A stretch of DNA of 49,833 nt from Escherichia phage phi2013: the sequence record MT427400.3. One strand, written 5' to 3'. Under the pieces are notes generated by a model. The model was not told the origin of the DNA. It did not search any database and saw only the letters and a list, made by a program, of their open reading frames with translations. Positions 1-49,833 of this stretch are shown piece after piece; within the stretch, counting starts at the first letter, position 1, and the number at the start of each line of letters is the position of its first letter. The position numbers and the translations under genes were made by a program.

Positions 1-35
1 GGATCTAGTGTGGACTGTAAGCACTGAGCGGTAAA

Positions 36-78
36 TAGCACTTTTTGTTAAAACCGGATCGGGATAACGCGGTATAGT
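36..78 (+). promoter_or_regulatory. early promoter cassette: TAGCAC-N5-TTGTTA palindrome-like box, 22-bp spacer with GC hairpin, -10 TATAGT
   Basis: tagcactttttgttaaaac at 36-54; gggataac/gttatccc dyad; TATAGT at 73-78; ATG at 110. Confidence 0.5.
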
Positions 79-109
79 TATCCCATCAACAACGAATGAG
101 AAAACGAAG

Positions 110-304
110 ATGGAAACGCAAATTGACGTAGTGGTTGTTCAGCGAGACTCAACTCATGAAAAGGGTCTGTTTAAGAAGGGAACGGAAATCACGATCGACC
201 TTGAGGATATGGTTGCTTATCACTCTGGACTTACCTGGAACGTGGTGCGCGTAGGCAGCGACTATAAACTCAAAGGCTTTAACACTTACTTTGCAGAGGC
301 TTAA
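110..304 (+). CDS. hypothetical early protein
   Basis: 64-aa ORF directly downstream of promoter cassette; stop abuts next gene. Confidence 0.5.
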   Translation: METQIDVVVVQRDSTHEKGLFKKGTEITIDLEDMVAYHSGLTWNVVRVGSDYKLKGFNTYFAEA

Positions 305-306
305 TC

Positions 307-777
307 ATGACAACCATTACCGTATTTCTGGCTAAAGATGAGATTGATGGCGAAATGTCATTCTTCGCATTTGAGCACAAAACCGGATCGCACTGGCATA
401 TGTATAGCCGCTACACGGTTATCGATATCAACTCATACCGCGCAGGCTCACTTACTGAAAAGCTGGGTTGCTTCATTGGAGCTATCAAGGTGAACAATGG
501 CTGCGAGTGGGCAGATGAGCACGAAGAGCGCCGCATGTGCAATATGATTAACCCGGTCTATCTTGAGTCGTTCGAGCTTGATGCTGATGTGAACATTAAG
601 GTGAGAAAGTCTGGTGAGTTATTGCCAGGGATGCGTGTGCTGACTGGTTACTCGGGCCGTAAGGTGTGGCGCACCGTATCGAAGATTCGCCAGCGTTCTG
701 CAACATGCTACAGCGTATTCTTTGAAGATGGCTGGAATATGATGTCCGGTAGTGAGGTGAAGTATCTCACCAAATAG
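307..777 (+). CDS. hypothetical early protein
   Basis: 156-aa ORF, tightly packed after preceding gene. Confidence 0.55.
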   Translation: MTTITVFLAKDEIDGEMSFFAFEHKTGSHWHMYSRYTVIDINSYRAGSLTEKLGCFIGAIKVNNGCEWADEHEERRMCNMINPVYLESFELDADVNIKVRKSGELLPGMRVLTGYSGRKVWRTVSKIRQRSATCYSVFFEDGWNMMSGSEVKYLTK

Positions 778-817
778 CACGAATTGTTAAAACCGGATCG
801 GGGTATCTTGCTATAGT
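775..817 (+). promoter_or_regulatory. early promoter cassette (TAGCAC-N5-TTGTTA, 22 bp, TGc-TATAGT extended -10)
   Basis: tagcacgaattgttaaaac 775-793; ggggta/tacccc dyad; TATAGT 812-817. Confidence 0.5.
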
Positions 818-855
818 TACCCCATCGAAACGAGATACCAATCAGAGGAATAACC

Positions 856-1086
856 ATGTCAATCGTCAAGAACCAGCAAGCCATCGATTAAACCAATAAC
901 AACCGCTTTGCTATTTTCATCACATCGATAGGTCGCCGATTTGCAGTCAAAGCCGTTCCGGGTGGATACAAAACCTACATGGAAGATAAAGGAAAGTGGG
1001 TGTGGTGCGAAAACCTTGCAAACTTCCTAGTCTGGAATGCAGACCTCCAGGGCTTTGATGATATCAGCACCTTAATTGAGGAATAA
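856..1086 (+). pseudogene. early ORF interrupted by in-frame TAA at 889-891 (nonsense mutation, readthrough or sequencing error)
   Basis: strong SD cagaggaa then ATG 856; 11 codons, TAA, then the same frame stays open 64 codons to 1086; no ATG to restart. Confidence 0.35.
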
Positions 1087-1092
1087 ATAATT

Positions 1093-1320
1093 ATGCCACG
1101 TTACAATAAACAGACTAAACTCACCCGCGTAAACGGGCACATGATTCCGGCTGAATCCACTCACTACGCAATGGGCGCAAAGCACGGAGTCTATTTCAAG
1201 TGGCGCGGTCAATGGAACTTCACGGCGGTTAGTAATTTCTACATGCGCGTCCCAGGTATTGACCCGCAGACGGTCGTAGAGGACTCAATCGGCAACAACA
1301 AGATCGAGGTGCTAAAATGA
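1093..1320 (+). CDS. hypothetical early protein
   Basis: 75-aa ORF. Confidence 0.5.
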   Translation: MPRYNKQTKLTRVNGHMIPAESTHYAMGAKHGVYFKWRGQWNFTAVSNFYMRVPGIDPQTVVEDSIGNNKIEVLK

Positions 1321-1423
1321 ACTTCAATACAATTGCTTTATGGTCTGCCGTCTGGTTCTTCTGTATGGGTCATGTCATGGTTGGAATCGTAGTTATGCTG
1401 CTACTGTGTGCGGGAGCGTTCGA

Positions 1424-1597
1424 ATGATGCGCATTCTGATTTGCATGATGGCGGCGGTCGCACTGGCTATCCTGGTAGTGTCCGGCTGCGGAGAGGCCAA
1501 AGAGCGATGCCATGAAACCGGAAACCAGGTTACTACTTTCGTGATGGTTGGCAACGTATTGCTACCAATCACATCAAATGAAATCACTTGCGAATAG
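1424..1597 (+). CDS. small putative lipoprotein
   Basis: SD gggag 7 nt before ATG 1424; N-terminus MMRILICMMAAVALAILVVSGC has a hydrophobic signal and lipobox-like VSGC. Confidence 0.5.
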   Translation: MMRILICMMAAVALAILVVSGCGEAKERCHETGNQVTTFVMVGNVLLPITSNEITCE

Positions 1598-1606
1598 GAT
1601 GTTAAA

Positions 1607-1798
1607 ATGGCTGATTTTATGCACCAAATGATTGCAGTATTCAAAGGTAGTGATGACCAGGAGGTGAAAGAGTGCTTTACTGTAGACAAGCCTTATAGCG
1701 CATCGCTAACCAGCTTCGGGAATATCTCATTGCTTGATGATAACGGCGACCCCTGGGTATTCGACGAAGACACTGATTGCTTCGAAATTAAAGAATAG
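1607..1798 (+). CDS. hypothetical acidic early protein
   Basis: 63-aa ORF, D/E-rich C-terminus. Confidence 0.45.
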   Translation: MADFMHQMIAVFKGSDDQEVKECFTVDKPYSASLTSFGNISLLDDNGDPWVFDEDTDCFEIKE

Positions 1799-1838
1799 CA
1801 CTTTTTGTTAAAACTCAATATCGGGGTTGCGCTATAGT
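1796..1838 (+). promoter_or_regulatory. early promoter cassette
   Basis: tagcactttttgttaaaac 1796-1814; 22-bp spacer with ggggtt/aacccc dyad; TATAGT 1833-1838. Confidence 0.5.
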
Positions 1839-1869
1839 AACCCCATCGACAACAAACGAGGACACTAAC

Positions 1870-2358
1870 ATGAAAATCAAATTGCTTTGCACTGGCGGTT
1901 ACAAGGGCTTTACTCGCGACCTGGAAGCGGATCCTATCGTGATTGATGCGGTGAAGTGTGATGATAGCCTCGGCGGCTACCGCGTGAAGGTTGACGACCT
2001 GGTGAAAGCTGGCGTGTACGATCTGGGCTATGGACTTTCGGTTAGCCCGGTAGTTGGTCCGGCAGACTTCAACGAGAAGGATGGAACGATGTTCTTCTTC
2101 GAATGGGAAGTCCAGGCAAATCCTAAGCCGCGCAAGGTTCGTCTTCTCAGTAATGGCGGCTACCCGATGCGTCCAGGTTATGAGAATCGCACATTCCCGG
2201 TTATCGTTGACTTTGAAGAAATCACCGCACACTTAGCTTATATCAACGGTGAACAGCTTCATGCTGTTGGATTCGTGGGATGTATGAATCAAGAGGCGCT
2301 ATGCTTCTTCCATTGTAAAGCCGAGCCGTTCGATATTGAGTGCGAGTTAGTATACTAA
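1870..2358 (+). CDS. hypothetical early protein
   Basis: 162-aa ORF with SD acgagg upstream. Confidence 0.55.
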   Translation: MKIKLLCTGGYKGFTRDLEADPIVIDAVKCDDSLGGYRVKVDDLVKAGVYDLGYGLSVSPVVGPADFNEKDGTMFFFEWEVQANPKPRKVRLLSNGGYPMRPGYENRTFPVIVDFEEITAHLAYINGEQLHAVGFVGCMNQEALCFFHCKAEPFDIECELVY

Positions 2359-2399
2359 GCACGAATTGTTAAAAGGGGATTTGGCCTGACTGGTATAAT
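2357..2399 (+). promoter_or_regulatory. early promoter cassette
   Basis: agcacgaattgttaaaa; 22-bp spacer; TGg-TATAAT at 2394-2399. Confidence 0.5.
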
Positions 2400-2429
2400 C
2401 CCCGCATAAACCACTAAGAGGAAAGCATC

Positions 2430-2936
2430 ATGTTAAAATTAGAAGACGTAAAATTCCCGATTAAATTTATCAGCCTAGGTTGCGGTGAAATTACATTCAC
2501 CAGTGAAGATAAAGGCAAGTGGGACAATGATAAAATGTCTCAGCTTAAGTTGGATTGGTTTATCAATCGGCACAATGAAGTAAATCCTGAAAACTCAGCC
2601 AAGAAGGATTACCATTACATTATTAGTGGTAGTCAGGATGCGTACGAAAAGTATGATGGTTGGAAAACTGTTCGATCAATCTTCCACCCCGCAAAGCCAG
2701 AAATTAAACCGATGTTACAATGCGCTCAGATCGAGAACATTCCATTGAGCGCGACGCTAAAAGGAGTGCAGCTTGATGATAAATCCTGGCTTGAAATAAC
2801 CGCCACGCCGAAAACTATTGAAGTGCACGACGATATCGTCACTCTTCTATTGCATTACGGCAGCTTTAAGCACAAAGCGGTATCAGGTGAAATCAGCATT
2901 AAGCGCGGAACACTTGTGCGCTATGAGGTGAAATAA
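2430..2936 (+). CDS. hypothetical early protein
   Basis: 168-aa ORF, SD aagagg. Confidence 0.55.
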   Translation: MLKLEDVKFPIKFISLGCGEITFTSEDKGKWDNDKMSQLKLDWFINRHNEVNPENSAKKDYHYIISGSQDAYEKYDGWKTVRSIFHPAKPEIKPMLQCAQIENIPLSATLKGVQLDDKSWLEITATPKTIEVHDDIVTLLLHYGSFKHKAVSGEISIKRGTLVRYEVK

Positions 2937-3082
2937 TGGCTGCATGGGTTTTGATTATCTTAATGAGTACCGGGCCGGATCACGTATACATGGAAAGTCA
3001 GCAATCATGAAACAAGGTACGGGAAGTAATTGCAGAGAATAAGCCGTTCGGATATGAAGTAAAAACGATGTGCGTTAAACGA

Positions 3083-3125
3083 TAGCACGAATTGCTAAAC
3101 CTTCCGCAAGGCCATTTGATATAGT
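3083..3125 (+). promoter_or_regulatory. early promoter cassette
   Basis: tagcacgaattgctaaac; TTGCTA 3092-3097; 22-bp spacer with aaggcca/tggcctt dyad; TGa-TATAGT 3120-3125. Confidence 0.5.
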
Positions 3126-3165
3126 GGCCTTATTGAAGCAAGGCAACCAATCAGAGGAATCAGCT

Positions 3166-3372
3166 ATGGCTACACGACTAACTCAGTGGCAGATTTACGA
3201 CAAGGCCTCACGCCTTCGTGAATCGCTTCGCGGACTGACGCCGAATGACCGAATGGAGATTATCGGGCACGCATTGCACGAACTAACATCTCAGGACGTA
3301 ATCTATCATTCATGCGGCAATAAATTCTGGAACGTGACATTCGAGGTAAAGAAAGATGAGCAAAACTCATAA
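3166..3372 (+). CDS. hypothetical protein
   Basis: start chosen at ATG 3166 after SD cagaggaa (track ORF begins 3124). Confidence 0.45.
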   Translation: MATRLTQWQIYDKASRLRESLRGLTPNDRMEIIGHALHELTSQDVIYHSCGNKFWNVTFEVKKDEQNS

Positions 3373-3643
3373 GTTAAAAATCGCCCCGATACATTTCATT
3401 GGTGTAATGAACGGAACCAAAACGGCAGAGTTCCGCATCAATGACCGCAACTTCCAGGTTGGTGATATCCTTGAGCTACGCGAGTTCGATCGTGACGACT
3501 TTACCGGGTGGGAAGTTCACGCCAGGGTGTCCGATGTTACAGACGTGACGCCATACATCAATCGCGGTTATGACGAGCAAGAATGCGACTTCACGCAATA
3601 CGTGATGTTATCAATCAAGCCTTACAGGAAGGTTAGACCATGA
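3356..3643 (+). CDS. ASCH/DUF3850-like (PUA-fold) protein
   Basis: 95 aa; pattern GxKTAEFRxNDRxFxVGDILxLxE recalled as typical of DUF3850/ASCH. Confidence 0.55.
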   Translation: MSKTHKLKIAPIHFIGVMNGTKTAEFRINDRNFQVGDILELREFDRDDFTGWEVHARVSDVTDVTPYINRGYDEQECDFTQYVMLSIKPYRKVRP

Positions 3644-4278
3644 AATTTGAGTGCGTATCAAGTAGCGGATCTGGTTTTAAGTGGGGAAAAACTTACAAAG
3701 GTGTTCGCGTAAATGATGACAGCTTCATCATTACTGATGAGAACGGTTGCAACGTGAACGTTGTACGGCGTCACGAATATCAGGAAATTTTCCTGCCTTA
3801 TGGCGGTAGCTCAAAATATATCTTCCATCGAATCGTGGATGGTGTTAAATTTAACGACGTAATCGAAGCAATCAACCAACTGCATAATAAAGAGGTAAAA
3901 TTTATGAAATTCGAATGTATCAGCGACAACACTAAAAAATTTACCGTTGGAAAAATTTACAACGTTCCTTCTGAGCACGCTAAGCACACTTTAGCGCTGA
4001 CCGACGACACAGGCTGCCAACGCATTGCAACCGTGACGCACAATGGCGAAGGTCTTCGCTGGAACAGCGGCGGCACTAAGTTCGCAACTTTCGGTAAGAA
4101 GCGCAAGCGCAATTTCCGCGTCAACGGCAAGATCAACACCAGCAAGATTAGCAACGTCAAGCCTATTAATGTTGACCACAAGCCAGAGCTTGATCTTAAA
4201 GGCAAGGTGGATATTCCTGATATGGCTTTAGCGATCCTTATTCTTGTTGCTCTAATTTCTATCATGCTCATCATGTAA
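3640..4278 (+). CDS. hypothetical protein with internal tandem duplication and C-terminal transmembrane anchor
   Basis: two copies of MKFEC(V/I)S...GK(T/I)Y(K/N) about 85 aa apart; C-terminus MALAILILVALISIMLIM hydrophobic. Confidence 0.55.
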   Translation: MKFECVSSSGSGFKWGKTYKGVRVNDDSFIITDENGCNVNVVRRHEYQEIFLPYGGSSKYIFHRIVDGVKFNDVIEAINQLHNKEVKFMKFECISDNTKKFTVGKIYNVPSEHAKHTLALTDDTGCQRIATVTHNGEGLRWNSGGTKFATFGKKRKRNFRVNGKINTSKISNVKPINVDHKPELDLKGKVDIPDMALAILILVALISIMLIM

Positions 4279-4285
4279 TTTTAAC

Positions 4286-4319
4286 GGGGAATTGGCTCTG
4301 AGCGGTTCCCCTTTCTTTT
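4286..4319 (+). terminator. rho-independent terminator
   Basis: gggga...tcccc stem followed by TTTCTTTT. Confidence 0.5.
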
Positions 4320-4426
4320 GGAGAAAACACTATGCCAGACTTTTCTAACTGGAATAACGAGCCGCCATCATTTCAGGAGTTGCTATTCTGCCTCCTGGTC
4401 CTGACATTATCTCTTAAGGGTGTTTT

Positions 4427-4645
4427 ATGGCTACTATCATAACAGCAGAAGATGCAGCACGCGACGCAGTGGAAGGAATGCGCCCAAATACCTCCAGAAT
4501 AGCACACTACTACAAATCTGAGGTGTCGGCAGTGCAATTGGTCAACGAAATTTTAAGGCTACCACAAGTCGATTCAGCGCGCGTGGTGACGTGCTTAAAA
4601 AATTATTTTTGCATCGCTATTAAAACGAATAGCACGAATTGCTAA
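4427..4645 (+). CDS. hypothetical protein
   Basis: 72-aa ORF. Confidence 0.4.
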   Translation: MATIITAEDAARDAVEGMRPNTSRIAHYYKSEVSAVQLVNEILRLPQVDSARVVTCLKNYFCIAIKTNSTNC

Positions 4646-4672
4646 AACCTATCAAGGGGAATGCGCTATGAT
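4630..4672 (+). promoter_or_regulatory. early promoter cassette
   Basis: tagcacgaattgctaaaac; 22-bp spacer with gggaat/attccc dyad; TATGAT 4667-4672. Confidence 0.5.
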
Positions 4673-4702
4673 TCCCATGCACCAACAAACGAGGAAGCAC
4701 TC

Positions 4703-5149
4703 ATGAAACACTTAATTTGCATTGAAACGCCTAACGACCAGCACACCCTGCACGGCATTGGAATGTTCAAAGGTCACTACATGACAGCAAGTATTCATGA
4801 TTCGCGTTGCGTCAATGGCGATCTGATGATTACGTCAAAAGAAGTAACTCCGTACATTATGCAGAATCTTGGCAATAACGAATATATGGCCTACGGATGC
4901 AATGCGGTGTACAAGCATATCAAGATCAGAAAACGCGTTGTTCGCGCATTCAAGAAAATTGCAATGAAACAATGGAAGATGAGCAAGAAAGATGCTGGAC
5001 GCTGGGCGCGTAACGTTGCAGATTCATACTTCTACCGTAACGGTGAGTCCTGCCACTTCCTTATCGATGAACTTATGGAAAACTACGGCGGCGACTTCAG
5101 TCAGGGTGGCTTTGACGCTTGGGCTGACTACGAGGTCGATTACTGGTAA
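4703..5149 (+). CDS. hypothetical protein
   Basis: start at ATG 4703 after SD acgagga; 148 aa. Confidence 0.5.
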   Translation: MKHLICIETPNDQHTLHGIGMFKGHYMTASIHDSRCVNGDLMITSKEVTPYIMQNLGNNEYMAYGCNAVYKHIKIRKRVVRAFKKIAMKQWKMSKKDAGRWARNVADSYFYRNGESCHFLIDELMENYGGDFSQGGFDAWADYEVDYW

Positions 5150-5192
5150 TAGCACGAATTGCTAAAACTTGCTCAAGGGCATTTGATAGAAT
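5150..5192 (+). promoter_or_regulatory. early promoter cassette
   Basis: tagcacgaattgctaaaac; 22-bp spacer with agggcat/atgccct dyad; TGa-TAGAAT 5187-5192. Confidence 0.5.
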
Positions 5193-5232
5193 GCCCTTCG
5201 TTGAGTTAAGCAACCAATCAGAGGAATAAATC

Positions 5233-5844
5233 ATGGATAAAATTACCATTTGGGGCCAGACAATCAACCTGTTTCTCGGCACGCGCCGCGTAGCAATCTT
5301 TGACTTTGATGGAACACTTAGCGATGGATCTGGTCGACTTCACCTGCTACCTACAAAGGATTTGCACTTAACTGAAAGCTGGTCCGAGTTTAACCGCGCG
5401 GCAATATTTGACAACCCTATCCAAAGCACGATCGATGTGATGAACTCTATGTATGCCGCTGGTCATCATGTGATCATTTTAACCGGGCGAAGTGATGAGG
5501 TGCGTTACGCATCTGAGTTGTGGCTTAAGCATCACGGCGCTCGATATGATTACCTGATTATGCGACCATACACCGATAACCGGAAAGACACAGTAATGAA
5601 AGAAGAGGCGGTGCGCGCGATCGGCATTGATAACATTCTGGCGGCCTGGGATGACTCACCGCAAATTATTCCATTATTCCGCTCACTTGGAATAACCACT
5701 TACGCTGTAGTTGACTATGGCGATAAAGTTCACGATCATTTAAAATCTCACGGGGTAGATGAGGTTTGCAATCATGAACCATCTGAGCCGCTACCGCCAT
5801 TTGGTGAGAAAATTTGCATTAAGTGCAAGGAGTTATTGAAGTGA
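5233..5844 (+). CDS. HAD-superfamily phosphatase, polynucleotide 3'-phosphatase-like
   Basis: DxDGT motif (FDFDGTLSDG), ILTGRS, RKDTVMKEE; recalled as resembling the T4 Pnk phosphatase domain; C-terminal CxxC...CIKC. Confidence 0.6.
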   Translation: MDKITIWGQTINLFLGTRRVAIFDFDGTLSDGSGRLHLLPTKDLHLTESWSEFNRAAIFDNPIQSTIDVMNSMYAAGHHVIILTGRSDEVRYASELWLKHHGARYDYLIMRPYTDNRKDTVMKEEAVRAIGIDNILAAWDDSPQIIPLFRSLGITTYAVVDYGDKVHDHLKSHGVDEVCNHEPSEPLPPFGEKICIKCKELLK

Positions 5845-5952
5845 ACCTATACGAATTTATTGCAGCACATCCGGTACTAACAGTTATCATTCTGTTAATC
5901 ATAAACTCCACCATCATCAATGTGGCGAAATTATTTTTAGGGAGATACTGAC

Positions 5953-6525
5953 ATGAAAACAGCTATCATTTTAAACGGTGCGCCTGGCGCGGGAAAAGAC
6001 ACTATAGGGTGCATCCTGGCTGACACTTACGATCATGTAGCGCTACGCAGCTTTAAAGCTCCAATGTTTGAGATTGCCCGAGCAATCCTGGGTGAGACTA
6101 ATTTTGAGTATTTCATGTTCTTGTATGAGGACCGTCGCTATAAAGAAGAGCCAGCATCAATCCTGAACGGTAAAAGCCCGCGCCAGTTTATGATCTGGAT
6201 TAGCGAGGAGGTTATCAAGCCGCAGTTCGGAAATCGCTTCTTCGGTATGCGAGCGGAAAGCAAGGTGAAAGAGTCTCACTCCCTTTCGGTATTTACTGAC
6301 GGTGGATTCAAAGACGAAATCTTGCAGATGATTGAAGGTGAAATCCAGGTCAAGCTATGTCGAATCCATCGCAACGGTTGCAACTTTGACAACGACAGTC
6401 GCGACTACATCTATCTTGACGATATGATCGGGGTCAACGGTTATCAGGAATGTGACTTCTTCTCTGTCGAAGGTCATCCAGAAATTACCGCTCAGCACAT
6501 AGCCGCCACGTTCATCAACAAATAG
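5953..6525 (+). CDS. P-loop nucleotide kinase, dNMP kinase-like
   Basis: Walker A GAPGAGKDT at N-terminus; LNGKSP motif recalled from T4 gp1-type dNMP kinase. Confidence 0.6.
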   Translation: MKTAIILNGAPGAGKDTIGCILADTYDHVALRSFKAPMFEIARAILGETNFEYFMFLYEDRRYKEEPASILNGKSPRQFMIWISEEVIKPQFGNRFFGMRAESKVKESHSLSVFTDGGFKDEILQMIEGEIQVKLCRIHRNGCNFDNDSRDYIYLDDMIGVNGYQECDFFSVEGHPEITAQHIAATFINK

Positions 6526-6565
6526 CACGAATTGCTAAAACGTCGGTGGGGTGACTTGATATAGT
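6523..6565 (+). promoter_or_regulatory. early promoter cassette
   Basis: tagcacgaattgctaaaac; 22-bp spacer; TGa-TATAGT 6560-6565. Confidence 0.5.
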
Positions 6566-6597
6566 TACCTCATCGACAACGAAGAGAGAAAATCGAA

Positions 6598-6807
6598 ATG
6601 ATGGTATCAACTGATAAGTTTTTCACTTGCACTAAAACTTCTGAAGTATTCGAACTGGTTCATACTGATAATGGTGACTTCATGCATGACGGTTGCGACG
6701 TTTTCATTGAAGTGAAAGAAAGCGACTATGACTATGGGGTTTATTATAACCCGGCAGTGAACACTCAGTTTTTTACACCGATCGAAGAGGAAGGAGAAGA
6801 AGCATGA
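6598..6807 (+). CDS. hypothetical protein
   Basis: 69-aa ORF; stop overlaps next start (ATGA). Confidence 0.45.
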   Translation: MMVSTDKFFTCTKTSEVFELVHTDNGDFMHDGCDVFIEVKESDYDYGVYYNPAVNTQFFTPIEEEGEEA

Positions 6808-7148
6808 TCACGATTAACCTGTCAGATAAACAAGCGCGTGAAATCCTCGATACTATCGGCGAACAGCTTCACGTAAAAGGCGCTACCGCTGAGATTCTTA
6901 ACCAGATCGAAAGACAGCTAACCCCGGTGTCGACGAATCAGGCTGAGTTCTCAATCTGGAAAAGCGAGCGAATCCTGCCAAATATCATCAAGGCATGGAA
7001 GCGCAAGAATAAAAAAGAAATCAATGTTGATGACTTATTTTCTGATGAATTAAGTCCTTCAAAGGTTGCTCAATATCAGTTGCGATACATGGAATCAGTT
7101 TGCAATCAGGTTTTAAATGTCAACTTTTCATTCGGGAGTGGTAAATAA
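6804..7148 (+). CDS. hypothetical protein
   Basis: 114-aa ORF, translationally coupled. Confidence 0.5.
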   Translation: MITINLSDKQAREILDTIGEQLHVKGATAEILNQIERQLTPVSTNQAEFSIWKSERILPNIIKAWKRKNKKEINVDDLFSDELSPSKVAQYQLRYMESVCNQVLNVNFSFGSGK

Positions 7149-7378
7149 TGTTTGGTTTAAGTGAAGCGGAATGGAACGTGGTAAAGCGCGCGGCGAAGGA
7201 ATTGAATAAATTCGTTAGCGGAATGAAGAAAGAAGATCGCAAAAACGAAAAGATTATGATTGATGTGATCTCAACTCATCACAAAAAGGTTGAGCTACTC
7301 ATCGACCGCTACAAGTTTGTATGGACCGCCGGATATATTGCAGGGCGCGTAGGTAACAAAGAGGGTGATTACGAATAA
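7148..7378 (+). CDS. hypothetical protein
   Basis: 76-aa ORF, overlapping start/stop. Confidence 0.5.
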   Translation: MFGLSEAEWNVVKRAAKELNKFVSGMKKEDRKNEKIMIDVISTHHKKVELLIDRYKFVWTAGYIAGRVGNKEGDYE

Positions 7379-7581
7379 TGGCTAACTTACCGAAGAAAGG
7401 CGATCAGGTTCGATGTGTTACATCACGCAATGGTGATGCTTTCTCAGCGGGATGCTTGTATGACGTTGAAAAAGTAAGTAAAGCAAAGAGACTCGTATTT
7501 GTATACGGAGACGATGGAAATATTCATGAGATTGACTACCCGCAGGATATTACTAAGGGCCAATTTGAAATTAATGATTGA
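7378..7581 (+). CDS. hypothetical protein
   Basis: 67-aa ORF, overlapping start/stop. Confidence 0.5.
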   Translation: MANLPKKGDQVRCVTSRNGDAFSAGCLYDVEKVSKAKRLVFVYGDDGNIHEIDYPQDITKGQFEIND

Positions 7582-7745
7582 CCTGAATCTCTGAGCGGTG
7601 ATAGTATTAATCCCGTAGACAGACGAGGCGCAAATAAGCGCAACGCGTGAGACGATTCTCACACTTCCAGCTAACAAGCTCGGTTGCATAGTGGTTAAGC
7701 AACGCCGCAGACCCGTAAGCGGCAACAATTCAAGAGGATTGCATA

Positions 7746-7907
7746 ATGCAAAAAACTAAAGACGAATCAGTCAAAATTGAAATTAAAGTAACTCGCAACG
7801 GTGAAACCACTAGTTATAAAAAACGATTAAATCCTGGCGAGGCTGTTATTGGTCGCATTGCTGGCGTTATGATTAAGGCGCAGGAAGATGAAGCGATTCA
7901 AAGTTAA
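7746..7907 (+). CDS. small hypothetical protein (53 aa, below track cutoff)
   Basis: SD aagagga 6 nt before ATG 7746; open to TAA 7905-7907. Confidence 0.3.
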   Translation: MQKTKDESVKIEIKVTRNGETTSYKKRLNPGEAVIGRIAGVMIKAQEDEAIQS

Positions 7908-8073
7908 ATTAATTATTCGAAAGATGGGAATGTTTTGCCAGTCGTGCAAGCAATCTTTCGAAACTGAATTATCAGCAACCAGTCAGGATGAAGCCATCAC
8001 GAAAGCAAAAAAACTTTCCGGCGCTAACCTTGACACTCACAAAATAAATATTGAATTAATCAAGGAGATTTAA
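7888..8073 (+). CDS. hypothetical protein
   Basis: 61-aa ORF, Cys pair CQSC. Confidence 0.4.
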   Translation: MKRFKVKLIIRKMGMFCQSCKQSFETELSATSQDEAITKAKKLSGANLDTHKINIELIKEI

Positions 8074-8074
8074 C

Positions 8075-8302
8075 ATGACAATTTTTTTATTGATTATCGC
8101 TGGTGTCATTATTTTTGGTGCTGGTTTGTTTGCTGGCTTCGCACTTGTGGCGGCAGCAATTGCGATGGACGCGAAGGATAAAACTGGTGTATGGCTGACC
8201 TACTCGCCTAAGAAGGATCAATGGGAAATGACTGGCGACCTTGCTCACTGCTACTCTAAAGCTCAGACCCACCCTAAAGGCATTAAACGACGATTATCGT
8301 GA
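8075..8302 (+). CDS. small membrane protein
   Basis: N-terminal 30 residues strongly hydrophobic (IFLLIIAGVIIFGAGLFAGFALVAAAIA). Confidence 0.5.
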   Translation: MTIFLLIIAGVIIFGAGLFAGFALVAAAIAMDAKDKTGVWLTYSPKKDQWEMTGDLAHCYSKAQTHPKGIKRRLS

Positions 8303-8310
8303 TAAATACT

Positions 8311-8334
8311 AACCCGCTTCGGCGGGTTTTTTTA
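8311..8334 (+). terminator. rho-independent terminator closing the early region
   Basis: cccgc ttcg gcggg then T7. Confidence 0.6.
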
Positions 8335-8386
8335 TGCCTGCAATATGGTAAAATAGCACTAAATGTTAAACAAAGAGGATGGATTT

Positions 8387-8911
8387 ATGAGTGAACCTAA
8401 GAACGCCCCCGTAGTCCAGGGAGGTAATTTCAAGGAGCTATACAAGAAAAAGTTCGGCACTGTTCTTGCTAAAAACCGGGCAATGACGCCTGAGCAACTA
8501 TTCGATCTGTCAGTTAAGTATTTCGAATGGGCTGAGGACAACGCAATCAAGGCGTCAGAATCAGCCAGCTTTCAGGGTGGCGTTTATGAATCGCTAGTTC
8601 ATAAGCCGCGAGTCTTCACCTGGACCGGATACCGACTATTCATCGGTGCAAGCGAGGCAGCAATCATTAAGTGGAAGCGAGAGGAAGAATACAGTGAGGT
8701 TATGGAGTTTGTGGAATCGGTAATCAACGAGCAAAAATTCCAGCTTGCCGCCAACGGTGTTATTAATGCCTCCTTTATCGGTAAGGATCTCGGAATCGAT
8801 AAGCCAGCCTCAATCAATATCGAAAACTCGTCAGCTTCCGCATCGACAGTAGTCGCCACCACTGAGGATGCAATGAAAGAGGCAGTAAATAGCATTCTTG
8901 ACATGCTTTAA
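8387..8911 (+). CDS. terS: terminase small subunit
   Basis: SD aaagagga before ATG 8387; 174 aa; directly upstream of large terminase. Confidence 0.55.
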   Translation: MSEPKNAPVVQGGNFKELYKKKFGTVLAKNRAMTPEQLFDLSVKYFEWAEDNAIKASESASFQGGVYESLVHKPRVFTWTGYRLFIGASEAAIIKWKREEEYSEVMEFVESVINEQKFQLAANGVINASFIGKDLGIDKPASINIENSSASASTVVATTEDAMKEAVNSILDML

Positions 8912-8950
8912 CGTTACGGGCGCGCGAGCGCCCACATGGGAGACTTAATC

Positions 8951-10519
8951 ATGATTCAATGGGAAGACCTTAACGCAACGCAGAAGTTAGCGATCAAGAA
9001 AATGAGCGAGGCCAATTTCGAAAAAATGATTCGGATCTGGTTCCAGCTTATGCAGGCGCAGCAGTTCCAGCCTAACTGGCATCACCTTTACCTATGTCAC
9101 GAAGTGGAGGAAATAATTGCAGGCCGACGCGGCAACACTATCTTTAACGTCACGCCTGGTTCCGGTAAAACTGAAGTGTTCTCAATTCACCTTCCGGTAT
9201 ACGCAATGCTCAAGTGTAAAAAGGTGCGAAACCTTAACGTGTCGTTTGCCGACAGCTTGGTTAAGCGTAACAGTAAGCGTGTCCGTGAGATTATCAGCAG
9301 CAACGAATTTCAAGAGCTATGGCCTTGCAAGTTCGGCACATCGAAAGACGAGGAGATGCAGGTTCTTAACGAAGATGGAAAGGTTTGGTTTGAGTTGATA
9401 TCCGCAGCGGCTGGAGGTCGTATTACAGGTTCGCGTGGTGGCTACATGACGCCGGGATTCTCCGGTATGGTAATGCTCGACGATATCGACAAGCCTGATG
9501 ATATGTTCTCAAAGGTTAAGCGTGAGCGTACGCATATGCTACTGAAGAACACCATTCGCTCGCGCCGTATGCACAACGAAACGCCAATCATCGCAATTCA
9601 GCAGCGACTACACGCACAGGATTCAACATGGTTCATGATGAATGGCGGGATGGGGATCGAGTTTGATCAAATCTCAATTCCGGCACTGGTGACTGAAGAA
9701 TACGGAAAGACGCTTCCTGACTGGTTACAACCATACTTCGAGCGCGACGTTTTGTCGTCTGAGTATGTAGAATTGGATGGAGTTAAGCATTACTCATTCT
9801 GGCCCAGCAAGGAAAGCGTTCACGACCTGTTAGCTCTTCGAGAAGCGGACCAGTATACCTTTGACTCTCAGTATCAGCAGAAGCCGATCGCGCTTGGTGG
9901 CTCCGTGTTCAATTCGGAGTGGTGGACTTATTACGGCAGCAGCCTTGACGCTGATGAGCCGGATCCTGGTAAATATGATTACCGTTTTATCACCGCTGAT
10001 ACCGCTCAGAAGACAGGTGAGCTAAACGACTACACAGTCTTTTGTTTATGGGGTAAGAAAAACGATAAGGTTTACTTTATCGACGGCATTCGCGGAAAGT
10101 GGGAAGCGCCGGATATGGAGAAGCAATTTACCGCTTTCGTCAACCAAGCATGGAGGCACAATAAATCAATGGGGGTGCTTCGTAAAATCTATGTGGAAGA
10201 TAAGGCGAGTGGTACGGGCTTAATCCAGAATCTAAGGAAAAAGACTCCGATATCCATCACTCCATTGCAGCGTAACAAAGACAAAGTTACCCGAGCTATG
10301 GATGCCCAGCCAGTTATTAAAGCCGGGCGCGTGGTTCTGCCAGAAGAGCACCCCATGCTTGCGGAAATTATCGCGGAACATAGCGCGTTCACTTACGATG
10401 ACACGCATCCGCACGACGATATTGTCGATAACTTCATGGACGCTGCAAACATTGAACTACTGACAATTGACGATCCTATCGAGAGAATGAAGCGACTCGC
10501 CGGGATGGTTAAGCGGTAA
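8951..10519 (+). CDS. terL: terminase large subunit
   Basis: 522 aa; P-loop-like TPGSGKTE near N-terminus; position before portal. Confidence 0.8.
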   Translation: MIQWEDLNATQKLAIKKMSEANFEKMIRIWFQLMQAQQFQPNWHHLYLCHEVEEIIAGRRGNTIFNVTPGSGKTEVFSIHLPVYAMLKCKKVRNLNVSFADSLVKRNSKRVREIISSNEFQELWPCKFGTSKDEEMQVLNEDGKVWFELISAAAGGRITGSRGGYMTPGFSGMVMLDDIDKPDDMFSKVKRERTHMLLKNTIRSRRMHNETPIIAIQQRLHAQDSTWFMMNGGMGIEFDQISIPALVTEEYGKTLPDWLQPYFERDVLSSEYVELDGVKHYSFWPSKESVHDLLALREADQYTFDSQYQQKPIALGGSVFNSEWWTYYGSSLDADEPDPGKYDYRFITADTAQKTGELNDYTVFCLWGKKNDKVYFIDGIRGKWEAPDMEKQFTAFVNQAWRHNKSMGVLRKIYVEDKASGTGLIQNLRKKTPISITPLQRNKDKVTRAMDAQPVIKAGRVVLPEEHPMLAEIIAEHSAFTYDDTHPHDDIVDNFMDAANIELLTIDDPIERMKRLAGMVKR

Positions 10520-10573
10520 TAAATGAGATATAATCAGGGCTGTCAATTGACGGCCCTTTTTATTGGAGGAAAC

Positions 10574-11857
10574 ATGAAAATTGTTAAGCATGATGGATAT
10601 AACGATATTTTTAACGGCGGTGCAGACGGATCGCCTAAGCCATTCTTTATGTCTGATGCATCATATCACGTCGGTTCTTTCTACAACGACAACGCAACCG
10701 CGAAGCGAATTGTGGATGTTATCCCGGAAGAGATGGTGACGGCTGGTTTTAAAATGTCAGGCGTTAAGGATGAAAAAGAGTTCAAGTCTTTATGGGATAG
10801 CTACAAACTTGATTCAAGTCTGGTGGATCTTCTTTGTTGGGCGCGACTTTACGGTGGCGCGGCGATGGTGGCAATCATCAACGACAACCGGATGTTAACC
10901 AGTCAGGCAAAGCCTGGAGCCAAACTTGAAGGCGTCCGAGTTTACGATCGATTTGCTATCACTGTTGAAAAGCGAGTCACCAATGCAAGATCCCCTCGCT
11001 ATGGTGAGCCTGAAATCTACAAGGTATCCCCTGGCGACAATATGCAGCCGTATCTGATTCATCACTCAAGAGTCTTTATTGCTGATGGTGAGCGAGTAAC
11101 GCAACAGGCAAGAAAACAGAATCAAGGATGGGGAGCATCGGTATTGAACAAGTCACTGATTGATGCAATCTGTGACTATGATTACTGTGAATCTCTGGCT
11201 ACTCAGATCTTGAGACGTAAGCAACAGGCTGTATGGAAGGTCAAAGGTCTTGCCGAAATGTGTGATGATGATGATGCTCAGTACGCCGCGCGCCTGCGAC
11301 TTGCTCAGGTTGATGATAACTCCGGCGTGGGCCGTGCGATCGGTATCGATGCTGAGACTGAGGAATATGACGTTCTCAACTCTGATATCAGCGGAGTTCC
11401 TGAGTTCTTATCAAGCAAGATGGACCGCATCGTCTCCCTATCCGGGATCCATGAGATTATCATCAAGAATAAGAACGTAGGCGGCGTATCAGCGAGCCAA
11501 AACACAGCGCTTGAGACTTTCTATAAGCTAGTCGATCGCAAGCGCGAGGAAGATTACAGGCCGCTTCTTGAGTTCTTGTTGCCGTTCATTGTTGATGAGG
11601 AAGAGTGGTCGATCGAGTTTGAGCCTTTGTCTGTTCCGAGTAAGAAAGAGGAATCAGAGATCACGAAGAATAACGTTGAGTCAGTCACGAAGGCTATCAC
11701 TGAGCAAATCATCGATCTGGAAGAAGCTCGCGACACGTTGCGATCCATTGCCCCTGAGTTCAAACTCAAGGATGGTAATAACATCAACATTCGCGAACCG
11801 GAAGAAACAACCGAACCGGAGCCGGGATTAGGGGAGAAGTTAGAAGATGAAAATTAA
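10574..11857 (+). CDS. portal protein
   Basis: SD ggagga before ATG 10574; 427 aa; acidic C-terminus; follows TerL. Confidence 0.7.
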   Translation: MKIVKHDGYNDIFNGGADGSPKPFFMSDASYHVGSFYNDNATAKRIVDVIPEEMVTAGFKMSGVKDEKEFKSLWDSYKLDSSLVDLLCWARLYGGAAMVAIINDNRMLTSQAKPGAKLEGVRVYDRFAITVEKRVTNARSPRYGEPEIYKVSPGDNMQPYLIHHSRVFIADGERVTQQARKQNQGWGASVLNKSLIDAICDYDYCESLATQILRRKQQAVWKVKGLAEMCDDDDAQYAARLRLAQVDDNSGVGRAIGIDAETEEYDVLNSDISGVPEFLSSKMDRIVSLSGIHEIIIKNKNVGGVSASQNTALETFYKLVDRKREEDYRPLLEFLLPFIVDEEEWSIEFEPLSVPSKKEESEITKNNVESVTKAITEQIIDLEEARDTLRSIAPEFKLKDGNNINIREPEETTEPEPGLGEKLEDEN

Positions 11858-12608
11858 TGGCGTTGCAACACAGTGGCGCTATCCTGAAATGAGCGAGCGC
11901 GCAATGTCGCGCTCCCTACAGGATGTTGCAGCCAAACTAACTGAAAAAATGCGTGACGAATTAAAGCCGATGAAATTTGACGCTACTGACGAAGAGATAG
12001 ATCAGACAGAAAGGTCATTGCTTGATTACGTCGAATCACTCATCGCTCCGATTATTGGTTCTCTATCATCCGTTGCGCTCGCGATCTATAAATTCAACTC
12101 TAAGCAGTGGCTGCGCATCGCTCGCAATGCTGGAGGTAAGAAGAATCAAGCCGTGATGCTACTAGCCCTGATTGGTCCTACCGCTGCCGAAAGCTGGTAC
12201 TCAGGACAATATAATCTGTGGCGATCGCAGGTGACTACTTCTATCAGGAAATTTGCCGCCAACATGGTTACTGATTTCACTGATAAACTTCGTGCGGCAT
12301 CCGGTCAGGGTAAAAGCAAGGATTTTGTTGTTGAACTTGCTAAGGAGCGATTTGGTATTTACCGTAGCTGGGCCAAAAATAGAGCGTCGGGAATTGTCGG
12401 AACCTGGAACAGTAGACTGATGCGGCAGCGCATAAAAGACGCTGGTGTATCTTACTATTTCTGGCGCGGGGTGATGGATTTACGCGAACGTGAAAAACAT
12501 GTAAGATGGGAAGGTAAGCGCATAGCGGTAGATTCCGATCACGTATTCCCGGGTGAAGAATACAACTGCCGCTGTTGGGCTGTTCCAGACTTTTCTACAG
12601 GAGATTAA
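11847..12608 (+). CDS. head morphogenesis protein (Mu F / SPP1 gp7-like)
   Basis: 253 aa after portal; C-terminal H..W.G...DHVFPGEEYNCRCW motif. Confidence 0.6.
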   Translation: MKINGVATQWRYPEMSERAMSRSLQDVAAKLTEKMRDELKPMKFDATDEEIDQTERSLLDYVESLIAPIIGSLSSVALAIYKFNSKQWLRIARNAGGKKNQAVMLLALIGPTAAESWYSGQYNLWRSQVTTSIRKFAANMVTDFTDKLRAASGQGKSKDFVVELAKERFGIYRSWAKNRASGIVGTWNSRLMRQRIKDAGVSYYFWRGVMDLREREKHVRWEGKRIAVDSDHVFPGEEYNCRCWAVPDFSTGD

Positions 12609-12610
12609 AA

Positions 12611-13723
12611 ATGAAGGCAAAGCAAAGATTCGATTCAGTAAAAATCAAGGCTCACTTTGATGATAACGGTTTTTTAGTTGACCGCCCAATCGTGGCGCGA
12701 ATCGGCGCTCAGGTTTACAAAACGCCGCACGGCGATCGAGTTGAGTTCCGTCCGGCGTCCGAAGTTTTCAAGCAAGATTCCTTGCAAAGTTTTGCAGGCA
12801 AGCCGATAACAGTCGGTCACGTAACGGTGACACCCCAAAATGCTAAGGACGTTGTTGTCGGATCGTGTGCTGGCGCTGGTATTGCTTCAGGGGTTGGCGT
12901 TGAAGTTCCTTTGAGTATTTACAGCGACTACGCGATCAGCAAAGCTAAAGCGAAGGAGGCCGGGGAATTATCTGTAGGGTATACGTCGGTAGATATTGAT
13001 AAGCCCGGCTGGGGTTCAAATGAGACTGGAGAATATATCTTCGAAGAGGATATGAAACAGGACGAAGCGCCGCCTGAAGGTTGGGTGAAATTCGACGCGG
13101 TACAAACTAATATCAAGGTCAACCATATTGCCCTAGTTTTTAAAGGTCGTGCGGGAATTGCTAAATTAAATCTTGATGCCGAACAGGAGTTCCCGTATGA
13201 TAATAACGTTCAATTAACTAACGAGGACAAGCAAATGAAAAAAATTAAGATCGACTCAGTTGATGTGGAAGTAACCGAAGACGTTGCGAACCATATCGAA
13301 AAATTAACCGCGCAGATTGCCACCATTCAGGGGAAAGCTGATGGCTTCGAAGCTGAGCGCGATGCGCTGAAGGTTAAGGTTGACTCTCTGCCGGAACTTG
13401 TGAAGGCCGAGGTAGAGAAGCAAAAAGCCGATGCCGCCGCACGCGCAGAAGTTACCGCAGTAGCAGAAACCGCAGGCGTCAAACATGATGGTCTTGATAT
13501 CAAAGACGTCAAGATTGCCGTAGTTAAAGCCATGCTTGATAAAGATGTTAGTGAAAAATCAGACGCATATATCGACGCTATGTTTGATGTTGCTAAAGAT
13601 TCTGATATCATGGCTATTCAGCGTAAAGCAGTAAAAGGCGACTCTATCGAAGGCGGTAAGCCGGAAGAGAAAAACGACGCCGCGCCTGTTACGCCAAATT
13701 CACGTTTAAGCAAAGTAATGTAA
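12611..13723 (+). CDS. scaffolding / prohead-associated protein
   Basis: SD aggaga before ATG 12611; C-terminal half coiled-coil-like (KxE/A-rich); between head protein and capsid genes. Confidence 0.5.
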   Translation: MKAKQRFDSVKIKAHFDDNGFLVDRPIVARIGAQVYKTPHGDRVEFRPASEVFKQDSLQSFAGKPITVGHVTVTPQNAKDVVVGSCAGAGIASGVGVEVPLSIYSDYAISKAKAKEAGELSVGYTSVDIDKPGWGSNETGEYIFEEDMKQDEAPPEGWVKFDAVQTNIKVNHIALVFKGRAGIAKLNLDAEQEFPYDNNVQLTNEDKQMKKIKIDSVDVEVTEDVANHIEKLTAQIATIQGKADGFEAERDALKVKVDSLPELVKAEVEKQKADAAARAEVTAVAETAGVKHDGLDIKDVKIAVVKAMLDKDVSEKSDAYIDAMFDVAKDSDIMAIQRKAVKGDSIEGGKPEEKNDAAPVTPNSRLSKVM

Positions 13724-13734
13724 GGGGAAATGTC

Positions 13735-14211
13735 ATGGCACAAATTAATGCATCTTATCAGCGAGATATGGCGATTGCGCTTCCGGGTATGGTTGCGGAT
13801 ACTTCAAAGTACAATATTGACGGCGCTTGTGTCGTTAATGAAGGTGATGTTCTTGTTGGCGCTGCCGTACAAGTTGTTCAAGCTCAGGCGGTTGATGGTC
13901 ATAAGTTGGTTAAGGCTCTTACTACCGGAACCACTCCTTACGGCGTGGCAATCCGATCTCACTGGCAGACTGTTAACGCTCAAAATCAGATGATTTACGA
14001 AGATGGCGGCGCTATCAACGTGATGACTTCAGGCCGAGTATGGATGCTTTCCAAATCCACCGAAGCACCAACTTTCGGCTCTGCCGTTAAACTTGATGTT
14101 GATGGTCAGGAAAAATCTGATGGCACGATCGAAACAACCTGGACCTACGCTGGCGGTTGGACTAAATACAAAGATATTCAGCTTGTTGAGGTTCAGTTGC
14201 ATCAACTGTAA
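13735..14211 (+). CDS. head decoration-like structural protein (paralog A)
   Basis: N-terminus shares TSKYNIDGACV...G.AVQVV...GTTPYG with next gene. Confidence 0.45.
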   Translation: MAQINASYQRDMAIALPGMVADTSKYNIDGACVVNEGDVLVGAAVQVVQAQAVDGHKLVKALTTGTTPYGVAIRSHWQTVNAQNQMIYEDGGAINVMTSGRVWMLSKSTEAPTFGSAVKLDVDGQEKSDGTIETTWTYAGGWTKYKDIQLVEVQLHQL

Positions 14212-14225
14212 TTAGCGTTTAATAT

Positions 14226-14260
14226 GGGGACTATCTTTTTTTTGGATAGTCCTTTTTTTA
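14226..14260 (+). terminator. stem-loop with T-runs
   Basis: ggactatc T8 gatagtcc then T7. Confidence 0.45.
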
Positions 14261-14273
14261 TGGAGAAATCATT

Positions 14274-15041
14274 ATGGCTTACGAAAATTTGTTCTTGCGC
14301 CCCGCGTGTCCGGGAAATATTTCTGATACTTCAACCTACAATATTGATGGAGCTTGTGTGGCTCAAGGTGACATTGGGTTCGGCTCAGCGGTTCAGGTTG
14401 TAGGCATCGTTGACGGTGTAAAAGTTGTGGCGGCGCTTCCTGATGGTGGAACTCCTTACGGTATCGCTTTCCGTTCCCAATATGAACACCTGAGCGGTAA
14501 AATCCTTGACGGTGAAGTGTGCAACGTCGTTTCTCACGGTCGCGTATGGACTCTTACTTCTCTTGGTGAGGCTCCCAGCTTGTTCTCAAAGTTACAGTTT
14601 GGGTCTGGTGGAGTTGTTACTGGTGGATCTGGTTCCGCAGGTTGGACATTTGCGGGTGGCTTTGTTAAGCATGAAGATGGCTACATCATTGAGGTTCAGG
14701 TGAAACAAAATGCTTTCATCGCTCCACCGCCACCGCCCCCTGTCGTTCTTGTTGAATCTGCTACAATCGCCACTGACAAGGAAAGCCCTCAACCAAACAA
14801 TGTTACGATCCAGTGTGTAGCTAATGCTCTTCCGGATAATGCAACCGATAAGACTGGTAAATGGTCAATCGACGCTACCAATATCGCCACTGTCGATCCG
14901 GACTCAGGTCTTGTAACTCCTGTTGGTGGAGAGGTAGTCGGTGATTTCAATATTACCTGGACGGCTAACGATGCCAGCAAGACGACGGCAACTATTGCTT
15001 ATCGCGTAGAAGCAGTGCCAACGCCAGAGGTTGATGCATAA
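14274..15041 (+). CDS. structural protein with poly-Pro linker and C-terminal Ig-like domain (paralog B)
   Basis: N-terminal domain paralogous to 13735-14211; APPPPPPVV linker; C-terminal region resembles a bacterial Ig-like fold. Confidence 0.5.
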   Translation: MAYENLFLRPACPGNISDTSTYNIDGACVAQGDIGFGSAVQVVGIVDGVKVVAALPDGGTPYGIAFRSQYEHLSGKILDGEVCNVVSHGRVWTLTSLGEAPSLFSKLQFGSGGVVTGGSGSAGWTFAGGFVKHEDGYIIEVQVKQNAFIAPPPPPPVVLVESATIATDKESPQPNNVTIQCVANALPDNATDKTGKWSIDATNIATVDPDSGLVTPVGGEVVGDFNITWTANDASKTTATIAYRVEAVPTPEVDA

Positions 15042-15084
15042 CATAAAAACACTTTGACGCTTTAACAAAAAGTGCTATTATTGA

Positions 15085-15112
15085 AGCCGTGAACATAATC
15101 ACGGCTTTTTTA
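15085..15112 (+). terminator. rho-independent terminator
   Basis: agccgtg...cacggct stem then T6. Confidence 0.5.
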
Positions 15113-15132
15113 TTAACTACGGAGAAGTAATC

Positions 15133-16092
15133 ATGACTACTAAAAAATTTGATGAAGCAGATAAAAGCAATGTTGAAATGTATCTGATCCAGGCTGGCGT
15201 AAAACAGGATGCAGCCGCAACGATGGGTATCTGGACCGCTCAGGAACTACACCGCATCAAGAGTCAGTCCTATGAAGAAGACTACCCGGTCGGCTCCGCT
15301 CTACGAGTATTCCCGGTTACAACCGAACTCTCTCCGACCGACAAGACGTTTGAGTACATGACCTTTGATAAGGTTGGTACTGCTCAGATTATCGCTGACT
15401 ATACCGATGACCTGCCTCTGGTTGATGCACTTGGTACTTCTGAATTTGGTAAGGTGTTCCGTTTGGGTAACGCGTATCTGATCTCAATCGACGAAATCAA
15501 AGCAGGTCAGGCAACTGGTCGCCCACTGTCAACCCGTAAGGCGAGCGCGTGCCAGTTGGCGCATGATCAGCTTGTTAACCGCCTGGTGTTCAAAGGTTCC
15601 GCACCGCACAAGATTGTGTCCGTGTTTAACCATCCGAACATCACTAAAATTACCTCCGGTAAGTGGATTGATGCATCTACTATGAAGCCGGAAACTGCGG
15701 AAGCTGAGCTAACTCAAGCGATCGAAACCATCGAGACGATTACTCGGGGTCAGCACCGCGCAACCAACATCCTGATCCCGCCTTCCATGCGTAAGGTTTT
15801 GGCGATTCGTATGCCTGAGACAACCATGTCTTATCTGGACTATTTTAAGTCTCAGAACTCCGGTATCGAAATCGACTCTATCGCAGAGCTTGAGGATATT
15901 GACGGCGCAGGCACCAAAGGCGTACTGGTGTACGAAAAGAATCCGATGAACATGTCCATCGAGATCCCGGAAGCATTTAATATGCTGCCAGCACAACCGA
16001 AAGACTTGCACTTTAAAGTGCCTTGCACTTCTAAGTGTACTGGTCTTACAATTTATCGCCCGATGACTATTGTCTTAATCACTGGCGTGTAA
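15133..16092 (+). CDS. major capsid protein
   Basis: 319 aa; strong SD ggagaag; flanked by terminators; position in head module. Confidence 0.65.
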   Translation: MTTKKFDEADKSNVEMYLIQAGVKQDAAATMGIWTAQELHRIKSQSYEEDYPVGSALRVFPVTTELSPTDKTFEYMTFDKVGTAQIIADYTDDLPLVDALGTSEFGKVFRLGNAYLISIDEIKAGQATGRPLSTRKASACQLAHDQLVNRLVFKGSAPHKIVSVFNHPNITKITSGKWIDASTMKPETAEAELTQAIETIETITRGQHRATNILIPPSMRKVLAIRMPETTMSYLDYFKSQNSGIEIDSIAELEDIDGAGTKGVLVYEKNPMNMSIEIPEAFNMLPAQPKDLHFKVPCTSKCTGLTIYRPMTIVLITGV

Positions 16093-16099
16093 TATTATA

Positions 16100-16127
16100 G
16101 GGGCTAACTTAGTTAGTCCCTTTTTTA
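16100..16127 (+). terminator. rho-independent terminator after capsid gene
   Basis: ggggctaac...gttagtccc then T6. Confidence 0.5.
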
Positions 16128-16141
16128 TTGGAGAAATCAAA

Positions 16142-16429
16142 ATGGCTAAAGAAAAAACTGTTGTTATCGTAAACGTTGGTGTAGCTCTTCAGATGTTCCG
16201 TCTTGAAGATGGTTCCTTTGCTAAAGTTCTTCCAGATGAAGAGGTCACGCTTCCGGCGTCCGTTCTTGATTTGCCTGGCCTGCGTTGCTTAATTGCTCGC
16301 GAAGAAATCGAAGTTAAAGACGACAGTGCAACCAACCGCAAAATCCGCGCTGAAATGGCAAAGATCACTAAGCCAGATCCGTGGGATAGCAAAAGCGTTA
16401 AAGAGCTTGAGGACGGCGGCGAATATTAA
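16142..16429 (+). CDS. hypothetical structural protein
   Basis: 95 aa, SD ggagaa. Confidence 0.45.
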   Translation: MAKEKTVVIVNVGVALQMFRLEDGSFAKVLPDEEVTLPASVLDLPGLRCLIAREEIEVKDDSATNRKIRAEMAKITKPDPWDSKSVKELEDGGEY

Positions 16430-16435
16430 TCATCA

Positions 16436-16460
16436 AGGCGCTCATGTAGCGCCTTTTTTT
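16436..16460 (+). terminator. rho-independent terminator
   Basis: aggcgct catgt agcgcct then T7. Confidence 0.55.
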
Positions 16461-16472
16461 ATGGGGGTAATT

Positions 16473-16883
16473 ATGAATCAAGAAACTTTAATTGCAGCTG
16501 TTGAGCAAATGCGAAAGCTGGTTCCGGCACTTCGTAAGGTTCCAGACGAAACGCTTTATGCGTGGGTAGAAATGGCTGAGCTTTTTGTATGCCAGAAGAC
16601 CTTTAAAGACGCATACGTCAAAGCGATCGCTCTTTATGCATTACACCTTGCTTTCCTTGATGGGGCGCTAAAAGGTGAAGATGAGGATCTGGAATCGTAC
16701 TCACGCCGCGTTACGTCATTCTCACTGAGCGGTGAATTTAGCCAGACTTTCGGAGAGGTTACGAAGAACCAGTCAGGGAACATGATGCTTTCTACGCCGT
16801 GGGGTAAGATGTTCGAACAGCTTAAAGCGAGACGCCGTGGTAGATTCGCATTAATGACAGGACTCCGTGGAGGATGCCACTAA
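16473..16883 (+). CDS. head-tail connector/completion protein (by position)
   Basis: start at ATG 16473 after gggggt; 136 aa. Confidence 0.45.
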   Translation: MNQETLIAAVEQMRKLVPALRKVPDETLYAWVEMAELFVCQKTFKDAYVKAIALYALHLAFLDGALKGEDEDLESYSRRVTSFSLSGEFSQTFGEVTKNQSGNMMLSTPWGKMFEQLKARRRGRFALMTGLRGGCH

Positions 16884-17254
16884 TGAACTACTCACAGATT
16901 GAAAGAATGGCTCGCAAAGGCGTGGCTTTCTTCACCGATCCGTCAAGACCTATGAACCTGATAAAACAAGGTGAATACGGATATGATGAAAACGGATTCG
17001 AGATCCCACCGATGGAACAGGTTATTCCAATATCCGGCGCGACGAGAAGACCGAACGCGCGTGAGATTGACGGGGAAACTATCCGCGCCTCAGATATTTT
17101 GGGGATCTTCAATAATGATCATGAAATAAACGAAGGTGACTATATAGAGATTGATGGCATTCGTCATGTTGTCGTTGATGCTCGCCCGGTTCAGGCGTCA
17201 CTGGAACCAGTTGCCTATCGTCCAGTGTTGCGGAGGGTATCAGTCGGTGGCTAA
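16883..17254 (+). CDS. head-tail adaptor protein (by position)
   Basis: SD ggagga 8 nt before ATG 16883; 123 aa. Confidence 0.45.
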   Translation: MNYSQIERMARKGVAFFTDPSRPMNLIKQGEYGYDENGFEIPPMEQVIPISGATRRPNAREIDGETIRASDILGIFNNDHEINEGDYIEIDGIRHVVVDARPVQASLEPVAYRPVLRRVSVGG

Positions 17255-17690
17255 TTATCAGATTCGTAGATTTCAAGGCGAGATTGATGCGTGGATTAAG
17301 GCAGCTGAAAGCACGTTAGAACATGCCATTGAGATATTCGTAAGGGATGTTCACGACGCTCTTGTTAGCCGCTCCCCTGTTGATACAGGTCGATTCAAGG
17401 GTAACTGGCAGATAACTTTTAACGAAATCCCTAACCACGCATTAAACCGATACGATAAAACTGGCAGTGTCGTAAGAGGTGAGGAGCAGGCCAAAACTTA
17501 TGGCATGTTCAGCCGTGGCGGCGCGATAACATCAGTTCACTTTTCAAACATGTTGATTTATGCAAACGCTCTTGAGTACGGTCATTCACAGCAAGCACCG
17601 AGCGGAGTTGTCGGTCTTGTGGCATTAAGGCTGAGATCATATATGGCTGACGCAATCAAGCAGGCAAGGAGACAGCAAAATGCACTATGA
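17247..17690 (+). CDS. neck/tail completion protein (by position)
   Basis: start uncertain: GTG 17247 after ggaggg; track ORF 17151-17690 overlaps upstream gene. Confidence 0.4.
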   Translation: MANYQIRRFQGEIDAWIKAAESTLEHAIEIFVRDVHDALVSRSPVDTGRFKGNWQITFNEIPNHALNRYDKTGSVVRGEEQAKTYGMFSRGGAITSVHFSNMLIYANALEYGHSQQAPSGVVGLVALRLRSYMADAIKQARRQQNAL

Positions 17691-18078
17691 GTTATCAGCG
17701 GCGGCGCGAGCCGCTTTTCTATCAAAGTACAGAGACTTTCCTCACTACATGGAAAACAGAAATTTCACACCTCCTAAGGATGGCGGCATGTGGCTGAGGT
17801 TCAACTACATTGAGGGGGATACGCTTTATCTATCCATTGACAGAAAGTGTAAATCTTACATCGCAATCGTTCAGATCGGCGTAGTGTTCCCTCCAGGCTC
17901 CGGCGTTGACGAAGCAAGATTGAAGGCAAAAGAGATTGCTGATTTTTTCAAAGATGGTAAAATGCTTAACGTTGGTTATATTTTCGAGGGTGCAATCGTG
18001 CATCAAATTGTTAAACATGAAAGCGGGTGGATGATTCCGGTTCGCTTTACAGTACGAGTAGACACAAAGGAGACTTAA
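17680..18078 (+). CDS. tail terminator-like protein (by position)
   Basis: 132 aa, SD aaggaga. Confidence 0.45.
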   Translation: MHYELSAAARAAFLSKYRDFPHYMENRNFTPPKDGGMWLRFNYIEGDTLYLSIDRKCKSYIAIVQIGVVFPPGSGVDEARLKAKEIADFFKDGKMLNVGYIFEGAIVHQIVKHESGWMIPVRFTVRVDTKET

Positions 18079-18079
18079 T

Positions 18080-18748
18080 ATGCACTTACCAAATGGCGCG
18101 CAAATTTTCGTGGAAACCTCTCGCGGAGAAGAGATAGAGGCGACCGCTGTCACTAACGAAAAAAATCCTGTTGCTACAGTTGCATCTAAAGGTGACTTAG
18201 TAAAAGGTGATTACGTTATTGTAACTCAGTCAACTTGGGCTAAGATGGTTAGTCGAGTACTAATTGTTACTGACGCTCAGGAAACAAGTATTACTCTTGC
18301 TGGAATTGACACTACTGATACTCTTGTTTTCCCGGCTGGCGGTACAATGAGCTTTGCAAAAGTTACTGGTTGGACTGAGATCCCTTGCGTACAGGAGATT
18401 GGTCAGGACGGCGGCGAGCAGCAGTATTACACTTATCAGTGTTTGTCCGACGATAAAGAACAGCAGATCCCTACGTTTAAATCTGCAATCTCGCTAACGT
18501 ACACCTTCGCGCACGAATTTGATAACCCTATCTATCCTATTCTGCGTAAGCTGGATTCTTCTGGTCAGGTAACTGCGGTTCGGATGTATGTTCCAAAAGC
18601 GAACGAGATGCGCATGTGGGCTGGTATCTTGTCTTTTAACGACATTCCGTCTACGCAAGTAAACGAAATGGAAACGGTACAACTAGCCGTATCCCTGAAA
18701 GGTGACTTTACTTTCATCTCATCCACTCTGGCATCGCCTGGTGCTTAA
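18080..18748 (+). CDS. major tail (tube) protein
   Basis: 222 aa; SD aaggaga; immediately upstream of chaperone and tape measure genes. Confidence 0.6.
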   Translation: MHLPNGAQIFVETSRGEEIEATAVTNEKNPVATVASKGDLVKGDYVIVTQSTWAKMVSRVLIVTDAQETSITLAGIDTTDTLVFPAGGTMSFAKVTGWTEIPCVQEIGQDGGEQQYYTYQCLSDDKEQQIPTFKSAISLTYTFAHEFDNPIYPILRKLDSSGQVTAVRMYVPKANEMRMWAGILSFNDIPSTQVNEMETVQLAVSLKGDFTFISSTLASPGA

Positions 18749-18760
18749 ATACCATCCATA

Positions 18761-18785
18761 GGGGGCTTGCGCCCCCTTATTCATT
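18761..18785 (+). terminator. rho-independent terminator
   Basis: gggggc ttgc gccccc then T-rich. Confidence 0.5.
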
Positions 18786-18861
18786 TCTGTAAAATCATCC
18801 TATCAACTCTATTCACTTAACTTTTAACAAAAAGTGCTATCAACCAATCAGGAGAAACATC

Positions 18862-19179
18862 ATGGCTAAATTCAATTTCGTGTTGGGCCAGCTTCCAGAC
18901 TTCAAACTTCCGGTGACGTTCACCATGCCAAACGGCGAGGATGCAACTATTATTTTTACAGTGCGCCACCTTTCCAGTAAAGAAGTGCAAGATATGTATG
19001 CGAAGCAGGGCGAAATGAATGATAGCGATTTCATCACTAAGATCGCGTCAGGCTGGAATCTGGAAGAAGAATTTAACGAAGAGAATACGCGTAAACTGGT
19101 ACAGTATTATCCTTCCGCAGCGTACAACCTGACGGCAACTTACATCAAGGCGCTTGCCGGACACCGCGCAAAAAACTAA
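18862..19179 (+). CDS. tail assembly chaperone (G-like, short form)
   Basis: 105 aa directly upstream of tape measure gene; ends at slippery site. Confidence 0.6.
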   Translation: MAKFNFVLGQLPDFKLPVTFTMPNGEDATIIFTVRHLSSKEVQDMYAKQGEMNDSDFITKIASGWNLEEEFNEENTRKLVQYYPSAAYNLTATYIKALAGHRAKN

Positions 19180-19496
19180 AAAGGGCGGTTTATCTGTTAT
19201 ATCAGAAACCGCCGACAGAAGAGCAATTACGATCGGTTGGCCTCAGTCTTTCTGACTATGAAGACGAGGAACCGGAAACGATAATCGGCGATACTGAAAT
19301 GGTGAAGGCGTGGAATGTTTTTACGTCAATGCTCACTCAGTGGAGAAGTTCAGGCGCTGGAGCTTATGGTCTTGACTATAATGTTTTGCCTATGTTGTTC
19401 AAAATCTATAAAATAGAAGATGAAGAACTGGCATTGCAGGACGTTAGAATCATGGAAGCGAAAGCGCTTGAAATGGTTGCTAAGCAAAACAACTAA
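18862..19496 (+). CDS. tail assembly chaperone, -1 frameshift-extended form (GT-like)
   Basis: slippery A_AAA_AAC 19170-19176; -1 frame open with no stop from 19176 to TAA 19494-19496, in frame with track ORF 19299-19496. Confidence 0.5.
19170..19213 (+). promoter_or_regulatory. -1 programmed ribosomal frameshift signal (slippery heptamer plus stem-loop)
   Basis: A_AAA_AAC at 19170-19176; 7-nt spacer; 8-bp stem GGCGGTTT(19184-19191)/AAACCGCC(19206-19213). Confidence 0.55.
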
Positions 19497-19518
19497 GCCG
19501 CCGTTTGGCGGTTTTTTC
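19497..19518 (+). terminator. hairpin with T-run between chaperone and tape measure genes
   Basis: ccgcc gttt ggcgg then T6. Confidence 0.45.
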
Positions 19519-19534
19519 GTATATAGGGGGTTAT

Positions 19535-22408
19535 ATGGTTGATAAGGTAGCAGGTCTGTCGCTTGACGTTGATGTGTCAACAGTGCAGCGCGCCGTCAAG
19601 TCACTGAAAGAGTTTTCAAAGGCCAACGACCAGGCCGCTGATTCTATGGGTTCTTTAATCAATGAGTCAGAGGTTGCAAAACAGAAGGCCAAAGAACACG
19701 CTGAACAACTAAGGCGCCAGAGAAAAGAGTATGAGGCCGTGGAGAAGGCAATCGATCCTACAGTATCAAAAATGGAAAGGTTGAAGATTGCATCTCAGCA
19801 GCTTGATAAACTCTGGCAGCAGGGAGTCGTTCCAGATGAGACGTTTTTCCGTTTGGGTGAAATGCTGGATCTGCAAAACGCAAAACTTGCTCGCAGCCGG
19901 GCTATGCTTACGGAAGAAGGTCAGGCGGCATTGCAGGAAGCGAAAGCAAAAGAGCAGGCGGCAGCACGAAGCAAGGCGTTCATGGATGCCCTGAATGGTC
20001 AAGTTAACGCGATCGGCAAGACTCATGCTGAATTGATGGAACTGAAAGCGGCTGAGCTTGGTTTATCGAAAGAAGCAGCACCACTAATCGCAAAACTTAA
20101 AGATCAAGGCCGAGCTATGAATGCAGCAGGTATTAGCGCCGGGGAATACAGGCAAGCAATGCGAATGCTTCCTGCACAGATTACCGACGTCGTTACATCT
20201 CTTGCGTCCGGCATGCCAGTTTGGATGGTTGCCATCCAGCAAGGCGGTCAAATCAAGGACTCGTTCGGCGGGATTGGTAATACGTTTAAAGTGTTGCTGA
20301 GTTATATTAATCCAGTCACAGCAGGTATTGGCGTTCTTGTTGGTTCGTTAGGTCTTCTGGCGAAAGCTGGTTATGACTCTTACAAGTCAATAACTGATAT
20401 TCAGAATGCGCTTATTGAGACTGGCGGTTATGCAGGTGTTACGGCTGAAGATCTTGATTCAGTGTCTAAAAAGATCGCGCAGACAAGTAACTCAACCATT
20501 GGGAGTATTCGCGAGATTGTAACGGAGTTGGCAAGTTCTGGTAAGTACACCCGCGAGCAGATCCAGAACATCACTAAGGCTACCGCAGAGTGGTCAGCGT
20601 CAACAGGAAAATCAGCAAGTCAAATTATTTCTGAGTTCGACAAAATCGCAAGCGATCCGGTAAAAGGTCTGAAGAAGTTAAATGAGCAATATAATTTCCT
20701 TGAAAAAGGGCAGCTTACCTATATCGATACATTAAGCCGGACGAAAGGAGAAACTGAGGCAGTATCTGAAGCAACGAAATTATTCGCCGACGTAATGGAA
20801 AAGCGAATGAAGTCAATAGCGGATAATGCTACCCCTCTGGAAAAAATGTGGAACGATATTAAACAATGGGCTTCGGACGCGTGGGGATGGGTGGGTGATC
20901 ATACACTTGGGGCGCTAAACCTGATTATTGATGTGGTTCAGGGTACAGTGATTCAGGTAAAAATGATTCTTGCGAAAGGTGACGAATACATCTCAAACTT
21001 TATTGCCTCTGCGATTAAGGCTACACAGTCTCTTCCTGGTATGAGTGATTTCGGCGCTGATGTACTGAAGGAGCAGGAGAATATTGTAAAAAGTTCTCGC
21101 GACAACTACGATCAGTTATCTTCAGAGCTTGACGCTATTAACGCTCGTGTAGAAAAAGGAGAGATGGGATACATTGAAGCAATGAGGCAGCGTCGCACTC
21201 TTGAAAAGCAGTACAGCGAGGAAACTAAGGAGGCAATAAGGAAAGAAGCAGAAGAGATCGAGAAGCGAAACCGAGAACGAAATAAGCAGTCGAAAATTGT
21301 ACGCTCACCGACAGAGCAATTCGACAAGGAGTTAATTTCACTCAAGGCTCAACTTAAGGTATTGCAGGAGCACAAGGAGATCGGGCAAAAACTTTCCGCA
21401 CAGAGAAAGGCGTTGTTTACAACTGAGGCTACGATCGCTGTTCTTCGCGAAGCCAGCTCTAAGCGTCAGTTGTCTGCGGAAGAAAAAGCGTTGCTGGCAA
21501 GTCAGGAGAGAGTTATTGAGCTTGCAAAACAGAAGGCCGAGATTGGCGATCAGATTGTTAAGCAACAACAGTTGAATGATCTTACCGATAAATCTCTGAA
21601 GTTTGTCAATGAGATGACGGCGGCGACAGAACAGCTTAACGCGTCACGCGGTCTTAGCACGCGCGAAATGGAACGACAAGCGGAACTGGCTAAAATAACC
21701 ACTGATTACATCAACTCTGGAGGTAGTGAGGGAGACGAAAAACTCCAGAACATGATTAAGGCGCAAAATGATTACTACGCTGCGGAAGATGCCAAGCGTG
21801 CTGACTGGTTAGCTGGTGCTGAAAGTGCTTTTGCTGATTACGGTGATGCAGCAATGGATATGTACGGCAATGTTAACGATATCGCGTCAAGTGCACTTAA
21901 CGGAATGTCAGATATGATGGTTCAATTTCTGACCACAGGAAAAGCGAACTTTGAGGACTTTGCGAAAAATATCATCGGCATGATTATAAAGATGATTGCT
22001 CAGATGGTAATCTTCAATACGATCTCAGGCATGATGGGCGGTAAGACGTGGAGCTTTGCTGGAGGGGCGTCGTCTGGTGCTTCTGCGGCATCACAGGCAA
22101 CCCCTACACCTGCCGCTTCTGTTTTTAGATCTGCATCATCCGGCGGGGCCGCTGTATCACTTGCTGCCGCAGCGGGTAGCGTGGCAACCTCTGGATTCAA
22201 CGCATCAAACTCGGCGCCAAAGGCGATAAACCATTCAGGAGGTGGAACGGTAGTTGATGTTAGTGGAATGGAGGTGAGAGTTGACAACGGCTCAGATCCG
22301 AGGGGGATTTCTCAGGGTGTAGAAATGATGTTCAAAAAGATGATTCGCGAGTCTTGTTCGCAGGGCGGCGAGGTTTATAATTACATTCAGGAAAAAACAG
22401 GAGGCTAA
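19535..22408 (+). CDS. tail tape measure protein
   Basis: 957 aa, the longest helical/coiled-coil-rich ORF; SD aggggg; position after chaperone. Confidence 0.85.
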
Positions 22409-22410
22409 TA

Positions 22411-22764
22411 ATGGCTGCACTTGACACTTTCGGTTGGTGTACGCAGGTTCAAGGGGGCGGCGGCTCCCTTACCACTACCAATAACGACCGCTCCATCCAG
22501 TTTGGTAACGGCTACATGCAGCTTGCATCGTCTGGATTTAACACCACTCGACGCGAGTATTCAGTCGTCTATGCCGGGGAAGATTTCATGGCTGTTTACG
22601 ACTTCTGCAACTCTCACCGCATAAAGCCGTTCGCATGGACGCCGCCGGACGGGAAGATCGGAATATGGGTTGTAAAGCCTAACAGCTTGGGAGCTAAGCC
22701 AGTATCACGCGACGTGATGGAAATTAACGTAACGTTTATGGAGCAGTTTACATCTATGGAATAG
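22411..22764 (+). CDS. minor tail protein (lambda M-like, by position)
   Basis: 117 aa directly after tape measure, before L/K/I/J-like genes. Confidence 0.6.
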   Translation: MAALDTFGWCTQVQGGGGSLTTTNNDRSIQFGNGYMQLASSGFNTTRREYSVVYAGEDFMAVYDFCNSHRIKPFAWTPPDGKIGIWVVKPNSLGAKPVSRDVMEINVTFMEQFTSME

Positions 22765-22777
22765 CACCTCATGACAA

Positions 22778-22802
22778 AAGCCCGCCTTGCGCGGGTTTTT
22801 TT
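22778..22802 (+). terminator. rho-independent terminator
   Basis: cccgc cttgc gcggg then T7; same hairpin as 24958-24982. Confidence 0.55.
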
Positions 22803-22843
22803 GTAGCTGTAGAATGGTTGCAACTAAACAAGAGGAAAAGACA

Positions 22844-23626
22844 ATGAGCGAAAACAAAAAACTTTATGATGAAGAAAGCGGAAAGAGCCTGTTTCACAAC
22901 TGCCTTCAGTCACTGTATCCAGGGGAGATAATCACACTGATTGAAGTTGATGGTAGCAAGTTCGGCGCTCAGGTTTACAGATTTCACGGAGAGAATATCC
23001 AGTACACTCCAGAAGAAATAATGCAGGCCCAGCAAACCGGAACACTACCGCCGAAAGAAATTACATTCCGTGGTGAGCAATACGGAGCGCGCCCGTTCGG
23101 TATATCCGGGATCTCGTTTGATAGTTCCGGCAAGGCAACAAAACCACAATTAACAGTGGCAAATATTGATAGCAGAGTGTCGGCAATGATTCGCGCATAT
23201 AACGGATTGATGCAGGCGAAGGTGACAATCTGGATCACTCAAAAGGACTTAATTCAACCTGACGGCTCAATCGCTGATGGAGCTTACCGTAAACTGGTAT
23301 ACTATATCGAACGCCCGAGCTATGTCGATAAGAGTGTTGCGTGGTTCGATCTCACATCACCGTATGATATGGATGGCATCATGATCCCATCTCGACTCAC
23401 ACAAAGCGTATGCTATTGGGCGCAGCGTGGATGGTATAAAACCGGGAAGGGCTGCGGATATAACGGGCAAAACGGTTACTTTGATAAAGACAATAACCCG
23501 GTAGATGATCCTTCACTGGACTTTTGCCCAGGAACGGTAACGGCCTGCCGCCTGCGATTCGGCGCAAACAATGAATTGGATTTTGGCGGTTGCGCTGTCG
23601 CTTCACTACAGAGGAAAAATCAATGA
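22844..23626 (+). CDS. minor tail protein (lambda L-like)
   Basis: SD aagagga before ATG 22844; C-terminal Cys cluster (C..C...C...C) as recalled for Fe-S-binding gpL. Confidence 0.65.
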   Translation: MSENKKLYDEESGKSLFHNCLQSLYPGEIITLIEVDGSKFGAQVYRFHGENIQYTPEEIMQAQQTGTLPPKEITFRGEQYGARPFGISGISFDSSGKATKPQLTVANIDSRVSAMIRAYNGLMQAKVTIWITQKDLIQPDGSIADGAYRKLVYYIERPSYVDKSVAWFDLTSPYDMDGIMIPSRLTQSVCYWAQRGWYKTGKGCGYNGQNGYFDKDNNPVDDPSLDFCPGTVTACRLRFGANNELDFGGCAVASLQRKNQ

Positions 23627-24357
23627 TTAGTGCAAAAATTAAACTTGAAATTATGACTCACGCTCAAGAAGAATACCCACGCGAATGCTGCGGGGTAGTC
23701 ACCCAAAAGGGCCGATTGCAAAAATACCATCGCGTTGATAATGTACATCGCGATCCTGAGAATCACTTCATGATGGACGCAGTGCAATACGCATGTATTG
23801 AGGACGACGCAGACTCAACCACGATCGCAATTGTCCACAGCCACACCGGTGACGGAGCTACAACTCTTCCCAGCGCTCACGATACGTGCATGTGTAATGA
23901 GATGGAAGTGACCTGGATTATTGTTAGCGTGCCGGAAGGAGATATGCGCTTTGTGAAGCCTGAGAAATTGCCCCTGATTGGTCGCCCGTGGTCGTTAGGC
24001 TCCTTTGATTGTTACGGCCTTGTGATGGCGTGGCATAAAGAGCATGGCGTAGAGTTGCGCGATCGCCGATTGAATTTTGAATGGTGGAAGCCTGAGCACG
24101 GACTTAATCTCTATCAGGATTATTACAAGCAAGATGGATTCGTAGAGATTCCAGATCAGAATAACCCGTCATTCGGTGATATGGTAATCATGCAGATAGG
24201 GCAAAACGTTCCGGTATGGAACCATGCAGGGATTTACCTGGGAGATAATCAGATCTTGCATCATGCCTTCGGCAAGCTATCTCGTCGTGATATTTATTCC
24301 GGATGGTATCAGGATCACACTGTTTTAATTGTTCGCCATAAGGATCTCAAATTATGA
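23623..24357 (+). CDS. tail tip assembly protein (lambda K-like; JAB/MPN plus NlpC/P60-like)
   Basis: HSHTGDGATTLPSAHD fits JAMM motif HxH...S..D; C-terminal Cys/His-containing half. Confidence 0.7.
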   Translation: MISAKIKLEIMTHAQEEYPRECCGVVTQKGRLQKYHRVDNVHRDPENHFMMDAVQYACIEDDADSTTIAIVHSHTGDGATTLPSAHDTCMCNEMEVTWIIVSVPEGDMRFVKPEKLPLIGRPWSLGSFDCYGLVMAWHKEHGVELRDRRLNFEWWKPEHGLNLYQDYYKQDGFVEIPDQNNPSFGDMVIMQIGQNVPVWNHAGIYLGDNQILHHAFGKLSRRDIYSGWYQDHTVLIVRHKDLKL

Positions 24358-24953
24358 ATGATGTAAAAGTAATCAAATTATCAGGTTCACTTGGAAGGCG
24401 CTTTGGCGTCTTTCACCGATTTGCTGTTGACTCTTACCCGGAAGCTATCCGGGCGCTATCTAGTCAGGTAGACGGATTTAAAGAATACATGCAAAGTGAG
24501 GTAGGTTCGCGTAGCAAGTTTGCAATATTTGTGGACGGCGTTAACGTAGGCCACCATGAAGAGGAGAAATTCAAGTGCGCAAAAGAGATAAGAATTGTGC
24601 CGATCCCAACTGGTTCTAAGTCCGGCGGTCTATTCCAGGTGGTATTGGGAGCGGCAATAATGGTTGCGGCATTCTATACTGGAGGCGCATCTCTGGCGTT
24701 AATGGGTACAATGTCCTCATCACTGTTTATGATGGGCGGCGCTATGGTGTTGGGTGGAGTGATGCAGATGATTTCACCGCAGCCGGGAGGCGCAAACTTT
24801 GAAGTTCAATCAAGCAAGAATAAACCTTCTTACGCGTTCGGCGGTGCTGTCAATACGACGGCGGCTGGATACCCTCTCCCGGTCCCGTATGGATATCGCG
24901 CCGGAGGTGGCGCAACTTTCTCAGCAGGTTCTTATGCCGAGGATATGAGTTAA
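24354..24953 (+). CDS. tail tip assembly protein (lambda I-like)
   Basis: 199 aa; Gly/Ala-rich hydrophobic C-terminal half; overlaps K stop. Confidence 0.55.
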   Translation: MNDVKVIKLSGSLGRRFGVFHRFAVDSYPEAIRALSSQVDGFKEYMQSEVGSRSKFAIFVDGVNVGHHEEEKFKCAKEIRIVPIPTGSKSGGLFQVVLGAAIMVAAFYTGGASLALMGTMSSSLFMMGGAMVLGGVMQMISPQPGGANFEVQSSKNKPSYAFGGAVNTTAAGYPLPVPYGYRAGGGATFSAGSYAEDMS

Positions 24954-24957
24954 AATT

Positions 24958-24982
24958 AACCCGCCTTGCGCGGGTTTTTTTT
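24958..24982 (+). terminator. rho-independent terminator
   Basis: cccgc cttgc gcggg then T8. Confidence 0.55.
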
Positions 24983-25030
24983 CGCCTGTATAATGAGTCC
25001 ACCGATAAATAGCACAAAAAGGTAAACATC

Positions 25031-28000
25031 ATGATTCAAAAAGTGATAAGTGGATCTAAAGGCGGCTCGCCTAAGCCTCATAATCCAGTTGAGATGGAAG
25101 ACAATCTAATCTCAATCAACAAAATCAAGATCCTGTTAGCTGTATCTGATGGTGAAATTGACGAAACATTCAGCCTGAAGCAGTTGATGTTTAACTCAGT
25201 CCCGGTGCAAAACGAGGATGGATCGTTCAACTTCGAAGGGGTAAAGGCTGAGTTCAGGCCGGGAACTCAGACGCAGGAATACATCAAGGGCATGGAGGAT
25301 AGTTCCAGCGAGGTAACTGTAAATCGTGAGGTTACTACCGATAACCCATACACGATCTCAGTGACCAATAAAACACTATCGGCAATACGCATCAAAATGT
25401 TCATGCCTCGCGGCGTACGAATTGAAAGTAACGGTGATAAAAATGGCGTAAGAGTTGAGTATGAGGTGCAACAAGCTGTTGATGGCGGTTCGTTTGAGAC
25501 TGTTCTTACTGACGTAATTGAAGGCAAAACAATGTCAGGTTACGACAGAAGTCGACGTGTAAACCTGCCTAGCTTTAACAACCAGGTAATATTCAGAGTT
25601 GTTCGAAAGACTCCAGACTCTAACGACTCTAACGTTGTTGATGCGATCCAGGTAAAGAGCTATGCCGAGGTGATTGATGCCAAATTCCGTTACCCTCTGA
25701 CAGGTCTTCTTTTCGTCGAGTTCGACTCGAAGATGTTCCCAAACCAGTTACCTACGATCTCAATTCGTAAGCGCTGGAAGATTGTAAACGTTCCATCAAA
25801 CTACGATCCGGAATCACGAACCTACAACGGCAATTGGGATGGGACTTTCAAGAAGGCGTGGACTAACAACCCGGCATGGGTTCTATACGATCTGATGATT
25901 AATCAGCGCTACGGTCTGGATCAGAAGGAGCTTGGAATCTCCGTCGATAAATGGGCGCTCTACGAGGCCGCGCAATATTGCGATCAGATGGTTCCTGATG
26001 GGAAGGGCGGGACGGAGCCTAGATACCTTTGCGACGTGATAATTCAGTCACAGACTGATGCGTACAAGGTGATTCGAGATATTTGCTCAATATTCCGTGG
26101 CATGAGCTTCTGGAATGGTGAAAGCATCTCGGTAATCATCGACAGACCGCGTGAGCCTGCGTACATCTTCACTAACGACAACGTTGTTAATGGTGACTTC
26201 TCCTATACGTTCGCAAGCGAAAAGAGTATGTACACGACGTGTAACGTGATGTTTGACGATGAACAAAACATGTATCAACAGGACGTTGAGCCAGTATTCG
26301 ATCGTGAGGCGACTCTGCGGTTCGGTAATAACGTAACCAGCATTACAGCGATAGGTTGCACGCGTCGAAGCGAGGCTAACCGACGAGGGCGATGGATTCT
26401 GAAGACCAACCTTCGCAGCACTACGGTAAACTTCGCGACCGGACTGGAAGGGATGATCCCGACAATCGGAGATGTTGTGGCAATAGCTGATAACTTCTGG
26501 TCAAGTAACTTGACGATGAACCTATCAGGGCGCTTGCTCGAAGTGTCTGGAAGTCAGATTTTCTTGCCGTTCCGTGTGGATGCACGAGCGGGTGACTTTA
26601 TTATCGTAAATAAGCCAGATGGCAAGCCCGTGAAGCGCACAATCTCAAGCGTTAGTGCGGATGGCAAGACTATAGAGATTAACATCGGCTTTGGCTTTCC
26701 TGTAAAGCCTAACACGGTATTCGCTATCGACAGAACCGACATTGCGTTACAGCAGTACGTCGTGACAAAAATCGATAAGGGCGATGATGACGAGGAATTT
26801 ACCTACAAAATCACGGCGGTGGAGTACGATCCTAACAAGTACGATGAGATTGATTACGGAGTTAACATCGACGACAGGCCGACGAGCATCGTTGAACCAG
26901 ATCAGATCCCTAGACCGGAAAACGTGCAAGTGTCCTCAGAGTCGAGAATCGTCCAGGGGATGAGCGTAGAAACGATGATTGTTAGCTGGGATAAAGTGCC
27001 GTACGCAGTTTTCTATGACGTACAGTGGAGAAAGGATAACGGCAACTGGCAAAACGTTCCGCAGACAGCAAACAAAGAGGTTTATGTTGAAGGGATTTAC
27101 GCTGGCAACTATCAGGTTCGCGTTCGCTCCGTAGCTGGTTCCGGTACGACTTCAGGATGGTCAAATGTCGTAGCTGCGACGCTGACGGGCAAACAAGGTG
27201 AGCCGGGTGGACCGATTAACCTTACAGCTACGGATGATGTTGTTTTTGGTATCCGTACAAAATGGGGGTTCTCTGATGGTTCTGGAGATACGGCCTATAC
27301 AGAGTTGCAACAGTCACCAGATGGAACAGTGGATAACGCAAGTTTGCTTTCTTTGATTCCGTACCCGCAGCATGAGTATTATCACTCACCGATGCCTGGA
27401 GGGAATATTGTTTGGTATCGTGTAAGGACGGTTGATAGGATCGGTAACGTGTCTCAGTGGACTGATTTTGTCAGAGGTATGGCATCAACAAACGTTGACG
27501 ATATCATTGGGGAGATTTCTGTCGATATCGAAAACTCGCCGGGTTACGAGTGGCTTGTTGATAACGCAACCGACAACGCGGCGCAGAACGCAGCTAACGC
27601 AGAGGCAGCAATAGAAAACGCGCTCGCCAATGACAAAGACGCGATCTACATGAAGAAGGAGAACGGAAAACGAAAAGCTGAGTACACGAAATCACTGAAA
27701 CTTATTGCTGATGAGACGCAGGCGCGAGTGACGGCGATCGAGCAATTGAAGGCAAGTTTTGGCGATCAGATTAGCGCTAGCAACAGCGAATTGCGTGAAG
27801 TTATCGCAACTGAGACTGGAGCGCTATCGCGTGAAATTGACCAACTCAGGGCAGAGATTGGTGATGATATCCAGGCAAGTTTGACCGATATCAGAGAGGC
27901 TATAGCAAACGAGACTGAGGCGAGAACGCAAGCTGACTTGTCGTTAAGCGCGAGGCTTGGGAATAATGAGGCAGCACTTTCTCAAAAACTTGATTCGTGG

Positions 28001-28450
28001 AGCAATGCAGATTCGACTGGTGCAATGTACGGCGTCAAGCTCGGTCTGAAGTATAACGGCCAAGAATACAGTGCAGGCATGGCTATGTCTCTGATTGGTT
28101 CCGGAGCTGCGGTTAAGGCGCAGATTTTGTTTGAGGCATCACGATTTGCCATCATGAATGGAATGAATGGTCAGACTCAGTACCCATTCGTTGTTGAGAA
28201 TGGCCAGGTTATTTTAAGTAGCGCGATTATCAAGAACGGATTCATCACTAACGCAATGATTGGAAACTTCATCCAGTCGAATAACTATGTATTTAACCAG
28301 TCCGGATGGAGTCTTGACAAGGGTGGAACATTCGAAAACTACGGAAGTGACGGTGAGGGTGCAATGAAGCAAACTAATACCACAATATCTGTTATGGATG
28401 CGAGTGGTCGCCTGAGGGTTCAGATTGGCAGGTTGACTGGTTCATGGTAA
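25031..28450 (+). CDS. tail tip / host specificity protein (lambda J-like)
   Basis: 1139 aa immediately after M-L-K-I-like genes. Confidence 0.8.
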   Translation: MIQKVISGSKGGSPKPHNPVEMEDNLISINKIKILLAVSDGEIDETFSLKQLMFNSVPVQNEDGSFNFEGVKAEFRPGTQTQEYIKGMEDSSSEVTVNREVTTDNPYTISVTNKTLSAIRIKMFMPRGVRIESNGDKNGVRVEYEVQQAVDGGSFETVLTDVIEGKTMSGYDRSRRVNLPSFNNQVIFRVVRKTPDSNDSNVVDAIQVKSYAEVIDAKFRYPLTGLLFVEFDSKMFPNQLPTISIRKRWKIVNVPSNYDPESRTYNGNWDGTFKKAWTNNPAWVLYDLMINQRYGLDQKELGISVDKWALYEAAQYCDQMVPDGKGGTEPRYLCDVIIQSQTDAYKVIRDICSIFRGMSFWNGESISVIIDRPREPAYIFTNDNVVNGDFSYTFASEKSMYTTCNVMFDDEQNMYQQDVEPVFDREATLRFGNNVTSITAIGCTRRSEANRRGRWILKTNLRSTTVNFATGLEGMIPTIGDVVAIADNFWSSNLTMNLSGRLLEVSGSQIFLPFRVDARAGDFIIVNKPDGKPVKRTISSVSADGKTIEINIGFGFPVKPNTVFAIDRTDIALQQYVVTKIDKGDDDEEFTYKITAVEYDPNKYDEIDYGVNIDDRPTSIVEPDQIPRPENVQVSSESRIVQGMSVETMIVSWDKVPYAVFYDVQWRKDNGNWQNVPQTANKEVYVEGIYAGNYQVRVRSVAGSGTTSGWSNVVAATLTGKQGEPGGPINLTATDDVVFGIRTKWGFSDGSGDTAYTELQQSPDGTVDNASLLSLIPYPQHEYYHSPMPGGNIVWYRVRTVDRIGNVSQWTDFVRGMASTNVDDIIGEISVDIENSPGYEWLVDNATDNAAQNAANAEAAIENALANDKDAIYMKKENGKRKAEYTKSLKLIADETQARVTAIEQLKASFGDQISASNSELREVIATETGALSREIDQLRAEIGDDIQASLTDIREAIANETEARTQADLSLSARLGNNEAALSQKLDSWSNADSTGAMYGVKLGLKYNGQEYSAGMAMSLIGSGAAVKAQILFEASRFAIMNGMNGQTQYPFVVENGQVILSSAIIKNGFITNAMIGNFIQSNNYVFNQSGWSLDKGGTFENYGSDGEGAMKQTNTTISVMDASGRLRVQIGRLTGSW

Positions 28451-28495
28451 TATCAAGGGCATCGAGAGATGCCATTTTCTTTTGGAGGATTTATT

Positions 28496-28801
28496 ATGGC
28501 GTACGGTATATCAACTTGGGACGCAAATGGCGTTTATAATAACTATGGAATTAAGCCTGTTACGGTTGTTGGTTGGAACTTTTTGTCAGCAGGACAGAAT
28601 TCAGCATCGTTCAGCTATCAAGTTCCTCCTGGTATGCATGTGAACTACGTTATAAGCCTTGACGATGGCGCCATTAGTGGGCCTGGCAGGAAAATTATTG
28701 CTAGCGGTAATACGATAACAGTAACGCCAACAAACTCACCTGGGCCAAACGTGTACCCATCATCAAACTGTTACTTAATAGCATATCTGGAGAATGATTA
28801 A
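28496..28801 (+). CDS. hypothetical tail-associated protein
   Basis: SD ggagg before ATG 28496; 101 aa. Confidence 0.45.
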   Translation: MAYGISTWDANGVYNNYGIKPVTVVGWNFLSAGQNSASFSYQVPPGMHVNYVISLDDGAISGPGRKIIASGNTITVTPTNSPGPNVYPSSNCYLIAYLEND

Positions 28802-29490
28802 TGTCATACGGTGCTTTTATAGATGTAAACGGAAACCCATTCATAACCCCGTTATCCACGCCATTCGCCTTATATGAGAGAGGGGAAATTCAATCAGTAA
28901 ATGTTAGTGGTTCACAGGTTGCGGAGAGATATGTTCGGATACCTACAGGTGTTCCGGTTATAGCTTTTTGCAAAACAACAAACACGCAGCAGGGGACCGC
29001 GCTTTCAGCCTTTACTTTCAGAAGCGGACCCAATGTTGGAACTGTTTATATAAGGGGGACAAATCCAGCAAACCAATCATACACGCTAACATACTACATA
29101 TTTGCCATATTTGAGCAGTCACTACCGAGCTGGGGTATGGCAATATGGGATTCGTCAGGAAAGCTAGTGCTGACAAATGAGACAAAAGTCCTTAGTGATT
29201 TGGTTACAATCGGCACTCCTGGATACGCTGGAGGTGGATTAAACATAGACACAACACTCAGCGGAAGCTACGCAGTTGTTCCAACTATACTTGGCAACTA
29301 TCAAATTGTTATTGGCAGGCTGCCAACTGGGCAACCCATAATAGGAAACTCAACAGCAGGCAGCTCATGCAGGTACAACGGGAGCGCAACTAGGATAAAT
29401 GCAGCAGCAACCACAGCGGCAGGTCAGATAATGAACACCACGAATAATGGAAATATCATAACAGCAATCAACACAGCAGCGTATGACTAA
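28801..29490 (+). CDS. hypothetical tail-associated protein
   Basis: 229 aa, overlapping start/stop. Confidence 0.5.
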   Translation: MSYGAFIDVNGNPFITPLSTPFALYERGEIQSVNVSGSQVAERYVRIPTGVPVIAFCKTTNTQQGTALSAFTFRSGPNVGTVYIRGTNPANQSYTLTYYIFAIFEQSLPSWGMAIWDSSGKLVLTNETKVLSDLVTIGTPGYAGGGLNIDTTLSGSYAVVPTILGNYQIVIGRLPTGQPIIGNSTAGSSCRYNGSATRINAAATTAAGQIMNTTNNGNIITAINTAAYD

Positions 29491-29514
29491 GCCCCTTGCG
29501 GGGCTTTTCTTTTA
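29490..29514. terminator. bidirectional rho-independent terminator
   Basis: gcccc ttgc ggggc then T-rich; separates convergent genes. Confidence 0.55.
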
Positions 29515-29739
29515 TATCGAGCAATCGTGAGACTTGAAGTTTTTCTCTGATACGTAGTTGAATGAGAATGGGTATCCAGCACGCAATAGCATCTCCTCTC
29601 CGCGCATCTTAGATCCAAAAACGTAAACCGAGTACTCTGCGCCTCCTGATTCATAAATTGCCGTACAAGTGCGCTCAGGCATCGATGAGCAACCAGTCAG
29701 GATGAATGCCGCAGCGATAATGGTGATTAACTTTTTCAT
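29512..29739 (-). CDS. outer-membrane lipoprotein, possible Cor/Llp-type superinfection exclusion factor
   Basis: N-terminus MKKLITIIAAAFILTGC has signal peptide and lipobox LTGC; 75 aa; SD gagga; next to tail genes. Confidence 0.5.
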   Translation of the reverse strand: MKKLITIIAAAFILTGCSSMPERTCTAIYESGGAEYSVYVFGSKMRGEEMLLRAGYPFSFNYVSEKNFKSHDCSI

Positions 29740-29819
29740 TTGTATGTCCTCGTCGTTAGTGTGATTGCATTGTATGTCGCATTTACTTTTATTGCAATAG
29801 CACTATTACAATTTTTTCG

Positions 29820-29835
29820 TGTAACAGGTGTCTAT
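29820..29835. repeat. iteron-like direct repeat copy 1 (TGTAACAGGTGTCTAT)
   Basis: second copy at 29961-29976, inverted related copy at 30168-30184. Confidence 0.6.
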
Positions 29836-29901
29836 TTTTGTAACCGGAGCGGGTGTTACAAAATCCACCCCATCCGACCGCAGAGGGATATGATAAAAAC
29901 T

Positions 29902-29918
29902 CTATATAATATATATAG
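29902..29918. repeat. 17-bp AT-rich repeat CTATATAATATATATAG (copy 1)
   Basis: exact second copy at 49001-49017. Confidence 0.65.
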
Positions 29919-29960
29919 ATAGATAATATTTAATTTTAGCTTTATATATAATTATTGTTG

Positions 29961-29976
29961 TGTAACAGTTGTCTAT
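29961..29976. repeat. iteron-like direct repeat copy 2 (TGTAACAGTTGTCTAT)
   Basis: 15/16 identical to 29820-29835. Confidence 0.6.
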
Positions 29977-30263
29977 TGTGTAACTGGTGATTTGATTGAT
30001 TCGTCAAATTTCTATCATATATGTTCAAAATTTAATCAATATGGATTCTACTTGTAGCTATCTCTGTATTTCTAAGAAAAAGCGGTTACAAGTATTACAC
30101 AGTAGACATCACATAAAAATAGACTTAAGCCATTGATTCCGTTAATGCTGGTTGTAACTTGAGCGATATAGACACGCTATTACACACCAATTACATGTAT
30201 CCGATTGACTAAACGCTGTTAATGGCTATAATGGATTCATCGTAAACGAAGGAGATAAACGCA

Positions 30264-31328
30264 ATGTTCCAAGTATTCACATCAAGTCAGCTTTCTAATG
30301 ACGAGTATCATAGCAACGAAGGTTGGGCGGCAGAGTATGTAAGCGGTTCGAGCCTTGCAGAAATTTATCAGACTTGCCCGGCTAACTGGCGATTCAAGAA
30401 GAACGAGACGACTAAAGCGCTGGAGTTTGGCACTCAGTCGCACACCAACTTTGAGAGCCGAGATCTGTTTACTGCATCGTATGCGCGTTGTCCGGCTCCG
30501 GCAGAGTTTAAAGATCTCATTACTTCGCAGGCGGCGCTGGCAGCAAAATTAAAATCTTTTGGCCTGAAAGGCACATCCGGTAAGCAGTACCCGGACCTCA
30601 TCAAAATGATGGTTGATTGTGGCGAAGACCTTAACGTTCAATACCTGATTGAACTGATCGCAGAGGCTGAGGCGCGCGCTGAAGGAAAGAAACTCGTCGA
30701 CGCTGATAAATACGACGCCTGCATGAAGATGAGAGCTATACTTGAACAGAACCCCGATCATGAAGCGTGCATCAACAGCGAAACAGCGCAGCGTGAAATC
30801 TCAATATTCGGTGAAATATCCGGCGTCAAGGTTAAGGTTCGACTAGATCATCTTGACTACAAAGAGAATGTACCAGGTCGTGTACTGACTGGTTATGATG
30901 AGAATGGTGATCCGGTATTTGAAGGCGTAATTTTCCCGGAAGCACTGATTATCACAGATTTCAAAACTACGATGAGCGCCAACCCGTTAGAGTTCCCGAG
31001 ACTGGCATACAATCACGGTTATTACCTGAAGATGGCATTGCAGCATGACCTGCTACGTCGCGCAATCCAGGCTGGCGCTTTTGAAGGAAACTTCCCGGAA
31101 GATATTCCGATCGTAGTTCGATTGCTTGCGCAGGAGAAAAAAGAGCCTTATATCGCACTGGCTTACCGTATGACTATGGAGCAAATCAGGATCGGTCGTA
31201 ACCAGTACATTAGCGTAGTCCACACTTACAAGGCTTGCTCTGAAATGGATGTTTGGCCTGGGTACGCTGGCGACGCAAGCGAGATCGAACTTGAAACGCC
31301 ATCATGGGTGCGTTACCAAAATAAGTAA
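30264..31328 (+). CDS. recombination exonuclease, PD-(D/E)XK RecE/YqaJ-like
   Basis: 354 aa directly upstream of Erf and SSB; IITDFKTT resembles the D-x-K core of PD-(D/E)XK nucleases. Confidence 0.5.
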   Translation: MFQVFTSSQLSNDEYHSNEGWAAEYVSGSSLAEIYQTCPANWRFKKNETTKALEFGTQSHTNFESRDLFTASYARCPAPAEFKDLITSQAALAAKLKSFGLKGTSGKQYPDLIKMMVDCGEDLNVQYLIELIAEAEARAEGKKLVDADKYDACMKMRAILEQNPDHEACINSETAQREISIFGEISGVKVKVRLDHLDYKENVPGRVLTGYDENGDPVFEGVIFPEALIITDFKTTMSANPLEFPRLAYNHGYYLKMALQHDLLRRAIQAGAFEGNFPEDIPIVVRLLAQEKKEPYIALAYRMTMEQIRIGRNQYISVVHTYKACSEMDVWPGYAGDASEIELETPSWVRYQNK

Positions 31329-31402
31329 ACGGCACAAATAGCTAAACAAATAATTAATGAGGTGTTATAATGCACCTCATACACCAATCAGGAGAAGTTA
31401 AG

Positions 31403-32050
31403 ATGCAATTATCACCAGAAACAAACGAAATCCTTCCTGCACTGTTCAATGCTCGCAACAAATTCGCGAAAGCAAAGAAGGACGCTAAAAACAATCACCT
31501 GAAAAACTCATACGCAACTCTTGATGCAATGATGGCGGCAGTAAGCCCAGCACTAACCGATAACGATATTATGATCCTGCAATCAATGCTGGATACCAGC
31601 ACTGAAACAACTTTCCATCTTGAAACTATGCTTATTCACAAATCCGGGCAGTGGGCCAAATTCTTCATGATGATGCCGATTGCAAAGCGCGATCCGCAAG
31701 GCGTAGGTTCCGCAATGACGTATGCTCGACGTTACTCATTAGCCGCAGCGCTGGGGATTAGCCAGAGTGATGACGATGCTCAGCTTGCAGTGAAATCTGT
31801 CAAGGACTGGAAAAAAGAACTTGATGCGTGTGAAGATATCGAATCACTGAAAGAGGCATGGGCTAACGCTTACCGCCAGACGGACACGGCAAGCAAGTCA
31901 ATCATTCAGGATCACTACAACGCACTTAAGGCTAAGTTTGAGATCGGTAAAGCTCGTGGCATTCGCCCGGCGCAACCGGAACAGAAAAAACAGGTTGAAG
32001 CAACGAGCGCGAAGCCTGTACAATCTCAATCAATCACCAACTTCGAATAA
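31403..32050 (+). CDS. ERF-family single-strand annealing protein
   Basis: SD aggaga before ATG 31403; GSAMTYARRYSLAAALGI recalled as ERF signature. Confidence 0.6.
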   Translation: MQLSPETNEILPALFNARNKFAKAKKDAKNNHLKNSYATLDAMMAAVSPALTDNDIMILQSMLDTSTETTFHLETMLIHKSGQWAKFFMMMPIAKRDPQGVGSAMTYARRYSLAAALGISQSDDDAQLAVKSVKDWKKELDACEDIESLKEAWANAYRQTDTASKSIIQDHYNALKAKFEIGKARGIRPAQPEQKKQVEATSAKPVQSQSITNFE

Positions 32051-32095
32051 CCATCAGGGCGGCTTCGGTCGCCCATAAATTTTAGGAGAGAAATA

Positions 32096-32512
32096 ATGCA
32101 TATTATCACTGGCGAGATCCGCAAAGAACCTAAGATTCTTGAACGTAACGGCGGCAATACTTATATCATCGAACTGGCAGAAAGCTATAAGCCTCGCGAT
32201 GGCGATCGTGAATACACCAACTACACATTCTTTTTTAGCGATGGTGGAAAGCCTGGCCTTGCTGACTGGTATCGTGAAGCGTTCCAGGTTGGTCGCGTAG
32301 TATCAGTGTCGTGCGAAACTCTGAAAATCTCATCCCGTGAGCACAACGGAACTGTTTACAATTCATTGCAGGCCGCTGATTTTCCTAAGCTGGTATTCAG
32401 TCAGCGAGGACAAAGCAATCAACAACAGCGATCGCCTCAGCAACAACAGCGAACTCAACAACAACCACAACCGAACCATCAGTCAACATTTGACGATGAT
32501 ATCCCATTCTAA
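32096..32512 (+). CDS. ssb: single-stranded DNA-binding protein
   Basis: ends with canonical SSB tail FDDDIPF after a Q-rich linker. Confidence 0.75.
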   Translation: MHIITGEIRKEPKILERNGGNTYIIELAESYKPRDGDREYTNYTFFFSDGGKPGLADWYREAFQVGRVVSVSCETLKISSREHNGTVYNSLQAADFPKLVFSQRGQSNQQQRSPQQQQRTQQQPQPNHQSTFDDDIPF

Positions 32513-32515
32513 TAA

Positions 32516-32544
32516 GAAAGCCCCGCATTGCGGGGCTTTTCTTT
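32516..32544. terminator. bidirectional rho-independent terminator
   Basis: agccccgc att gcggggct then T-rich; between convergent ssb and tail fibre genes. Confidence 0.6.
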
Positions 32545-34390
32545 ATGATTGTTTAAGTGATTTTATTTCTTCTTTTAGAGAAGATACTTGCTTTGAAAGC
32601 TCCTGTATCGCAGCTATAGCGTCAAGCAAAAGAACGTTCTCATCCAGTGATAGCGTGTAATCTTCTCCATTCATATTTCCGTACTTTCTAACGTACTGAC
32701 TATCTATGCTCATAAGTTGTTGAGCTATGAACCCTCTCCTTACAGTTTTCTCCTTGTCATAATTGTATGTGAATGATCGGTATTTCATTTTCATCAAATT
32801 ATCAAGCGCCAATCTTGTTTCAATATCATTTATGTCGCTTTTAAGTCTCTCATCTGACACTGGAGACTTTGAAAATATATAGTTGACAGTACCTGAGTTA
32901 TTCCCAAACGTTATGTCGTAACTCTCAGCGTTGAACGATGTATTCCTTACAATGTTACCGTTTGGCTGATTACCTGAAGCTATATCATAATCGTACACCT
33001 GAGATATTACCGCGTGGGGGTGAGAACCATTTGGAAAAATAAGCGAACCAAGAGAGATAAAATTCCTCCAACCGCCGTTGGATACACCAACGCCGCCACC
33101 AACTAAACCAATATAACCGCTGTACTGAGAACTCATCCATGTGTTAGCCAATGTCAAATAGGTATTACCTGGAGCATATCCAGTTCCATTTGGTACTAGA
33201 CCCTTGTTAAAAATCAACTTTCCGTCCAGTTTGAAATCCCACGTTGCCGCGCCCTGCTTATATCTGTCATTGATTGTTGTTATCCTTGTCCATATATCTA
33301 TTTCATTACCTCCCTGCAATTCGAAAGAGGATCTGTACTTATCAACTTCACCAACCTTGAATTTTGAATCAATCCTGCCGCCTGAAGAATCGGAACCGCT
33401 TGGCGGCTCAGAGTCTACATTTTTATAAATAGACCAGTCGTTTACTTTTAGGCCTTTCTCAACCCAACCCTTAGTAGTTGCGTCCATATTGCCTTCAGGA
33501 TCTTTAAGTAACTCTAATGGGGCGTCTGGCCTCAAGTTTTTCCATGATTCTAATTTATCCTCAAGACCAGCTAAATTACCGTCCTTAGTTAAAAGATTGT
33601 CAGCATTAACGCTATTTGCTGCGTCTTTCGCTTCCTGAGCACTTACTGCCGCCGCGTCTTTTGAACTAACCGCATCATCACGCGCCGATTGAGCATCGTT
33701 CTTTGCAGAGGTTGCAGTTTGTGCTGCCGTTTGAGCGTCATTAACGTAACCTGATAAATCACCTTTCGCCTCATTAATGGCCTGAATCGCTGCCGCCTCT
33801 TCAGTGTCAATGTGAGTGATGACAGATGATTCCTTAGATCCGATATCAGTAATAGCCTGTTCCTTTGCTGCATTAATACTACCTACAGCACCGTCAACAA
33901 TTTGTTGAGTCTGGTTCTTGATTGAGTTAGTTTCATCGCGTGCAGCGTTGGCTGCGTCACGCGCTAATTCAGCCTGATTTTGCGCAGCTTGAGAATCAGG
34001 TTTCGCCTTATTCACCTCAGTAACTATTTGCTCAAGTTTATCCATATCAAGCTGATTGATGATATCAAGAGCCGCAGCAATCTCAGTTTCTTTGCTCTGG
34101 TAGTATCGCAGCGTTTCAGCAACGTTTTGAGCTAAGCCGTTTACAGTCAGTGAATCGTTAAGCAGGATCACATACTTACCGTCAGCGGCAGTCTGACCAT
34201 CCGTAGAGATAGCCTTTAACTCAGTGTCGCTCACGATATCGCTGATTACAGCCAGCTTAATTGGTTGCTCCAGGAATACGATAGTTGCACCTACTCGAAT
34301 CAGAGCAAGCTGATCCTTCCATTTTGTATCGGTTCCGCGAACCGTTCCATCTGCATCCATTGATGCTGTACCGCGTCTATATAAAGCCAT
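32543..34390 (-). CDS. tail fibre protein with C-terminal intramolecular chaperone (peptidase S74-like)
   Basis: 615 aa; SDERLK motif about 104 aa from C-terminus (32546-32857); SD aaggag. Confidence 0.8.
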   Translation of the reverse strand: MALYRRGTASMDADGTVRGTDTKWKDQLALIRVGATIVFLEQPIKLAVISDIVSDTELKAISTDGQTAADGKYVILLNDSLTVNGLAQNVAETLRYYQSKETEIAAALDIINQLDMDKLEQIVTEVNKAKPDSQAAQNQAELARDAANAARDETNSIKNQTQQIVDGAVGSINAAKEQAITDIGSKESSVITHIDTEEAAAIQAINEAKGDLSGYVNDAQTAAQTATSAKNDAQSARDDAVSSKDAAAVSAQEAKDAANSVNADNLLTKDGNLAGLEDKLESWKNLRPDAPLELLKDPEGNMDATTKGWVEKGLKVNDWSIYKNVDSEPPSGSDSSGGRIDSKFKVGEVDKYRSSFELQGGNEIDIWTRITTINDRYKQGAATWDFKLDGKLIFNKGLVPNGTGYAPGNTYLTLANTWMSSQYSGYIGLVGGGVGVSNGGWRNFISLGSLIFPNGSHPHAVISQVYDYDIASGNQPNGNIVRNTSFNAESYDITFGNNSGTVNYIFSKSPVSDERLKSDINDIETRLALDNLMKMKYRSFTYNYDKEKTVRRGFIAQQLMSIDSQYVRKYGNMNGEDYTLSLDENVLLLDAIAAIQELSKQVSSLKEEIKSLKQS

Positions 34391-34467
34391 AGTATAAACT
34401 CCTTAAGTAAATAGCACTAATTGCTAAACGCTGATTTTATCATTGTGCTATCCGACTTGCAATAGAC

Positions 34468-34490
34468 AATAAAAAACCGCCAGAAGGCGG
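34468..34490 (-). terminator. rho-independent terminator after primase gene
   Basis: ccgcc agaa ggcgg with T-run on minus strand. Confidence 0.5.
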
Positions 34491-35426
34491 TCAGAGTAGG
34501 TCACTTGCTGAGAATAACTTGGCTTGCATTCCTGAGCGGTATCCTCCAGGATTTGGGATGATTATTTTTAATTGTCGGTCGTCTGCCATGTATAAAGTCT
34601 CCTTGTCTGAAGGTTCGCACGCAACCCTTACTTCTCGATCCCCTTTATATCTGTATGCAACCATTTCCAGATTCTCAGGAGTGAAGCAGGCCCATACCTC
34701 TTGCTTTGTGTGAAATGCAATATGCTGAGCATCAATCCAATTAAGGCATAAGTAGATCGCTTTTTCTGTTTTACCAGTCACGGCAACCGAGCAACTTGTG
34801 TATTTCTTAGCGTAAAATGACTCCCTACCCTCCTCATCAATAATCAAAATATTACAAAACTCATCATCAAGACCGTCCTCGTGTACAAGTTGACATGGTA
34901 TGGTGTGAAATACGCTCTCGCCGCCATCCTCGCGACGTTTTACGCCAGCGTCGAATGATTCAGTAGGTAGAGATTCAAACATGCTTAGAGGTGTGTTTAC
35001 GCGCTTCTCTGTACGCTCCATGACTTTCATCACCGCTTCATGATCTGCCATCATGACATTGACACCAGATACCGGAGTTCGGCGCGCTTTCTTGTTTGCC
35101 TTGACGATGTATTCCTGCGGAACTTTTCCGAGAAATCTTCCCAGGATATTTATGCATTCGCTATACGGCATACCAGTTAATTTCATTAGCCACCCGATCC
35201 CGGAGTCGTTACCGCATGAGTTGCAGATCGCACCTCCGTCGCCCGGAGTGTTCAGGTTATCAGTCCAGCGAAAGCGGTCTTTACCTCCGCAGTTAGGGCA
35301 AGGTTGGTGCTTCTTATTAAAAACATCATTCGGCAATCCGCAGATTGATTGGAAAGCCTCGCGCCATAACCCCTTCATGTACGGCAAAACGTCCTCTTTC
35401 TGAAACATCATAAATTCTTCGTTCAC
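34491..35426 (-). CDS. DNA primase (zinc-ribbon plus TOPRIM-like)
   Basis: CPNCGGKDRFRW...CNSCG zinc ribbon; probable GTG start 35426 after SD ggaga. Confidence 0.55.
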   Translation of the reverse strand: MNEEFMMFQKEDVLPYMKGLWREAFQSICGLPNDVFNKKHQPCPNCGGKDRFRWTDNLNTPGDGGAICNSCGNDSGIGWLMKLTGMPYSECINILGRFLGKVPQEYIVKANKKARRTPVSGVNVMMADHEAVMKVMERTEKRVNTPLSMFESLPTESFDAGVKRREDGGESVFHTIPCQLVHEDGLDDEFCNILIIDEEGRESFYAKKYTSCSVAVTGKTEKAIYLCLNWIDAQHIAFHTKQEVWACFTPENLEMVAYRYKGDREVRVACEPSDKETLYMADDRQLKIIIPNPGGYRSGMQAKLFSASDLL

Positions 35427-35440
35427 TTCCAGATCTCCAA

Positions 35441-35487
35441 AATAAAAAACGCGTAGAAGGATGTTAACCCGCTACGCGTCGTTTGTT
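35441..35487 (-). terminator. hairpin terminator after HTH gene
   Basis: acgcgtag/ctacgcgt 8-bp stem with T-run on minus strand. Confidence 0.45.
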
Positions 35488-35940
35488 TTAACTAAAAATG
35501 CTATTGGTCGTTCCGATATCTTCCTTCTTCACGACGCGCATAAATTTCTTGTTCTTGCATCGCTTCTCAAGGCACTTGCCGTTACCGTCAAACTTCAGGT
35601 CGAATCGCAACCATGCGGCACGAAATCCTTTGCACCCCTGTCGGCGGTAAGCGCGATGCGCAGCTTCAGCGCCTTGCCATGAAATCATATTTCGATCTTT
35701 CCAGCCTTGCACCGTCTGATTGCTAACTTTTAGAGCCTTTGCGCAGGCCGCAGGGCCGCCGTAATATTCGATAAGAGCATCAAGTCGCGCTCGCAGTCCG
35801 GCGCGTGTTTCTTCTTTATGAATATAGAACCCGCAACGCTGTCGAGGCTTTTTATCTTTACCGCGCCGTGTTCCGTTGTTACCATTGATGTGACGTTTAT
35901 CGATTTTACCAGTTGATTCTGCGATACGTTGAATACTCAT
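35488..35940 (-). CDS. HTH DNA-binding protein (Cro/YdaS-like), candidate transcriptional regulator
   Basis: GGPAACAKALKVSNQTVQGWKDRNMISWQGA helix-turn-helix pattern; SD aggaga; divergent from helicase. Confidence 0.5.
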   Translation of the reverse strand: MSIQRIAESTGKIDKRHINGNNGTRRGKDKKPRQRCGFYIHKEETRAGLRARLDALIEYYGGPAACAKALKVSNQTVQGWKDRNMISWQGAEAAHRAYRRQGCKGFRAAWLRFDLKFDGNGKCLEKRCKNKKFMRVVKKEDIGTTNSIFS

Positions 35941-35953
35941 CTTGATTCTCCTA

Positions 35954-35996
35954 TAGCACTTTTTGCTAAAAACGTTTACTTTATGCCGTGTATTAT
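35954..35996 (+). promoter_or_regulatory. helicase promoter cassette (TAGCAC-N5-TTGCTA, 22 bp, TATTAT)
   Basis: tagcactttttgctaaaa; TTGCTA 35963-35968; TATTAT 35991-35996; the palindrome also covers the SD region of the divergent HTH gene. Confidence 0.5.
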
Positions 35997-36033
35997 AGCG
36001 TAAACGTTACAACGATTCAAAGGATTAATAGCC

Positions 36034-38052
36034 GTGACAATGAACATTAAAAAACAGATTGCGTTACTTGGAGAGGACTACATAAAGCGAACTCAGGAGC
36101 GATTCACTGTAGGTGAGGTAGTTCCTTATCCGTATCAGGTTGTTGCTTACGCCGAGATCGCGAAGCGCTTGTCAAATTATGAGCACCCATTCTTCGTTAA
36201 AGCGTCTGTATCCGCAGGCAAGACAATTATTTTCGCTATGGTGGCAAAGCAGTGTCAGAAAATGGGCTTAAAAATGCTTGTCCTGGCTCGACAGGGTGAG
36301 ATTGTCGATCAGGATAGCGAAGAGATCGACAACTTCGGGGTAACGAACTCCATCTTCTCAGCATCGCTTGGAATCAAGTCCTGCTACTTCCCGATCGTGG
36401 TTGGCTCTGAGGGTACGGTTGCAAATGGCCTCGACAATGAGTTGGCTGATTTTGTCCCGCATGTAATTGGGATCGACGAATGTCACCAGGTGGATTGGGA
36501 AGACCTTGCGCAAGCCATCGAGGGTAAGGAAACAATGGAACAGATGAGGGGCGAGAAAGGGAAAATTATCATGGACGGAGATATTCCCCTGATTGGTAAT
36601 GATGGAAAACCTTTGCTTGGAACTAAGCGTAGTCAGTACACGATCGTAATCATGGAAATGATGCGGCGCTGTAAAAAGGTTCACGGGCACGATCTTAGAA
36701 TATTCGGCATGACGGGATCTGAATTTCGTGGCGTAGTTCCTATTCTGGTAGAGAATCCGAAAGCATTGGGATTCTGGCGTGAGCGAGTAACTGATATCGA
36801 CACAAACTATCTGATTGAGTTCGGCTCTGTCGTTCCGACTATATTCGGATCAACAGACGGAGTTCATTACGATCTGGATAAGTTCAAGGCGTCTAGCGAG
36901 GACGGAGTGCAGGACTTTACAGAGAAAGACATGAAGGCTATGGAAGATGAGATCCTTCATGATAAATCTCTGACTCAGCGAATCATGCAAATGGTCGCCA
37001 AAAAGGCAGAAGAACGCAATGCGGTCTTGATTACATGTGCTGGTGTGCGCCACTGCAAAGAGGCAGCGGCAGCACTTCCTCCGGGAAGCACCTATGCAAT
37101 TATTACTGGCGACACAGACAACAAATCGCGCAAGAAGATTCTGGACGATGTAAGGGCTGGGAAAATTAAATACACCTTTCAGGTTATGGCGCTCACTACT
37201 GGCGTTAACGTTCCAAATTGGGATTTCAGTGTCATACTCCGCAAGATAGGGTCGCTCACACTATTGATTCAACTTTTGGGTAGGGGTATGCGTCTGCTTA
37301 AATCCTGGCAGGTTGCTGAGGGAATGGTTAAGCAGGACCATCTGGTATGGGATTTCGCAGGTACGATGGATGAGTTGGGTCAGCTTTATTTCGATCCGAT
37401 ACTTGAGCAGGCGCAATTCCAAAATCGTTTTGAAAACGGCAAAGATCCGAAAACATGTCCGAAATGCGGTTGCGTAAATAGCTTCTATGCTCGACGATGC
37501 GTTAATGTCATTGATGGTGAACGTTGCGATCATTTCTGGACTTCTCAAATTTGTGAGGACCAGGTTGACGAGCGCACCGGAAAAATCCTTGTTAAAGGAT
37601 GCGGTGCAGAGAATGACGTTGTGGCCCGAGTCTGTCGCTGTTGCGATGTTTCTCTTGTTGATCCTAACCTTAAGTTATCCGGTAAGGCGTACACTAAGAA
37701 TGACTGGTACGAGGTCAAGAATTTTGAAGTTACGTTAACCAAAAACCAAAAGGGTGTGATATACAAATACACACTTATTAATGATGAGGGTGACGAGTTC
37801 AAGGCGTATGAAAAATTCTTCCCTGAGTCAGACTCTAAGATTTGCGGTACGCTATGGAAAACGAAAGGAGTATTACCTCACGTATCAGATCCTAAAATGC
37901 GCCGCTACTTTATCGGAATGAAGAACGCCATCAAGATCGTGCAGTACGCACATCATATTGCTCACCCGGTGCGCGTAACTCATCGTCGCAACCAGAAGAA
38001 AGAAGATATTATCTCACGCAAAGACTTCGGTATGGAGGATATCCCGGAATGA
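36034..38052 (+). CDS. SF2 DEAD/DEAH-box helicase with C-terminal zinc ribbons
   Basis: motif I SAGKT, motif II DECH; CPKCGC...C..H and CRCCD clusters; start GTG 36034 or ATG 36040. Confidence 0.7.
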   Translation: MTMNIKKQIALLGEDYIKRTQERFTVGEVVPYPYQVVAYAEIAKRLSNYEHPFFVKASVSAGKTIIFAMVAKQCQKMGLKMLVLARQGEIVDQDSEEIDNFGVTNSIFSASLGIKSCYFPIVVGSEGTVANGLDNELADFVPHVIGIDECHQVDWEDLAQAIEGKETMEQMRGEKGKIIMDGDIPLIGNDGKPLLGTKRSQYTIVIMEMMRRCKKVHGHDLRIFGMTGSEFRGVVPILVENPKALGFWRERVTDIDTNYLIEFGSVVPTIFGSTDGVHYDLDKFKASSEDGVQDFTEKDMKAMEDEILHDKSLTQRIMQMVAKKAEERNAVLITCAGVRHCKEAAAALPPGSTYAIITGDTDNKSRKKILDDVRAGKIKYTFQVMALTTGVNVPNWDFSVILRKIGSLTLLIQLLGRGMRLLKSWQVAEGMVKQDHLVWDFAGTMDELGQLYFDPILEQAQFQNRFENGKDPKTCPKCGCVNSFYARRCVNVIDGERCDHFWTSQICEDQVDERTGKILVKGCGAENDVVARVCRCCDVSLVDPNLKLSGKAYTKNDWYEVKNFEVTLTKNQKGVIYKYTLINDEGDEFKAYEKFFPESDSKICGTLWKTKGVLPHVSDPKMRRYFIGMKNAIKIVQYAHHIAHPVRVTHRRNQKKEDIISRKDFGMEDIPE

Positions 38053-38465
38053 TTACAGACAAAGGTGATTATTTAGAGTTTTACGAGCGAGATCCCAGCG
38101 ACACTCGAAAGGAGGACGCTCATCAGGTGGATTGTGTGTCCTGGCTGAAATACAATTTCCCTCACCTTCTATTTTGGCACACTGTCAATGAAGGTGAAAA
38201 AACAATCACATCAGCGCTCAGGGATGAGCAGGCCGGATTACTTAAAGGAGTGTCGGACTTCGTTATCCTGATTGGTGTTAACTCAAGATACCCGTTTGCA
38301 GCAATCGAACTTAAGCGGGTTAATAAGTCAGGCAAAGGAAAGGCGTCACCAGTCAGCGACAAGCAAAGGGAATTTCTCAGAAAGGTCATGGAGCGTGGCG
38401 GCTTCTCTGCCGTCGCATACGGATTTGAGCAATTCAAGATCGCAATTTACGAAATGATGAAATAG
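38049..38465 (+). CDS. VRR-NUC domain nuclease (PD-(D/E)XK)
   Basis: GVSDFVILIG...AAIELKR (D...ExK) and SDKQREFLRKV...GG pattern. Confidence 0.6.
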   Translation: MITDKGDYLEFYERDPSDTRKEDAHQVDCVSWLKYNFPHLLFWHTVNEGEKTITSALRDEQAGLLKGVSDFVILIGVNSRYPFAAIELKRVNKSGKGKASPVSDKQREFLRKVMERGGFSAVAYGFEQFKIAIYEMMK

Positions 38466-38508
38466 CACTTTTTGTTAAAACTGCCGGAATGGAATCTGGC
38501 ATTATTAT
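38463..38508 (+). promoter_or_regulatory. promoter cassette
   Basis: tagcactttttgttaaaac followed about 22 bp later by TATTAT-like hexamer. Confidence 0.4.
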
Positions 38509-38532
38509 CTCACCAACACTAGAGGACTAAAA

Positions 38533-39246
38533 ATGAAAGACTTTAATGATATCGAAACTATCGACTTTGCTGAAACTGGTTGCTCATTCACTCGCGAAGC
38601 AATAGCGTTTGGCGGTTATTATCAGGCACTAAAAACTCCAACATGCAAAGAGATTTCAGGCCGTCGATATAAGGGAACCAATACGCCGGATGTTGTTCGT
38701 GATTTATGGTCAACCCCGCGCGAGGTTATTGCGTACCTTGAGGGGCGTTATGGAAAATACGATCTCGACGCTGCGGCAAGCGAAGAAAATAAAGTTTGCG
38801 AGAAGTTTTATTCTCAGGAAACAAACTGCTTAAAACGTTGGTGGGGTAAAAACAAGCATGTATGGTTAAACCCTCCTTATAGTCGACCTGATATATTCGT
38901 CAAGAAGGCGATCGAGCAAATGGAGCACAATAATCAGATTGATATTCTGTTGCCTGCCGATAATTCTACAGCGTGGTTTACTGAGGCGCGACAGCACGCG
39001 GCTGAAATCATCTGGATTGAAGCTGACTTGACTGAGGATATTGACGGCAACGAGTATGCTCGATCCGGACGACTGGCGTTTATATCCGGTGAAACCGGAA
39101 AGGCCGTAGATGGTAATAACAAAGGTTCGGTAATTTTTATCATGCGCGAACTTAAAGATGGTGAGACGCAGCAAACTCACTATATCCCAATCACAAGCAT
39201 TTGCCCTTCGGTGAAAAACAAGCGCGCAAAAGTGAGGAAAGTATGA
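38533..39246 (+). CDS. DNA N6-adenine methyltransferase (phage Dam family)
   Basis: NPPY motif (WLNPPYS); 237 aa. Confidence 0.7.
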   Translation: MKDFNDIETIDFAETGCSFTREAIAFGGYYQALKTPTCKEISGRRYKGTNTPDVVRDLWSTPREVIAYLEGRYGKYDLDAAASEENKVCEKFYSQETNCLKRWWGKNKHVWLNPPYSRPDIFVKKAIEQMEHNNQIDILLPADNSTAWFTEARQHAAEIIWIEADLTEDIDGNEYARSGRLAFISGETGKAVDGNNKGSVIFIMRELKDGETQQTHYIPITSICPSVKNKRAKVRKV

Positions 39247-39494
39247 TGAACGAGAAAATGATTCCGGTTAAGTTAACTGATCAAGGTTTATGGCTGCTTT
39301 ATCGAGCTACCTGCTGCGAAATTATGGAGCGAAACGGATTGACTCAGGATGTTATTGGTTGCGATCTGTGGGAGTTCACTAGTTCTCTTGATATGTCTTT
39401 CGATGAGATAAAAAATGAATACATAGAGAATTGGCCTTCAATCATACAGAAAGACGTGGAAGAACTTAAAGCTGATACAATCGTACAGCACTAA
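39243..39494 (+). CDS. hypothetical protein
   Basis: ATG overlaps Dam stop (ATGA); SD gtgagga. Confidence 0.45.
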   Translation: MMNEKMIPVKLTDQGLWLLYRATCCEIMERNGLTQDVIGCDLWEFTSSLDMSFDEIKNEYIENWPSIIQKDVEELKADTIVQH

Positions 39495-39528
39495 TTGCTA
39501 AAAATACCCGACGAAAGTCGGGTATAGT
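39487..39528 (+). promoter_or_regulatory. promoter cassette
   Basis: agcactaattgctaaaa; 22-bp spacer with acccgac/gtcgggt hairpin; TATAGT 39523-39528. Confidence 0.5.
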
Positions 39529-39560
39529 TATTTCATAGAAACGAAATGAGGAATCAGAAG

Positions 39561-39770
39561 ATGGCACGCATTAATGCAAACTTTTTCAATATCGCTCAAC
39601 AGTCCGCAAAAATGGCTGTTCATATCACTGACAAGAAAGGCGGCAACTTTGATTGGGATATTTCTATGAACTTCCTAAAAATGGCTTATTACCTCTGCTC
39701 AGTCAAAGAGGTTGAGTGTTTTATTGAAAGCGTGGAGAAACTAACTAATGCTGATAAAAAAACAAGGTAA
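39561..39770 (+). CDS. hypothetical protein
   Basis: ATG 39561 after SD gagga; 69 aa. Confidence 0.4.
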   Translation: MARINANFFNIAQQSAKMAVHITDKKGGNFDWDISMNFLKMAYYLCSVKEVECFIESVEKLTNADKKTR

Positions 39771-40020
39771 ACGCGAGGTTTGGGAACACGCGAAGGAATG
39801 TGGGATCTCAGACGATATAGCGCTAATAGCGAAATATTTCGATATAAAGGATGTTAGCATTATCTCAAACGGCAAGATTTCATTTATGGAAGATATGCCG
39901 AGAAAAATGCATAGAGTTCCAGCAACTCCATCACTTGAGTTTTACCGCGAAGAGGGAAAGAGAATTGAGCGAGAAAGAAAATCCACAAAAAACGGCAAGT
40001 CTTCCCGGCTTAAATATTAA
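39748..40020 (+). CDS. hypothetical protein (uncertain, overlaps alternative frame)
   Basis: 90-aa ORF overlapping the previous gene and the 39851-40252 frame. Confidence 0.25.
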   Translation: MLIKKQGKREVWEHAKECGISDDIALIAKYFDIKDVSIISNGKISFMEDMPRKMHRVPATPSLEFYREEGKRIERERKSTKNGKSSRLKY

Positions 40021-40252
40021 TGCGGACGAATACCAGGCAATATGGATCGGTAAAAAGCAGGTTAAGCAAATTCCTTTCTCTGACTGGTTGCCACCTGACT
40101 TTGTTAACGTGCTTTGCACTATCGGTATTGAGCAGGAGTTGCATATAGGTTACTACTCACCTGGCCGAAACAGTATGATGCTTGAGGTTGACGGAAAACT
40201 CGTTGAGTTTAAATCTTCAGATCTAGGATTCTGGTTGAAGGCTGTGGCATGA
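39964..40252 (+). CDS. hypothetical protein (uncertain start, possibly TTG)
   Basis: track ORF 39851-40252 has no ATG until near its end; TTG 39964 follows a purine-rich stretch. Confidence 0.25.
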
Positions 40253-40330
40253 AACTTTATTTTGCTGTAGTATTAACACCGCTAATTTCATTTTCAGTAA
40301 TGTATTTCATTATCATGTAAGGATTAAAAT

Positions 40331-41482
40331 ATGTCACAAGCTAAAATCACTACCGAGCAACTTGTCGAAGAGCGCATGAACGGCCTTACACTTCGCGAGA
40401 TCGCGGAAAAGTACGGTATGCATATTCGAACTGTTGAGGCTCGACACGCAAAATTGGCAAAAGAAGGCCACTTTCACGGCAATGAGCATGTTGCTAAAAA
40501 CGTTCCTGAAGGCTTCATGGTAAAAGGCACATCAACAATGATTCGCGGTGATGGGACTGAGGTCGTGCGATGGGTTAAGACCGATCAGGACCGTGAGAAG
40601 ATTGCAGCTATGATGGAAGCTGCACGCATTGCATTTTGTGAAGACTTGCCGCGAGCAAAGCCAACTGAGCTGCTCACATCGCAAGGTCTTACAACCTCTA
40701 TTGGAAAGCTGGCACTATACCCGGTGTTCGATCTTCACATTGGCGCGCTTGCTCATAAGCATGAATGTGGAGAGAACTACTCTACCGACGTAGCGGAAAA
40801 AGTGCTTAGCGACTTCTTTAATTACGCGATCGATATTGCTCCGAACGCAGAGAAGGCCGTTCTTTTAATCGGCGGTGACTTCCTTCACTCGGACGGTCTT
40901 GATGCTGTTACCCCGGCAAGTGGTCACGTTCTGGATCAGGATTCACGATATGCAAAATTGGTGCATGTAGCTATTAGATCTGTTCGTCGCGCTATCGACA
41001 AAATGCTACTGAAACACAAAGAAGTCGAGGTCCAGGTTATCGAAGGGAACCACGATCAGTCTGGGATGATTTGGCTGCGCGCTGCAATGTCGGCATATTA
41101 TGAAGACGAGCCGCGAGTATTCGTTGACGTTAGTCCTATGATTCTGCATAAGACTCGTTGGGGAAATACCTTGTTGGGATACACTCACGGGCACACTATG
41201 AAAAAGGCAGAGACTCGACTCGCAGCTATGGCAGCAGATTTCCGCGCAGATTTTGGTGAAAGCAAATACGTGTACACGCATAGCGGTCACTGGCATCACC
41301 AGACAATCACTGAGCACTCACTCGGTATTGATGAGGTTCACGGCCAGTTAGGCGCGAAAGACGCATACGCAGCACGAGGAGGGTGGCGCTCGTATCGCCA
41401 GGCGGCTGTAATTGTTTACGATAAGCAATTTGGGGAAATCGGTCGTTTCATCTATCGTCCAGAAATGACAGGATCGCACTAA
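40331..41482 (+). CDS. calcineurin-like metallophosphoesterase with N-terminal HTH
   Basis: GDFLH, GNHD, GH and GHWHH metallophosphatase motifs; N-terminal LTLREIAEKYGMHIRTV helix-turn-helix. Confidence 0.65.
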   Translation: MSQAKITTEQLVEERMNGLTLREIAEKYGMHIRTVEARHAKLAKEGHFHGNEHVAKNVPEGFMVKGTSTMIRGDGTEVVRWVKTDQDREKIAAMMEAARIAFCEDLPRAKPTELLTSQGLTTSIGKLALYPVFDLHIGALAHKHECGENYSTDVAEKVLSDFFNYAIDIAPNAEKAVLLIGGDFLHSDGLDAVTPASGHVLDQDSRYAKLVHVAIRSVRRAIDKMLLKHKEVEVQVIEGNHDQSGMIWLRAAMSAYYEDEPRVFVDVSPMILHKTRWGNTLLGYTHGHTMKKAETRLAAMAADFRADFGESKYVYTHSGHWHHQTITEHSLGIDEVHGQLGAKDAYAARGGWRSYRQAAVIVYDKQFGEIGRFIYRPEMTGSH

Positions 41483-41516
41483 TTGATAAAAACTCCCGAA
41501 GGGATTCGGGCATAGT
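41476..41516 (+). promoter_or_regulatory. promoter cassette
   Basis: gcactaattgataaaaac; 22-bp spacer with cccgaa/ttcggg hairpin; CATAGT. Confidence 0.4.
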
Positions 41517-41546
41517 AACCACATCGAAAACAAAGAGGCTATATCA

Positions 41547-41723
41547 TGAAGCTAGTTAAGTGCATCCGAAATGATTCCAAAACGCTTCCATTCCGCGTAA
41601 ATCAGATCTATAGTGTTGGTTATGATTTCGGTGGTGGATTATTTGAGGTTTACGACGGGAGAGGCTCGGCAATCCATGTTCCTCTGAACGGTCACTACCT
41701 GGAATTTATTGAGATAGATTAAC
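41547..41723 (+). CDS. small hypothetical protein (58 aa, below track cutoff)
   Basis: SD aaagagg before ATG 41547. Confidence 0.3.
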
Positions 41724-41840
41724 AATAGCATTCATCACCTTACAGGCTGGCATGATTTAGATGCTGGCCTTTTTGCGTTGTGTCAAATAAATTTGAAGGT
41801 TAAAATCAACTCACTTGTTCAAAAAATATATGGTGAGATT

Positions 41841-42056
41841 ATGAAAGAATTTTTAACCGCAGCTACGTCTAGCACGGGCGGGGCTTCATTAGTGGGGGCG
41901 GCGACCGGGCAGCTTTATATTGCTGGCGCTACATTCATTTGCTTTCTGCTTTTTGGTGCTTGGGGCGCATACTGGAAGTATCGTGATAGCAAGGCGATTC
42001 AGGAAGCGTTAAACGATGGCGATCTAAATAAGGCACTTAAGATCAGGGGGAGATAA
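41841..42056 (+). CDS. putative holin
   Basis: 71 aa with hydrophobic segment [19 protein letters not shown] and charged C-terminus; immediately upstream of endolysin. Confidence 0.5.
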
Positions 42057-42544
42057 TGAGCTTAAAAAATAACGTTATAGGCGCATCGATCGGGGCTGCT
42101 TTGACGTTGACGCCTACCCTGCTGGAACGAATCGAAGGGATAGAATACGAGGTGTATTACGATATAGCCGGAGTCCCTACCGTATGCAGCGGAATAACCG
42201 GGCCGGACGTCATACCTGGTAAGAAATACACTAAGCGAGAATGCGATGCATTGCTGATAAAACATATCGGCGTCGCTCAGCGATACGTTGACAAAAAGGT
42301 GAATGTTGATATTCCGGTAACGATGCGCGCGTCACTGTACAGCTTCACTTTCAACGTCGGTACTGGCGCGTTCGGATCTTCTACAATGCTTAAGCTAATA
42401 AATCAGAGTAAGCACAAGGAAGCGTGCAATCAGTTATGGCGATGGGTATACTACTACAACCCAAAAACCAAAAAGCGCGAAGTGTCTAGAGGACTAAAGA
42501 ACCGACGCGCTGAAGAATACGCGTATTGCGTTAAGGAATTATGA
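42056..42544 (+). CDS. endolysin (GH24 T4-lysozyme-like)
   Basis: EG...Y.D..G..T..G catalytic pattern ([23 protein letters not shown]). Confidence 0.8.
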
Positions 42545-42945
42545 TGAAACTGAAGAAAACGTGCATTGCGATTGCAGTGGCTGTTGGCGTTATTTCCCTA
42601 TCCGGTTGTTCGACGGCATCTGCCCTGAGCGGTTTAATCGGATCTAAACCGGAAGTTACAGCACAAATCGGAGAGGAGAACACAAAGCAATTAGCAGGAG
42701 TAACCGCAAAATCCGAAGATAAGCGAGATGTTAAAGTTGAGAAGTCCAATGTAGGAAAGATTGACTCTTCCTTGAAGAAGTCAATTGAAGTGTCAACCAT
42801 TAAGGCTAACACGGTTAACGCTGAAAGCATCACAGTAACAAAACCGGAAAACTGGTACGATGCTATCGTTGGCTGGATTCTCGTTTTTATCGGTCTATTG
42901 CTGGTTTATTTTTCACTTCGTAAGGACGAAAAAAAGGAGGCTTAG
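42541..42945 (+). CDS. unimolecular spanin (lipoprotein signal plus C-terminal TM)
   Basis: N-terminus [23 protein letters not shown] (lipobox LSGC); C-terminus [13 protein letters not shown] transmembrane; follows endolysin. Confidence 0.7.
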
Positions 42946-42960
42946 CCTCCTTTGTTATTT
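42930..42960. terminator. bidirectional rho-independent terminator
   Basis: A6 ggaggc tta gcctcc then T-rich. Confidence 0.55.
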
Positions 42961-43066
42961 GTACCTTTTTACGTTAAGTAGTAACTCCCCATCCTGGTCG
43001 CAAAGATTATGCTCGCTTTCGTTACTGGCCCTCATTGAAGTGAGCAACAGACTCAACAACCCTTGC

Positions 43067-43474
43067 TCAAATTCTTCTTTCGTAAGCTGGAGCCTTGCGC
43101 ACAATTCGACGTTCCGATCTATCAATGTTTCTACGTTCTCCAAACAAATCCTCATCACTCATCTCTCCAATGTGCATCATTTCCCACGTATACCGATTGT
43201 TGTAGCCATCAATACACATCAGCTTCATCATTACCGGGCGCTTAATCTTTCCCTTGCACCAGTAAAACCCATCCCTGCAATCAAGATAACCCTCAGTTAC
43301 ACAGCGTGAGCAAAACTCCTTAGATAGCGCGCTTGTAAATTCACGGCGAGTCATTCCTGCGGCCTTAGCAAATCGCTCACTTTCCTTGTGGGCGTATATA
43401 AATTTCGCTATGTGCTGTCGAGTGTATTTGTCGTAACCTTCGCAGAACCTGAACAGATCTAAAAGAAGAAGCAT
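43067..43474 (-). CDS. hypothetical Cys-rich protein
   Basis: 135 aa with 7 Cys; overlaps stop of upstream gene. Confidence 0.5.
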   Translation of the reverse strand: MLLLLDLFRFCEGYDKYTRQHIAKFIYAHKESERFAKAAGMTRREFTSALSKEFCSRCVTEGYLDCRDGFYWCKGKIKRPVMMKLMCIDGYNNRYTWEMMHIGEMSDEDLFGERRNIDRSERRIVRKAPAYERRI

Positions 43475-43478
43475 ATTA

Positions 43479-45047
43479 TTAACCCATCAGTCGAGGGTTG
43501 ATGAAAACAATATCATCAATCCGGCAAGTGTAGTTCATCTCTTCGAGCGTGATCAGCAGGCTGTCGATTCGCTCAGATACTTTCTGTTGACCGTTGAACG
43601 GCGTAACGTTCCGGCACTTTGCAACGATGCTATGAATAGGTGCGCGGCCTTTGTTCTTCTTCGCGATCTCAGTGATAACATCAATCAGCTTACGAGATTC
43701 AGCCTCATCACCTGCATACCCGGCAGCGCTGGCAGATGACAGGTAAGTCCTGGAAAGCTCATTGAAGATCATGATCGCTTCCTGCATTGTTTCAAGGTCA
43801 ATCTCACGATTAGATCGGTTCGGTGATTCACCCTCCCAATTCTTGATCGTGTGAAGAACTGAAGCAATGCGCAAAGCGTGCTTATCGAACTTACCGAGAT
43901 GACCGCGTAGCATTGAGTGAGAGTATTTGCCCCCGGCGGCGAAATCAGGCTCCATCGCCTGGCGAGCAAGGTTTAATTCACGCATAGCGTTACGGCTTAC
44001 AGAGAGAACGACGTTGTCCTCCTTCATAATGTTGTGCACGAGTCTGTAATATTTGCTAACCAGTCCGCGATCTACTTCCTTATACAGCGCATCACCATTT
44101 TCATCGCAAAGAATACGAGTACCTAAAAGCGGTTCCTCTCGAACCAGGAGGAAACGCTCAGATACACCGATACCGCGCTGGCCTGCGTCCATGATACCCT
44201 TGATTGTTTCATCCTGCGCAATGACGCAGATCGAACCGACCGGGCAAAGAGATAAGTTGTTGTCCTGATTTGAACGCGCGACCTCCATATGGTTTTTATC
44301 CCACGCCTTAAGAATAAGCTCGCTGTTTGATTTCTTATCAGAACCGCCATAAGTCAGACCAAGCAATGTATTGATTGCCGTTGCTTCATCAGATATTACG
44401 GAAAAGTGGCCTTGAACAGCCGCAACTTTCGCAAGACCTTCAGGTGTAGGATCTGATACCGCGAAAACAATATCAGCCATCTTCTTGATCTTTTCTTCCA
44501 GTTTTTCCTTGTCTTCGTACAGAGCCGCCGTCGTGTTACCCTTTGGATCGTTTTTTATTTCTTTCTCGACCTGACGTAGCTGACTGGTTAAACGTATGCG
44601 CTCCTTTTTGCGCTCTTCATTCAGTCGCTGAATCTCCGCACGCATAGGTGTAATCGCCGCTGAGTTAATAGCGGACTTACCTGTTGATGGTGGCTGGCTG
44701 ATTACCATGTAAAGCGCGGTCGGCTGTTCTTCGCCGTGATATTGCACCCAAAACTTCCCGAGCATAGCGGCTGAGATGCACCCAATGAAATGAGCGTACG
44801 CAGACGAAACAGGGAACTGTACAGACTCAGCCTTTGCCTTTGCATATTCGAATACCAGGTTATCGCCACCTAACGAAATCAGCGGGAACTTATCGTTTCC
44901 ACTGTTGATATCGATCGGATCTTGCCAAAACGAAACTGAATCCCCATAGCTGTTTTCACGAATTGCGATCGACACCGGATTAACTCCAGTGCTATTTGCG
45001 ATCTCAATAATCTGTTGGTAATTCAATTTTGGCTTAATATTAAACAT
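43479..45047 (-). CDS. P-loop NTPase with SF3-helicase-like Walker A (PPSTGKS)
   Basis: start at ATG 45047 after SD aaggag; Walker A ISQPPSTGKSAI; 522 aa. Confidence 0.55.
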   Translation of the reverse strand: MFNIKPKLNYQQIIEIANSTGVNPVSIAIRENSYGDSVSFWQDPIDINSGNDKFPLISLGGDNLVFEYAKAKAESVQFPVSSAYAHFIGCISAAMLGKFWVQYHGEEQPTALYMVISQPPSTGKSAINSAAITPMRAEIQRLNEERKKERIRLTSQLRQVEKEIKNDPKGNTTAALYEDKEKLEEKIKKMADIVFAVSDPTPEGLAKVAAVQGHFSVISDEATAINTLLGLTYGGSDKKSNSELILKAWDKNHMEVARSNQDNNLSLCPVGSICVIAQDETIKGIMDAGQRGIGVSERFLLVREEPLLGTRILCDENGDALYKEVDRGLVSKYYRLVHNIMKEDNVVLSVSRNAMRELNLARQAMEPDFAAGGKYSHSMLRGHLGKFDKHALRIASVLHTIKNWEGESPNRSNREIDLETMQEAIMIFNELSRTYLSSASAAGYAGDEAESRKLIDVITEIAKKNKGRAPIHSIVAKCRNVTPFNGQQKVSERIDSLLITLEEMNYTCRIDDIVFINPRLMG

Positions 45048-45076
45048 CACAATAAACTCCTTAGTTGACGGTGTGA

Positions 45077-45120
45077 ATGATACACCGCCAATGGTACACG
45101 CGTTTTGCAAAAAGTGCTAT
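45077..45120 (-). promoter_or_regulatory. promoter cassette (minus strand)
   Basis: minus-strand tagcactttttgcaaaa, 22-bp spacer, TATCAT, upstream of ATPase gene. Confidence 0.45.
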
Positions 45121-45123
45121 TGG

Positions 45124-45540
45124 TTATAAGTATTTGGCCTCAAAGGTTGTGCCATCTGCGATACTAAAACCGATCTCTTCGCGAAATAATGTCCAACGGC
45201 ATCCGTCCTCATCAAAGATGTAACCAGCTACGCCGCCGAGAGCGCGACCGCTTTCTACCTGGTAACGCTTTCCAACTTTGAATGATTTTTTCATCGGGTT
45301 GCGATGGTCAAGTCCGGTGCACTTTAGCGTCTTTGTTTTCAACTCGGTGAATTTCGCGAAGAAGATTTCATCAGTTCCGTGAATCTGTAATTCATCATGC
45401 TTTTCAAGTTTTAAATACTTCCCGCATTTTAGTTTTACTTCGCGAGTACCATCATAGCGCTCACGACCTTTATACAAATTGTTTACTTCGAATCCTGTGA
45501 TCTTGTCTGCGGAAGTGCATTTCAGTTTGATGGATTTCAT
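45124..45540 (-). CDS. hypothetical protein
   Basis: 138 aa, SD aggag. Confidence 0.5.
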   Translation of the reverse strand: MKSIKLKCTSADKITGFEVNNLYKGRERYDGTREVKLKCGKYLKLEKHDELQIHGTDEIFFAKFTELKTKTLKCTGLDHRNPMKKSFKVGKRYQVESGRALGGVAGYIFDEDGCRWTLFREEIGFSIADGTTFEAKYL

Positions 45541-45577
45541 GGCGCTAGCTCCTGATTGGTTATCTTGAATAAGGCCA

Positions 45578-45620
45578 CTTTATCAAATGACCTTACGGCA
45601 ATATTAACAAATCGTGCTAT
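45578..45620 (-). promoter_or_regulatory. promoter cassette (minus strand, approximate)
   Basis: minus-strand tagcacgatttgttaa then about 21 bp then TGa-TAAAGT. Confidence 0.4.
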
Positions 45621-45830
45621 TTACCAGGGAATATAATTGTCGTCGTCCTCATCAATATCATCACCAGGTAACTCGAAGTCTGGATTATATTCGCTTTCTG
45701 CGTCCATATCCATATTCCCTAGAGCGTCATCAAGCGTAATTTCTTTATACGCAACCTTTATACACCATTCCGCACTAAGCCCAGCATCAAGAGCGGCAAA
45801 ATAACGAGTCCAGAAATTATCCTGCTCCAT
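45621..45830 (-). CDS. small acidic protein with SSB-tail-like C-terminus
   Basis: about 30% Asp/Glu; ends DDIDEDDDNYIPW, compared with SSB tail DDDIPF. Confidence 0.5.
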   Translation of the reverse strand: MEQDNFWTRYFAALDAGLSAEWCIKVAYKEITLDDALGNMDMDAESEYNPDFELPGDDIDEDDDNYIPW

Positions 45831-45833
45831 CAA

Positions 45834-46058
45834 TCAACCCCATGAATTAATGTAAATTGAGTTAGCCTCAAGCGTAGCGCGCACATCCGCATCTGTTGCA
45901 TTTACTAAGCGCGAGCCTGGCGTGCTGCCGATAACGTTATTACCGTTACGAGCCTTAGTTACCGTCATTGAAATAAAACCGGAAGACTTATCCATTTTGA
46001 TAACTACACGGCCTTTAGCGTTCAGGTGCGTGATGATATTCTCAACTTTAATGCTCAT
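45834..46058 (-). CDS. hypothetical protein
   Basis: 74 aa, SD aagga. Confidence 0.5.
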   Translation of the reverse strand: MSIKVENIITHLNAKGRVVIKMDKSSGFISMTVTKARNGNNVIGSTPGSRLVNATDADVRATLEANSIYINSWG

Positions 46059-46091
46059 TTTTAATTCCTTTGTTTCGTTTGGTGTGGGAGT

Positions 46092-46136
46092 AATATACCT
46101 TACCCCCTATTGTATGTCTTTAGCAATTCGTGCTAT
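46092..46136 (-). promoter_or_regulatory. promoter cassette (minus strand, approximate)
   Basis: minus-strand tagcacgaattgctaaa then about 22 bp then TATATT. Confidence 0.4.
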
Positions 46137-46275
46137 CAGTACTCAGAAATTACTTTGCACTCTTTGATTGTTCCACCCAAAACTACTTTCTGCATCATTG
46201 CTTTTTGTTGGCTATCGTAAACGCGAACATTTTTTACTCTGTTAAATTTGCCAGTATAGAAGGTGTGAATATAAA

Positions 46276-46596
46276 TCATTTTTTACCGTCCCACGTTTGA
46301 TATGCCGTAACCAGGTTAATGCTGTGGTCGAACTCGTCAACGCTAAGCGATCCGATTCTAACAAGCTCTTTGTCGTGCTTAATATCAATCATCCGGCTAT
46401 ATGGATGGCCTGGCACATACTTGAACAGTCGTTTGCTGTCGGCAATGTCTGCGTTGATTCCGTAGAATCGGCCTACCGCCGCCTTAACGCGCTCCATGAT
46501 GTTTTTTTCGTGGATTGCCGCCGCGTTATTTAGTGCCGCAACCGTGCTTCCGTTAATCTTCGGTGACTTCGTTGTGATTTTGTAAGTGTGGTTCAT
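46276..46596 (-). CDS. hypothetical protein
   Basis: start moved to ATG 46596 after SD aggggg (track ORF extends to 46662). Confidence 0.45.
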   Translation of the reverse strand: MNHTYKITTKSPKINGSTVAALNNAAAIHEKNIMERVKAAVGRFYGINADIADSKRLFKYVPGHPYSRMIDIKHDKELVRIGSLSVDEFDHSINLVTAYQTWDGKK

Positions 46597-46612
46597 CATT
46601 CCCCCTAACCAG

Positions 46613-46813
46613 TCAGGATAGCTTTCGCGCTTCATCAATGATAACAGGCTCAAGGCGTTCAAGTCGAACGCGGAACGAGTTCATAAATCCTTCGTTGTTC
46701 TTCAGTAGTTCGAATGCGTCTGTAGCTTCAATGGCGCTATTCCCCATGTAGGCAATTACTTTTTTCTGAGTCTTACGTGAGATCGCCACTACGCGGTAAA
46801 TATTATCACTCAT
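46613..46813 (-). CDS. hypothetical protein
   Basis: ATG 46813 after SD aagagg; 66 aa. Confidence 0.4.
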   Translation of the reverse strand: MSDNIYRVVAISRKTQKKVIAYMGNSAIEATDAFELLKNNEGFMNSFRVRLERLEPVIIDEARKLS

Positions 46814-47177
46814 ACAATGCCTCTTTAACACGATCCGCTACACATGAGTTAACGGTGATTGAATAGTTAGCCACGCCCCATAATGCAATATTGCCAAGCT
46901 CGGTACGCATTGATGGATTGTTTAGCTGAATGATTGTCTCGCCAGTATCTTTATCGACGAAGCGAGACACGCCAGAATGGTCCACCACGCGCGTTACTCG
47001 GTTCACGCACTCCATTGCATCACTTACACCATAATAGGCGGTTAGGGCGGCTCTCACGGCCTTCTCTTGCTTGTTGTAAATCTTGCGAGCGATGTTCTCG
47101 ATCGCTACGCTTTCTTTCTCGTCAGTCTGGATTGCCGTGCTGGCTGAGAAGTCCAGATCTGTGAACTGCTTAAACAT
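46806..47177 (-). CDS. hypothetical protein
   Basis: ATG 47177 after SD acgagga; promoter cassette immediately upstream. Confidence 0.5.
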   Translation of the reverse strand: MFKQFTDLDFSASTAIQTDEKESVAIENIARKIYNKQEKAVRAALTAYYGVSDAMECVNRVTRVVDHSGVSRFVDKDTGETIIQLNNPSMRTELGNIALWGVANYSITVNSCVADRVKEALYE

Positions 47178-47208
47178 GATTATTTCCTCGTTTGCTGCTG
47201 ATGGGATG

Positions 47209-47252
47209 ACTATACCAGCCATCCCGGATGCGCGTTTAGCAAAAAGTGCTAT
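47209..47252 (-). promoter_or_regulatory. promoter cassette (minus strand)
   Basis: minus-strand tagcactttttgctaaa, 22-bp spacer with gggatg/catccc dyad, TATAGT. Confidence 0.5.
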
Positions 47253-47438
47253 TTAGAATTTTACTTCCTCAACAAGCTCAACCATTTTATAACCCAGGCG
47301 ATATGAGTCGCCGAACAACAACAGACCCATAAATTCATCGTTGGTTATCGACTCCTTACCAACAGTTTTAAGTTCTCCGTTGTGAATCACAGTATCGCCG
47401 ATCTTGATTTCTGATTTATGCACTAATTTCGTTTTCAT
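47253..47438 (-). CDS. hypothetical protein
   Basis: 61-aa ORF. Confidence 0.4.
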   Translation of the reverse strand: MKTKLVHKSEIKIGDTVIHNGELKTVGKESITNDEFMGLLLFGDSYRLGYKMVELVEEVKF

Positions 47439-47453
47439 TTGTTAGCCTGTTAA

Positions 47454-47639
47454 TTAAAAGAACGCTACATAGTTTGCAATACCTTTTGCATCGTCGTTAG
47501 GCATCGCCTTGACAGCCAGGTCATAACCAGCCTCTACCTTCTGCTTTGCTGATTCTTCGTTGTATCCCCAAATAACCAGGATTTTAACTACGTTTTCTTT
47601 GTTCAGAACTTTAAGGTATTTAGTGATGCGACGTGCCAT
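47454..47639 (-). CDS. hypothetical protein
   Basis: ATG 47639 after SD gagga; track start 47654 is TTG. Confidence 0.45.
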   Translation of the reverse strand: MARRITKYLKVLNKENVVKILVIWGYNEESAKQKVEAGYDLAVKAMPNDDAKGIANYVAFF

Positions 47640-47672
47640 TTTGTTTTTCCTCAATCTCGTTTCGATGAGGTA

Positions 47673-47717
47673 ATTATGCCAAATCGCACCGATCGAGTTT
47701 TAACAAAAAGTGCTATT
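47673..47717 (-). promoter_or_regulatory. promoter cassette (minus strand)
   Basis: minus-strand tagcactttttgttaaa, 22-bp spacer, CATAAT. Confidence 0.45.
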
Positions 47718-48404
47718 TGCGATCGCTTTGAAAAATCCACGAGGAGATAAGGAACGTATCAGCTTCGTTTTGGCAGACTTGCCGCCCAGCTTGTTTTGCT
47801 GTGCAGAGTACCCGTCAGGCAGGTTTACAGGCTTCCTTTCTGGCATGACAAAGTCGTCCGAAGTCCAAAGACAAGTTTTCTTCGGGTAAGCATCGCGCGG
47901 CGCAATATACATCGGGAACCAGGGGTGTGCGTCATTCTCAGGAAGATAGCCGCCATACTCCCAGGGATTGAAAGTGTGGTCAGCCTTTCGCCAGGCTGAT
48001 GACAGGACGCTAACCGGATTCTCAATGATGTAAGTCACACCCAGGCTATCACCGATGTTCGCGGCAATCCGGGCGGTGGCAACAGCTTTCTCCTGGAATA
48101 GCGGATCACGTTTACGCTTGCTGGCAAAGTGTCGAGCACCACTAACGGCCAGGTCAGTGCACGGCGGGAAGGCCATAATGAAATCCGGCTTGCCATACAC
48201 ACCCGCGATCGCATCACGTTCGAACGTTTCATCAATGAACACGTTCACATACTCAATGTTGGGATGCTCTACCCGGGCATTGTACTTTGCATAATCTCCG
48301 TGATCGGCTCCGTCAAAGTTGAAGCACATCACTTTATGACCTTGCTTTGCCAGTTCATGACCAGCCAGGCCCGAGCCGTCGAATAGTGACCAGATTAATT
48401 TCAT
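47700..48404 (-). CDS. compact DNA (cytosine-5)-methyltransferase-like protein
   Basis: motif I-like LFDGSG, motif IV-like FPPC, motif VI-like IIENP; SD aggagg; only 234 aa. Confidence 0.5.
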   Translation of the reverse strand: MKLIWSLFDGSGLAGHELAKQGHKVMCFNFDGADHGDYAKYNARVEHPNIEYVNVFIDETFERDAIAGVYGKPDFIMAFPPCTDLAVSGARHFASKRKRDPLFQEKAVATARIAANIGDSLGVTYIIENPVSVLSSAWRKADHTFNPWEYGGYLPENDAHPWFPMYIAPRDAYPKKTCLWTSDDFVMPERKPVNLPDGYSAQQNKLGGKSAKTKLIRSLSPRGFFKAIANSTFC

Positions 48405-48613
48405 TTCGTTACCTCCTGGAAAACAGTTTGTCCGCTATTGGTCAGGAAGCGCCCGATCTTATTCATTGACCGGAACACGCCGATCTGATTCTGATGATTG
48501 TCAGTCGCGAAGTAACCGCCATCAATAAGGTAGATTTCATACACTGATTGATTCGTGAAGCTGTCAGTGCTGACGCTAACACATCGTACGGTACATTCAA
48601 ATTCTGGTTCCAT
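48401..48613 (-). CDS. hypothetical protein
   Basis: 70 aa; stop overlaps methyltransferase start. Confidence 0.45.
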   Translation of the reverse strand: MEPEFECTVRCVSVSTDSFTNQSVYEIYLIDGGYFATDNHQNQIGVFRSMNKIGRFLTNSGQTVFQEVTK

Positions 48614-48645
48614 TGCCTGAGTCCTCTGATTGGTTGATGTGATGA

Positions 48646-48690
48646 ATCATACCCTGCCGACCTGGCTGAGTCGTTAGCAAAAAATGCTAT
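48646..48690 (-). promoter_or_regulatory. promoter cassette (minus strand, approximate)
   Basis: minus-strand tagcattttttgctaa then about 22-23 bp then TATGAT. Confidence 0.4.
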
Positions 48691-48740
48691 TCCAATAATT
48701 GCTCATTATTCCATCAATAGCGGAATAGGTGGAATAATTC

Positions 48741-48830
48741 TGATTGCGATTGATTGCAAATGATGAAACGTGATTATTGCATGGTTTGCAACAGTTGGTT
48801 GATTTGTTGCTTAGATTGCAATGATTGTGA
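48741..48830. repeat. imperfect tandem array with 10-bp period (TGATTGCnAT-like units)
   Basis: tgattgcgat / tgattgcaaa / tgatgaaacg / tgattattgc at 48741-48780, further gattgcaatgattg copies to 48830. Confidence 0.55.
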
Positions 48831-48832
48831 GA

Positions 48833-48839
48833 GGGGGGG
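48833..48839. repeat. G7 homopolymer tract
   Basis: ggggggg in an otherwise AT-rich noncoding region. Confidence 0.7.
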
Positions 48840-49000
48840 ATCTAGTGTTGCCCGGTTCGCCTGGTAGTCATCTCCATTTTTAGCAAAAAGTGCTATCGAT
48901 TACACTTTACCTTGTCACAGATGTAATATTTGTCTAGAATCGCACTTGTGACAAAATTACACACTGTGACGCCTCTAAATATACATATAGATATATGTAT

Positions 49001-49017
49001 CTATATAATATATATAG
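49001..49017. repeat. 17-bp AT-rich repeat CTATATAATATATATAG (copy 2)
   Basis: exact match to 29902-29918. Confidence 0.65.
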
Positions 49018-49240
49018 TGTTTTCTTTATTTATATATATAGATAATTATATTGTAATAGTTGTGTATAGTTGTCTTACATTGTCTAGCGTACTGTTGGCA
49101 TATTTCTATCTGCATGTTTATATATACAGTACTTTTTTGAGAGCTATATATTTCTATAGTGACTCTAGACAGCTAGACAAATGTTACACAGCTTAATATC
49201 GGCTCGCAGTCATTGACAGCTCTGTATCGCACTGTCACAA

Positions 49241-49255
49241 TGTCAATTGTTGACA
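49241..49255. repeat. perfect palindrome TGTCAA-TTG-TTGACA
   Basis: 6-bp arms; nearby related half-sites tgtcaca, tgtgaca, ctagaca, tgtctag. Confidence 0.6.
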
Positions 49256-49299
49256 CATTATGACGCCATTTACACACGAATAGACAAAGAGGATATATT

Positions 49300-49815
49300 A
49301 TGAGCAATACCAATCAGGAATTAAAAATCACCGATATGATTCGACTAACCTGCGATGCAATGTATCGCGACAAAGGCATGAATGAGTTCTCTTTCGTGGC
49401 TGATGATATGGCCCTCGAGGCCGCGCGATTCTACTTCCGTGACCAGGAGGTAAGTGATAGCGATCTTGAATCTGCCGCTGCCGGATGGGTGGACCAGAAC
49501 CAGGGTGAGGTGGAGAAGCGATTCAAGTCTGCTTTCATTACGCCAATCATTACCCGGCACTTTTGCAAGTATGGCAAGGTGGCAAAGGTGAAGGTAGGCC
49601 GGAATGACGCTGCAATCACAATGATAACGGTTATCGTTACCGACGAAGAGATTCCCGTGAAGAAGCGCCGCAGTCGGAAGAAAGTTAGCCTGGCCGATTG
49701 CCTGGATTCGTTTGTGGTTGATGTGGGTAAACTGGCTGATAGCGAATTGATGACTCGTGACGTAAACGAGATCGTTCGCCAGATGAAGGCGCATATCGAA
49801 AAGTGTGGACTGTAA
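49300..49815 (+). CDS. hypothetical protein (first rightward gene after the noncoding hub)
   Basis: 171 aa; SD aaagagga; stop lies inside the terminal 26-bp repeat. Confidence 0.55.
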   Translation: MSNTNQELKITDMIRLTCDAMYRDKGMNEFSFVADDMALEAARFYFRDQEVSDSDLESAAAGWVDQNQGEVEKRFKSAFITPIITRHFCKYGKVAKVKVGRNDAAITMITVIVTDEEIPVKKRRSRKKVSLADCLDSFVVDVGKLADSELMTRDVNEIVRQMKAHIEKCGL

Positions 49816-49827
49816 GCACTGAGCGGT
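49802..49827. repeat. terminal direct repeat, identical to 7-32
   Basis: agtgtggactgtaagcactgagcggt at both window ends. Confidence 0.8.
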
Positions 49828-49833
49828 TTAATC

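Follow-up and report, generated by a model that had tools for sequence, protein, structure and literature searches.

What does a non-coding gap of 523 bp do between a lipoprotein gene and the recombination genes of a T1-like coliphage? The window analysed here, Escherichia phage phi2013 (MT427400.3; 49,833 nucleotides), is a complete 49.8-kb Tunavirus (T1-like) genome. T1 belongs to the seven classic T phages and is notorious for contaminating laboratories and fermentations. We found no literature on origin mapping or transcription start sites in T1, and published analyses of T1-like phages report no origin (PMC11447400; PMC7718038). An initial annotation had offered two readings of the gap, replication origin and multi-operator control region, and we find that its anatomy suits both. 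We suggest that the gap, termed R1 below, is a real and conserved platform on which, judging from the sequence, proteins would dock at short repeats arranged around the most easily melted DNA. By analogy with known systems, we tentatively favor the view that it is a replication-initiation region fused to divergent promoters, although we would place this just short of an even call. In these terms, R1 makes a strong, though unproven, candidate for the Drexlerviridae origin.

Anatomy of the hub and its paralogue

The genes flanking R1 are those named in the initial annotation, with the Cor lipoprotein encoded on the minus strand (29512-29739) and the recE, Erf and SSB genes on the plus strand from 30264. 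A non-coding gap of 470-520 bp lies 5' of recE in all sampled Drexlerviridae retaining the module. A structured RNA, tRNA or sRNA is ruled out as the content of R1 by Rfam (0 matches), by a tRNA search with ARAGORN (0) and by RNA folding, which was no better than in shuffles for 29980-30204 on the plus strand (z-score -0.9) or for 29741-29900 on the minus strand (z-score -1.5). The ORF at 29996-30136 (CPTT1_049 in the T1 record) was likewise rejected as a small gene: its variable sites are distributed 8:13:12 across codon positions, with no third-position bias, and no homologue was found in SRT8, IME347 or TLS. A distant blastn search of PLSDB returned no plasmid relatives of the hub. The elements of R1 are as follows.

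29741-30263, unstranded: hub R1, the whole non-coding gap from the cor start codon to the recE start codon (ORF list and PHROG)
29820-29844, plus strand: left direct array, TGTAAC 29820, TGTCTA 29829, TGTAAC 29839, with 9-10 bp phasing
29838-29861, unstranded: palindrome TTGTAAC-N10-GTTACAA
29888-29955, unstranded: AT-rich core, ~90% A+T, a candidate DNA-unwinding element
29956-29984, plus strand: middle direct array, TGTAAC 29961, TGTCTA 29970, TGTAAC 29979, with overlapping TGTGTA units
29985-30040, unstranded: moderately AT-rich spacer, GTGATTTGATTGATTCGTCAAATTTCTATCATATATGTTCAAAATTTAATCAAT, highly conserved in the 15-Tunavirus comparison
30085-30108, minus strand: inverted array, GTTACA 30085, ATTACA 30094, TAGACA 30103, with 9-bp phasing
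30152-30195: promoter-proximal cluster, TGTAAC 30153 (plus), TAGACA 30169 (minus), ATTACA 30179 (minus), ATTACA 30190 (minus)

The repeats that first drew attention to the region, TGTAACAGGTGTCTAT (29820-29835), TGTAACAGTTGTCTAT (29961-29976) and ATAGACACGCTATTACA (30168-30184), are present where they had been reported, and the accompanying list of half-sites is correct apart from one entry, placed at 30075, for a GTTACA that really lies at 30085-30090. Their units are 6-bp words in phased arrays, as against the 17-22-bp iterons of plasmids and lambda; the longest direct repeat family in the hub, at 23 nt, has only two copies, 141 bp apart. The words are nonetheless strongly concentrated here. 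TGTAAC is enriched about 34-fold in the hub and TGTCTA about 50-fold; 7 of the 27 genomic copies of TGTAAC fall within the 523 bp (binomial p about 1e-8), and 9 of the 16 copies of TGTCTA fall within R1 and the paralogous stretch 48614-49299. TGTAAY and TGTCTA units number 15 in R1 (19 with the wider family), where about 2 would be expected per 523 bp. A family of six hexamers, chosen after inspection of the hubs, occurs 19 times in R1, where shuffles give 2.1 +/- 1.5, and its density of 31-36 sites per kb in the two hubs compares with 1.65 per kb in the rest of the genome. Spacings between hexamers on the same strand cluster at 9 bp.

Across 15 Tunavirus sequences the repeat units are conserved while the intervening sequence varies. 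The left direct array is kept apart from its middle unit in T1, and the hexamers of the middle array are kept with the same phage as the exception (middle unit TGTATA); the promoter-proximal cluster is also conserved among Tunaviruses, and a GTCTAT at 30119 is not kept among relatives. The arms of the palindrome are near-invariant, with single changes in two phages, and its 10-nt spacer is hypervariable, a combination that is the signature of a dimer-binding site.

The AT-rich core is almost invariant: it differs among the 15 Tunaviruses by one substitution and a TA indel, and the core together with the middle array (29888-29976) by only two substitutions and that indel. The melting prediction proposed in the initial annotation was run and bears out its AT-rich core, 29894-29954 ranking second for low stability among all 60-mers of the genome (z 5.5). 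First in this ranking is 48991-49051 (z 5.7), in the paralogue, and the next best anywhere has a z of 3.5; 30007-30047 is in addition among the five least stable 40-mers. The 17-mer CTATATAATATATATAG, said to recur exactly outside the gap, is indeed found at 29902-29918 and again at 49001-49017 (two matches; 0 in 100 shuffles). Two TATAAT hexamers occur within the core (29905-29910 and 29947-29952), both without a -35.

The second copy of the 17-mer belongs to a second hub, R2.

48900-49299, unstranded: hub R2, paralogue of R1 (scoring 53 in local alignment, where shuffles score 23 +/- 3)
48913-48936: direct array of R2
48976-49076: AT core of R2
49052-49086: direct array of R2
49166-49188: inverted array of R2
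49213-49241: promoter-like TTGACA-17-CACAAT of R2

R2 is located just within the T1 genome left end and terminal repeat. Local alignment shows the middle array to be common to both hubs, while the distal arrays of R1 are unlike those of R2, whose left array itself resembles a promoter. Within one genome the cores of R1 and R2 resemble each other more closely than cores from different lineages do. In T1 proper, 9-mers of CGATTAACA substitute for the right array of R2, together with a divergent neighboring gene; this swap resembles operator-regulator modules, which suggests more than one binder. Both hubs form the heads of divergent early operons.

Lineage-specific words and their candidate readers

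A single layout, >>> < (AT core) >>> ... << ... > << followed by TTGACT-16-TATAAT, recurs across Drexlerviridae genera, at near-constant distances from recE in T1-like phages, T1, SRT8, IME347, TLS, L047 and Webervirus. Other genera have an array at the position of the left array (-445 to -425 from recE) and repeat the > << pattern of the promoter-proximal cluster; in all genera compared the AT core keeps its position and the inverted array is present at -180 to -160. In Webervirus KLPPOU149 the two AT cores are likewise the two least stable segments of the genome. What changes is the repeat word, which by lineage is GTAAC, GTAAT, GGTAAGAT or TGTTYY: SRT8 carries TGTAAT, IME347 and ESCO41 carry TGTAAC, and the TLS lineage carries TGTTCY. 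This recurring layout with lineage-specific words is new here. The hub is also mobile with respect to its neighbors. In Webervirus the recE-erf-ssb module is inverted and the hub has moved along with it, and in distant relatives of the L128 type recE lacks the hub and a repeat-plus-AT hub stands directly 5' of the DUF3987 operon.

We infer that a protein binds these repeats, and the lineage specificity of the words suggests that it is encoded by the phage and co-evolves with its sites. Because phages that share a host differ in their words, a host factor is an unlikely reader; a phage protein evolving together with its sites is the better fit, by analogy with origin-initiator pairs. The involvement of host DnaA, raised in the initial annotation, finds no footing in the sequence: DnaA boxes (TTWTNCACA) number 0 in R1 and R2 and 1 in the whole genome, and the hubs contain only look-alikes with one mismatch, such as TATTACACA. 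GATC is absent from the 523 bp of R1, where about 2.5 would be expected from genome density, and occurs once in R2. A DnaA-dependent, oriC-like origin was accordingly rejected for its lack of DnaA boxes and GATC clusters. No full CRP site was found in the hub, and the IHF consensus WATCAANNNNTTR has a single match there (30126-30138, minus strand), one of 5 in the genome and weak evidence.

Three phage proteins can be considered as candidate trans factors.

43479-45047, minus strand: DUF3987 protein, an MCM-like replicative helicase (SF6) carrying a winged helix at its C-terminus (Pfam DUF3987, E 3e-42)
35488-35940, minus strand: Pir orthologue (T1 orf23), Cro/C2-like HTH protein (PHROG 'transcriptional regulator'; weak Pfam P22_Cro match)
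49300-49815, plus strand: 171-aa protein, fast-evolving product of the first gene to the right of R2

DUF3987 proteins have been described as SF6 helicases with a winged HTH (PMC4889955; see also PMC11724360). The AlphaFold model of the phage protein (pLDDT 88) has an MCM-like fold, the top 50 PDB fold matches all being MCM subunits, and its C-terminus is modeled with the topology H-beta-H-H-beta-beta. Sequence searches against the PDB, with the single sequence and with a profile, gave nothing significant and hence no match to Rep. The gene is separated from R1 by 13 kb and from R2 by 3.5 kb. At a few positions of the wing T1 equals IME347 and is unlike SRT8 (Y/R vs H/V), a pattern that ESCO41 (TGTAAC) breaks. 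The Pir orthologue is the HTH protein singled out in the initial annotation; Pir is 97-100% identical across the Tunavirus loci compared. The 171-aa protein is 53% identical to its IME347 counterpart and 28% to that of SRT8, against 74-83% for other replication proteins, and these identities parallel the repeat word (TGTAAC in IME347 vs TGTAAT in SRT8). No homologue was detectable in TLS or Webervirus, and its model, with an H-H-H-beta-beta core, gave no significant fold match. As a reader of the hexamers, the 171-aa protein is a lead only.

Replication start or transcriptional control

Promoter elements occupy both edges of R1.

29805-29834, minus strand: candidate cor promoter, TAGACA-N18-TGTAAT, read from the sequence
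30205-30232, plus strand: recE promoter, TTGACT-16-TATAAT, close to the sigma-70 consensus with 11/12 matches (promoter scan)
30250-30254, plus strand: recE Shine-Dalgarno sequence AGGAG, with the ATG at 30264

The recE promoter is annotated in the T1 and SA32RD records and is invariant in the 15 Tunaviruses save for one spacer position; its spacer holds TGTTAAT, and four repeat units lie 10-52 bp 5' of its -35. Both hexamers of the candidate cor promoter are members of the repeat family, TAGACA resembling a -35 and TGTAAT a -10, and the SA32RD record marks this element, too, as a promoter. As read from these hexamers, R1 would contain a strong rightward promoter for recE-erf-ssb and, plausibly, a weak leftward one for cor. 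Most of the 15-19 phased sites, spread across 400 bp, lie more than 100 bp from either promoter. In a recE promoter-gfp reporter, T1 Pir represses the fragment from -150 to +15; Pir also acts as a repressor at the pir promoter and as an activator at those of hol and dam, and CRP too represses the recE fragment (PMC6737242). The promoter-proximal cluster (30152-30195) falls within the Pir-repressed fragment, and its hexamers probably act as operators for the recE promoter. TGTAAC is also found in the spacer of the autoregulated pir promoter. A genome-wide promoter repeat, ATAGCACNNNTTGNTAAAA, has 24 copies and none in R1, so that the hub is not merely another copy of this promoter class. In sum, the control half of the original alternative gains from the recE promoter, the cor promoter and the T1 Pir reporter; the origin half gains, through architecture and analogy, from hexamer arrays on both sides of the most meltable DNA, from the lineage words and from the MCM-like helicase.

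We posit a composite nucleoprotein hub with promoters at its edges and a central region, ~29820-30108, that would most likely serve as a replication-initiation region, one of two paralogous copies (the other at ~48910-49190). A sequence-specific protein encoded by the phage would bind the phased 6-bp words TGTAAC, TGTAAT and TGTCTA, which are ordered >>> < to the left of the AT core and >>> ... <<< to its right. Cooperative binding would melt or distort the ~70-bp, 90% A+T core, the MCM-like DUF3987 helicase would be loaded there, and the phage primase and host Pol III would then take over. The favored reader of the repeats would be the C-terminal winged helix of the DUF3987 helicase itself, as in SaPI Rep. 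We infer a replication start at the hub from its enriched and phased repeats, from its near-invariant core and from the fact that the two cores are the melting extremes of the genome; it is also favored by the resemblance of the DUF3987 helicase to the initiators that load at SaPI origins, and by the L128-type hub, which adjoins the DUF3987 operon instead of recE. Other observations count against an origin. Each hub heads divergent early operons, the expected place for transcriptional control; repression by T1 Pir acts on the 150 bp nearest the promoter, and some of the units coincide with promoter hexamers; the distal arrays are not alike in R1 and R2, and the T1 swap at R2 has the look of an operator-regulator module; the helicase gene is distant from the hubs, unlike the adjacent rep of SaPIs. 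T1 replication may moreover rely largely on recombination, as in T1 concatemer formation.

The most durable alternative, which we consider somewhat unlikely but take seriously, is that the hub is purely a transcriptional control region comparable to the early/late switch region of phi29. Its arrays would be operators or enhancer-like sites for Pir, the 171-aa protein or both, and occlusion or DNA looping would let these regulators set the timing of the divergent cor and recE-erf-ssb promoters and, at R2, of the two early operons; the AT core would serve as a flexible element, as an UP-like one, or as the site of an activator-dependent promoter, with no replication start. Such a region would account for the strong recE promoter and the plausible cor promoter, for the position of both hubs at operon heads, for the TGTAAC inside the autoregulated pir promoter spacer, for a palindrome with conserved arms and a variable spacer, and for the swap of the right array of R2 with its fast-evolving neighbor gene among Tunavirus subtypes, which is typical of regulator-operator cassettes. 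The T1 recE fragment repressed by Pir and CRP also contains four of the repeat units (PMC6737242). It would account less well for 15-19 sites over 400 bp, which exceed the need of two promoters, and for some 90 bp around the AT core that are almost invariant, extreme in melting and duplicated in R2. The general promoter class defined by ATAGCACNNNTTGNTAAAA is missing from R1, the Webervirus word GTAAGAT is missing from the pir-helicase intergenic region of that genus, and the Pir recognition helix is unchanged between SRT8 (TGTAAT) and IME347 (TGTAAC). A strictly lytic phage, finally, would presumably have less need of lineage-specific operator specificity.

Two further explanations fare worse. 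We think it improbable that both hubs have some other cis function, either as entry points for recombination-dependent replication or concatemer formation, or as sites for IHF, Fis or H-NS that organize the phage chromosome. AT-rich DNA does attract H-NS and Fis, one IHF consensus match is present, R2 adjoins the genome end and terminal repeat, and the hub is linked directly to recE-erf-ssb in most genera and moved with the inverted Webervirus module. Against this, a host protein is hard to reconcile with lineage-specific words in phages that share a host, L128-type relatives have the hub apart from recE, and we know of no sequence specificity in RecE/Erf-type recombinases. Least probable of all, and to our minds quite remote, is an R-loop origin like T4 oriF/oriG, an architecture reportedly established by Kreuzer's work, in which an activator bound at the flanking hexamers would switch on a promoter with the TATAAT at 29905-29910 as its -10, and the transcript would invade the downstream AT-rich unwinding element to prime the leading strand: a TATAAT-like hexamer does mark the left edge of the core in T1-like phages, SRT8, IME347, TLS and L047, the R2 hexamer has a weak -35-like TATACA 18 bp 5', and a GTTACA unit at 29855 lies ~45 bp 5' of the TATAAT, but the promoter scan recognized no -35 for the R1 hexamer, TATAAT is expected by chance in 90% A+T DNA, and the Webervirus hexamer is ATATAT or TAGATA.

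If we return to initiation at the hub as our favored reading, its most ambitious form is that Drexlerviridae possess two paralogous origins in concerted evolution, whose lineage words are read by the DUF3987 winged helix in a self-loading initiation. We regard this joint proposal as doubtful. It would mean that words of 6-8 bp, with their orientations fixed, surround an extreme AT-rich unwinding element and that single-base changes in the word switch specificity, and it would bring double-hexamer-style initiation, of the SaPI or eukaryotic-virus type, to a classic virulent coliphage.

Whichever reading prevails, an AT-rich gap has been turned into two precisely bounded candidate elements, and the changing repeat words are natural material for specificity swaps. 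If the hub is an origin, a recognizable origin grammar could be tied to the DUF3987/MCM-like helicases that are widespread in phages, hundreds of Drexlerviridae genomes would be easier to annotate, and the hub would offer a target against contamination and parts for phage engineering. If it is a control region only, the sites that regulate the recombination module and the early operons would have been defined, and Pir or a new early protein would have a candidate binding motif.

Comparison with known origins and switches

The T4 oriF/oriG and T7 primary origins consist of a promoter and a downstream AT-rich unwinding element, with several origins per genome. The hub likewise combines an AT-rich unwinding element with a promoter-like hexamer; unlike these origins, which have no flanking repeat arrays, its core has no recognizable -35 or activator box. 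With lambda OR/OL and the phi29 A2c-A2b-A3 region (p4, p6) it shares divergent promoters, AT-rich DNA, multiple sites and a phage HTH regulator. Those switches use 3-4 sites over 80-220 bp that overlap their promoters, whereas the hub has its 15-19 sites over 400 bp and mostly far from the promoters, and, unlike them, it is centered on an extreme melting minimum with a core duplicated 19 kb away.

Lambda ori and the iteron plasmids (RK2, P1, pPS10) resemble the hub in placing repeated initiator sites, here candidate ones, beside an AT-rich unwinding element, and in these replicons site specificity co-evolves with the initiator. Their iterons are 17-22 bp long at 22-bp spacing, whereas the words of the hub are 6 bp long with a 9-bp period; lambda ori lies inside the O gene, whereas the hub is non-coding; and most origins of this type use DnaA boxes, whereas the hub has neither DnaA boxes nor GATC. 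Satellite phage P4 has two separated cis regions, ori and crr, with direct and inverted copies of TGTTCACC, a word read by the C-terminal winged helix of the alpha primase-helicase. The two separate hubs are P4-like in this respect, and the TLS word TGTTCY and the TGTTCACA unit in the TLS hub look similar to the P4 word. P4 alpha, in contrast, is an SF3-type helicase fused to a primase, whereas in T1-like phages the primase is a protein of its own and the helicase is of the SF6 type.

In the origins of staphylococcal pathogenicity islands (SaPIs), 6-12 iterons of five or six nucleotides lie in opposed orientations on either side of a central AT-rich region, and the helicases acting there are Rep proteins of the MCM clade, which end in a winged helix (PMC9371898). 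The differences from the phage are several: the SaPI ori is immediately 3' of rep, whereas the DUF3987 gene is 3.5-13 kb from the hubs; the phage has two paralogous hubs, with more units, at least two words (TGTAAY and TGTCTA) and promoters at both edges; and binding has been demonstrated for SaPI Rep, whereas the phage helicase is a candidate binder. Both systems have short element-specific words, in at least six copies, around a central AT-rich region; the hub has at least two repeats on each side, opposed as in SaPIs although in a more complex orientation pattern; and both elements encode an MCM-clade or MCM-like helicase with a C-terminal winged helix.

Setting and repeat content of the hubs

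The 1-kb stretch around R1, the non-coding hub at 29741-30263, has a 100% identical counterpart in each of the Escherichia phages JMPW1 and IME167, and T1 matches it at about 94%. The T1 record also agrees with the window in gene order, and the window is accordingly a complete Tunavirus genome (Drexlerviridae). It starts (1-33) with GGATCTAGTG, which repeats 48840-48849, followed by 26 nt that repeat 49800-49826; beyond these the ends diverge. The duplication resembles a junction made by assembly or circularisation and not a biological feature. The flanks of R1 are:

29512-29739, minus strand: cor, Cor superinfection-exclusion lipoprotein
from 30264, plus strand: recE-erf-ssb operon

Every sequence quoted in the initial annotation was found in its place, and the 17-mer said to recur exactly, CTATATAATATATATAG, has two genomic copies (29902 and 49001) and none in shuffles. 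One half-site, GTCTAT at 30119, is not conserved among relatives and is probably a chance occurrence. With up to three mismatches, the 16-mer TGTAACAGNTGTCTAT has five genomic matches, each within R1 or 48922-49188. R1 contains 7 of the 27 genomic copies of TGTAAC, its most over-represented word in an unbiased hexamer ranking (p ~1e-8), and 4 of the 16 copies of TGTCTA; five more of the latter lie in R2, the second hub (48614-49299, a divergent gap). A six-word family chosen post hoc, after inspection of the hubs (TGTAAC, TGTAAT, TGTCTA, TGTGTA, TGTCAC, TGTGAC), occurs at 19 places in R1 and at 21 in R2, against about 2-3 in shuffles, and a density in the hubs about 20-fold above that of the remaining genome. 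Same-strand spacings of repeat sites peak sharply at 9 bp.

The two hubs have in common an 80-bp co-linear module running from the 17-mer through AT-rich DNA to TGTAAYAGTTGTNTAT (local alignment score 53; shuffles 23 +/- 3). By nearest-neighbour stability, the two AT cores are the least stable 60-mers of the genome (z 5.7 and 5.5), all others having z of at most 3.5. The left end of the T1 genome also falls within R2, as does the beginning of the 2.8-kb terminal repeat; the T1 and JMPW1 records begin at window position 48776. Just left of that end lies non-coding DNA with ATTCC/GGAAT and GATTGC repeats (48674-48758). Roughly 200 Klebsiella Webervirus records conserve it at about 80%, although their flanking DNA is not alignable, and it is probably the region recognised by the small terminase, or pac. 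T1 proper, ISF002 and ADB-2 lack the R2 right array at 49166-49190 (TAGACA, TAGACA, GTTACA) and have three tandem CGATTAACA 9-mers in its place, accompanied by one extra short ORF and by a first gene of only 47-52% identity; array and gene have been exchanged as a mosaic cassette.

R1 yielded no Rfam family, no tRNA and no RNA folding better than shuffles; DnaA boxes, GATC and full CRP sites are absent, the IHF consensus is matched once, and PLSDB plasmids contain no DNA similar to R1. A 46-codon ORF (29996-30136) was rejected as a gene, since its variable sites are spread 8:13:12 over codon positions and it has no homologue in other genera. It stands in the updated T1 record as CPTT1_049, a hypothetical protein with no homologues outside Tunavirus, and is probably an over-annotation.

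Conservation and lineage-specific words

Among 15 distinct Tunavirus sequences, 29888-29976 (AT core and middle array) shows just two substitutions and one TA indel. The palindrome TTGTAAC-N10-GTTACAA has nearly invariant arms around a hypervariable spacer, and the repeat units are mostly conserved while inter-array DNA drifts, a pattern that would be expected of protein-binding sites.

We extended the comparison to recE loci, to helicase loci with 10-kb flanks and to the whole genomes of SRT8, IME347, TLS, ESCO41 and one Webervirus. A non-coding gap of 470-520 bp upstream of recE is family-wide in the sampled phages that keep this hub-recE arrangement; in Webervirus the recE module is inverted, and the gap has moved along with it. 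The repeat word (the short hexamer or its equivalent) differs by lineage:

Tunavirus: TGTAAC/TGTCTA
SRT8: TGTAAT (10 copies)
IME347 and ESCO41: TGTAAC plus TGTATA
TLS-like phages: TGTTYY
Webervirus: GGTAAGAT
an AAS23-like lineage: AAGTGCGGYAA

Despite these differing words, the lineages have a common layout at nearly equal distances from the recE ATG (>, direct unit; <, inverted unit):

-445 to -425: >>>
about -410: <
-370 to -290: AT core
-303 to -273: second >>>
-180 to -160: <<
about -110: >
-95 to -74: last <<
beyond the last cluster: recE promoter

Ten of the 11 copies of GTAAGAT in a 22-kb Webervirus locus fall in the hub, and the two melting minima of the Webervirus genome are R1 and R2, their cores nearly identical and flanked by the Webervirus word. 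Because the word differs among phages of the same host, the phage itself most likely encodes the protein that reads it, and protein and sites would evolve together. In a distant relative (L128, recE 34% identical), TGGGGT/GGTGGG repeats surround AT-rich DNA (6440-6765) immediately before the DUF3987 helicase operon, and recE has no upstream gap.

Promoters and candidate readers

30205-30232, plus strand: recE promoter, near-consensus sigma-70 (TTGACT-16-TATAAT)
29834-29805, minus strand: candidate cor promoter, weak (TAGACA-18-TGTAAT)
35488-35940: Pir, HTH protein, orthologue of T1 orf23; candidate reader
43479-45047: DUF3987 helicase (DUF3987 match); candidate reader
49300-49815: 171-aa protein, first gene right of R2, PHROG 11083; candidate reader
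35-53, 774-792, 1795-1813, 35953-35971, 38462-38480, 48878-48896 and 18 more: copies of ATAGCACNNNTTGNTAAAA

The recE promoter is invariant among the 15 Tunaviruses save for one spacer position. The leftward element is likely the cor promoter, and the record of phage SA32RD annotates it as a promoter. In T1 reporter assays, Pir represses its own promoter and a -150 to +15 recE fragment (PMC6737242), which includes the four promoter-proximal units. The initial proposal of a multi-operator region is supported for the hub edges, as promoters with operator-like units, and here a degree of published experimental support exists. SRT8 and IME347 differ in their words but not in the recognition helix of Pir, and the Webervirus pir promoter region contains no Webervirus word.

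The same assays found the hol and dam promoters to be activated by Pir (PMC6737242), so that ATAGCACNNNTTGNTAAAA, a repeat that accompanies promoters generally across the genome, may be the mark of a class of promoters dependent on Pir. Its 24 copies (up to two mismatches; 0.08 expected), none of them in R1, lie mostly upstream of genes, dam and the SF2 helicase gene included, are oriented along transcription and contain a -35-like TTGNTA; the TLS paper (PMC11447400) has it, without explanation, as a "21-nt repeat". The pir-helicase divergent region (35941-36033) has two face-to-face promoters within 93 bp, the rightward of ATAGCAC-repeat type and the leftward TTGAAT-17-TATAAT, with a spacer TGTAAC inside the near-palindrome GTAACGTTTAC, which may be a site of Pir autoregulation.

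For the DUF3987 helicase, the top 50 PDB matches of an AlphaFold model (pLDDT 88) are MCM subunits only, and the model predicts a C-terminal winged-helix topology, in agreement with publications that place DUF3987 among the SF6 replicative helicases, give it a C-terminal winged HTH and report demonstrated 5'-3' helicase activity (PMC4889955, PMC11724360). In the comparison of helicase and word, T1 agrees with IME347 against SRT8 at a few wing positions (Y/R versus H/V), a pattern from which ESCO41, also a TGTAAC phage, departs. The mechanical ORF (43479-45110) begins at TTG (543 aa); homologues are all 520-527 aa, and translation probably begins instead at the ATG at 45047 (522 aa).

The divergence of the 171-aa protein (53% identity to IME347 and 28% to SRT8; other replication proteins, 74-83%) runs parallel to that of the words, and in T1 proper a divergent allele travels with the R2 right array of three CGATTAACA. 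The gene is mosaic and fast-evolving even among Tunavirus (73-94% identity). The protein has a conserved KKRRSRKK patch, its relatives have a sub-threshold DUF7174 match, and its model, with a predicted winged-helix-like H-H-H-beta-beta core, found no significant fold match in the PDB.

Origin or control region

SaPI origins, the best-described of their type, comprise 6-12 penta- or hexanucleotide iterons in opposed orientations, split by a central AT-rich region and read by the C-terminal winged helix of a self-loading MCM-clade helicase (PMC9371898). In the centre of R1, likewise, short words stand in phase and in opposed orientations to either side of the DNA that melts most easily in the genome. 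This centre is duplicated, the two paralogous copies evolve together, and the word is lineage-specific. The centre reproduces the grammar of such origins, and T1-like phages encode an MCM-like helicase predicted to end in a winged helix. Recent T1-family genome papers found no origin (PMC11447400, PMC7718038). Taking together this grammar, the duplication, the lineage word, the encoded helicase, the L128 hub and the unlocated origin, we rank first, tentatively, the reading of R1 as a replication-initiation region fused to divergent promoters. A purely transcriptional hub comes second, as a serious but lesser possibility; the probability that remains is divided between an R-loop variant and other cis roles.

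The hub DNA has been present in public genomes since 2004, and we found no earlier literature description of its conserved architecture, duplication or lineage-specific words. As a putative initiation region, R1 offers a concrete, testable candidate for the origin that genome analyses of the classic T1-like family failed to locate. Unlike a SaPI origin, which adjoins rep, the hub is not adjacent to the helicase gene, and binding, melting and initiation are predicted functions; we therefore suggest that it may work like a SaPI-type origin and do not claim membership. If functional, R1 would represent a variation on an already known type of origin or control element.

Follow-up and report, generated by a model that had tools for sequence, protein, structure and literature searches.

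The palindrome TAGCACTTTTTGCTA at 35954-35968, between the leftward pir gene and the rightward helicase gene, is interpreted here as the upstream half of a promoter module and not as a free-standing operator. According to this interpretation, to which we assign a probability of roughly 0.55, the module, with its dyad at about -42, would drive the rightward helicase/replication operon. A phage-encoded dimer, for which the Pir protein is the leading candidate, would bind the dyad and so recruit host RNA polymerase for transcription from the helicase promoter. By binding there, it would also shut the pir promoter, through competition for overlapping -10 boxes and by acting as a roadblock. Genome-wide, the same protein would act as an activator at about 18 promoter-type copies and as a repressor at canonical promoters with a reverse copy, namely those of the major capsid and tail-fibre genes. 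Positions refer to the window, that is, the whole stretch of 49,833 nucleotides of Escherichia phage phi2013 (MT427400.3), which represents a T1-like coliphage with 100% identity to vB_EcoS_IME167 across the 4.1 kb compared.

T1 is one of the original T phages, yet to our knowledge nobody has elucidated its transcription programme. Its relatives, the Drexlerviridae, often turn up as contaminants in laboratories and fermentations and are commonly isolated for phage therapy. With some 18 promoters per genome carrying one invariant dyad at about -42 instead of a -35 box, and the same dyad placed operator-like in the leader of the regulator and in the canonical capsid and tail-fibre promoters, an unexplained repeat would become a concrete model of the temporal switch of the phage. 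Both the pir gene (T1 orf23) and the Drexlerviridae repeat are already published. New here are the fixed 22±1 bp link to a -10 hexamer without a -35 box and the reverse copies overlapping the capsid and tail-fibre promoters, which together with the link to Pir go beyond the published account of the repeat (PMC11447400), and also the canonical sigma-70 promoter of pir itself, which overlaps the helicase -10 and places the dyad in the pir leader.

Spacing of the repeat to the -10 hexamer

At its core, the Drexlerviridae repeat aATAGCACnnnTTGnTAAAA contains this palindrome. Positions 35951-35971 (ctATAGCACTTTTTGCTAAAA) fit the TLS-type 21-nt repeat consensus aaATAGCACnnnTTGnTAAAA, and a consensus derived from 49 sites was identical to aaATAGCACnnnTTGnTAAAA. 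The preliminary description had estimated roughly 20 copies, which is right because TAGCA-N5-TGCTA was counted 23 times in the window when at most one mismatch was allowed (1.5 expected); 10 of these copies were exact (0.05 expected), a number reached in 0 of 100 shuffles. The site spans 15 bp and consists of 6-bp half-sites (TAGCAC and TAGCAA) with a constant asymmetry, its most informative positions being G and C (TAGCAC, TTGC). The repeat is found family-wide and is invariant across Escherichia, Klebsiella and Pantoea phages and metagenomic lineages. In IMG/VR, among the matches listed, it was present in multiple copies mainly in contigs of ∼50 kb and in a few shorter ones.

The 21-nt direct repeat was already described in TLS and other T1-like phages by Kropinski and colleagues (2024, PMC11447400), who left its function open and suggested a stoperator, an enhancer site or a UP element. 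The TLS repeat has the same consensus, the same centre classes (TTT, GAA and AAA type) and 21 copies, compared with about 23 here; it is co-oriented with transcription and located about 75-80 nt before start codons (PMC11447400). In agreement with that account, 18 copies in the window point to a start codon located 52-72 nt after the repeat, and the distance from 35954 to the helicase start at 36034 is 80 nt. The element, which had thus been described before (PMC11447400), forms an oriented promoter module and not a plain operator.

Among 79 copies from seven related sequences, a [T/C]AnnnT hexamer started 21, 22 and 23 nt after the repeat in 7, 52 and 10 copies, respectively, and every other offset was represented by at most 3 copies. 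The hexamer was thus located 22±1 bp downstream in 69/79 copies, without a -35 box, and counts per genome agreed. The 22 bp noted earlier between the palindrome and the helicase -10 therefore reflect a link that is real and general. No TTGACA-like hexamer was found at 16-18 bp from the repeat-linked -10 hexamers, and genome-wide matches to a canonical promoter (at least 10/12) amounted to 12, against 13.2 in shuffles. A G at -14 is conserved in the consensus and the -10 is often TG-extended. Counted to the first base of the -10, the centre of the dyad is 29 nt upstream, corresponding to -42 if the -10 spans -12 to -7. From the fixed spacing of 22±1 bp and the missing -35 box, it follows that the dyad is centred at about -42, which is the position of class II activators (CRP and FNR at -41.5, lambda cI at OR2 for PRM, Mu Mor).

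The pir-helicase spacer and the other copies

The pir gene (35488-35940, minus strand, ATG at 35940-35938) is an ORF of 150 aa, orthologous to T1 orf23. Its Shine-Dalgarno sequence AGGAG (35952-35948, minus strand), of which the equivalent is annotated as RBS in T1, is found at 2 nt from the palindrome, which confirms the adjacency noted earlier. The 21-nt repeat copy (35951-35971, plus strand; dyad core 35954-35968) is oriented toward the helicase gene. Exactly 22 nt downstream of the dyad, the helicase -10 TATTAT (35991-35996, plus strand) is found with no -35 at 17 bp, and transcription would start near 36003. The helicase gene itself (36034-38052, plus strand; an ORF with ResIII and Helicase_C domains) is preceded by a Shine-Dalgarno sequence AAGGA (36020-36024, annotated as RBS in T1) and heads the rightward replication operon.

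On the minus strand, pir has a canonical sigma-70 promoter at 36020-35992, consisting of -35 TTGAAT (36020-36015), a 17-nt spacer and -10 TATAAT (35997-35992). It matches the consensus hexamers at 10/12 positions, is annotated as a promoter in T1 and KP36, and would direct transcription from near 35985. The -10 boxes of pir and the helicase gene overlap on opposite strands. With the promoter in this position, the dyad is located at about +18 to +32 of the pir leader, adjoining the Shine-Dalgarno sequence.

This anatomy is conserved. Each pir-helicase spacer, in every lineage examined, seven of them in addition to the window, contains the repeat followed after 21-23 nt by TATTAT (TATGAT in contig L006, TATTCT in phage AAS23). 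Where spacers were read for it, an opposite-strand -35/-10 promoter for pir was present in the window, Rogue1, KP36 and AAS23. Synteny, with the helicase gene divergent and primase downstream of pir, was kept not only in the window and T1 but also in seven further related sequences. Around the overlapping -10 boxes, an inverted repeat was detected with arms of 14 nt at 35971-35984 and 35995-36008 (86% complementary, hairpin z=-3.4). This inverted repeat, AACGTTTAC/GTAAACGTT (9-14 bp), was rejected as a specific operator as it is missing in other genera; it is one case of the variable-sequence hairpins present at most repeat promoters.

Further promoter-type copies are found on the plus strand at 36-50 (22 nt to TATAGT), 775-789 and 1796-1810 (the TAG of each being the stop codon of the upstream ORF), 2357-2371 (AAGCAC variant, 22 nt to TGgTATAAT), 3083-3097, 5150-5164, 6523-6537 (followed by a 15-bp hairpin), 39486-39500 (CAGCAC variant, in overlap with the upstream ORF at its 3′ end) and 41474-41488 (the degenerate copy TCGCACTAATTGATA, upstream of the lysis region). 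Two plus-strand copies belong to promoters with published data, namely the orf65 promoter (4630-4644) and the dam promoter (38463-38477), the latter being activated by Pir in published assays. On the minus strand, promoter-type copies are located at 45105-45119 (promoter of a DUF3987 helicase-like gene), 45605-45619, 46121-46135, 47237-47251, 47701-47715 and 48675-48689, those at 46121 and 48675 having a 23-nt spacer. A reverse copy in the late region (18825-18839, minus strand) is followed after 22 nt by TGaTAGGAT on the minus strand, antisense to the late genes. Two copies are found without a -10: one between a terminator and the terS ribosome-binding site (8354-8368, plus strand), and an orphan (48881-48895, minus strand) that precedes the -35 of a canonical rightward promoter (48912-48940) by 16 nt.

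Finally, two copies are associated with canonical-type promoters. In the major capsid promoter TTGACG-16-TATTAT (15054-15081, plus strand, with TG), the spacer is filled by a reverse repeat at 15063-15077, in the same register in the window and in Pantoea phage AAS23. In the tail-fibre region (34412-34462, minus strand), a sigma-70-like promoter TTGCAA-17-TAAAAT (34462-34434) is accompanied by a plus-oriented repeat at 34412-34426, corresponding to about +2 to +16 of the tail-fibre transcript. Taken together with the dyad at about -42 and the dyad in the pir leader, these reverse copies make it likely that the dyad is a dual activator/repressor site.

Candidate readers of the dyad

The leftward HTH protein is identical to T1 Orf23 at 147/150 residues (98%), and its gene occupies the same place as in T1, divergent from the helicase gene. 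T1 Orf23 was named Pir, 'prophage induction regulator' (Laganenka et al. 2019, PMC6737242). In this protein, the Cro-like HTH occupies residues ∼61-84, the basic N-terminal arm is invariant and a C-terminal motif is conserved. Of the Cro/YdaS-like motif assigned earlier, the Cro part was backed by a PDB profile search (P22 and Xfaso Cro, E 0.008-0.02) and by Foldseek, whereas the Pfam matches remained below threshold (P22_Cro: E=5e-5, 23.4 bits with a cut-off of 30.2; YdaS: E=1e-3, 19.2 bits with a cut-off of 30). The NCBIfam model carph-isopro scored 35 with a cut-off of 38, and Pir was also matched in PHROGs. Using Foldseek, the AF2 model (pLDDT >90 for residues 37-140) was matched to Xfaso Cro and the N15 Cro-DNA complex with a probability of 0.99-1.0 (TM 0.67-0.73 normalised to target, E 0.01-0.2), pointing to a predicted all-alpha, Cro-like fold. 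Pir is found family-wide (824 phage records). Scans of IMG/VR and JGI metagenomes for a divergent Pir subfamily gave no matches, and lineages with divergent Pir were sampled through contigs encoding related proteins.

In phage-free E. coli reporter strains, T1 Pir alone repressed Ppir and activated Pdam; it also activated Phol and repressed PrecE, while Porf65 was Pir-independent (PMC6737242). The earlier suggestion that the HTH protein may autoregulate is supported by this repression of its own promoter, and the activation of Pdam likewise agrees with the suggested regulatory role. The repeat copy of Pdam is placed for activation and that of Ppir is located in the leader, so that the sign of both Pir effects is as expected. 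Among candidates for binding the repeat TAGCACnnnTTGnTA, Pir is the leading one, at somewhat less than an even chance. No DNA binding site of Pir was defined in the published work, and part of its data do not fit simple binding of Pir to the repeat: Porf65 carries a perfect repeat 22 nt from TATGAT, the same position as in Pir-activated Pdam, and no copy is present in Phol or PrecE, which puts the results for these three promoters beyond the reach of the repeat. An alternative dyad common to the four Pir-responsive promoter fragments was not found.

That the HTH protein would be the only obvious sequence-specific DNA-binding protein of the genome was overstated. A second published regulator, Orf65 (about 4703-5149), represses Ppir and activates its own repeat-bearing promoter (PMC6737242), and two further HTH-like proteins are annotated in the T1 record, one of which models as winged-helix-like. 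Orf65 was rejected as general binder of the repeat, as it is present in 65 phage records compared with 824 for Pir and is absent from Rogue1, KP36, AAS23 and the metagenomic contigs L006 and L128-L130.

Co-variation of the repeat with helix 3 of Pir was not found. Across 16 Pir sequences, mean column conservation was 0.49 in the recognition helix but reached 0.86 in the N-terminal arm and 0.78 in the C-terminal motif, making the recognition helix the least conserved structured segment of the protein. In lineages with Pir at 33-36% identity and unrelated helix-3 sequences, the repeat is identical. As the same repeat is present in every lineage, down to 33% Pir identity, the co-variation test is unsupportive of, and mildly negative for, a Pir-repeat pairing. 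Since the site is invariant while the recognition helix varies, Pir may not read the repeat through its HTH. The invariant site, set against a varying helix, directs attention to the conserved arm of Pir, another conserved protein or RNA polymerase itself.

An unlikely candidate binder is a second conserved protein, for example the T1p10-like protein, which is predicted to be of the winged-helix type and whose gene (43067-43474) adjoins the DUF3987 helicase-like gene. The variable HTH of Pir would then read other, lineage-specific targets or act indirectly, in line with a recognition helix that is not conserved despite an invariant repeat and with the Pir-independence of Porf65 (PMC6737242). 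The protein is as widespread as Pir (835 records) and, in lineage L130, better conserved (50% identity, compared with 35% for Pir); its model consists of four helices and a beta-hairpin, and its long helix (residues 43-60) contains residues that are invariant across lineages. Its regulatory role is nevertheless purely a candidate one: Foldseek matches to winged-helix proteins were weak (E >0.3), no Pfam or NCBIfam match was obtained, and the effects of Pir alone on Pdam and Ppir in a phage-free host (PMC6737242) would be left unexplained.

Alternatively, the repeat might have no phage protein as reader and serve as a cis element (UP-like or enhancer) for host RNA polymerase or a host factor, with Pir acting otherwise. 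This is likewise considered unlikely. A slowly evolving host reader would be the simplest explanation for a repeat that is fully invariant across phages of several hosts, and the right half TTGnTA resembles a -35 hexamer. However, a 22-bp spacing is beyond the reach of sigma region 4 in normal holoenzyme, and we know of no site for E. coli CRP, FNR, Fis, IHF, ArcA or OxyR that fits the repeat. Activity of the Pdam and Porf65 reporters was measured in phage-free cells without Pir (PMC6737242), and a UP-element reading was suggested in PMC11447400, but invariant G/C positions and a perfect 5-bp dyad are unlike A/T-rich UP elements. Moreover, as a multi-copy element the repeat was seen mainly in phage contigs of ∼50 kb, among the matches listed, and the reverse copies inside canonical promoters look operator-like. 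A UP element proper was rejected, the informative positions being G and C and the repeat extending to -31, while UP elements are A/T-rich and located at -40 to -60. Similarly, a sigma-54 promoter (TGGCAC-N5-TTGCW, -24/-12) was rejected, as the repeat has AG for GG, its TAGCAC and TTGC are only 3 nt apart, and a sigma-70-type -10 lies 22 nt downstream. For sigma-32, sigma-28 and sigma-E, spacing and composition of the repeat are unsuitable.

We give little credence to a third possibility, in which Pir is not a conventional operator-binding Cro-like repressor and docks on host RNA polymerase via its N-terminal arm (DKRxxNGNNGTRRGxDKxxRKR) and C-terminal motif (CRPDLxFD), so that -35-dependent promoters would be turned off and TTGnTA at 22 bp from the -10 would become usable. 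If true, Pir would be a single-protein analogue of T4 AsiA plus MotA, and a DNA element that does not vary despite a varying HTH would be explained. The invariant parts of Pir indeed lie outside the HTH. Both canonical promoters tested were repressed (Ppir, TTGAAT-17-TATAAT; PrecE, TTGACT-16-TATAAT, the latter without repeat), and Pdam, without a -35, was activated. The possibility is nonetheless purely inferential: Porf65 (TTGCTA-22-TATGAT) was not activated, and no similarity of Pir to AsiA, MotA or gp39 was found in Pfam, PHROGs, PDB profile and Foldseek searches. T1 Phol can be read as TTGCGT-22-TAAAAT but equally as TTGTGT-17-TAAAAT; as a 22-bp spacing promoter it was rejected for this ambiguity and because the pattern is not kept in other genera.

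A role at the RNA level, as a pir-leader hairpin for translation or stability or as a purely transcriptional, stoperator-like stop signal, is very improbable: the dyad does lie in the pir 5′ UTR at 2 nt from the Shine-Dalgarno sequence, and its orientation relative to transcription recalls L5 stoperators (PMC11447400), but the stem is only 5 bp, neither the pir leader (z=0.06) nor the helicase leader folds better than shuffles, and 18 copies are located upstream of transcription units, not inside, at a fixed distance from the -10.

Likeness to known systems

The proposed dual module, bound by a phage dimer, would resemble lambda cI at OR2 in sharing a Cro/cI-type HTH and, at a promoter whose -35 is poor, a dyad near -42. 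There, one site serves to activate PRM and repress the divergent PR, as proposed here. Unlike lambda cI, the regulator would here act negatively on its own promoter and positively on the other; in addition, the -10 boxes overlap, a single site takes the place of three cooperative ones, and binding is predicted.

In class II promoters (CRP and FNR at -41.5; Mu Mor and C), too, a dyad overlaps the place of the -35, of which none can be recognised, the -10 is good and often TG-extended, and one site is common to many promoters. The site here differs from theirs in its 15 bp, its 6-bp half-sites TAGCAC / TAGCAA and its constant asymmetry, and neither sequence nor fold comparison linked Pir with CRP, FNR, Mor or C. 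With T4 MotA/AsiA, the module may share the replacement of the -35 by a phage box at many promoters, combined with turning down -35-dependent promoters. The MotA box, however, is centred at -30, 11-13 bp from the -10, and no MotA/AsiA homologue was detected here.

The stoperators of mycobacteriophage L5 are similar in being many copies of a short, oriented site spread genome-wide, some of them in transcribed leaders. They act within transcription units, where they block elongation when bound by repressor, and have no link to a -10, whereas most copies here occupy a fixed promoter position. Placement compatible with a stoperator was found for 3-4 copies (pir leader, tail-fibre leader, before terS), and 18 others are promoter-linked.

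The pir-helicase region

The region 34400-38500 matches Enterobacteria phage vB_EcoS_IME167 at 100% identity, JMPW1 at 99.9% and coliphage T1 at 94.6%, all belonging to the Drexlerviridae, genus Tunavirus. The leftward HTH gene (35488-35940, minus strand, 150 aa) encodes a protein differing from T1 Orf23 in 3 of 150 residues. It is a member of the orthologue group of T1 orf23, which was given the new name Pir (PMC6737242). A zinc-ribbon primase gene lies downstream of pir, and the rightward helicase gene (36034-38052, plus strand, ResIII/Helicase_C) is followed by a VRR-NUC nuclease gene. T1-like pir, helicase and T1p10-like genes also turn up in some 20 records labelled 'Campylobacter phage' (MG065649 is one), which look like mislabelled or contaminating Drexlerviridae sequences.

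The palindrome TAGCACTTTTTGCTA was found at 35954-35968, with the TATTAT of the helicase -10 (35991-35996) 22 nt downstream and its minus-strand end 2 nt from the AGGAG preceding the pir ATG at 35940. TAGCA-N5-TGCTA occurs exactly 10 times in the window (0.05 expected; none of 100 shuffles gave as many), and 23 copies were counted with one mismatch allowed (1.5 expected). As sequence check and counts agree, the preliminary description, which had placed the palindrome between these elements and estimated roughly 20 copies genome-wide, was right in all coordinates and in copy number. The element is a member of the repeat family described for phage TLS, in which a 21-nt direct repeat, aaATAGCACnnnTTGnTAAAA, is present in 21 copies, in the same orientation as transcription and ~76 nt before start codons; it also occurs in T1, Rtp and Rogue1, and stoperator, enhancer site or UP element were considered as possible roles (PMC11447400).

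The canonical pir promoter (36020-35992, minus strand; TTGAAT-17-TATAAT, 10 of 12 matches) is annotated in T1 and KP36. Its -10 box (35997-35992) shares five base pairs with the helicase -10 (35991-35996) on the opposite strand, so that the two promoters could not be occupied at the same time. Counted from an inferred start near 35985, the dyad spans about +18 to +32 of the pir transcript. The order pir, Shine-Dalgarno sequence, repeat, 21-23 nt, TATTAT is conserved in all lineages examined (Rogue1, KP36, Pantoea phage AAS23 and the metagenomic contigs L006, L128, L129 and L130), the hexamer being TATGAT in L006 and TATTCT in AAS23. The opposite-strand -35/-10 promoter of pir was also read in Rogue1, KP36 and AAS23.

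Repeat and Pir are each already known; the analysis adds a promoter geometry fixed at 22 bp, a divergent promoter pair that overlaps, reverse copies resembling operators, and the contrast of an invariant site with a variable Pir HTH. It refines a known kind of system in a way open to direct testing.

Geometry of the repeat promoters

The dyad is constantly asymmetric (TAGCAC ... TTGnTA, then AAA), and the repeat therefore has a direction. A TAnnnT hexamer starts exactly 22 nt downstream in 15 of 22 good copies in the window and at 23 nt in two more. A pool of 79 copies (window, Rogue1, KP36, AAS23, three metagenomic contigs) gave 52 hexamers starting at 22 nt, 7 at 21 nt and 10 at 23 nt, with at most 3 at any other offset within 12-32 nt. 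About half of the copies have a TG-extended -10, with G at -14 conserved in a 49-site consensus, and no -35-like hexamer was found at 16-18 bp from the -10 of these modules. If the hexamer spans -12 to -7, the dyad centre would be at -42. A start codon follows 52-72 nt downstream, in the direction of the repeat, in 18 copies. Canonical sigma-70 promoters (at least 10/12) are not enriched genome-wide (12 matches versus 13.2 in shuffles). From hexamer spacing, orientation and this lack of enrichment, the repeat modules probably serve as the chief promoters of the early arms and the replication/lysis region, and the repeat is very likely a fixed-position promoter element. T4 MotA boxes are likewise a phage-specific element in place of the -35, and class II CRP/FNR and Mu Mor/C promoters follow a like logic. 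A sigma-54 promoter was rejected, as was an UP element, the most informative positions being G/C-rich; a stoperator is unlikely for the majority of copies.

In at least four copies the preceding gene uses the repeat's own TAG as its stop codon (775-777, 1796-1798, 6523-6525, 38463-38465), and copies that reach into the 3' end of a coding sequence deviate in their first bases (CAGCAC, TCGCAC; 39486, 41474). The three central bases fall into few classes (TTT, GAA, TAA), which recur in every genus (window, L003, L004, L005). Helicase, dam and right-arm promoters mostly have TTT, left-arm small-gene promoters mostly GAA.

The 42 nt after each promoter-type copy (e.g. 792-833, 6540-6581, 35971-36008) were scanned for hairpins. 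At 16 of 19 repeat promoters a stable hairpin lies between repeat and start region (mean z=-3.2 versus shuffles), mostly with the -10 hexamer within its loop or 3' arm. Since the arms vary in sequence among promoters yet stay complementary, selection seems to act on nucleic-acid structure, not on a protein site. Read on the other strand, the hairpin precedes the repeat's TTTTA and could thus terminate antisense transcripts.

Reverse copies and the proposed switch

A reverse-oriented repeat (15063-15077) fills the spacer of the strong canonical major capsid promoter (15054-15081; TTGACG-16-TATTAT with TG), its GTGCTA half also providing the TG and TA of the extended -10. Arrangement and register are the same in AAS23 (L005 5945-5972), a distant genus. 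At the sigma-70-like tail-fibre promoter (34462-34434) the repeat lies at about +2 to +16. Reverse copies look like operators, and these placements, like those of the terS and orphan copies below, fit a site whose protein activates from -42 and represses where it overlaps a core promoter or early leader.

A reverse copy in the late region (18825-18839, minus strand), with TGaTAGGAT 22 nt downstream on that strand, would give transcripts antisense to the gene for the major tail protein. The copy at 8354-8368 immediately follows a terminator and is separated from the terS ribosome-binding site by 7 nt, with no space for a -10; it is possibly a gate for read-through into the late operon. Near the genome end, three canonical sigma-70-like promoters in tandem point rightward (48912-48940, 48980-49009, 49213-49241) and are candidate immediate-early promoters for unmodified host polymerase; an orphan reverse copy (48881-48895) lies 16 nt upstream of the leading one.

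In the mechanism proposed, a phage-encoded dimer would bind the dyad, activate promoter-type copies, that of helicase included, from about -42, and repress pir, capsid and tail fibre, whose promoters the dyad overlaps. The overlapping -10 boxes would make pir and helicase transcription mutually exclusive, so that negative autoregulation would be coupled to activation of the replication operon. Lambda cI at OR2 has a like logic, activating PRM from -42 and repressing divergent PR. We give such action of a phage protein at the dyad a probability of roughly 55%.

Candidate readers of the repeat

In GFP reporter assays in E. coli without phage, Pir by itself raised the activity of the hol and dam promoters and lowered that of the recE promoter and its own; Orf65, a second regulator, acted as a repressor of pir and as an activator of its own promoter, on which Pir had no effect (PMC6737242). 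The autoregulation suggested earlier for the HTH protein is thus borne out for T1 Pir. PMC6737242 gives no Pir binding site, and no published link between Pir and the repeat was found in the literature.

Palindrome binding by Pir, also suggested earlier, fared less evenly. Pir is family-wide (824 records), is transcribed from one of the genome's few canonical promoters and has a Cro-like fold (AF2 pLDDT >90 over residues 37-140), its model matching Xfaso Cro and the N15 Cro-DNA complex in Foldseek. Both tested repeat-bearing promoters behave as predicted, Pdam (site at -42, TTT centre) going up and Ppir (site in the leader) down. Against Pir, Porf65 (GAA centre) is Pir-independent despite a perfect copy 22 nt from TATGAT, and Phol and PrecE respond to Pir without a repeat copy; no alternative dyad common to the Pir-responsive promoter fragments was found. 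The conservation pattern weighs most. Every lineage has the repeat unchanged, even the three whose Pir shares only 33-36% identity and has NPLEYREMIR, NGLRMVLWKQ or KRHRVARWVE as helix 3 in place of NQTVQGWKDR. In an alignment of 16 Pir sequences, the recognition helix has a mean column conservation of 0.49 and helix 2 one of 0.51, against 0.78 for the C-terminal motif F/Y-R-A-x-F-C-R-P-D-L-x-F-D and 0.86 for the basic N-terminal arm (DKRxxNGNNGTRRGKDKKPRKR). The arm (residues 13-34; 35839-35904, minus strand), predicted to be disordered (pLDDT <55), is the most conserved part and persists where overall identity drops to 33%; its partner may be DNA or RNA polymerase. Should Pir be the reader of the repeat, it probably does not rely on canonical helix-3 contacts, and that Pir is the protein working at the dyad is somewhat less likely than not.

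The T1p10-like protein (43067-43474) is another family-wide candidate (835 records); it is modelled as a winged-helix-like domain and outdoes Pir in conservation in one divergent lineage. A host factor could conceivably read the repeat; against it stand a perfect dyad rich in G/C, a spacing of 22 bp, reverse copies that resemble operators and, among the matches listed, the occurrence of multi-copy repeats mainly in phage contigs of ~50 kb. Orf65 was ruled out as a general binder because only 65 records carry it.

In the SbcD-like exonuclease (T1p16 homologue; 40331-41482, plus strand), residues 10-38 weakly match sigma-70 region 4 and HTH_23 (E ~0.01). The same N-terminal matches were noted by the KP36 annotators, and the enzyme may carry an extra DNA-binding domain at its N-terminus.

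Follow-up and report, generated by a model that had tools for sequence, protein, structure and literature searches.

The DNA analysed here (the window, all 49,833 nucleotides of Escherichia phage phi2013, MT427400.3) corresponds to Escherichia phage JMPW1 (Tunavirus, Drexlerviridae) over about its whole length. The block at 43067-48613 is 100% identical to JMPW1 and ~92% identical to many Tunavirus genomes, and represents the leftward early-gene arm, catalogued before, of a T1-like coliphage, with T1 genes 1-10 and some additional ones. All genes from a bidirectional intrinsic terminator to the hub point leftward, and the claim of the preliminary description that a leftward arm, made up mostly of small genes, adjoins a divergent control region is supported. 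Its count of twelve genes, each behind its own promoter, needs correction: the RefSeq annotation gives 13 coding sequences, gp66-gp78, and the gene absent from the count is probably gp71. A PHROG family was found for every block gene (E 1e-26 to 1e-233). Only 6 of the 13 genes directly follow a promoter cassette; the arm thus consists of six transcription units of one to four genes rather than a promoter per gene, and these units would run from the divergent control hub toward the bidirectional terminator. This terminator is the only convincing one that a terminator scan found in the block, where the other hits (8, with 6.2 expected) have 5-6-bp stems and lie inside genes. Canonical −35/−10 promoters showed no enrichment in the block (15 found, 11.8 expected).

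Table 1. Genes and control elements of the leftward arm, from hub to terminator (start sites are predictions)
Feature	Coordinates	Strand	Particulars
Hub box without −10-like hexamer at standard spacing	48877..48896	-	conserved in T1
Cassette 1 (gp78-gp77)	48639..48690	-	box 48690->48671 ATAGCATTTTTTGCTAACGA; 19-nt spacer; −10 TATGAT at 48651-48646; predicted +1 near 48639
gp78, 70 aa	48401..48613	-	RefSeq CDS; phrog_16851, E 4.7e-40
gp77, 234 aa, short C5-cytosine DNA methyltransferase	47700..48404	-	phrog_757, E 2.4e-84
Cassette 2 (gp76-gp75)	47666..47716	-	box 47716->47697 ATAGCACTTTTTGTTAAAAC; 18-nt spacer; TGg-CATAAT at 47678-47673; predicted +1 47666
gp76, 61 aa, DUF7421	47454..47639	-	Pfam DUF7421, E 1.1e-41
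gp75, 61 aa	47253..47438	-	phrog_3623, E 2.5e-33
Cassette 3 (gp74-gp71)	47202..47252	-	box 47252->47233 ATAGCACTTTTTGCTAAACG; 18-nt spacer; TGg-TATAGT at 47214-47209, between hairpin arms GGGATG/CATCCC; predicted +1 47202
gp74, 123 aa (T1 gene 1)	46806..47177	-	phrog_11577, E 4.5e-81
gp73, 66 aa (T1 gene 2)	46613..46813	-	phrog_6503, E 1.3e-41
gp72, 106 aa (T1 gene 3)	46276..46596	-	phrog_10555, E 1.6e-72
gp71, 47 aa (T1 gene 4)	46136..46279	-	RefSeq CDS; phrog_3955, E 3.9e-26
Cassette 4 (gp70-gp69)	46085..46136	-	box 46136->46117 ATAGCACGAATTGCTAAAGA; 19-nt spacer; TATATT at 46097-46092
gp70, 74 aa (T1 gene 5)	45834..46058	-	phrog_4344, E 5.8e-38
gp69, 69 aa (T1 gene 6), small acidic	45621..45830	-	C-terminus ...DEDDDNYIPW
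Cassette 5 (gp68)	45570..45620	-	box 45620->45601 ATAGCACGATTTGTTAATAT; 18-nt spacer; TGa-TAAAGT at 45582-45577; hairpin AAGGTCA/TGGCCTT
gp68, 138 aa (T1 gene 7)	45124..45540	-	phrog_2684, E 6.5e-54
Cassette 6 (helicase + gp66)	45070..45120	-	box 45120->45101 ATAGCACTTTTTGCAAAACG; 18-nt spacer; TGt-TATCAT at 45082-45077
gp67, 522 aa, DUF3987 P-loop NTPase (T1 gene 9)	43479..45047	-	Pfam DUF3987, E 3e-42
gp66, 135 aa (T1 gene 10), winged-helix protein	43067..43474	-	
Bidirectional intrinsic terminator	42933..42953	both	shuts block and lysis cassette

The block had been proposed as a site of host-takeover and anti-defence functions, and the synteny comparison with relatives divides it: the hub-proximal genes, including the methyltransferase, are variable, while the three terminator-proximal genes are conserved. 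The genes for gp68, the DUF3987 helicase and gp66 keep their synteny in four Drexlerviridae lineages. They resemble a replication module more than anti-defence cargo, and probably serve replication. The expected 522-aa P-loop ATPase is confirmed as gp67, which carries a Walker A (SQPPSTGKS) and an hhhhDE Walker B, is annotated as a DNA helicase, matches phrog_2373 'DNA helicase' (E 1e-233) and is kept in T1, TLS, Rtp and KP36; a sequence search for a solved homolog found none. The gp66 gene invariably follows the helicase gene at a distance of 2-63 nt, and calling its product Cys-rich is misleading, as only C11 (≥90%, alignment A1) and C87 (invariant, alignment A2) of its 6 cysteines are conserved. 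The gp68 gene is kept family-wide, with orthologs in Rtp and KP36; its product has a weak DUF7244 match (E 0.011) and two weak DUF7244-like repeats, and these two segments are ~32% identical to a 58-aa DUF7244 protein encoded at 41546-41722.

The variable hub-proximal part would comprise gp78, the C5-methyltransferase (presumably for self-modification), gp76 and gp75. The C5-methyltransferase-like protein noticed earlier is confirmed as gp77 by motifs and fold: it has 4838 homologs, some of which contain PF00145, the GSG of motif I, P80 and C82 of the motif IV PPC and the ENPV of motif VI are invariant, with P81 at ≥90%, and the AF2 model (pLDDT 86.8) finds the DNMT3A/3B catalytic domains as top PDB folds (E 1.5e-6). 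Pfam and NCBIfam searches with the gp77 sequence itself gave no match. The first gene after the hub-proximal cassette is gp78, whose stop overlaps the methyltransferase start (ATGA). RefSeq probably places the start of gp74, at 47222, too far upstream; the ATG there overlies the −10 and precedes the predicted +1 at 47202, and the shorter form is used in T1 and LeonhardEuler.

The arm also appears to carry small ORFans, among them gp69, the acidic SSB-tail-like protein of the preliminary description. Its 63 homologs all belong to T1-like phages, with I65 and P66 invariant and Y64 and W67 at ≥90% behind an acidic run, and the phage's own SSB (32096-32512) ends in FDDDIPF. From its sequence, gp69 may mimic the C-terminal tip of SSB. 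We rejected gp69 as an actual SSB because a Pfam search with it gave no match.

The six positions listed earlier as palindrome cassettes (45077, 45578, 46092, 47209, 47673 and 48646) each fall on the −10 end of a genuine cassette. Every cassette is built from a 20-bp box, ATAGCAC-NNN-TTGYTAAAAC, at −50 to −31, a spacer of exactly 18 (rarely 19) nt without a −35 hexamer, an extended −10 (TGn-TATAAT-like), a C-rich discriminator and an A at the predicted +1. The term palindrome does not apply to the box, which is asymmetric, but it does apply to a separate inverted repeat of variable sequence that flanks the −10. Hairpins across the −10 with ≥6 Watson-Crick pairs occur in 33 of 82 cassettes versus 4.6% of cross-paired controls, and approximately half of the cassettes seem to have such a G-run/C-run repeat spanning the −10. 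The box motif has 30 strand matches in the window versus 0.5 expected, and all but two of the ~24 boxes genome-wide point the way that transcription runs. Cassettes stand in front of replication, Dam, exonuclease and right-arm genes as well, so they are not a hallmark that sets the block apart. The cassette is the published Drexlerviridae 21-nt repeat, the function of which is stated to be unknown (PMC11447400); the TLS authors, who found only three σ70-like promoters, proposed stoperator or enhancer roles for it.

We found that the box matches the binding site of the host activators MarA, SoxS and Rob. The ChIP-derived MarA consensus GCAHWWWWTGYYAAA (quoted in PMC6900184) has 24 matches in the window at ≤1 mismatch, 12 of them perfect, versus 1.19 expected. 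Perfect matches and matches at ≤1 mismatch number 11 and 22 in T1, 12 and 21 in TLS, 8 and 15 in Rtp, and 8 and 14 in KP36; in contrast, they number 0 and 0 in HK578, the nearest outgroup, and 0 and 2 in lambda. Over 83 boxes from 5 genomes, the positions that never vary form the A site (GCAC) and the B site (Y-AAA) of the marbox, separated by a variable, W-rich spacer; position 14 is C or T, matching the consensus, and the conserved flanks are asymmetric. The phage box has A at position 19, where the older marbox consensus has Y, a point against the match. The −10-like hexamer starts exactly at box position 39 in 76 of 93 boxes, with G at −14 in 63 of these 76, and the same spacing and forward orientation are seen at E. 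coli micF (box, 18 nt, TAGAAT) and nfo (box, 18 nt, TATCAT). The box also shares 16 of its 20 positions with the mar marbox region, located upstream of marR. If +1 is box position 51, GCAC maps to −47 to −44, and in the cryo-EM structure of the Rob-micF complex Rob touches −47G and −45A.

No phage-encoded AraC-family protein was found in a six-frame ORF search, where the best likeness to MarA or SoxS had E 0.92 (probe validated on 1BL0). From the marbox match, the micF/nfo geometry and this result, we propose that the cassettes are class II promoters dependent on host Rob, MarA or SoxS, a reading to which we give roughly an even chance. A monomer of a host AraC/XylS activator would bind the box, stand in for the −35 contact and recruit σ70 RNA polymerase, as at micF. 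The candidates are Rob, an activator of constitutively high abundance, and MarA and SoxS, which would act under stress. Against the proposal, Rob is reported to be mostly sequestered and inactive in unstressed cells. The arms could be expressed immediately, with no phage-made factor needed, and their expression may be coupled to host stress and bile-salt signals. Early expression of the arm, claimed before, is compatible with cassettes usable by unmodified host RNA polymerase, although the literature consulted calls this timing only 'presumptive'. The new part is the marbox reading of the repeats, which offers a testable answer to a question openly posed about T1-like phages. In the paper on a Keio-collection screen for host genes on which the T1-like phage LL5 depends, rob, marA and soxS do not appear, so none of the three is individually reported to be required. 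Redundancy or basal extended −10 activity could account for this silence, which is not support. The marbox model leaves the hairpin across the −10 unexplained, and neither micF nor nfo has anything like it.

The main rival reader of the box is the phage's conserved Cro/YdaS-like HTH regulator (35488-35940, T1 gp23), which we consider rather unlikely. Made first from its own canonical σ70 promoter, it would bind as a dimer to the pseudo-dyad TAGCA-N5-TGCTA, centred at about −42, and either activate all cassettes in a class II manner, as lambda cI does at PRM, or shut them off later in the stoperator-like way suggested for TLS. The regulator is kept in T1, TLS, Rtp and KP36, all orthologs have Cro/YdaS-like HTH matches, and the half-sites are one helical turn apart. 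Its promoter is near consensus (TTGAAT-17-TATAAT), its −10 overlaps that of the opposing helicase cassette, and a box occupies roughly +12 to +31 of its transcript, an arrangement that is switch-like and autoregulatory. A conserved regulator with its own canonical promoter and a box in its 5'UTR typically controls its own sites, and this counts against the marbox model. However, box conservation is asymmetric (A1, C7, T11 and A17-A19 have no symmetric partners), the invariant G4 has as its dyad partner a C at 44 sites but a T at 38, and the boxes are strictly aligned with the direction of transcription. In addition, the recognition helix differs by genus (NQTVQGW, LKTVWGW, PQAVEEW, IQVVQQW) while the box is identical, and a dimer of this regulator would explain neither why the box agrees fully with a host consensus that was derived independently nor why the spacing is identical to micF and nfo.

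It is less probable still that no activator is involved. The cassettes would then be plain extended −10 promoters, with the box maintained chiefly as a UP-like or curvature element and as a recombination substrate; each would be a mobile regulatory unit by which small genes are shuffled, in the manner of the PeSLs, the promoter/stem-loop cassettes of T4-like phages. Most cassettes have TG or G at −15/−14, and extended −10 promoters can function without a −35; the LL5 paper reports no rob phenotype, and PeSLs are also composite promoter/stem-loop units with G-run/C-run stems. The cassettes of the two arms are ~80% identical over 60-85 nt, and where genes were gained, lost or replaced among JMPW1, LeonhardEuler and T1, the breakpoints coincide with cassette edges. 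Yet recombination requires homology rather than a specific 20-mer, the box is invariant across subfamilies in which the surrounding DNA is unalignable, and neither its match to the marbox consensus nor its single-nucleotide-fixed distance to the −10 is explained. A shuffling role is compatible with the marbox explanation.

Very improbable is an action of the box in RNA, where a 5-bp hairpin (UAGCA-CNNNU-UGCUA) in read-through transcripts, comparable to lambda boxB/nut, would be bound by a phage protein, for example through the invariant, Arg/Lys-rich N-terminal stretch of the Cro-like regulator, and so permit passage through, or processing at, the next stem-loop: the C/T alternation at position 14 does preserve pairing with G4 (G-C or G-U), the loop takes in the variable positions 8-10, and the downstream hairpins tolerate G-U better on the sense than on the antisense strand (stems of ≥7 pairs in 39/78 versus 27/78 cassettes; mean MFE −10.9 versus −8.9 kcal/mol), but the box stem is simply invariant without covariation in 83 sites and weak (3 of 5 pairs A-U), an Rfam search gave no match, and an element acting in RNA would not be expected to stand at a distance from the −10 hexamer that is fixed to the single nucleotide, or to match a DNA-binding consensus.

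The cassettes also mark where genes are gained, lost and replaced. Neither LeonhardEuler nor T1 has gp78, and the breakpoints are 48405 and 48622; LeonhardEuler has one different gene in place of gp76 and gp75 (swapped module 47257-47653). In T1, an HNH endonuclease gene is inserted exactly at the upstream edge of the cassette 6 box.

The 49.8-kb window is essentially the complete genome of a T1-like phage. Its 43000-48700 region matches Escherichia phage JMPW1 (Tunavirus, Drexlerviridae) at 100% identity and dozens of further Tunavirus genomes at about 92%. From a non-coding hub, small genes extend in two divergent arms; the rightward one passes the window start and continues into the terminase and late genes, and the leftward one, which has a negative GC skew, is the block considered here. 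RefSeq places 13 leftward CDS, gp66 to gp78, in this block, in agreement with the leftward gene block of the preliminary description, which counted twelve genes and probably missed the 47-aa gp71. All 13 genes were assigned a PHROG family (E 1e-26 to 1e-233). As a gene set, the block is ordinary and consists of already annotated hypothetical proteins; its value sits in the promoter cassette. The suggestion that each gene has its own cassette did not hold, as six cassettes serve the 13 genes in six transcription units, and the only convincing intrinsic terminator is the one that closes the block. The six sites first listed are the -10 ends of the cassettes preceding gp78, gp76, gp74, gp70, gp68 and the helicase gene.

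Positions and lengths of features in the window and in related phages
Feature	Position (strand)	Length	Remark
Leftward block, gp66 to gp78	43067-48613		
Terminator closing the block	42933-42953		
-10 ends of the six block cassettes	48646, 47673, 47209, 46092, 45578, 45077		
-10 of cassette 4	46097-46092		
gp66		135 aa	winged-helix protein, no metal-binding Cys protein
gp67		522 aa	DUF3987 (Pfam E 3e-42); PHROG 'DNA helicase'
gp68		138 aa	two weak DUF7244-like repeats; paralog of the ORF in the next line
ORF paralogous to gp68	41546-41722	58 aa	
gp69	45621-45830	69 aa	candidate SSB C-terminal tip mimic
gp76		61 aa	DUF7421
gp77		234 aa	short C5-cytosine methyltransferase by motifs and predicted fold
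Other seven block genes		47-123 aa	function-unknown PHROG families only
gp74 RefSeq start (ATG)	47222 (-)		over the cassette -10, upstream of the predicted transcription start at 47202
gp74 alternative start (ATG)	47177 (-)		as in T1 and LeonhardEuler
Example of a predicted 5' leader start	47202-47193 (-)		
Gene-content breakpoints	47256/47654, 48405/48622, 47253/48633, 45121/45126		at cassette edges
Non-coding hub	48614-49300	0.7 kb	
AT-rich core of the hub	about 48973-49160		ATATAT-type repeats
Inverted repeat flanking the core	48922-48937 / 49173-49188	16 nt	TGTAATATTTGTCTAG; 94% complementary
Hub box without -10	48877-48896		
Phage SSB	32096-32512 (+)		ends ...STFDDDIPF
Cro/YdaS-like regulator (T1 gp23)	35488-35940		invariant Arg/Lys-rich N-terminal stretch
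Face-to-face promoters	35941-36033		leftward regulator -10 overlaps rightward helicase-cassette -10; looks like a genetic switch
-10 of the rightward helicase cassette	35991-35996		TATTAT
Box of the rightward helicase cassette	35953-35972		
Metallophosphoesterase	40331-41482 (+)	383 aa	'DNA repair exonuclease', T1 gene 16; own cassette upstream
Reverse box	15059-15078 (-)		between a gene ending at 15041 and the major capsid gene; conserved in T1 and TLS
Reverse box	18821-18840 (-)		just 5' of the ribosome-binding site of the gene at 18862; conserved in T1
Box before the small terminase gene	8353-8372 (+)		no -10; conserved in T1
HNH gene in T1	46085-46624		leftward arm
HNH gene in TLS	47608-48120		leftward arm
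Stp-like gene in TLS	1865-1945		rightward arm
Stp-like gene in Rtp	2432-2524		rightward arm

Each cassette combines a conserved 20-bp box, a spacer, an extended -10, a discriminator and a predicted +1. The cassette also occurs outside the block: the 50-kb genome has about 24 box copies, the core motif has 30 strand matches in the window against 0.5 expected, and all boxes except two are oriented along transcription. When 83-93 boxes from five genomes of four lineages were aligned, the box read A-T-A-G-C-A-C, three variable W-rich positions and T-T-G-Y-T-A-A-A-A-C, followed by 18 nt of unconserved spacer. In 76 of the 93, box position 39 is the exact start of a -10-like hexamer (positions 39-44, a gap of 18 nt), with every other offset found at most nine times; 63 of these 76 have G at -14 and 36 have TG. 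The -10 is followed by a C-rich discriminator, and box position 51 is an A in 68 of 83 cases. There is no -35 hexamer in the cassettes, whose spacers are variable and G/C-rich, and the TTGYTA inside the box was rejected as an ordinary -35 since it lies 22 nt away from the -10. A canonical -35/-10 scan of the block found 15 sites against 11.8 expected, which is no enrichment, and caught only one cassette -10, that of cassette 4, with a weak 4-of-6 first hexamer (AAGACA).

The cassette had been taken for a palindrome, and this description is at odds with the asymmetric conservation across the 83 boxes. Positions A1, C7, T11 and A17-19 are conserved without symmetric partners, and opposite the invariant G4 the dyad position holds C in 44 sites and T in 38. 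A true palindrome or dimer site was therefore rejected as the simplest reading and kept as a rival.

The box is the same element as a known repeat of the Drexlerviridae. A 21-nt direct intergenic repeat, aaATAGCACnnnTTGnTAAAA, has been described in TLS and noted in T1, Rtp and Rogue1 (PMC11447400). Our boxes have the identical consensus, are intergenic and directed along transcription, lie about 76 nt before start codons, and fall into the same T/G/A central-triplet subclasses. The published account describes the 21-mer alone and leaves its role open among a stoperator, an enhancer site and an UP-like element, and the 2024 re-annotation of TLS found only three sigma70-like promoters (PMC11447400). 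The present analysis adds that the box is tied at a fixed 18 nt to an extended -10 and a +1 A, that a hairpin spans the -10, that the box is identical with the consensus of the marbox (the MarA/SoxS/Rob binding site) and has class II geometry, and that indel breakpoints coincide with the cassettes. A specific and cheaply testable mechanism can now be proposed for the published repeat. In most cassettes the predicted 5' leaders begin alike (box positions 51-60, A-T-C-G-A-A-A-C-G-A) and many also share CCAATCAGAGGA around the ribosome-binding site, indicating that the repeat unit is about 65-85 nt long and not 21 nt. A scan of viral contigs for the box returned only five single, uninformative matches, and the distribution given here is that in cultured phages.

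The ChIP-derived MarA consensus is GCAHWWWWTGYYAAA, with GCAC as the A site and YAAA as the B site, and in class II promoters a forward marbox overlaps the -35 (PMC6900184). Every specified position of this consensus fits the frequency matrix of the 83 boxes. We searched seven genomes for it, at perfect match and at ≤1 mismatch. Perfect matches numbered 12 in the window (JMPW1), 11 in T1, 12 in TLS and 8 each in Rtp and KP36; at ≤1 mismatch the counts were 24 (against 1.19 expected), 22, 21, 15 and 14, respectively. HK578 (Dhillonvirus), the nearest outgroup, has no match at either level, and lambda has none that is perfect and two at ≤1 mismatch. The phage box is identical at 16 of 20 positions to the mar marbox upstream of marR and at 14 of 20 to the micF box. 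In E. coli, the micF promoter consists of ACAGCACTGAATGTCAAAAC, 18 nt, TAGAAT and 7 nt to the micF 5' end, and that of nfo consists of ATCGCATAAACCACTACATC, 18 nt and TATCAT, the nfo box having been picked by consensus in this analysis; the phage cassettes agree with both in orientation and in the 18-nt gap. When +1 is set at box position 51, the phage GCAC occupies -47 to -44. In the cryo-EM complex of Rob, RNA polymerase and micF, Rob touches -47G and -45A, and sigma region 4 is occluded from the -35 (PMC9178005).

The phage cassettes therefore have the layout of class II promoters, with a consensus box placed forward at the -35 position, a fixed distance to the -10 and no functional -35 at 16-18 nt. 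The consensus holds about 22 bits of information. That an arbitrary phage motif should by accident fit the site of some E. coli regulator, in spacing and orientation too, is very unlikely. With micF/nfo-type promoters the cassettes share the asymmetric 20-bp box carrying GCAC and YAAA, its forward orientation, the 18 nt to the -10 and the C-rich discriminator. While the host sites are scattered and degenerate, the phage has about 20 near-consensus copies in 50 kb, predicted to bind Rob/MarA/SoxS, and it adds a TG extended -10 and a stem-loop across the -10, unlike micF and nfo.

From these sequence comparisons we tentatively propose, as a possible reading, that the Drexlerviridae swapped the -35 of about 15-24 promoters per genome for near-consensus MarA/SoxS/Rob sites in exact class II geometry, and that early and middle transcription is driven and tuned by host stress (antibiotic, oxidative and bile-salt). 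The cassettes would then be class II activator-dependent extended -10 promoters, read by the host sigma70 polymerase together with Rob, MarA or SoxS. Both arms, together with the helicase, Dam and exonuclease genes, would be expressed immediately without a phage factor, and their expression would thereby be coupled to stress and bile-salt signals. Here we infer which protein reads the box, where transcription starts and when it takes place. Rob is present constitutively in the host and has also been reported to be sequestered. Conversely, the phage genome may serve as a sink for MarA, SoxS and Rob.

If this reading is true, the early program of the phage relies on the regulators of efflux-mediated antibiotic tolerance (acrAB-tolC, micF), and salicylate, redox drugs and bile salts would affect phage growth, which bears on phage-antibiotic combination and on behavior in the gut. 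It would also show in a clear form how a virulent phage can leave promoter recognition to an activator of its host and dispense with one of its own. Among coliphages, the T1-like phages are some of the commonest; they are also notorious contaminants of laboratories and fermentations, and members of therapy cocktails.

A phage-encoded MarA-like activator was rejected, as no AraC-family ORF is present in any frame: a MarA+SoxS profile, validated against 1BL0, found no match by hmmsearch among the six-frame ORFs of ≥40 aa (best E 0.92). In the middle promoters of T4 (MotA box, with sigma appropriation by AsiA) and in lambda PRM under cI, a box replaces or overlaps the -35 and the activator touches sigma region 4. 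MotA and cI are phage-encoded, and the MotA box is centered near -30. The present cassettes resemble these systems in that a conserved box would redirect the host RNA polymerase to many promoters at once, but they differ in that there is no phage AraC-like protein, and the box, centered near -41, matches the site of a host regulator.

One published observation counts against the host-activator reading: rob, marA and soxS go unmentioned in the paper on a Keio-collection screen with the T1-like phage LL5. Redundancy of the three regulators, or basal activity of the extended -10, could have masked an effect in that screen. Our literature search for the marbox or Rob together with T1-like phages found no linking paper, which likewise counts against this reading, and that for Drexlerviridae transcriptomes found nothing relevant.

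As the main alternative, the box could be read by the phage's own Cro/YdaS-like HTH protein, binding the pseudo-dyad at about -42. This regulator is conserved and has its own near-consensus promoter (TTGAAT-17-TATAAT), whose -10 overlaps that of an opposing helicase cassette, the box being located in the regulator 5'UTR; such a switch-like layout is the one expected of a regulator acting on its own sites. However, the asymmetry of the box speaks against this reader, its recognition helix varies among genera while the box is identical, and the match to the host consensus would be left unexplained. The Cro/YdaS-like protein may well be a competitor or shut-off factor.

The cassettes also carry a hairpin. 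At least six consecutive Watson-Crick pairs join spacer and discriminator across the -10 in 33 of 82 cassettes, compared to 4.6% of cross-paired controls, and further cassettes have a GC-rich hairpin within the spacer, some with a T-run. The mean folding energy is -10.9 kcal/mol for the sense strand, -8.9 for the antisense strand and -4.8 ± 2.6 for shuffled sequences. When G-U pairs are allowed, stems of ≥7 pairs are found in 39 of 78 sense and 27 of 78 antisense sequences, against about 10-12% in the cross-paired control. The arm sequences vary while the pairing is retained, indicating that base-pairing is under selection, and the G-U tolerance hints that the hairpin acts in the sense RNA, that is, in read-through transcripts. 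Rfam had no match in the whole window. The marbox model leaves the hairpin, which is absent from micF and nfo, unexplained; a lesser alternative would take the box as a boxB-like hairpin acting at the RNA level.

The nearest precedent for such a composite comes from T4-like phages, whose PeSL (promoter-early stem-loop) cassettes unite a promoter with a stem-loop of G-run/C-run type and border indels where small early genes lie (PMC2839356, PMC4122927). Likewise, the present cassette is a short composite of promoter and stem-loop, repeated before small variable early genes at the borders of insertions, deletions and replacements. The two differ in phage family and sequence, and, while PeSL early sigma70 promoters have a -35, the present cassette has a marbox-like element in its place and a stem-loop that straddles the -10 and does not act as a clear terminator. 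The coincidence of breakpoints and cassettes comes from four events in two comparisons of close relatives. Activator-free extended -10 promoters whose box is retained as a recombination substrate are a further, lesser alternative to activation by a host regulator.

In T1 (NC_005833), genes 1-7, 9 and 10 are syntenic orthologs of gp74-gp66 with 89-95% nucleotide identity. JMPW1 has four additional hub-proximal genes (gp75, gp76, the C5-methyltransferase and gp78), whereas the HNH endonuclease gene 8 ahead of the T1 helicase is missing from JMPW1. In LeonhardEuler, gp75 and gp76 are exchanged for another gene and gp78 is missing. In both T1 and TLS, the leftward arm contains an inserted HNH homing-endonuclease gene; the one in T1 is placed precisely at the upstream border of the box in the helicase cassette. 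In the rightward arm, TLS and Rtp have an annotated Stp-like activator of the host PrrC anticodon nuclease beside a polynucleotide kinase, so the arms hold defense-related cargo in some relatives.

Only gp68, the DUF3987 protein and gp66 keep a constant order beside the lysis cassette in T1, TLS, Rtp and KP36. Conserved synteny of all genes with replication or structural functions, which the preliminary description named as its refutation, holds for part of the block: the distal three genes are conserved and look replicative, whereas the hub-proximal half is variable. The preliminary description is largely borne out, and for the hub-proximal half its general expectation of small, individually promoted early genes, some of which may counter host defenses, is reasonable. 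We infer that the conserved trio would form a replication module; gp66 has marginal fold matches (Foldseek) to parts of a primase and of a helicase from Vibrio phage Vc1. Three leads emerge at the gene level: a mimic of the SSB tip, a winged-helix protein as partner of the DUF3987 helicase, and gene swapping bounded by cassettes.

The 522-aa P-loop protein noted at the outset is gp67, whose sequence has a Walker A and a DE Walker B. Its matches are limited to DUF3987 and the PHROG 'DNA helicase' family. SF3 helicases are marked by Walker A, Walker B, motif B' and motif C (sensor Asn) and by similarity to D5/P4-alpha/Rep-type helicases; SF3 membership, as suggested for gp67, is a possible assignment, and no SF3 family profile matched. 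PDB sequence searches found no solved homolog for gp67 and no match for the methyltransferase or gp66, and NCBIfam had none for nine block proteins.

The neighboring gp66, which follows the helicase gene at a gap of always 2-63 nt (T1, TLS, Rtp, KP36), has a three-helix bundle and a beta-hairpin wing, as in winged-helix proteins. It had been called Cys-rich, and six Cys are indeed present; of these, only C11 (≥90% in one alignment of homologs) and C87 (invariant in a second) are conserved, while C55, C58, C66 and C73 are variable. A zinc-finger or Cys-rich metal-binding reading was rejected, as there is no conserved Cys/His ligand set. The alpha protein of satellite phage P4 is composed of primase, helicase and a winged-helix origin-binding domain. 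The direct succession of a helicase-like P-loop protein and gp66 is reminiscent of this order, and the T1 primase is annotated as P4-type alpha-like; here, however, the genes are separate and the primase is 8 kb off, and the likeness to P4 alpha is a lead from domain order. A profile search of 1.84 billion representatives with gp66 returned only 20 short relatives and no primase or helicase fusion, so a split P4 alpha stays a weak lead from gene order and the marginal Foldseek matches.

The C5-methyltransferase-like call for gp77 proved right. C5-cytosine methyltransferases have motif I (FxGxG), motif IV (PC with the catalytic Cys), motif VI (ENV) and the fold of the catalytic domain. Across 18 homologs, G10-S11-G12 (motif I), P80 and C82 (motif IV PPC; P81 ≥90%) and E128-N129-P130-V131 (motif VI) are invariant, and the model (pLDDT 86.8) has DNMT3A/3B catalytic domains as its best 37 PDB fold matches (E 1.5e-6). 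The query itself had no match to Pfam PF00145 or NCBIfam; its family is large, with phage proteins of 225-250 aa, and some close homologs carry PF00145. By motifs and predicted fold, gp77 is a C5-cytosine methyltransferase. In the BASEL study, no simple relation emerged between the methyltransferases of Drexlerviridae and resistance to restriction.

The acidic protein with an SSB-like tail was identified as gp69, which ends in ...DEDDDNYIPW, an acidic run followed by a hydrophobic I-P-aromatic at the extreme end. Among 16 aligned homologs, the last four residues are the best conserved, with I and P invariant and Y and W at ≥90%. No OB-fold or SSB profile matched, so gp69 is not an SSB by profile, and on this sequence evidence it is reasonable to hypothesize that it mimics the C-terminal tip of SSB. 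At its C-terminus, the phage's own SSB copies the tip of E. coli SSB, which would give the phage two proteins with SSB-like tips. A literature search on SSB-tail mimics found nothing relevant and no description of a mimic of the gp69 type. For gp74, the downstream ATG suits the predicted transcription start better, and the RefSeq start is probably a mis-annotation.

Several boxes depart from the usual arrangement. Two lie in reverse orientation in the rightward late region, before capsid and tail genes. They were rejected as class I sites, there being no space for a promoter ahead of the start codons; they would give short antisense transcripts or act as protein roadblocks. In the box immediately before the small terminase gene, the ribosome-binding site and start codon fill the 'spacer', and a protein bound at this box may control whether right-arm transcription reads through into the late genes. 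In addition to its -10-less box, the hub has several TTGCAA-type short repeats and is a candidate origin or early control region. Finally, the metallophosphoesterase has an N-terminal HTH with weak matches to sigma-70 region 4 and homeodomain-like families, which is an unusual fusion.

Follow-up and report, generated by a model that had tools for sequence, protein, structure and literature searches.

Introduction

In Enterobacterales other than Escherichia coli, SSB carries the same C-terminal tip, DDDIPF, as it does in E. coli, and SSB P176S is the classic ssb-113 defect. In phage T7, gp2.5 and gp4 have acidic C-terminal tails that end in Phe and dock on T7 DNA polymerase. Phage DNA mimics, such as Ocr, ArdA, Arn, Ugi, p56 and gp5.9, are small, very acidic early proteins that present their carboxylates on a rigid fold.

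The C-terminus of E. coli SSB reads DDDIPF (PMC5872125), and at least 17 genome-maintenance proteins dock on the SSB tip (PMC7145534, PMC10018359). The terminal Phe cannot be dispensed with, SSB F177A having lost all binding to Red-beta, and Kd values for the SSB-Ct peptide are 98 nM with ExoI, 2.7 uM with Pol III (chi), 6 uM with RecQ and 10.6 uM with Red-beta (PMC6393309). Because these affinities are modest, even moderate expression could plausibly suffice for a competitor; SSB-partner interfaces are blocked by synthetic SSB-Ct peptides and by small molecules (PMC5872125, PMC3594151), and the SSB tip is an explored antibiotic target. Among phage proteins, Sak4 of HK620 requires the last six residues of its cognate SSB, NDYPPF (PMC5928155), and a further source is available for the gp2.5 tail of T7 (PMC12339929). 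A preprint links a phage SSB-like protein with FDDDIPF, host ExoI and activation of the DRT10 defence (10.64898/2026.04.29.721553); this protein (Bas52_0087 of phage Bas52) was considered as a member of the family described below and rejected, being a true two-OB-fold SSB-like protein.

Here we analyze a small acidic protein of T1-like phages, gp69, which ends in an SSB-like tip. The SSB-type C-terminal docking tip is already known; what is new is that a whole phage family presents such a tip on a scaffold other than SSB. The literature (open-access papers and bioRxiv) yielded nothing on the gp69 family or on mimics of the tip that are not SSBs, and an earlier description elsewhere is possible.

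Results

gp69 Is an Early Gene under Purifying Selection

The window analyzed is the 49,833-nucleotide sequence of Escherichia phage phi2013 (MT427400.3). An ATG...TAA reading frame of 69 codons plus stop on its minus strand (Table 1) encodes the product MEQDNFWTRYFAALDAGLSAEWCIKVAYKEITLDDALGNMDMDAESEYNPDFELPGDDIDEDDDNYIPW, which ends DDIDEDDDNYIPW and contains 20 Asp/Glu against 3 Lys/Arg (29% acidic residues; net charge about −17). The original prediction of a 69-residue acidic protein with an SSB-tail-like end was accurate in every detail, and its placement of the gene in a leftward block of small genes is confirmed, the block being an early one upstream of a DUF3987 helicase and adjoined by methyltransferase genes. 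Allowing for an 853-base offset between the two records, the reading frame coincides with the CDS FDG91_gp69 of Escherichia phage JMPW1 (Drexlerviridae, Tunavirus), labelled “hypothetical protein”. The 1.7 kb around the gene is 100% identical to JMPW1 and 92–94% identical in many other T1-like coliphages and in Shigella phages. gp69 is a homologue of T1 gene ST6 (88% identity), and its residues 1–69 match positions 1–69 of the 69 in phrog_9085 (T1 ST6-like; E=5.8e-46).

Pairwise comparison (Nei-Gojobori) of gp69 with its homologues in eight related phages gave dN/dS ratios of 0.03–0.12 overall, 0.00–0.13 for residues 1–46 and 0.03–0.35 for residues 47–69. The Shine-Dalgarno (SD)-like site reads GGGG here and GGAG in most relatives, and the upstream context TGG[A/G]G..TAATTAATG is kept in 15 related loci. 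The low dN/dS ratio, together with the SD-like site and a start codon 4 nt after the upstream stop, establishes that gp69 is a genuine gene under purifying selection.

Table 1. Positions in the window of gp69, its parts, its neighbours and the phage SSB gene
Feature	Positions	Strand	Basis
CDS of the 69-residue acidic protein (gp69 / ST6 homologue / phrog_9085), stop included	45621..45830	-	ORF, JMPW1 annotation, dN/dS
N-terminal domain, residues 1–46, predicted small acidic three-helix bundle	45693..45830	-	AF2, family alignment, dN/dS
Disordered acidic linker, residues 47–65 (EYNPDFELPGDDIDEDDDN)	45636..45692	-	pLDDT, variability among homologues
Acidic run D57–N65 within the linker	45636..45662	-	translation
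C-terminal tip Y66-I67-P68-W69, free carboxylate	45624..45635	-	conservation, codon variation
Stop TAA of gp69	45621..45623	-	sequence
SD-like GGGG, 7–10 nt upstream of ATG, within end of upstream gene	45838..45841	-	sequence
TGA stop of upstream gene, 4 nt before gp69 ATG	45834..45836	-	sequence
Upstream neighbour, 74 aa (phrog_4344)	45834..46058	-	
Downstream neighbour, 138 aa (phrog_2684)	45124..45540	-	
DUF3987-type DNA helicase (end coordinate taken from JMPW1 annotation)	43479..45047	-	Pfam DUF3987 E=3.4e-42; phrog_2373 'DNA helicase'
Phage SSB-like protein, 138 aa, ends STFDDDIPF (tip codons 32492..32509)	32096..32512	+	phrog_44

Genomic Context and Distribution of the Family

In every locus examined, including L019–L022 and T1, the small gene lies one to four genes upstream of the DUF3987 helicase, while its immediate neighbours differ between genera. 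Two deposited phage genomes hold broken copies: in vB_SsoS_008 the 74-residue upstream gene and a truncated copy of the 69-residue gene form one in-frame fusion, and in vB_EcoS-DELF2 the copy is frameshifted. Given these copies, the gene may be dispensable. A promoter and terminator scan of positions 43000..49833 returned counts equal to those of shuffled sequence and nothing usable.

The fixed position within the same early operon as the helicase would suit an adaptor that uses its N-terminal domain (N-domain) to bind one of the phage replication proteins, either the DUF3987 helicase or the primase, and its tip to recruit a host SSB partner, candidates being the chi-psi arm of the Pol III clamp loader, DnaG or PriA; such a protein would be a detachable “acidic tail” comparable to those of T7 gp4/gp2.5. 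The gene content agrees with this, since a helicase and a primase are encoded in the JMPW1 genome and no DNA polymerase is annotated there, as does the layout of a binding domain, a disordered acidic linker and a tip, which is the architecture of SSB, itself a recruiter; the stronger constraint on the N-domain than on the linker points the same way. However, the varying neighbours leave no conserved adjacent partner, the two broken copies suggest that the gene may be dispensable, the phage SSB already offers a canonical chi-binding tip, and the N-domain is also found in Ackermannviridae-type phages, and a relative of one of its carriers in a T7-like phage, away from such a helicase. On balance we consider an adaptor unlikely, though it is the foremost of the alternatives and carries real weight.

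Relatives of gp69 were found by tblastn in 454 deposited phage records, those listed being phages of about 48–54 kb that infect Escherichia, Klebsiella, Shigella, Salmonella, Citrobacter, Enterobacter, Cronobacter and Hafnia. All seven records for which the taxonomy was looked up belong to the Drexlerviridae. The hosts named in the search summary and among the matches listed are all Enterobacterales, except for 20 records labelled Campylobacter; at 48–50 kb, these may well be T1-like phages. There were no relatives of gp69 among 72,556 plasmids, nor in a search of bacteria and archaea in which 185,579 species were each represented by one genome. The absence of the family from the plasmids and genomes searched gives no support to an origin in prophages or cells, which had been considered.

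The N-domain also occurs within longer proteins of unrelated phages, in non-replicative contexts. Carriers include a 158-residue myovirus protein encoded between tail and lysis genes, proteins of 159–170 residues in ViI-like phages, and proteins with a zinc-ribbon module (phrog_3786). The N-terminal part of one zinc-ribbon protein, P0092, resembles an early-region protein of a T7-like phage, the latter being without the N-domain. At the myovirus and T7-like loci, no partner of the longer proteins could be deduced from the neighbouring genes.

gp69 Is Predicted to Be a Three-Helix Domain with a Disordered Acidic Tail

AlphaFold2 (AF2), run on a 26-sequence alignment of gp69, predicted helices at residues 6–16, 20–27, 33–39 and 42–45, with block-mean pLDDT values of 78–87 over residues 1–40 and of 53–62 from about residue 46 to the end. 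A homologue of the cysteine type (see below) is modelled likewise, with three matching helices and low confidence in its C-terminal part. On these models gp69 is a three-helix domain of about 45 residues with a flexible acidic tail. The signature of the N-domain, AGL[NS].EW..KVA...TL..ALG.MDMD.ES (or, more narrowly, ending ALGDMDMD.ES), covers the sole part of the protein that can be aligned family-wide. By dN/dS this domain is constrained more than the acidic linker, which varies in both sequence and length among close homologues.

No OB-fold ssDNA-binding domain was found in gp69, which has no Pfam match and is modelled with three or four short helices and no strands. Pfam gave no family above threshold for gp69 or for 21 diverse relatives. 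A PDB sequence-profile search with gp69 returned chance matches alone (E>=0.066), and the matches among the viral structures of BFVD were uncharacterised relatives alone. A clamp-binding motif (QL[SD]LF) was considered for the gp69 tail and rejected by inspection, there being no Gln or Leu pattern.

These models bear on the proposal, also part of the original prediction, that the acidity of gp69 mimics DNA. Charge rather than the tip would then be active, with gp69 blocking restriction or other DNA-binding defences, or filling the ssDNA cleft of SSB. The composition and net charge of gp69 and the acidity of all family members are as such a mimic would require, the gene is an early one among small genes with methyltransferase genes adjoining, and the E. 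coli SSB C-peptide is reported to bind its own OB domain (PMC3936761). The most acidic segment, however, is predicted to be disordered (pLDDT 53–62), is variable, and in about half of the members retrieved has a cysteine cluster in its place, whereas the conserved parts are the N-domain and the terminal tripeptide; nor did gp69 show sequence or fold similarity to the known DNA mimics. DNA mimicry is thus weakly supported, and as a pure mechanism it is the weakest of the rival explanations and very improbable.

The C-Terminal Tip Is Retained While the Linker Diverges

In 26 close homologues the tip Y66-I67-P68-W69 scarcely varies, whereas the acidic run differs in sequence and length, and the codons of the tip vary synonymously among relatives (CCC/CCT/CCG for Pro, TAT/TAC for Tyr). 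W69 directly precedes the stop codon, leaving a free carboxylate on the aromatic residue. Distant homologues were collected in two rounds of profile searching, the first against 1.84 billion representative proteins and the second against 5.8 billion clusters. At 34–62% identity, they have the N-domain in common, with C-terminal halves that cannot be aligned; some of these halves are acidic and many contain the pattern CxC-x5-CxxC, a cysteine cluster resembling a zinc knuckle. The cluster replaces the acidic stretch in about half of the retrieved members, including the IPF and FPF classes.

The resemblance to an SSB tail that had been noted for gp69 proved not to be a one-off, with 129 of the 135 retrieved members ending in IPW (61), FPF (38), IPF (20), IPFW (5), LPF (3), EPF (1) or ISF (1). 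A Pro-Phe or Pro-Trp ending is present in 124 of 132 short members; in these 124, Pro at −1 is constant, and position −2 is occupied by Ile (82), Phe (38), Leu (3) or Glu (1). Some distant homologues have near-canonical SSB-like endings (..CLDDIPF, ..FDDGIPF, ..KDEIPF). The range is illustrated by Klebsiella phage KLB19 (Vilniusvirus; ..CINEIPF), Salmonella phage phSE-2 (Tlsvirus; ..CKRCFPF), Cronobacter phage ESP2949-1 (Kyungwonvirus; ..CCECMPF), Hafnia phage Pocis76 (..CPECIPFW) and Enterobacter phage Ec_L1 (Eclunavirus; ..CKECIPFW). In the IPFW members (the five retrieved and the Hafnia and Enterobacter phage copies) the ending is not Pro-aromatic. In the FPF class (38 of the 124; ..C[AKP]RCFPF), position −4 is Arg and positions −3 and −6 are Cys. 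Acidity before the tip is present in gp69 (seven of the eight residues D57–D64) and the IPW class and absent from the FPF class, while every family member is acidic as a whole, with net charges from −4 to −20.

By these comparisons the hydrophobic-Pro-Phe/Trp end is the most conserved feature outside the N-domain, and is kept by selection while the linker drifts. Taken as a constraint in evolution, the reading of this end as an SSB tip has good support, the tip persisting in distant homologues with linkers that can no longer be aligned.

Within-Genome Comparison with the Phage SSB

The window also encodes an SSB (phrog_44 'single strand DNA binding protein', E=1.1e-24), the gene of which adjoins those for Erf and a RecE-like exonuclease and the last six residues of which are the E. 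coli SSB-Ct hexapeptide DDDIPF (PMC5872125). Among the ORFs of at least 40 codons in the window, this SSB and gp69, and no others, end in [ILVM]P[FWY]; from the amino acid frequencies of the window, the chance expectation for a [ILVMF]P[FWY] end is about 0.08 genes per 80-gene genome. In shuffles of gp69, a tail of this kind with at least three acidic residues in the preceding six has p = 4e-4. In phage atuna, from a different subfamily (Tempevirinae), the SSB ends ..IDFDDDIPF and the small protein ..CPRCFPF, with no other such ORF. Co-variation between the two tips was not seen in this comparison, the atuna SSB keeping DDDIPF while its small protein has FPF; among phages of the same host, the small-protein tip varies more than the phage SSB tip.

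The breadth of accepted endings raises the question of whether the likeness to DDDIPF is coincidental, the tip docking instead in another host or phage pocket for C-terminal peptides, or acting as a stability or degradation signal. Consistent with this, the last three residues alone are conserved family-wide, those preceding them range from Asp-rich to Cys or Arg, and the family accommodates Trp, Met, Phe at −2 and an additional Trp at the end. Yet SSB ends in exactly I-P-F, which ranks second in frequency among the endings of the family, and endings in DDIPF and DEIPF occur; SSB is the only other ORF with such an ending in both genomes scanned, and all family members are strongly acidic, like SSB tails. 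We judge a tip unrelated to SSB to be improbable.

The side-by-side genes for Erf, the RecE-like exonuclease and the DDDIPF-tipped SSB also allow for a regulator of phage recombination, in which the gp69 tip would compete with the phage SSB tip for Erf or the RecE-like exonuclease and so time or limit their loading. SSB tips are read by Red-beta (Kd 10.6 uM; PMC6393309) and by Sak4 (PMC5928155). We found no evidence for binding of SSB tips by the Erf family, however, the small gene lies in a different operon some 13 kb away, and an early inhibitor of the phage's own recombination would have no obvious benefit, all of which makes such a regulator distinctly improbable.

Discussion

Our leading interpretation, held tentatively, is that gp69 is an SSB-tip decoy or inhibitor of one or more host SSB-partner enzymes. 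In this mechanism the tip would plug into the hydrophobic pocket and basic lip by which SSB-interacting enzymes hold the SSB tail, and the acidic N-domain with its conserved ALGDMDMD.ES segment would make a second contact with an adjacent basic surface, conferring specificity and affinity. gp69 would thereby keep one host partner, or a small number of them, uncoupled from DNA coated with SSB. The acidity of the whole protein suits a basic, DNA-binding-type surface beside the tip pocket. We infer binding of the tip to SSB-tail pockets, the identity of the partner and the inhibitory effect from sequence comparisons, on which basis the phage probably uses gp69 to block or hijack one SSB-recruited replication or repair enzyme.

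The most attractive targets would be ExoI (SbcB), RecQ or RecJ, which SSB recruits onto 3' single-stranded ends and which would attack intermediates of recombination-dependent replication by the phage RecE-like/Erf/SSB system. Since the phage SSB carries a host-type tip, the phage would draw these enzymes to its own intermediates. They are suggested as candidates by this biology only.

The original prediction envisaged a free tail mimic in competition with host SSB. The part concerning the tip stands, in that an SSB-like end is conserved, but gp69 is not just a tail, since residues 1–46 form a conserved, predicted three-helix domain. As the N-domain is the best-conserved part of gp69, the protein appears bipartite, which points to a targeted inhibitor or adaptor and away from a generic competitor; unselective competition would be a hindrance to the DDDIPF-tipped SSB of the phage as well.

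A decoy is favoured over an adaptor because the broken copies suggest that the gene is possibly dispensable, because the differing neighbours include no conserved adjacent phage partner, and because the N-domain occurs in non-replicative contexts in unrelated phages. An accessory rather than a core role fits both the two broken copies and those contexts. On the other hand, the constant operon position with a replicative helicase fits a replication adaptor equally well. Several features also speak against simple docking in an SSB pocket: the gp69 tip has Trp for Phe and an extra Tyr; the Arg at −4 of the FPF class, where SSB has Asp, and the IPFW ends are ill-suited to a generic basic-ridge pocket; and within the phages of one host the small-protein tip varies while the phage SSB tip does not.

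A bolder claim, in which we place somewhat less confidence than in the decoy mechanism, is that the family represents the first natural virus-encoded decoy of the SSB hub, by which T1-like phages switch off or capture a specific host SSB-partner enzyme, with the decoy tip presented on non-SSB proteins by either an acidic linker or a zinc-knuckle-like cysteine cluster. If so, the target of gp69 would single out the SSB partner of greatest importance to a large group of virulent phages of enterobacteria, and Tyr-Ile-Pro-Trp would be a ligand of natural origin, possibly of higher affinity, for the pockets that take the SSB tail. A function would also be assigned to a gene that is conserved, annotated as “hypothetical” and found in 454 deposited phage genomes, many of which stem from phage-therapy work.

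Comparison with Known Systems

gp69 shares with the bacterial SSB-Ct (...MDFDDDIPF) and with phage SSBs an acidic segment that is disordered (by prediction in gp69), a terminal Ile-Pro-aromatic sequence and a free carboxylate, with Pro at −1 invariant as in SSB-Ct. In contrast to SSB, gp69 has no OB fold but a 45-residue three-helix domain, and the two are not homologous. The tips also differ in detail: gp69 ends D-D-D-N-Y-I-P-W, with Trp in place of Phe and a Tyr at −3 between the acidic run and I-P, and in sister clades of gp69 a Cys4 cluster, sometimes with Arg, precedes the tip.

With T7 gp2.5 and gp4, the likeness is that of an acidic, replication-associated phage tail with a terminal aromatic residue serving as a docking element. 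The T7 tails, however, belong to the SSB and the helicase themselves and bind the phage polymerase, whereas gp69 is a separate protein of 69 residues in a phage with no polymerase annotated. The tip of HK620 SSB, NDYPPF, resembles D-[DN]-Y-I-P-W in its Asp-Tyr-x-Pro-aromatic pattern (PMC5928155), and since this tip is functional, an SSB-type tip can work with Tyr at −3 (PMC5928155). The difference is that HK620 carries its tip on a true SSB and that the tip docks a phage protein.

gp69 is small, very acidic and early, like the phage DNA mimics. Contrary to the carboxylates on their rigid folds, its acidic stretch is predicted to be disordered and is poorly conserved, and no match in sequence or fold to them was found. 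The synthetic SSB-Ct blockers show that monovalent competition at the SSB-Ct pocket is a feasible means of disrupting genome maintenance in bacteria, and gp69 would be a natural form of such a competitor; the blockers are man-made, however, and do not have the second binding domain that gp69 would bring to the interface.

Variation in the small acidic protein family

The three-helix N-domain of the small acidic protein (JMPW1 gp69/T1 ST6 homologue) is a mobile module, present within 158–170-residue proteins (phrog_4823) from myoviruses, ViI-like phages among them, and in 217–309-residue proteins with a CPAC..CPAC zinc-ribbon module (phrog_3786). Matches in BFVD include proteins from phages ViI (E1XTJ6) and phiEa2809 (A0A0A0YRC2). 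The IPF tip was found in none of the longer proteins of either group. In approximately half of the retrieved homologues of the small protein, the acidic linker is replaced by a CxC-x5-CxxC cysteine cluster, which lies directly N-terminal to an IPF or FPF tip. Judged from its sequence, the cluster resembles a zinc knuckle that presents the tip, and it may bind metal.

Disrupted copies of the small gene occur naturally in two phage sequences. In Shigella phage vB_SsoS_008 the stop codon of the upstream gene has been lost, fusing that gene in frame with the N-domain, and a nonsense codon following MDMD removes the tail; in the sequence matching Escherichia phage vB_EcoS-DELF2, a frameshift breaks the gene after approximately residue 26. 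Because of these copies, the gene may be dispensable, unless the disruptions are sequencing errors.

Features of the window and of compared loci (L, loci of other phages; P, retrieved homologues)
Feature	Location	Strand	Remarks
SSB-like protein, 138 aa	window 32096..32512	+	"hypothetical" in JMPW1 annotation
DNA methyltransferase (JMPW1 gp57)	window ~38533..39246	+	
Downstream neighbour of small gene, 138 aa	window 45124..45540	-	phrog_2684
ORF of unknown function, 128 aa	window 46276..46662	-	phrog_10555; 106 aa as annotated
DNA methyltransferase	window 47700..48404	-	
Disrupted small gene	L014 977..1183		vB_SsoS_008; fusion and nonsense codon
Disrupted small gene	L017 4001..4208		matches vB_EcoS-DELF2; frameshift
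T1 HNH endonuclease ST8	L018 3086..3625		
Longer N-domain carriers	L023 5001..5477		also P0079, P0084, P0086, P0092, E1XTJ6, A0A0A0YRC2
Cys-type members	L028 46031..46255		also P0068, P0073-P0075, P0080, P0083, P0089, P0090, P0094-P0141

SSB-like protein and genomic surroundings

The phage also encodes an SSB-like protein, in which a Gln/Pro-rich linker precedes the C-terminus STFDDDIPF; the final six residues are those of the E. coli SSB tip. Its sole family match in Pfam, PDB sequence and PHROG searches was phrog_44, with no match to the Pfam SSB family or, by sequence, to the PDB.

The downstream neighbour matches DUF7244 weakly (E=0.011) and looks internally duplicated, since MKSIKLKC... 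close to its start recurs as ...KTKTLKC... close to its middle. In T1, ST8 sits between this gene and the helicase gene; its absence from the window (compared region ~45050..45124) and from JMPW1 makes it look like a mobile homing-endonuclease insertion. One of the phage's two methyltransferase genes shares the early leftward operon with the small gene. In some relatives, the stretch that tblastn matches to the small gene is annotated as a methylase ("putative cytosine DNA methylase", "Dcm"), a label that looks mistaken there.

Phage SECphi27 is probably T1-like. The Mokosh type I defence system is reportedly triggered by a SECphi27 "128 aa protein of unknown function" (preprint 10.1101/2022.08.27.505566). 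The 128-residue ORF in the window has the same stated length as this trigger and might correspond to it.

Follow-up and report, generated by a model that had tools for sequence, protein, structure and literature searches.

A compact cytosine-C5 methyltransferase, probably active and most likely without a partner endonuclease, encoded by Escherichia phage phi2013

The minus-strand gene at 47700..48404 of Escherichia phage phi2013 very probably (we put the probability at about 0.85) encodes an active, SAM-dependent orphan DNA cytosine-C5 methyltransferase (MTase) that belongs to a compact, phage-specific family of ~230-aa proteins. The window analyzed here is the whole 49,833-nucleotide stretch of record MT427400.3. 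That the gene is a C5-MTase gene is already known, both from the annotation of identical phages and from published work on the activity of the family and its role as a retron trigger. Over this region, Enterobacteria phage vB_EcoS_IME167 and Escherichia phage vB_Henu5_2 match the window at 100% identity and JMPW1 (Tunavirus, Drexlerviridae) at 99.9%, and the gene in these records already carries the name “putative site specific DNA methylase” or “DNA methyltransferase”. Our analysis mainly confirms this existing annotation, by which the JMPW1 group of T1-like phages has a compact cytosine-C5 methyltransferase in addition to Dam. The scientific interest that is left lies in the recognition sequence, and in how DNA can be read with almost no target-recognition domain.

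The gene, its motifs and its family

The features to which the following sections refer are these:

47700..48404, minus strand: predicted compact DNA cytosine-C5 methyltransferase, phage “Dcm-like”, PHROG 757, 234 aa
48369..48386, minus strand: motif I LFDGSG, residues 7-12, SAM-binding loop; follows strand beta1 (strand 3-7 in the model)
48159..48170, minus strand: motif IV FPPC, residues 79-82, with the catalytic nucleophile Cys82; placed by conservation, and aligned with FPCQ of E. coli Dcm (hhalign)
48015..48029, minus strand: motif VI IIENP, residues 126-130, with Glu128; placed by conservation, and E128A is part of the dead K42 mutant
47862..47882, minus strand: motif VIII-like K175-K176-T-C-L-W-T, strand beta7; from conservation, model strand 177-181 and the K42 mutant, the assignment to motif VIII being putative
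47790..47858, minus strand: variable loop, residues 183-205; least conserved segment in the 26-homologue alignment, pLDDT 68-82
47733..47759, minus strand: IRSLSPRGF, residues 216-224, conserved C-terminal segment that resembles motif IX
48412..48416, minus strand: Shine-Dalgarno sequence GGAGG, 7 nt upstream of the MTase ATG and within the 70-aa ORF; read from the sequence
48401..48613, minus strand: 70-aa ORF, first gene of the two-gene unit, from the ORF list; PHROG 16851, a PHROG without assigned function
38533..39246, plus strand: Dam-type N6-adenine methyltransferase, the phage's other MTase; Pfam Dam PF05869, E = 2.2e-68

Reading frame and sequence establish 47700..48404 as a real ORF of 234 aa, as the original prediction had proposed, with an ATG start; the strand, which was left unstated there, is minus. 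LFDGSG, FPPC and IIENP occur in the order and with the spacing of C5-MTase motifs I, IV and VI. This assignment, also made originally, holds both in the sequence itself and in the invariance of the motifs among homologues, and given that invariance the three are, at the sequence level, no chance matches. The Dam-type enzyme predicted at 38533-39246 was confirmed by its Pfam match. Between the helicase and Dam genes lies a further gene, at 38049-38465 on the plus strand, whose product has a VRR-NUC domain (Pfam PF08774, E = 1.3e-13).

Conservation was assessed in two alignments, one of 26 homologues and one of 78 representatives whose identity to the query is only 30-55%. In the smaller alignment, G10/S11/G12, P80/C82/T83, E128/N129/P130/V131 and K175 are invariant, as are I216, R217, S218, L219, R222 and G223 near the C terminus. 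Among the 78 representatives, C82, E128 and P130 are still invariant, N129 is conserved in at least 90%, and R217, S218 and G223 are nearly invariant. K175 and W180 show little or no variation in either alignment. The conservation of Cys82, Glu128 and the motif I glycines indicates selection on catalysis.

Profile searches gave an uneven picture. The protein matches PHROG 757 (“DNA methyltransferase”) over its full length (residues 1-231, E = 2.4e-84), yet its match to Pfam DNA_methylase (PF00145) is sub-threshold, with 12.3 bits against a gathering cut-off of 22 (E = 0.11), and covers residues 6-105 only, that is, motifs I-IV. Only 2 of the 78 family representatives reach PF00145 at E < 0.01. 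The search of NCBIfam profiles returned no match for the MTase, and none of the PDB sequence-profile searches, run with the single protein, the 26-sequence alignment and the 78-sequence alignment, gave a significant hit. Because the Pfam, NCBIfam and PDB profile searches found nothing significant, the tie to canonical C5-MTases rests on fold, motifs and PHROG. The original prediction had counted the lack of a profile hit to C5-MTases as evidence against itself. Such a test is misleading, because a hit was nearly lacking for Pfam and wholly lacking for NCBIfam in what is a family member with a characterized relative.

A large protein collection contains 4838 homologues, nearly all of them 225-250 aa long, and the family overall spans ~210-260 aa; an exhaustive profile search recovered 1933 clusters at 50% identity. 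By tblastn, 1517 of 50,697 phage records contain homologues; the hosts of these phages include, among others, Escherichia, Klebsiella, Salmonella, Vibrio, Arthrobacter and Roseobacter. The protein had been called short for a full enzyme, correctly, but the length is family-wide: since its members are all of similar length, the comparison of sequences shows that small size is normal for the family and that the protein is not truncated. Proteins of 1100-1400 aa from uncultured phages (BFVD A0A6J5SE15 and A0A6J5NPY6) contain the compact MTase fold as one of their domains, and one of these proteins is annotated with a helicase/UvrB N-terminal domain.

Predicted fold and DNA-reading region

We modeled the protein with AlphaFold2 on the family alignment (pLDDT 88.3, pTM 0.87). 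The strand order of the model is that expected for a class I methyltransferase, and the predicted structure contains the three-dimensional fold of a C5-MTase catalytic domain. The structures closest to the model are the catalytic domains of DNMT3B/3A, M.HhaI and M.HaeIII. In a Foldseek search of the PDB, the top 39 matches were all DNMT3A/3B entries (best E ~1e-7), and the structural matches in BFVD were phage proteins named cytosine methylases.

These comparisons also bring out where the phage protein departs from its structural neighbors. The DNMT3A/DNMT3B catalytic domain (PDB 6u8p, 4u7t) has the closest fold, but sequence identity to it is only 13-16%, and DNMT3 enzymes are eukaryotic, CpG-specific and oligomeric, with regulatory domains. 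Relative to DNMT3, the phage protein adds a conserved insertion of ~30 residues (146-176), which we place between strands beta6 and beta7. M.HhaI and M.HaeIII, the PF00145 enzymes, have a separate small domain of ~80-100 residues that the phage protein lacks, and they carry PCQ and ENV where the phage motifs read PPCT and ENP.

At the C-terminal end of the insertion, K175-K176 stand just before model strand 177-181, with Lys where motif VIII (Q-x-R-x-R) has Arg; this motif VIII-like placement derives from secondary structure and conservation rather than from a residue-level superposition. From the motif VIII-like strand to IRSLSPRGF there are only ~30 residues (182-212). The 234-aa protein thus has no separate target-recognition domain in the interval from motif VIII to motif IX; M.HhaI and Dcm, by comparison, are 327-472 aa long. 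Within this short interval, residues 183-205, as placed in the 26-homologue alignment, form the sole clearly variable stretch, and this loop would be the only candidate for a minimal target-recognition region. Two types of loop appear among the 26 homologues: “...G-YS-Q..KLGG”, to which the window protein belongs, and “..NPGW.KLGG”, the Bas06/K42 type. The loop reads DGYSAQQNKLGG in the window protein and DKDNPGWAKTGG in Bas06.

A characterized relative, catalytic activity and specificity

The closest experimental counterpart comes from a study of retron Ec86 and phage K42 (Wang et al.; preprint 10.1101/2023.08.16.553469, cited as Cell Rep 2024;43:114857). The K42 genome is 95.4% identical to that of the BASEL phage KarlJaspers (Bas06), all four of the K42 escapers of retron Ec86 had a disrupted 711-bp dcm gene, and expression of K42 Dcm was toxic only when Ec86 was present (10.1101/2023.08.16.553469). 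By LC-MS against a synthetic 5mC standard, K42 Dcm was found to place 5mC on msDNA, and a C82A/E128A/K175A/K176A mutant, whose two lysines the authors aligned to substrate-binding residues of DNMT3A, was inactive (10.1101/2023.08.16.553469). A Dcm of this type is encoded by 34 of 35 Ec86-sensitive phages (10.1101/2023.08.16.553469). Later citing papers treat the triggering of Ec86 by Dcm as established.

The window MTase is 57% identical over 229 residues (E = 5e-89) to the product of the 711-bp Bas06 gene annotated “Dcm-like C5 cytosine methyltransferase”, and it has C82, E128, K175 and K176, all four residues of the K42 mutant, at identical positions. Because of this identity and the four shared residues, we regard it as a member of an experimentally characterized family. 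A copy with 94% identity, likewise annotated “Dcm-like”, is present in the BASEL phage LeonhardEuler. The K42/Bas06 Dcm and the window MTase are alike in belonging to the compact family PHROG 757 (236 and 234 aa, respectively), and in lying in an early leftward operon of a Drexlerviridae genome with small unknown ORFs adjacent and a separate Dam. They differ in that the Bas06/K42 phages are Tempevirinae and the window phage is one of the Tunavirinae, and in the type of variable loop at 183-205, “NPGW” in Bas06/K42 and “GYSxQ” in the window protein. The original proposal of a C5-MTase-like second methyltransferase beside Dam is therefore supported by the 57% identity to the Bas06 enzyme and by the 5mC that LC-MS detected for the K42 counterpart.

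In the mechanism that we propose, the protein would adopt a Rossmann-type methyltransferase fold in which the FDGSG loop holds SAM. A flipped-out cytosine would be attacked at C6 by Cys82 of the PPC motif and protonated at N3 by Glu128 of the ENP motif, and would receive the methyl group at C5. Of the canonical target-recognition domain, only a loop of ~25-30 residues would be left, a reduction similar to that seen in the catalytic domain of DNMT3. Together with the phage Dam, this MTase would presumably methylate the replicating phage DNA as well as the DNA of the host. We infer that the window protein forms 5mC and triggers the retron as its Bas06/K42-type relative does, methylation of the stem-loop of retron Ec86 (Eco1) msDNA switching on the abortive-infection effector as the cost of carrying the gene. 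The likely benefit would be protection from cytosine-sensitive restriction, an anti-restriction role that we infer for the window protein. The BASEL study found no simple link between the MTase genes of Drexlerviridae and resistance to restriction systems. Because its activity is sensed by retron Ec86, this class of enzyme would harm the phage as well as, presumably, shield it from restriction.

Two other readings of the protein itself were weighed. The first, which we consider improbable, is that the protein is active as a C5 transferase but differs in its substrate or in the group that it transfers: RNA or tRNA (as for DNMT2), single-stranded DNA or a hairpin such as msDNA, or carboxy-SAM as the donor (as for the C5-carboxymethyltransferase 8yf3). 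The product identified in the K42 system by comparison with the synthetic standard was 5-methylcytosine, the best structural matches are DNA enzymes of the DNMT3 type, and the gene lies beside DNA-metabolism genes in an operon of a double-stranded DNA phage, although the enzyme may have additional substrates. The second, less probable again, which the original prediction had raised as a non-catalytic relic or a decoy or base-flipping binder, is a protein that has the MTase fold but transfers no methyl groups, either because it is a dead relic or because it serves as a decoy that binds DNA. The very short protein with no canonical target-recognition domain, the sub-threshold Pfam score, the frameshifts in several relatives and the dispensability of the gene all speak for this reading. 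Against it, homologues at 30-55% identity retain Cys82, Glu128 and the motif I glycines with few or no exceptions, the K42 homologue makes 5mC while its active-site mutant is inert, and the window copy is intact, without lesions. The suggestion of a relic or decoy is thus unsupported, and an active DNA cytosine-C5 methyltransferase is the reading that we carry forward.

As to which sequence such an enzyme would methylate, the K42 study took CCWGG over from host Dcm by analogy, its sole support being that msDNA CCTGG mutants lose defense (10.1101/2023.08.16.553469). A literature search for a direct determination of the recognition sequence of any member of the compact phage MTase family found none. 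The phage enzymes are presumed to share the chemistry of E. coli Dcm and the EcoRII-type CCWGG MTases, and the annotators of GenBank and BASEL label them “Dcm-like”. However, the phage protein is half as long as E. coli Dcm (472 aa), lacks a target-recognition domain of the Dcm type, and has no Vsr partner. When the 26-sequence alignment was compared with E. coli K-12 Dcm by hhalign, the probability was 0.2% and only 25 columns around motif IV were aligned. Since there is no similarity to E. coli Dcm beyond motif IV, CCWGG specificity is not transferable by homology, and we rejected it as an assignment on that ground. The number of CCWGG sites in the window is at expectation (101 observed, 105 expected); a comparison of site counts between the window and T1 is without power, the two genomes being ~90% identical.

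Because the window protein is only 57% identical to its Bas06 relative and has the other loop type, its specificity, and hence its ability to trigger the retron, could differ from that of the Bas06/K42 type. A bolder hypothesis, which we hold tentatively and judge unlikely, though well short of negligible, is that the family reads DNA in a manner unlike any characterized C5-MTase, through the conserved 146-176 insertion and the variable loop at 183-205 and with no target-recognition domain. Under this hypothesis, the site may not be CCWGG but something very short or degenerate, or the enzyme may favor DNA in a hairpin or a distorted form, of which the msDNA stem-loop would be an example. If true, it would explain why retron Ec86 is triggered by the phage enzyme and not by the CCWGG-methylating Dcm of the host.

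An accessory cassette, promoter-like motifs and disrupted copies

The MTase gene lies in a cassette with the following parts and signals:

47254..48632, minus strand: 1.38-kb accessory cassette comprising a 61-aa ORF, the 66-aa DUF7421 ORF, the MTase gene and the 70-aa ORF; absent from T1 (blastn)
47454-47654, minus strand: 66-aa ORF downstream of the MTase; Pfam DUF7421, E = 1.5e-41; PHROG 7717
48646..48691, minus strand: promoter-like element upstream of the 70-aa ORF: motif AATAGCATTTTTTGCTAA, 22 nt, TATGAT (motif search)
47700..47717, minus strand: 18-nt motif coinciding with the last five MTase codons and the stop (AAT AGC ACT TTT TGT TAA = NSTFC*) (motif search)

The annotation of T1 likewise contains no counterpart of this MTase gene. 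A three-way alignment shows imperfect direct repeats of ~60 bp on either side of the cassette, at 47195-47253 and 48633-48691, and one chimeric repeat copy in T1 in place of the two. The flanking repeats are copies of the promoter-like element that contains the 18-nt motif, and the arrangement is consistent with gain or loss of the cassette by recombination between the promoter repeats.

The motif itself, AATAGCAC-TTTTT-G(C/T)TAA on the transcribed gene's coding strand, has 17 copies in the window, where 0.03 are expected, and 16 in T1; the sites in the window include 34-51, 1794-1811, 38461-38478, 47236-47253, 47700-47717 and 48674-48691. Without exception, each copy points the same way as the gene downstream of it. 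In most cases a -10-like hexamer comes after a further 21-23 nt, often with one arm of a short inverted repeat on either side of it, and a Shine-Dalgarno sequence and ATG come next. The element is probably a phage promoter or regulatory element, and the copy at 47700..47717 probably drives the downstream 66-aa gene. Because copies of the motif stand before the 70-aa ORF and at the end of the MTase gene, we treat these two genes as one unit. In this early, leftward-strand unit, the MTase would be the second gene, translationally coupled to the 70-aa ORF.

Coupling to the 70-aa ORF had been predicted originally, and the ATGA overlap between the TGA stop of that ORF and the MTase ATG is real; the arrangement is local only, as the gene upstream of the Bas06 dcm gene is unrelated. 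Lacking similarity to that gene, the 70-aa ORF was rejected as a conserved partner of the MTase. The neighboring ORFs encode 61-138 aa and match PHROGs of unknown function only, and no nuclease gene adjoining the MTase was found among them in the PHROG search; the MTase is most likely an orphan enzyme without a partner endonuclease. That it is instead the methylase half of a restriction-modification or toxin-like module, as the translational coupling and the possible toxicity of Dcm itself noted by the K42 authors (10.1101/2023.08.16.553469) might suggest, is the least probable of the alternatives, given that the neighboring products are too small for an endonuclease, that the gene upstream is not shared with Bas06, and that viable phages carry a frameshifted MTase, which would be lethal were a cognate nuclease active.

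Six close Tunavirus relatives have a frameshifted or truncated MTase gene, although some of these lesions could be sequencing errors. One nucleotide is deleted at nucleotide 578 in IME18 and at nucleotide 359 in ADB-2, and one is inserted at nucleotide 538 in phiD2-2. FCWL1 shares a premature stop (…CLWDL*) with phiD2-2, and its homology to the reference ends at nucleotide 540; the copies in LHE71 and vB_SsoS_008 have multiple indels. Because T1 lacks the gene and six relatives carry broken copies, the gene is, to judge from these genomes, dispensable. Of the close relatives, three were isolated on BL21(DE3): the gene is disrupted in two of them (IME18 and FCWL1) and intact in IME167. BL21(DE3) carries a native retron Ec86 (10.1101/2023.08.16.553469), and the disruption in IME18 and FCWL1 fits selection on this host against the trigger of the retron. 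The presence, absence or frameshift of the gene may predict how Drexlerviridae plate on retron hosts such as BL21(DE3).

Several restriction sites are scarce in the window. Among 6-bp palindromes, AAGCTT and CTGCAG are missing (17 and 8 expected, respectively), and GAATTC (1 site, 9 expected) and CAGCTG (2 sites, 13 expected) are rare; GATC is mildly low, at 244 against 308 expected. The missing and rare palindromes look like classic restriction-site avoidance. CCGG itself is over-represented, with 163 sites, but its RCCGGY form (Cfr10I/BsrFI type) is almost absent, with a single site, at 23845, against a Markov expectation of ~28. The flank counts in the window are 69 for YCCGGY, 65 for RCCGGR, 28 for YCCGGR and 1 for RCCGGY, and T1 has the same pattern (62/56/30/1).
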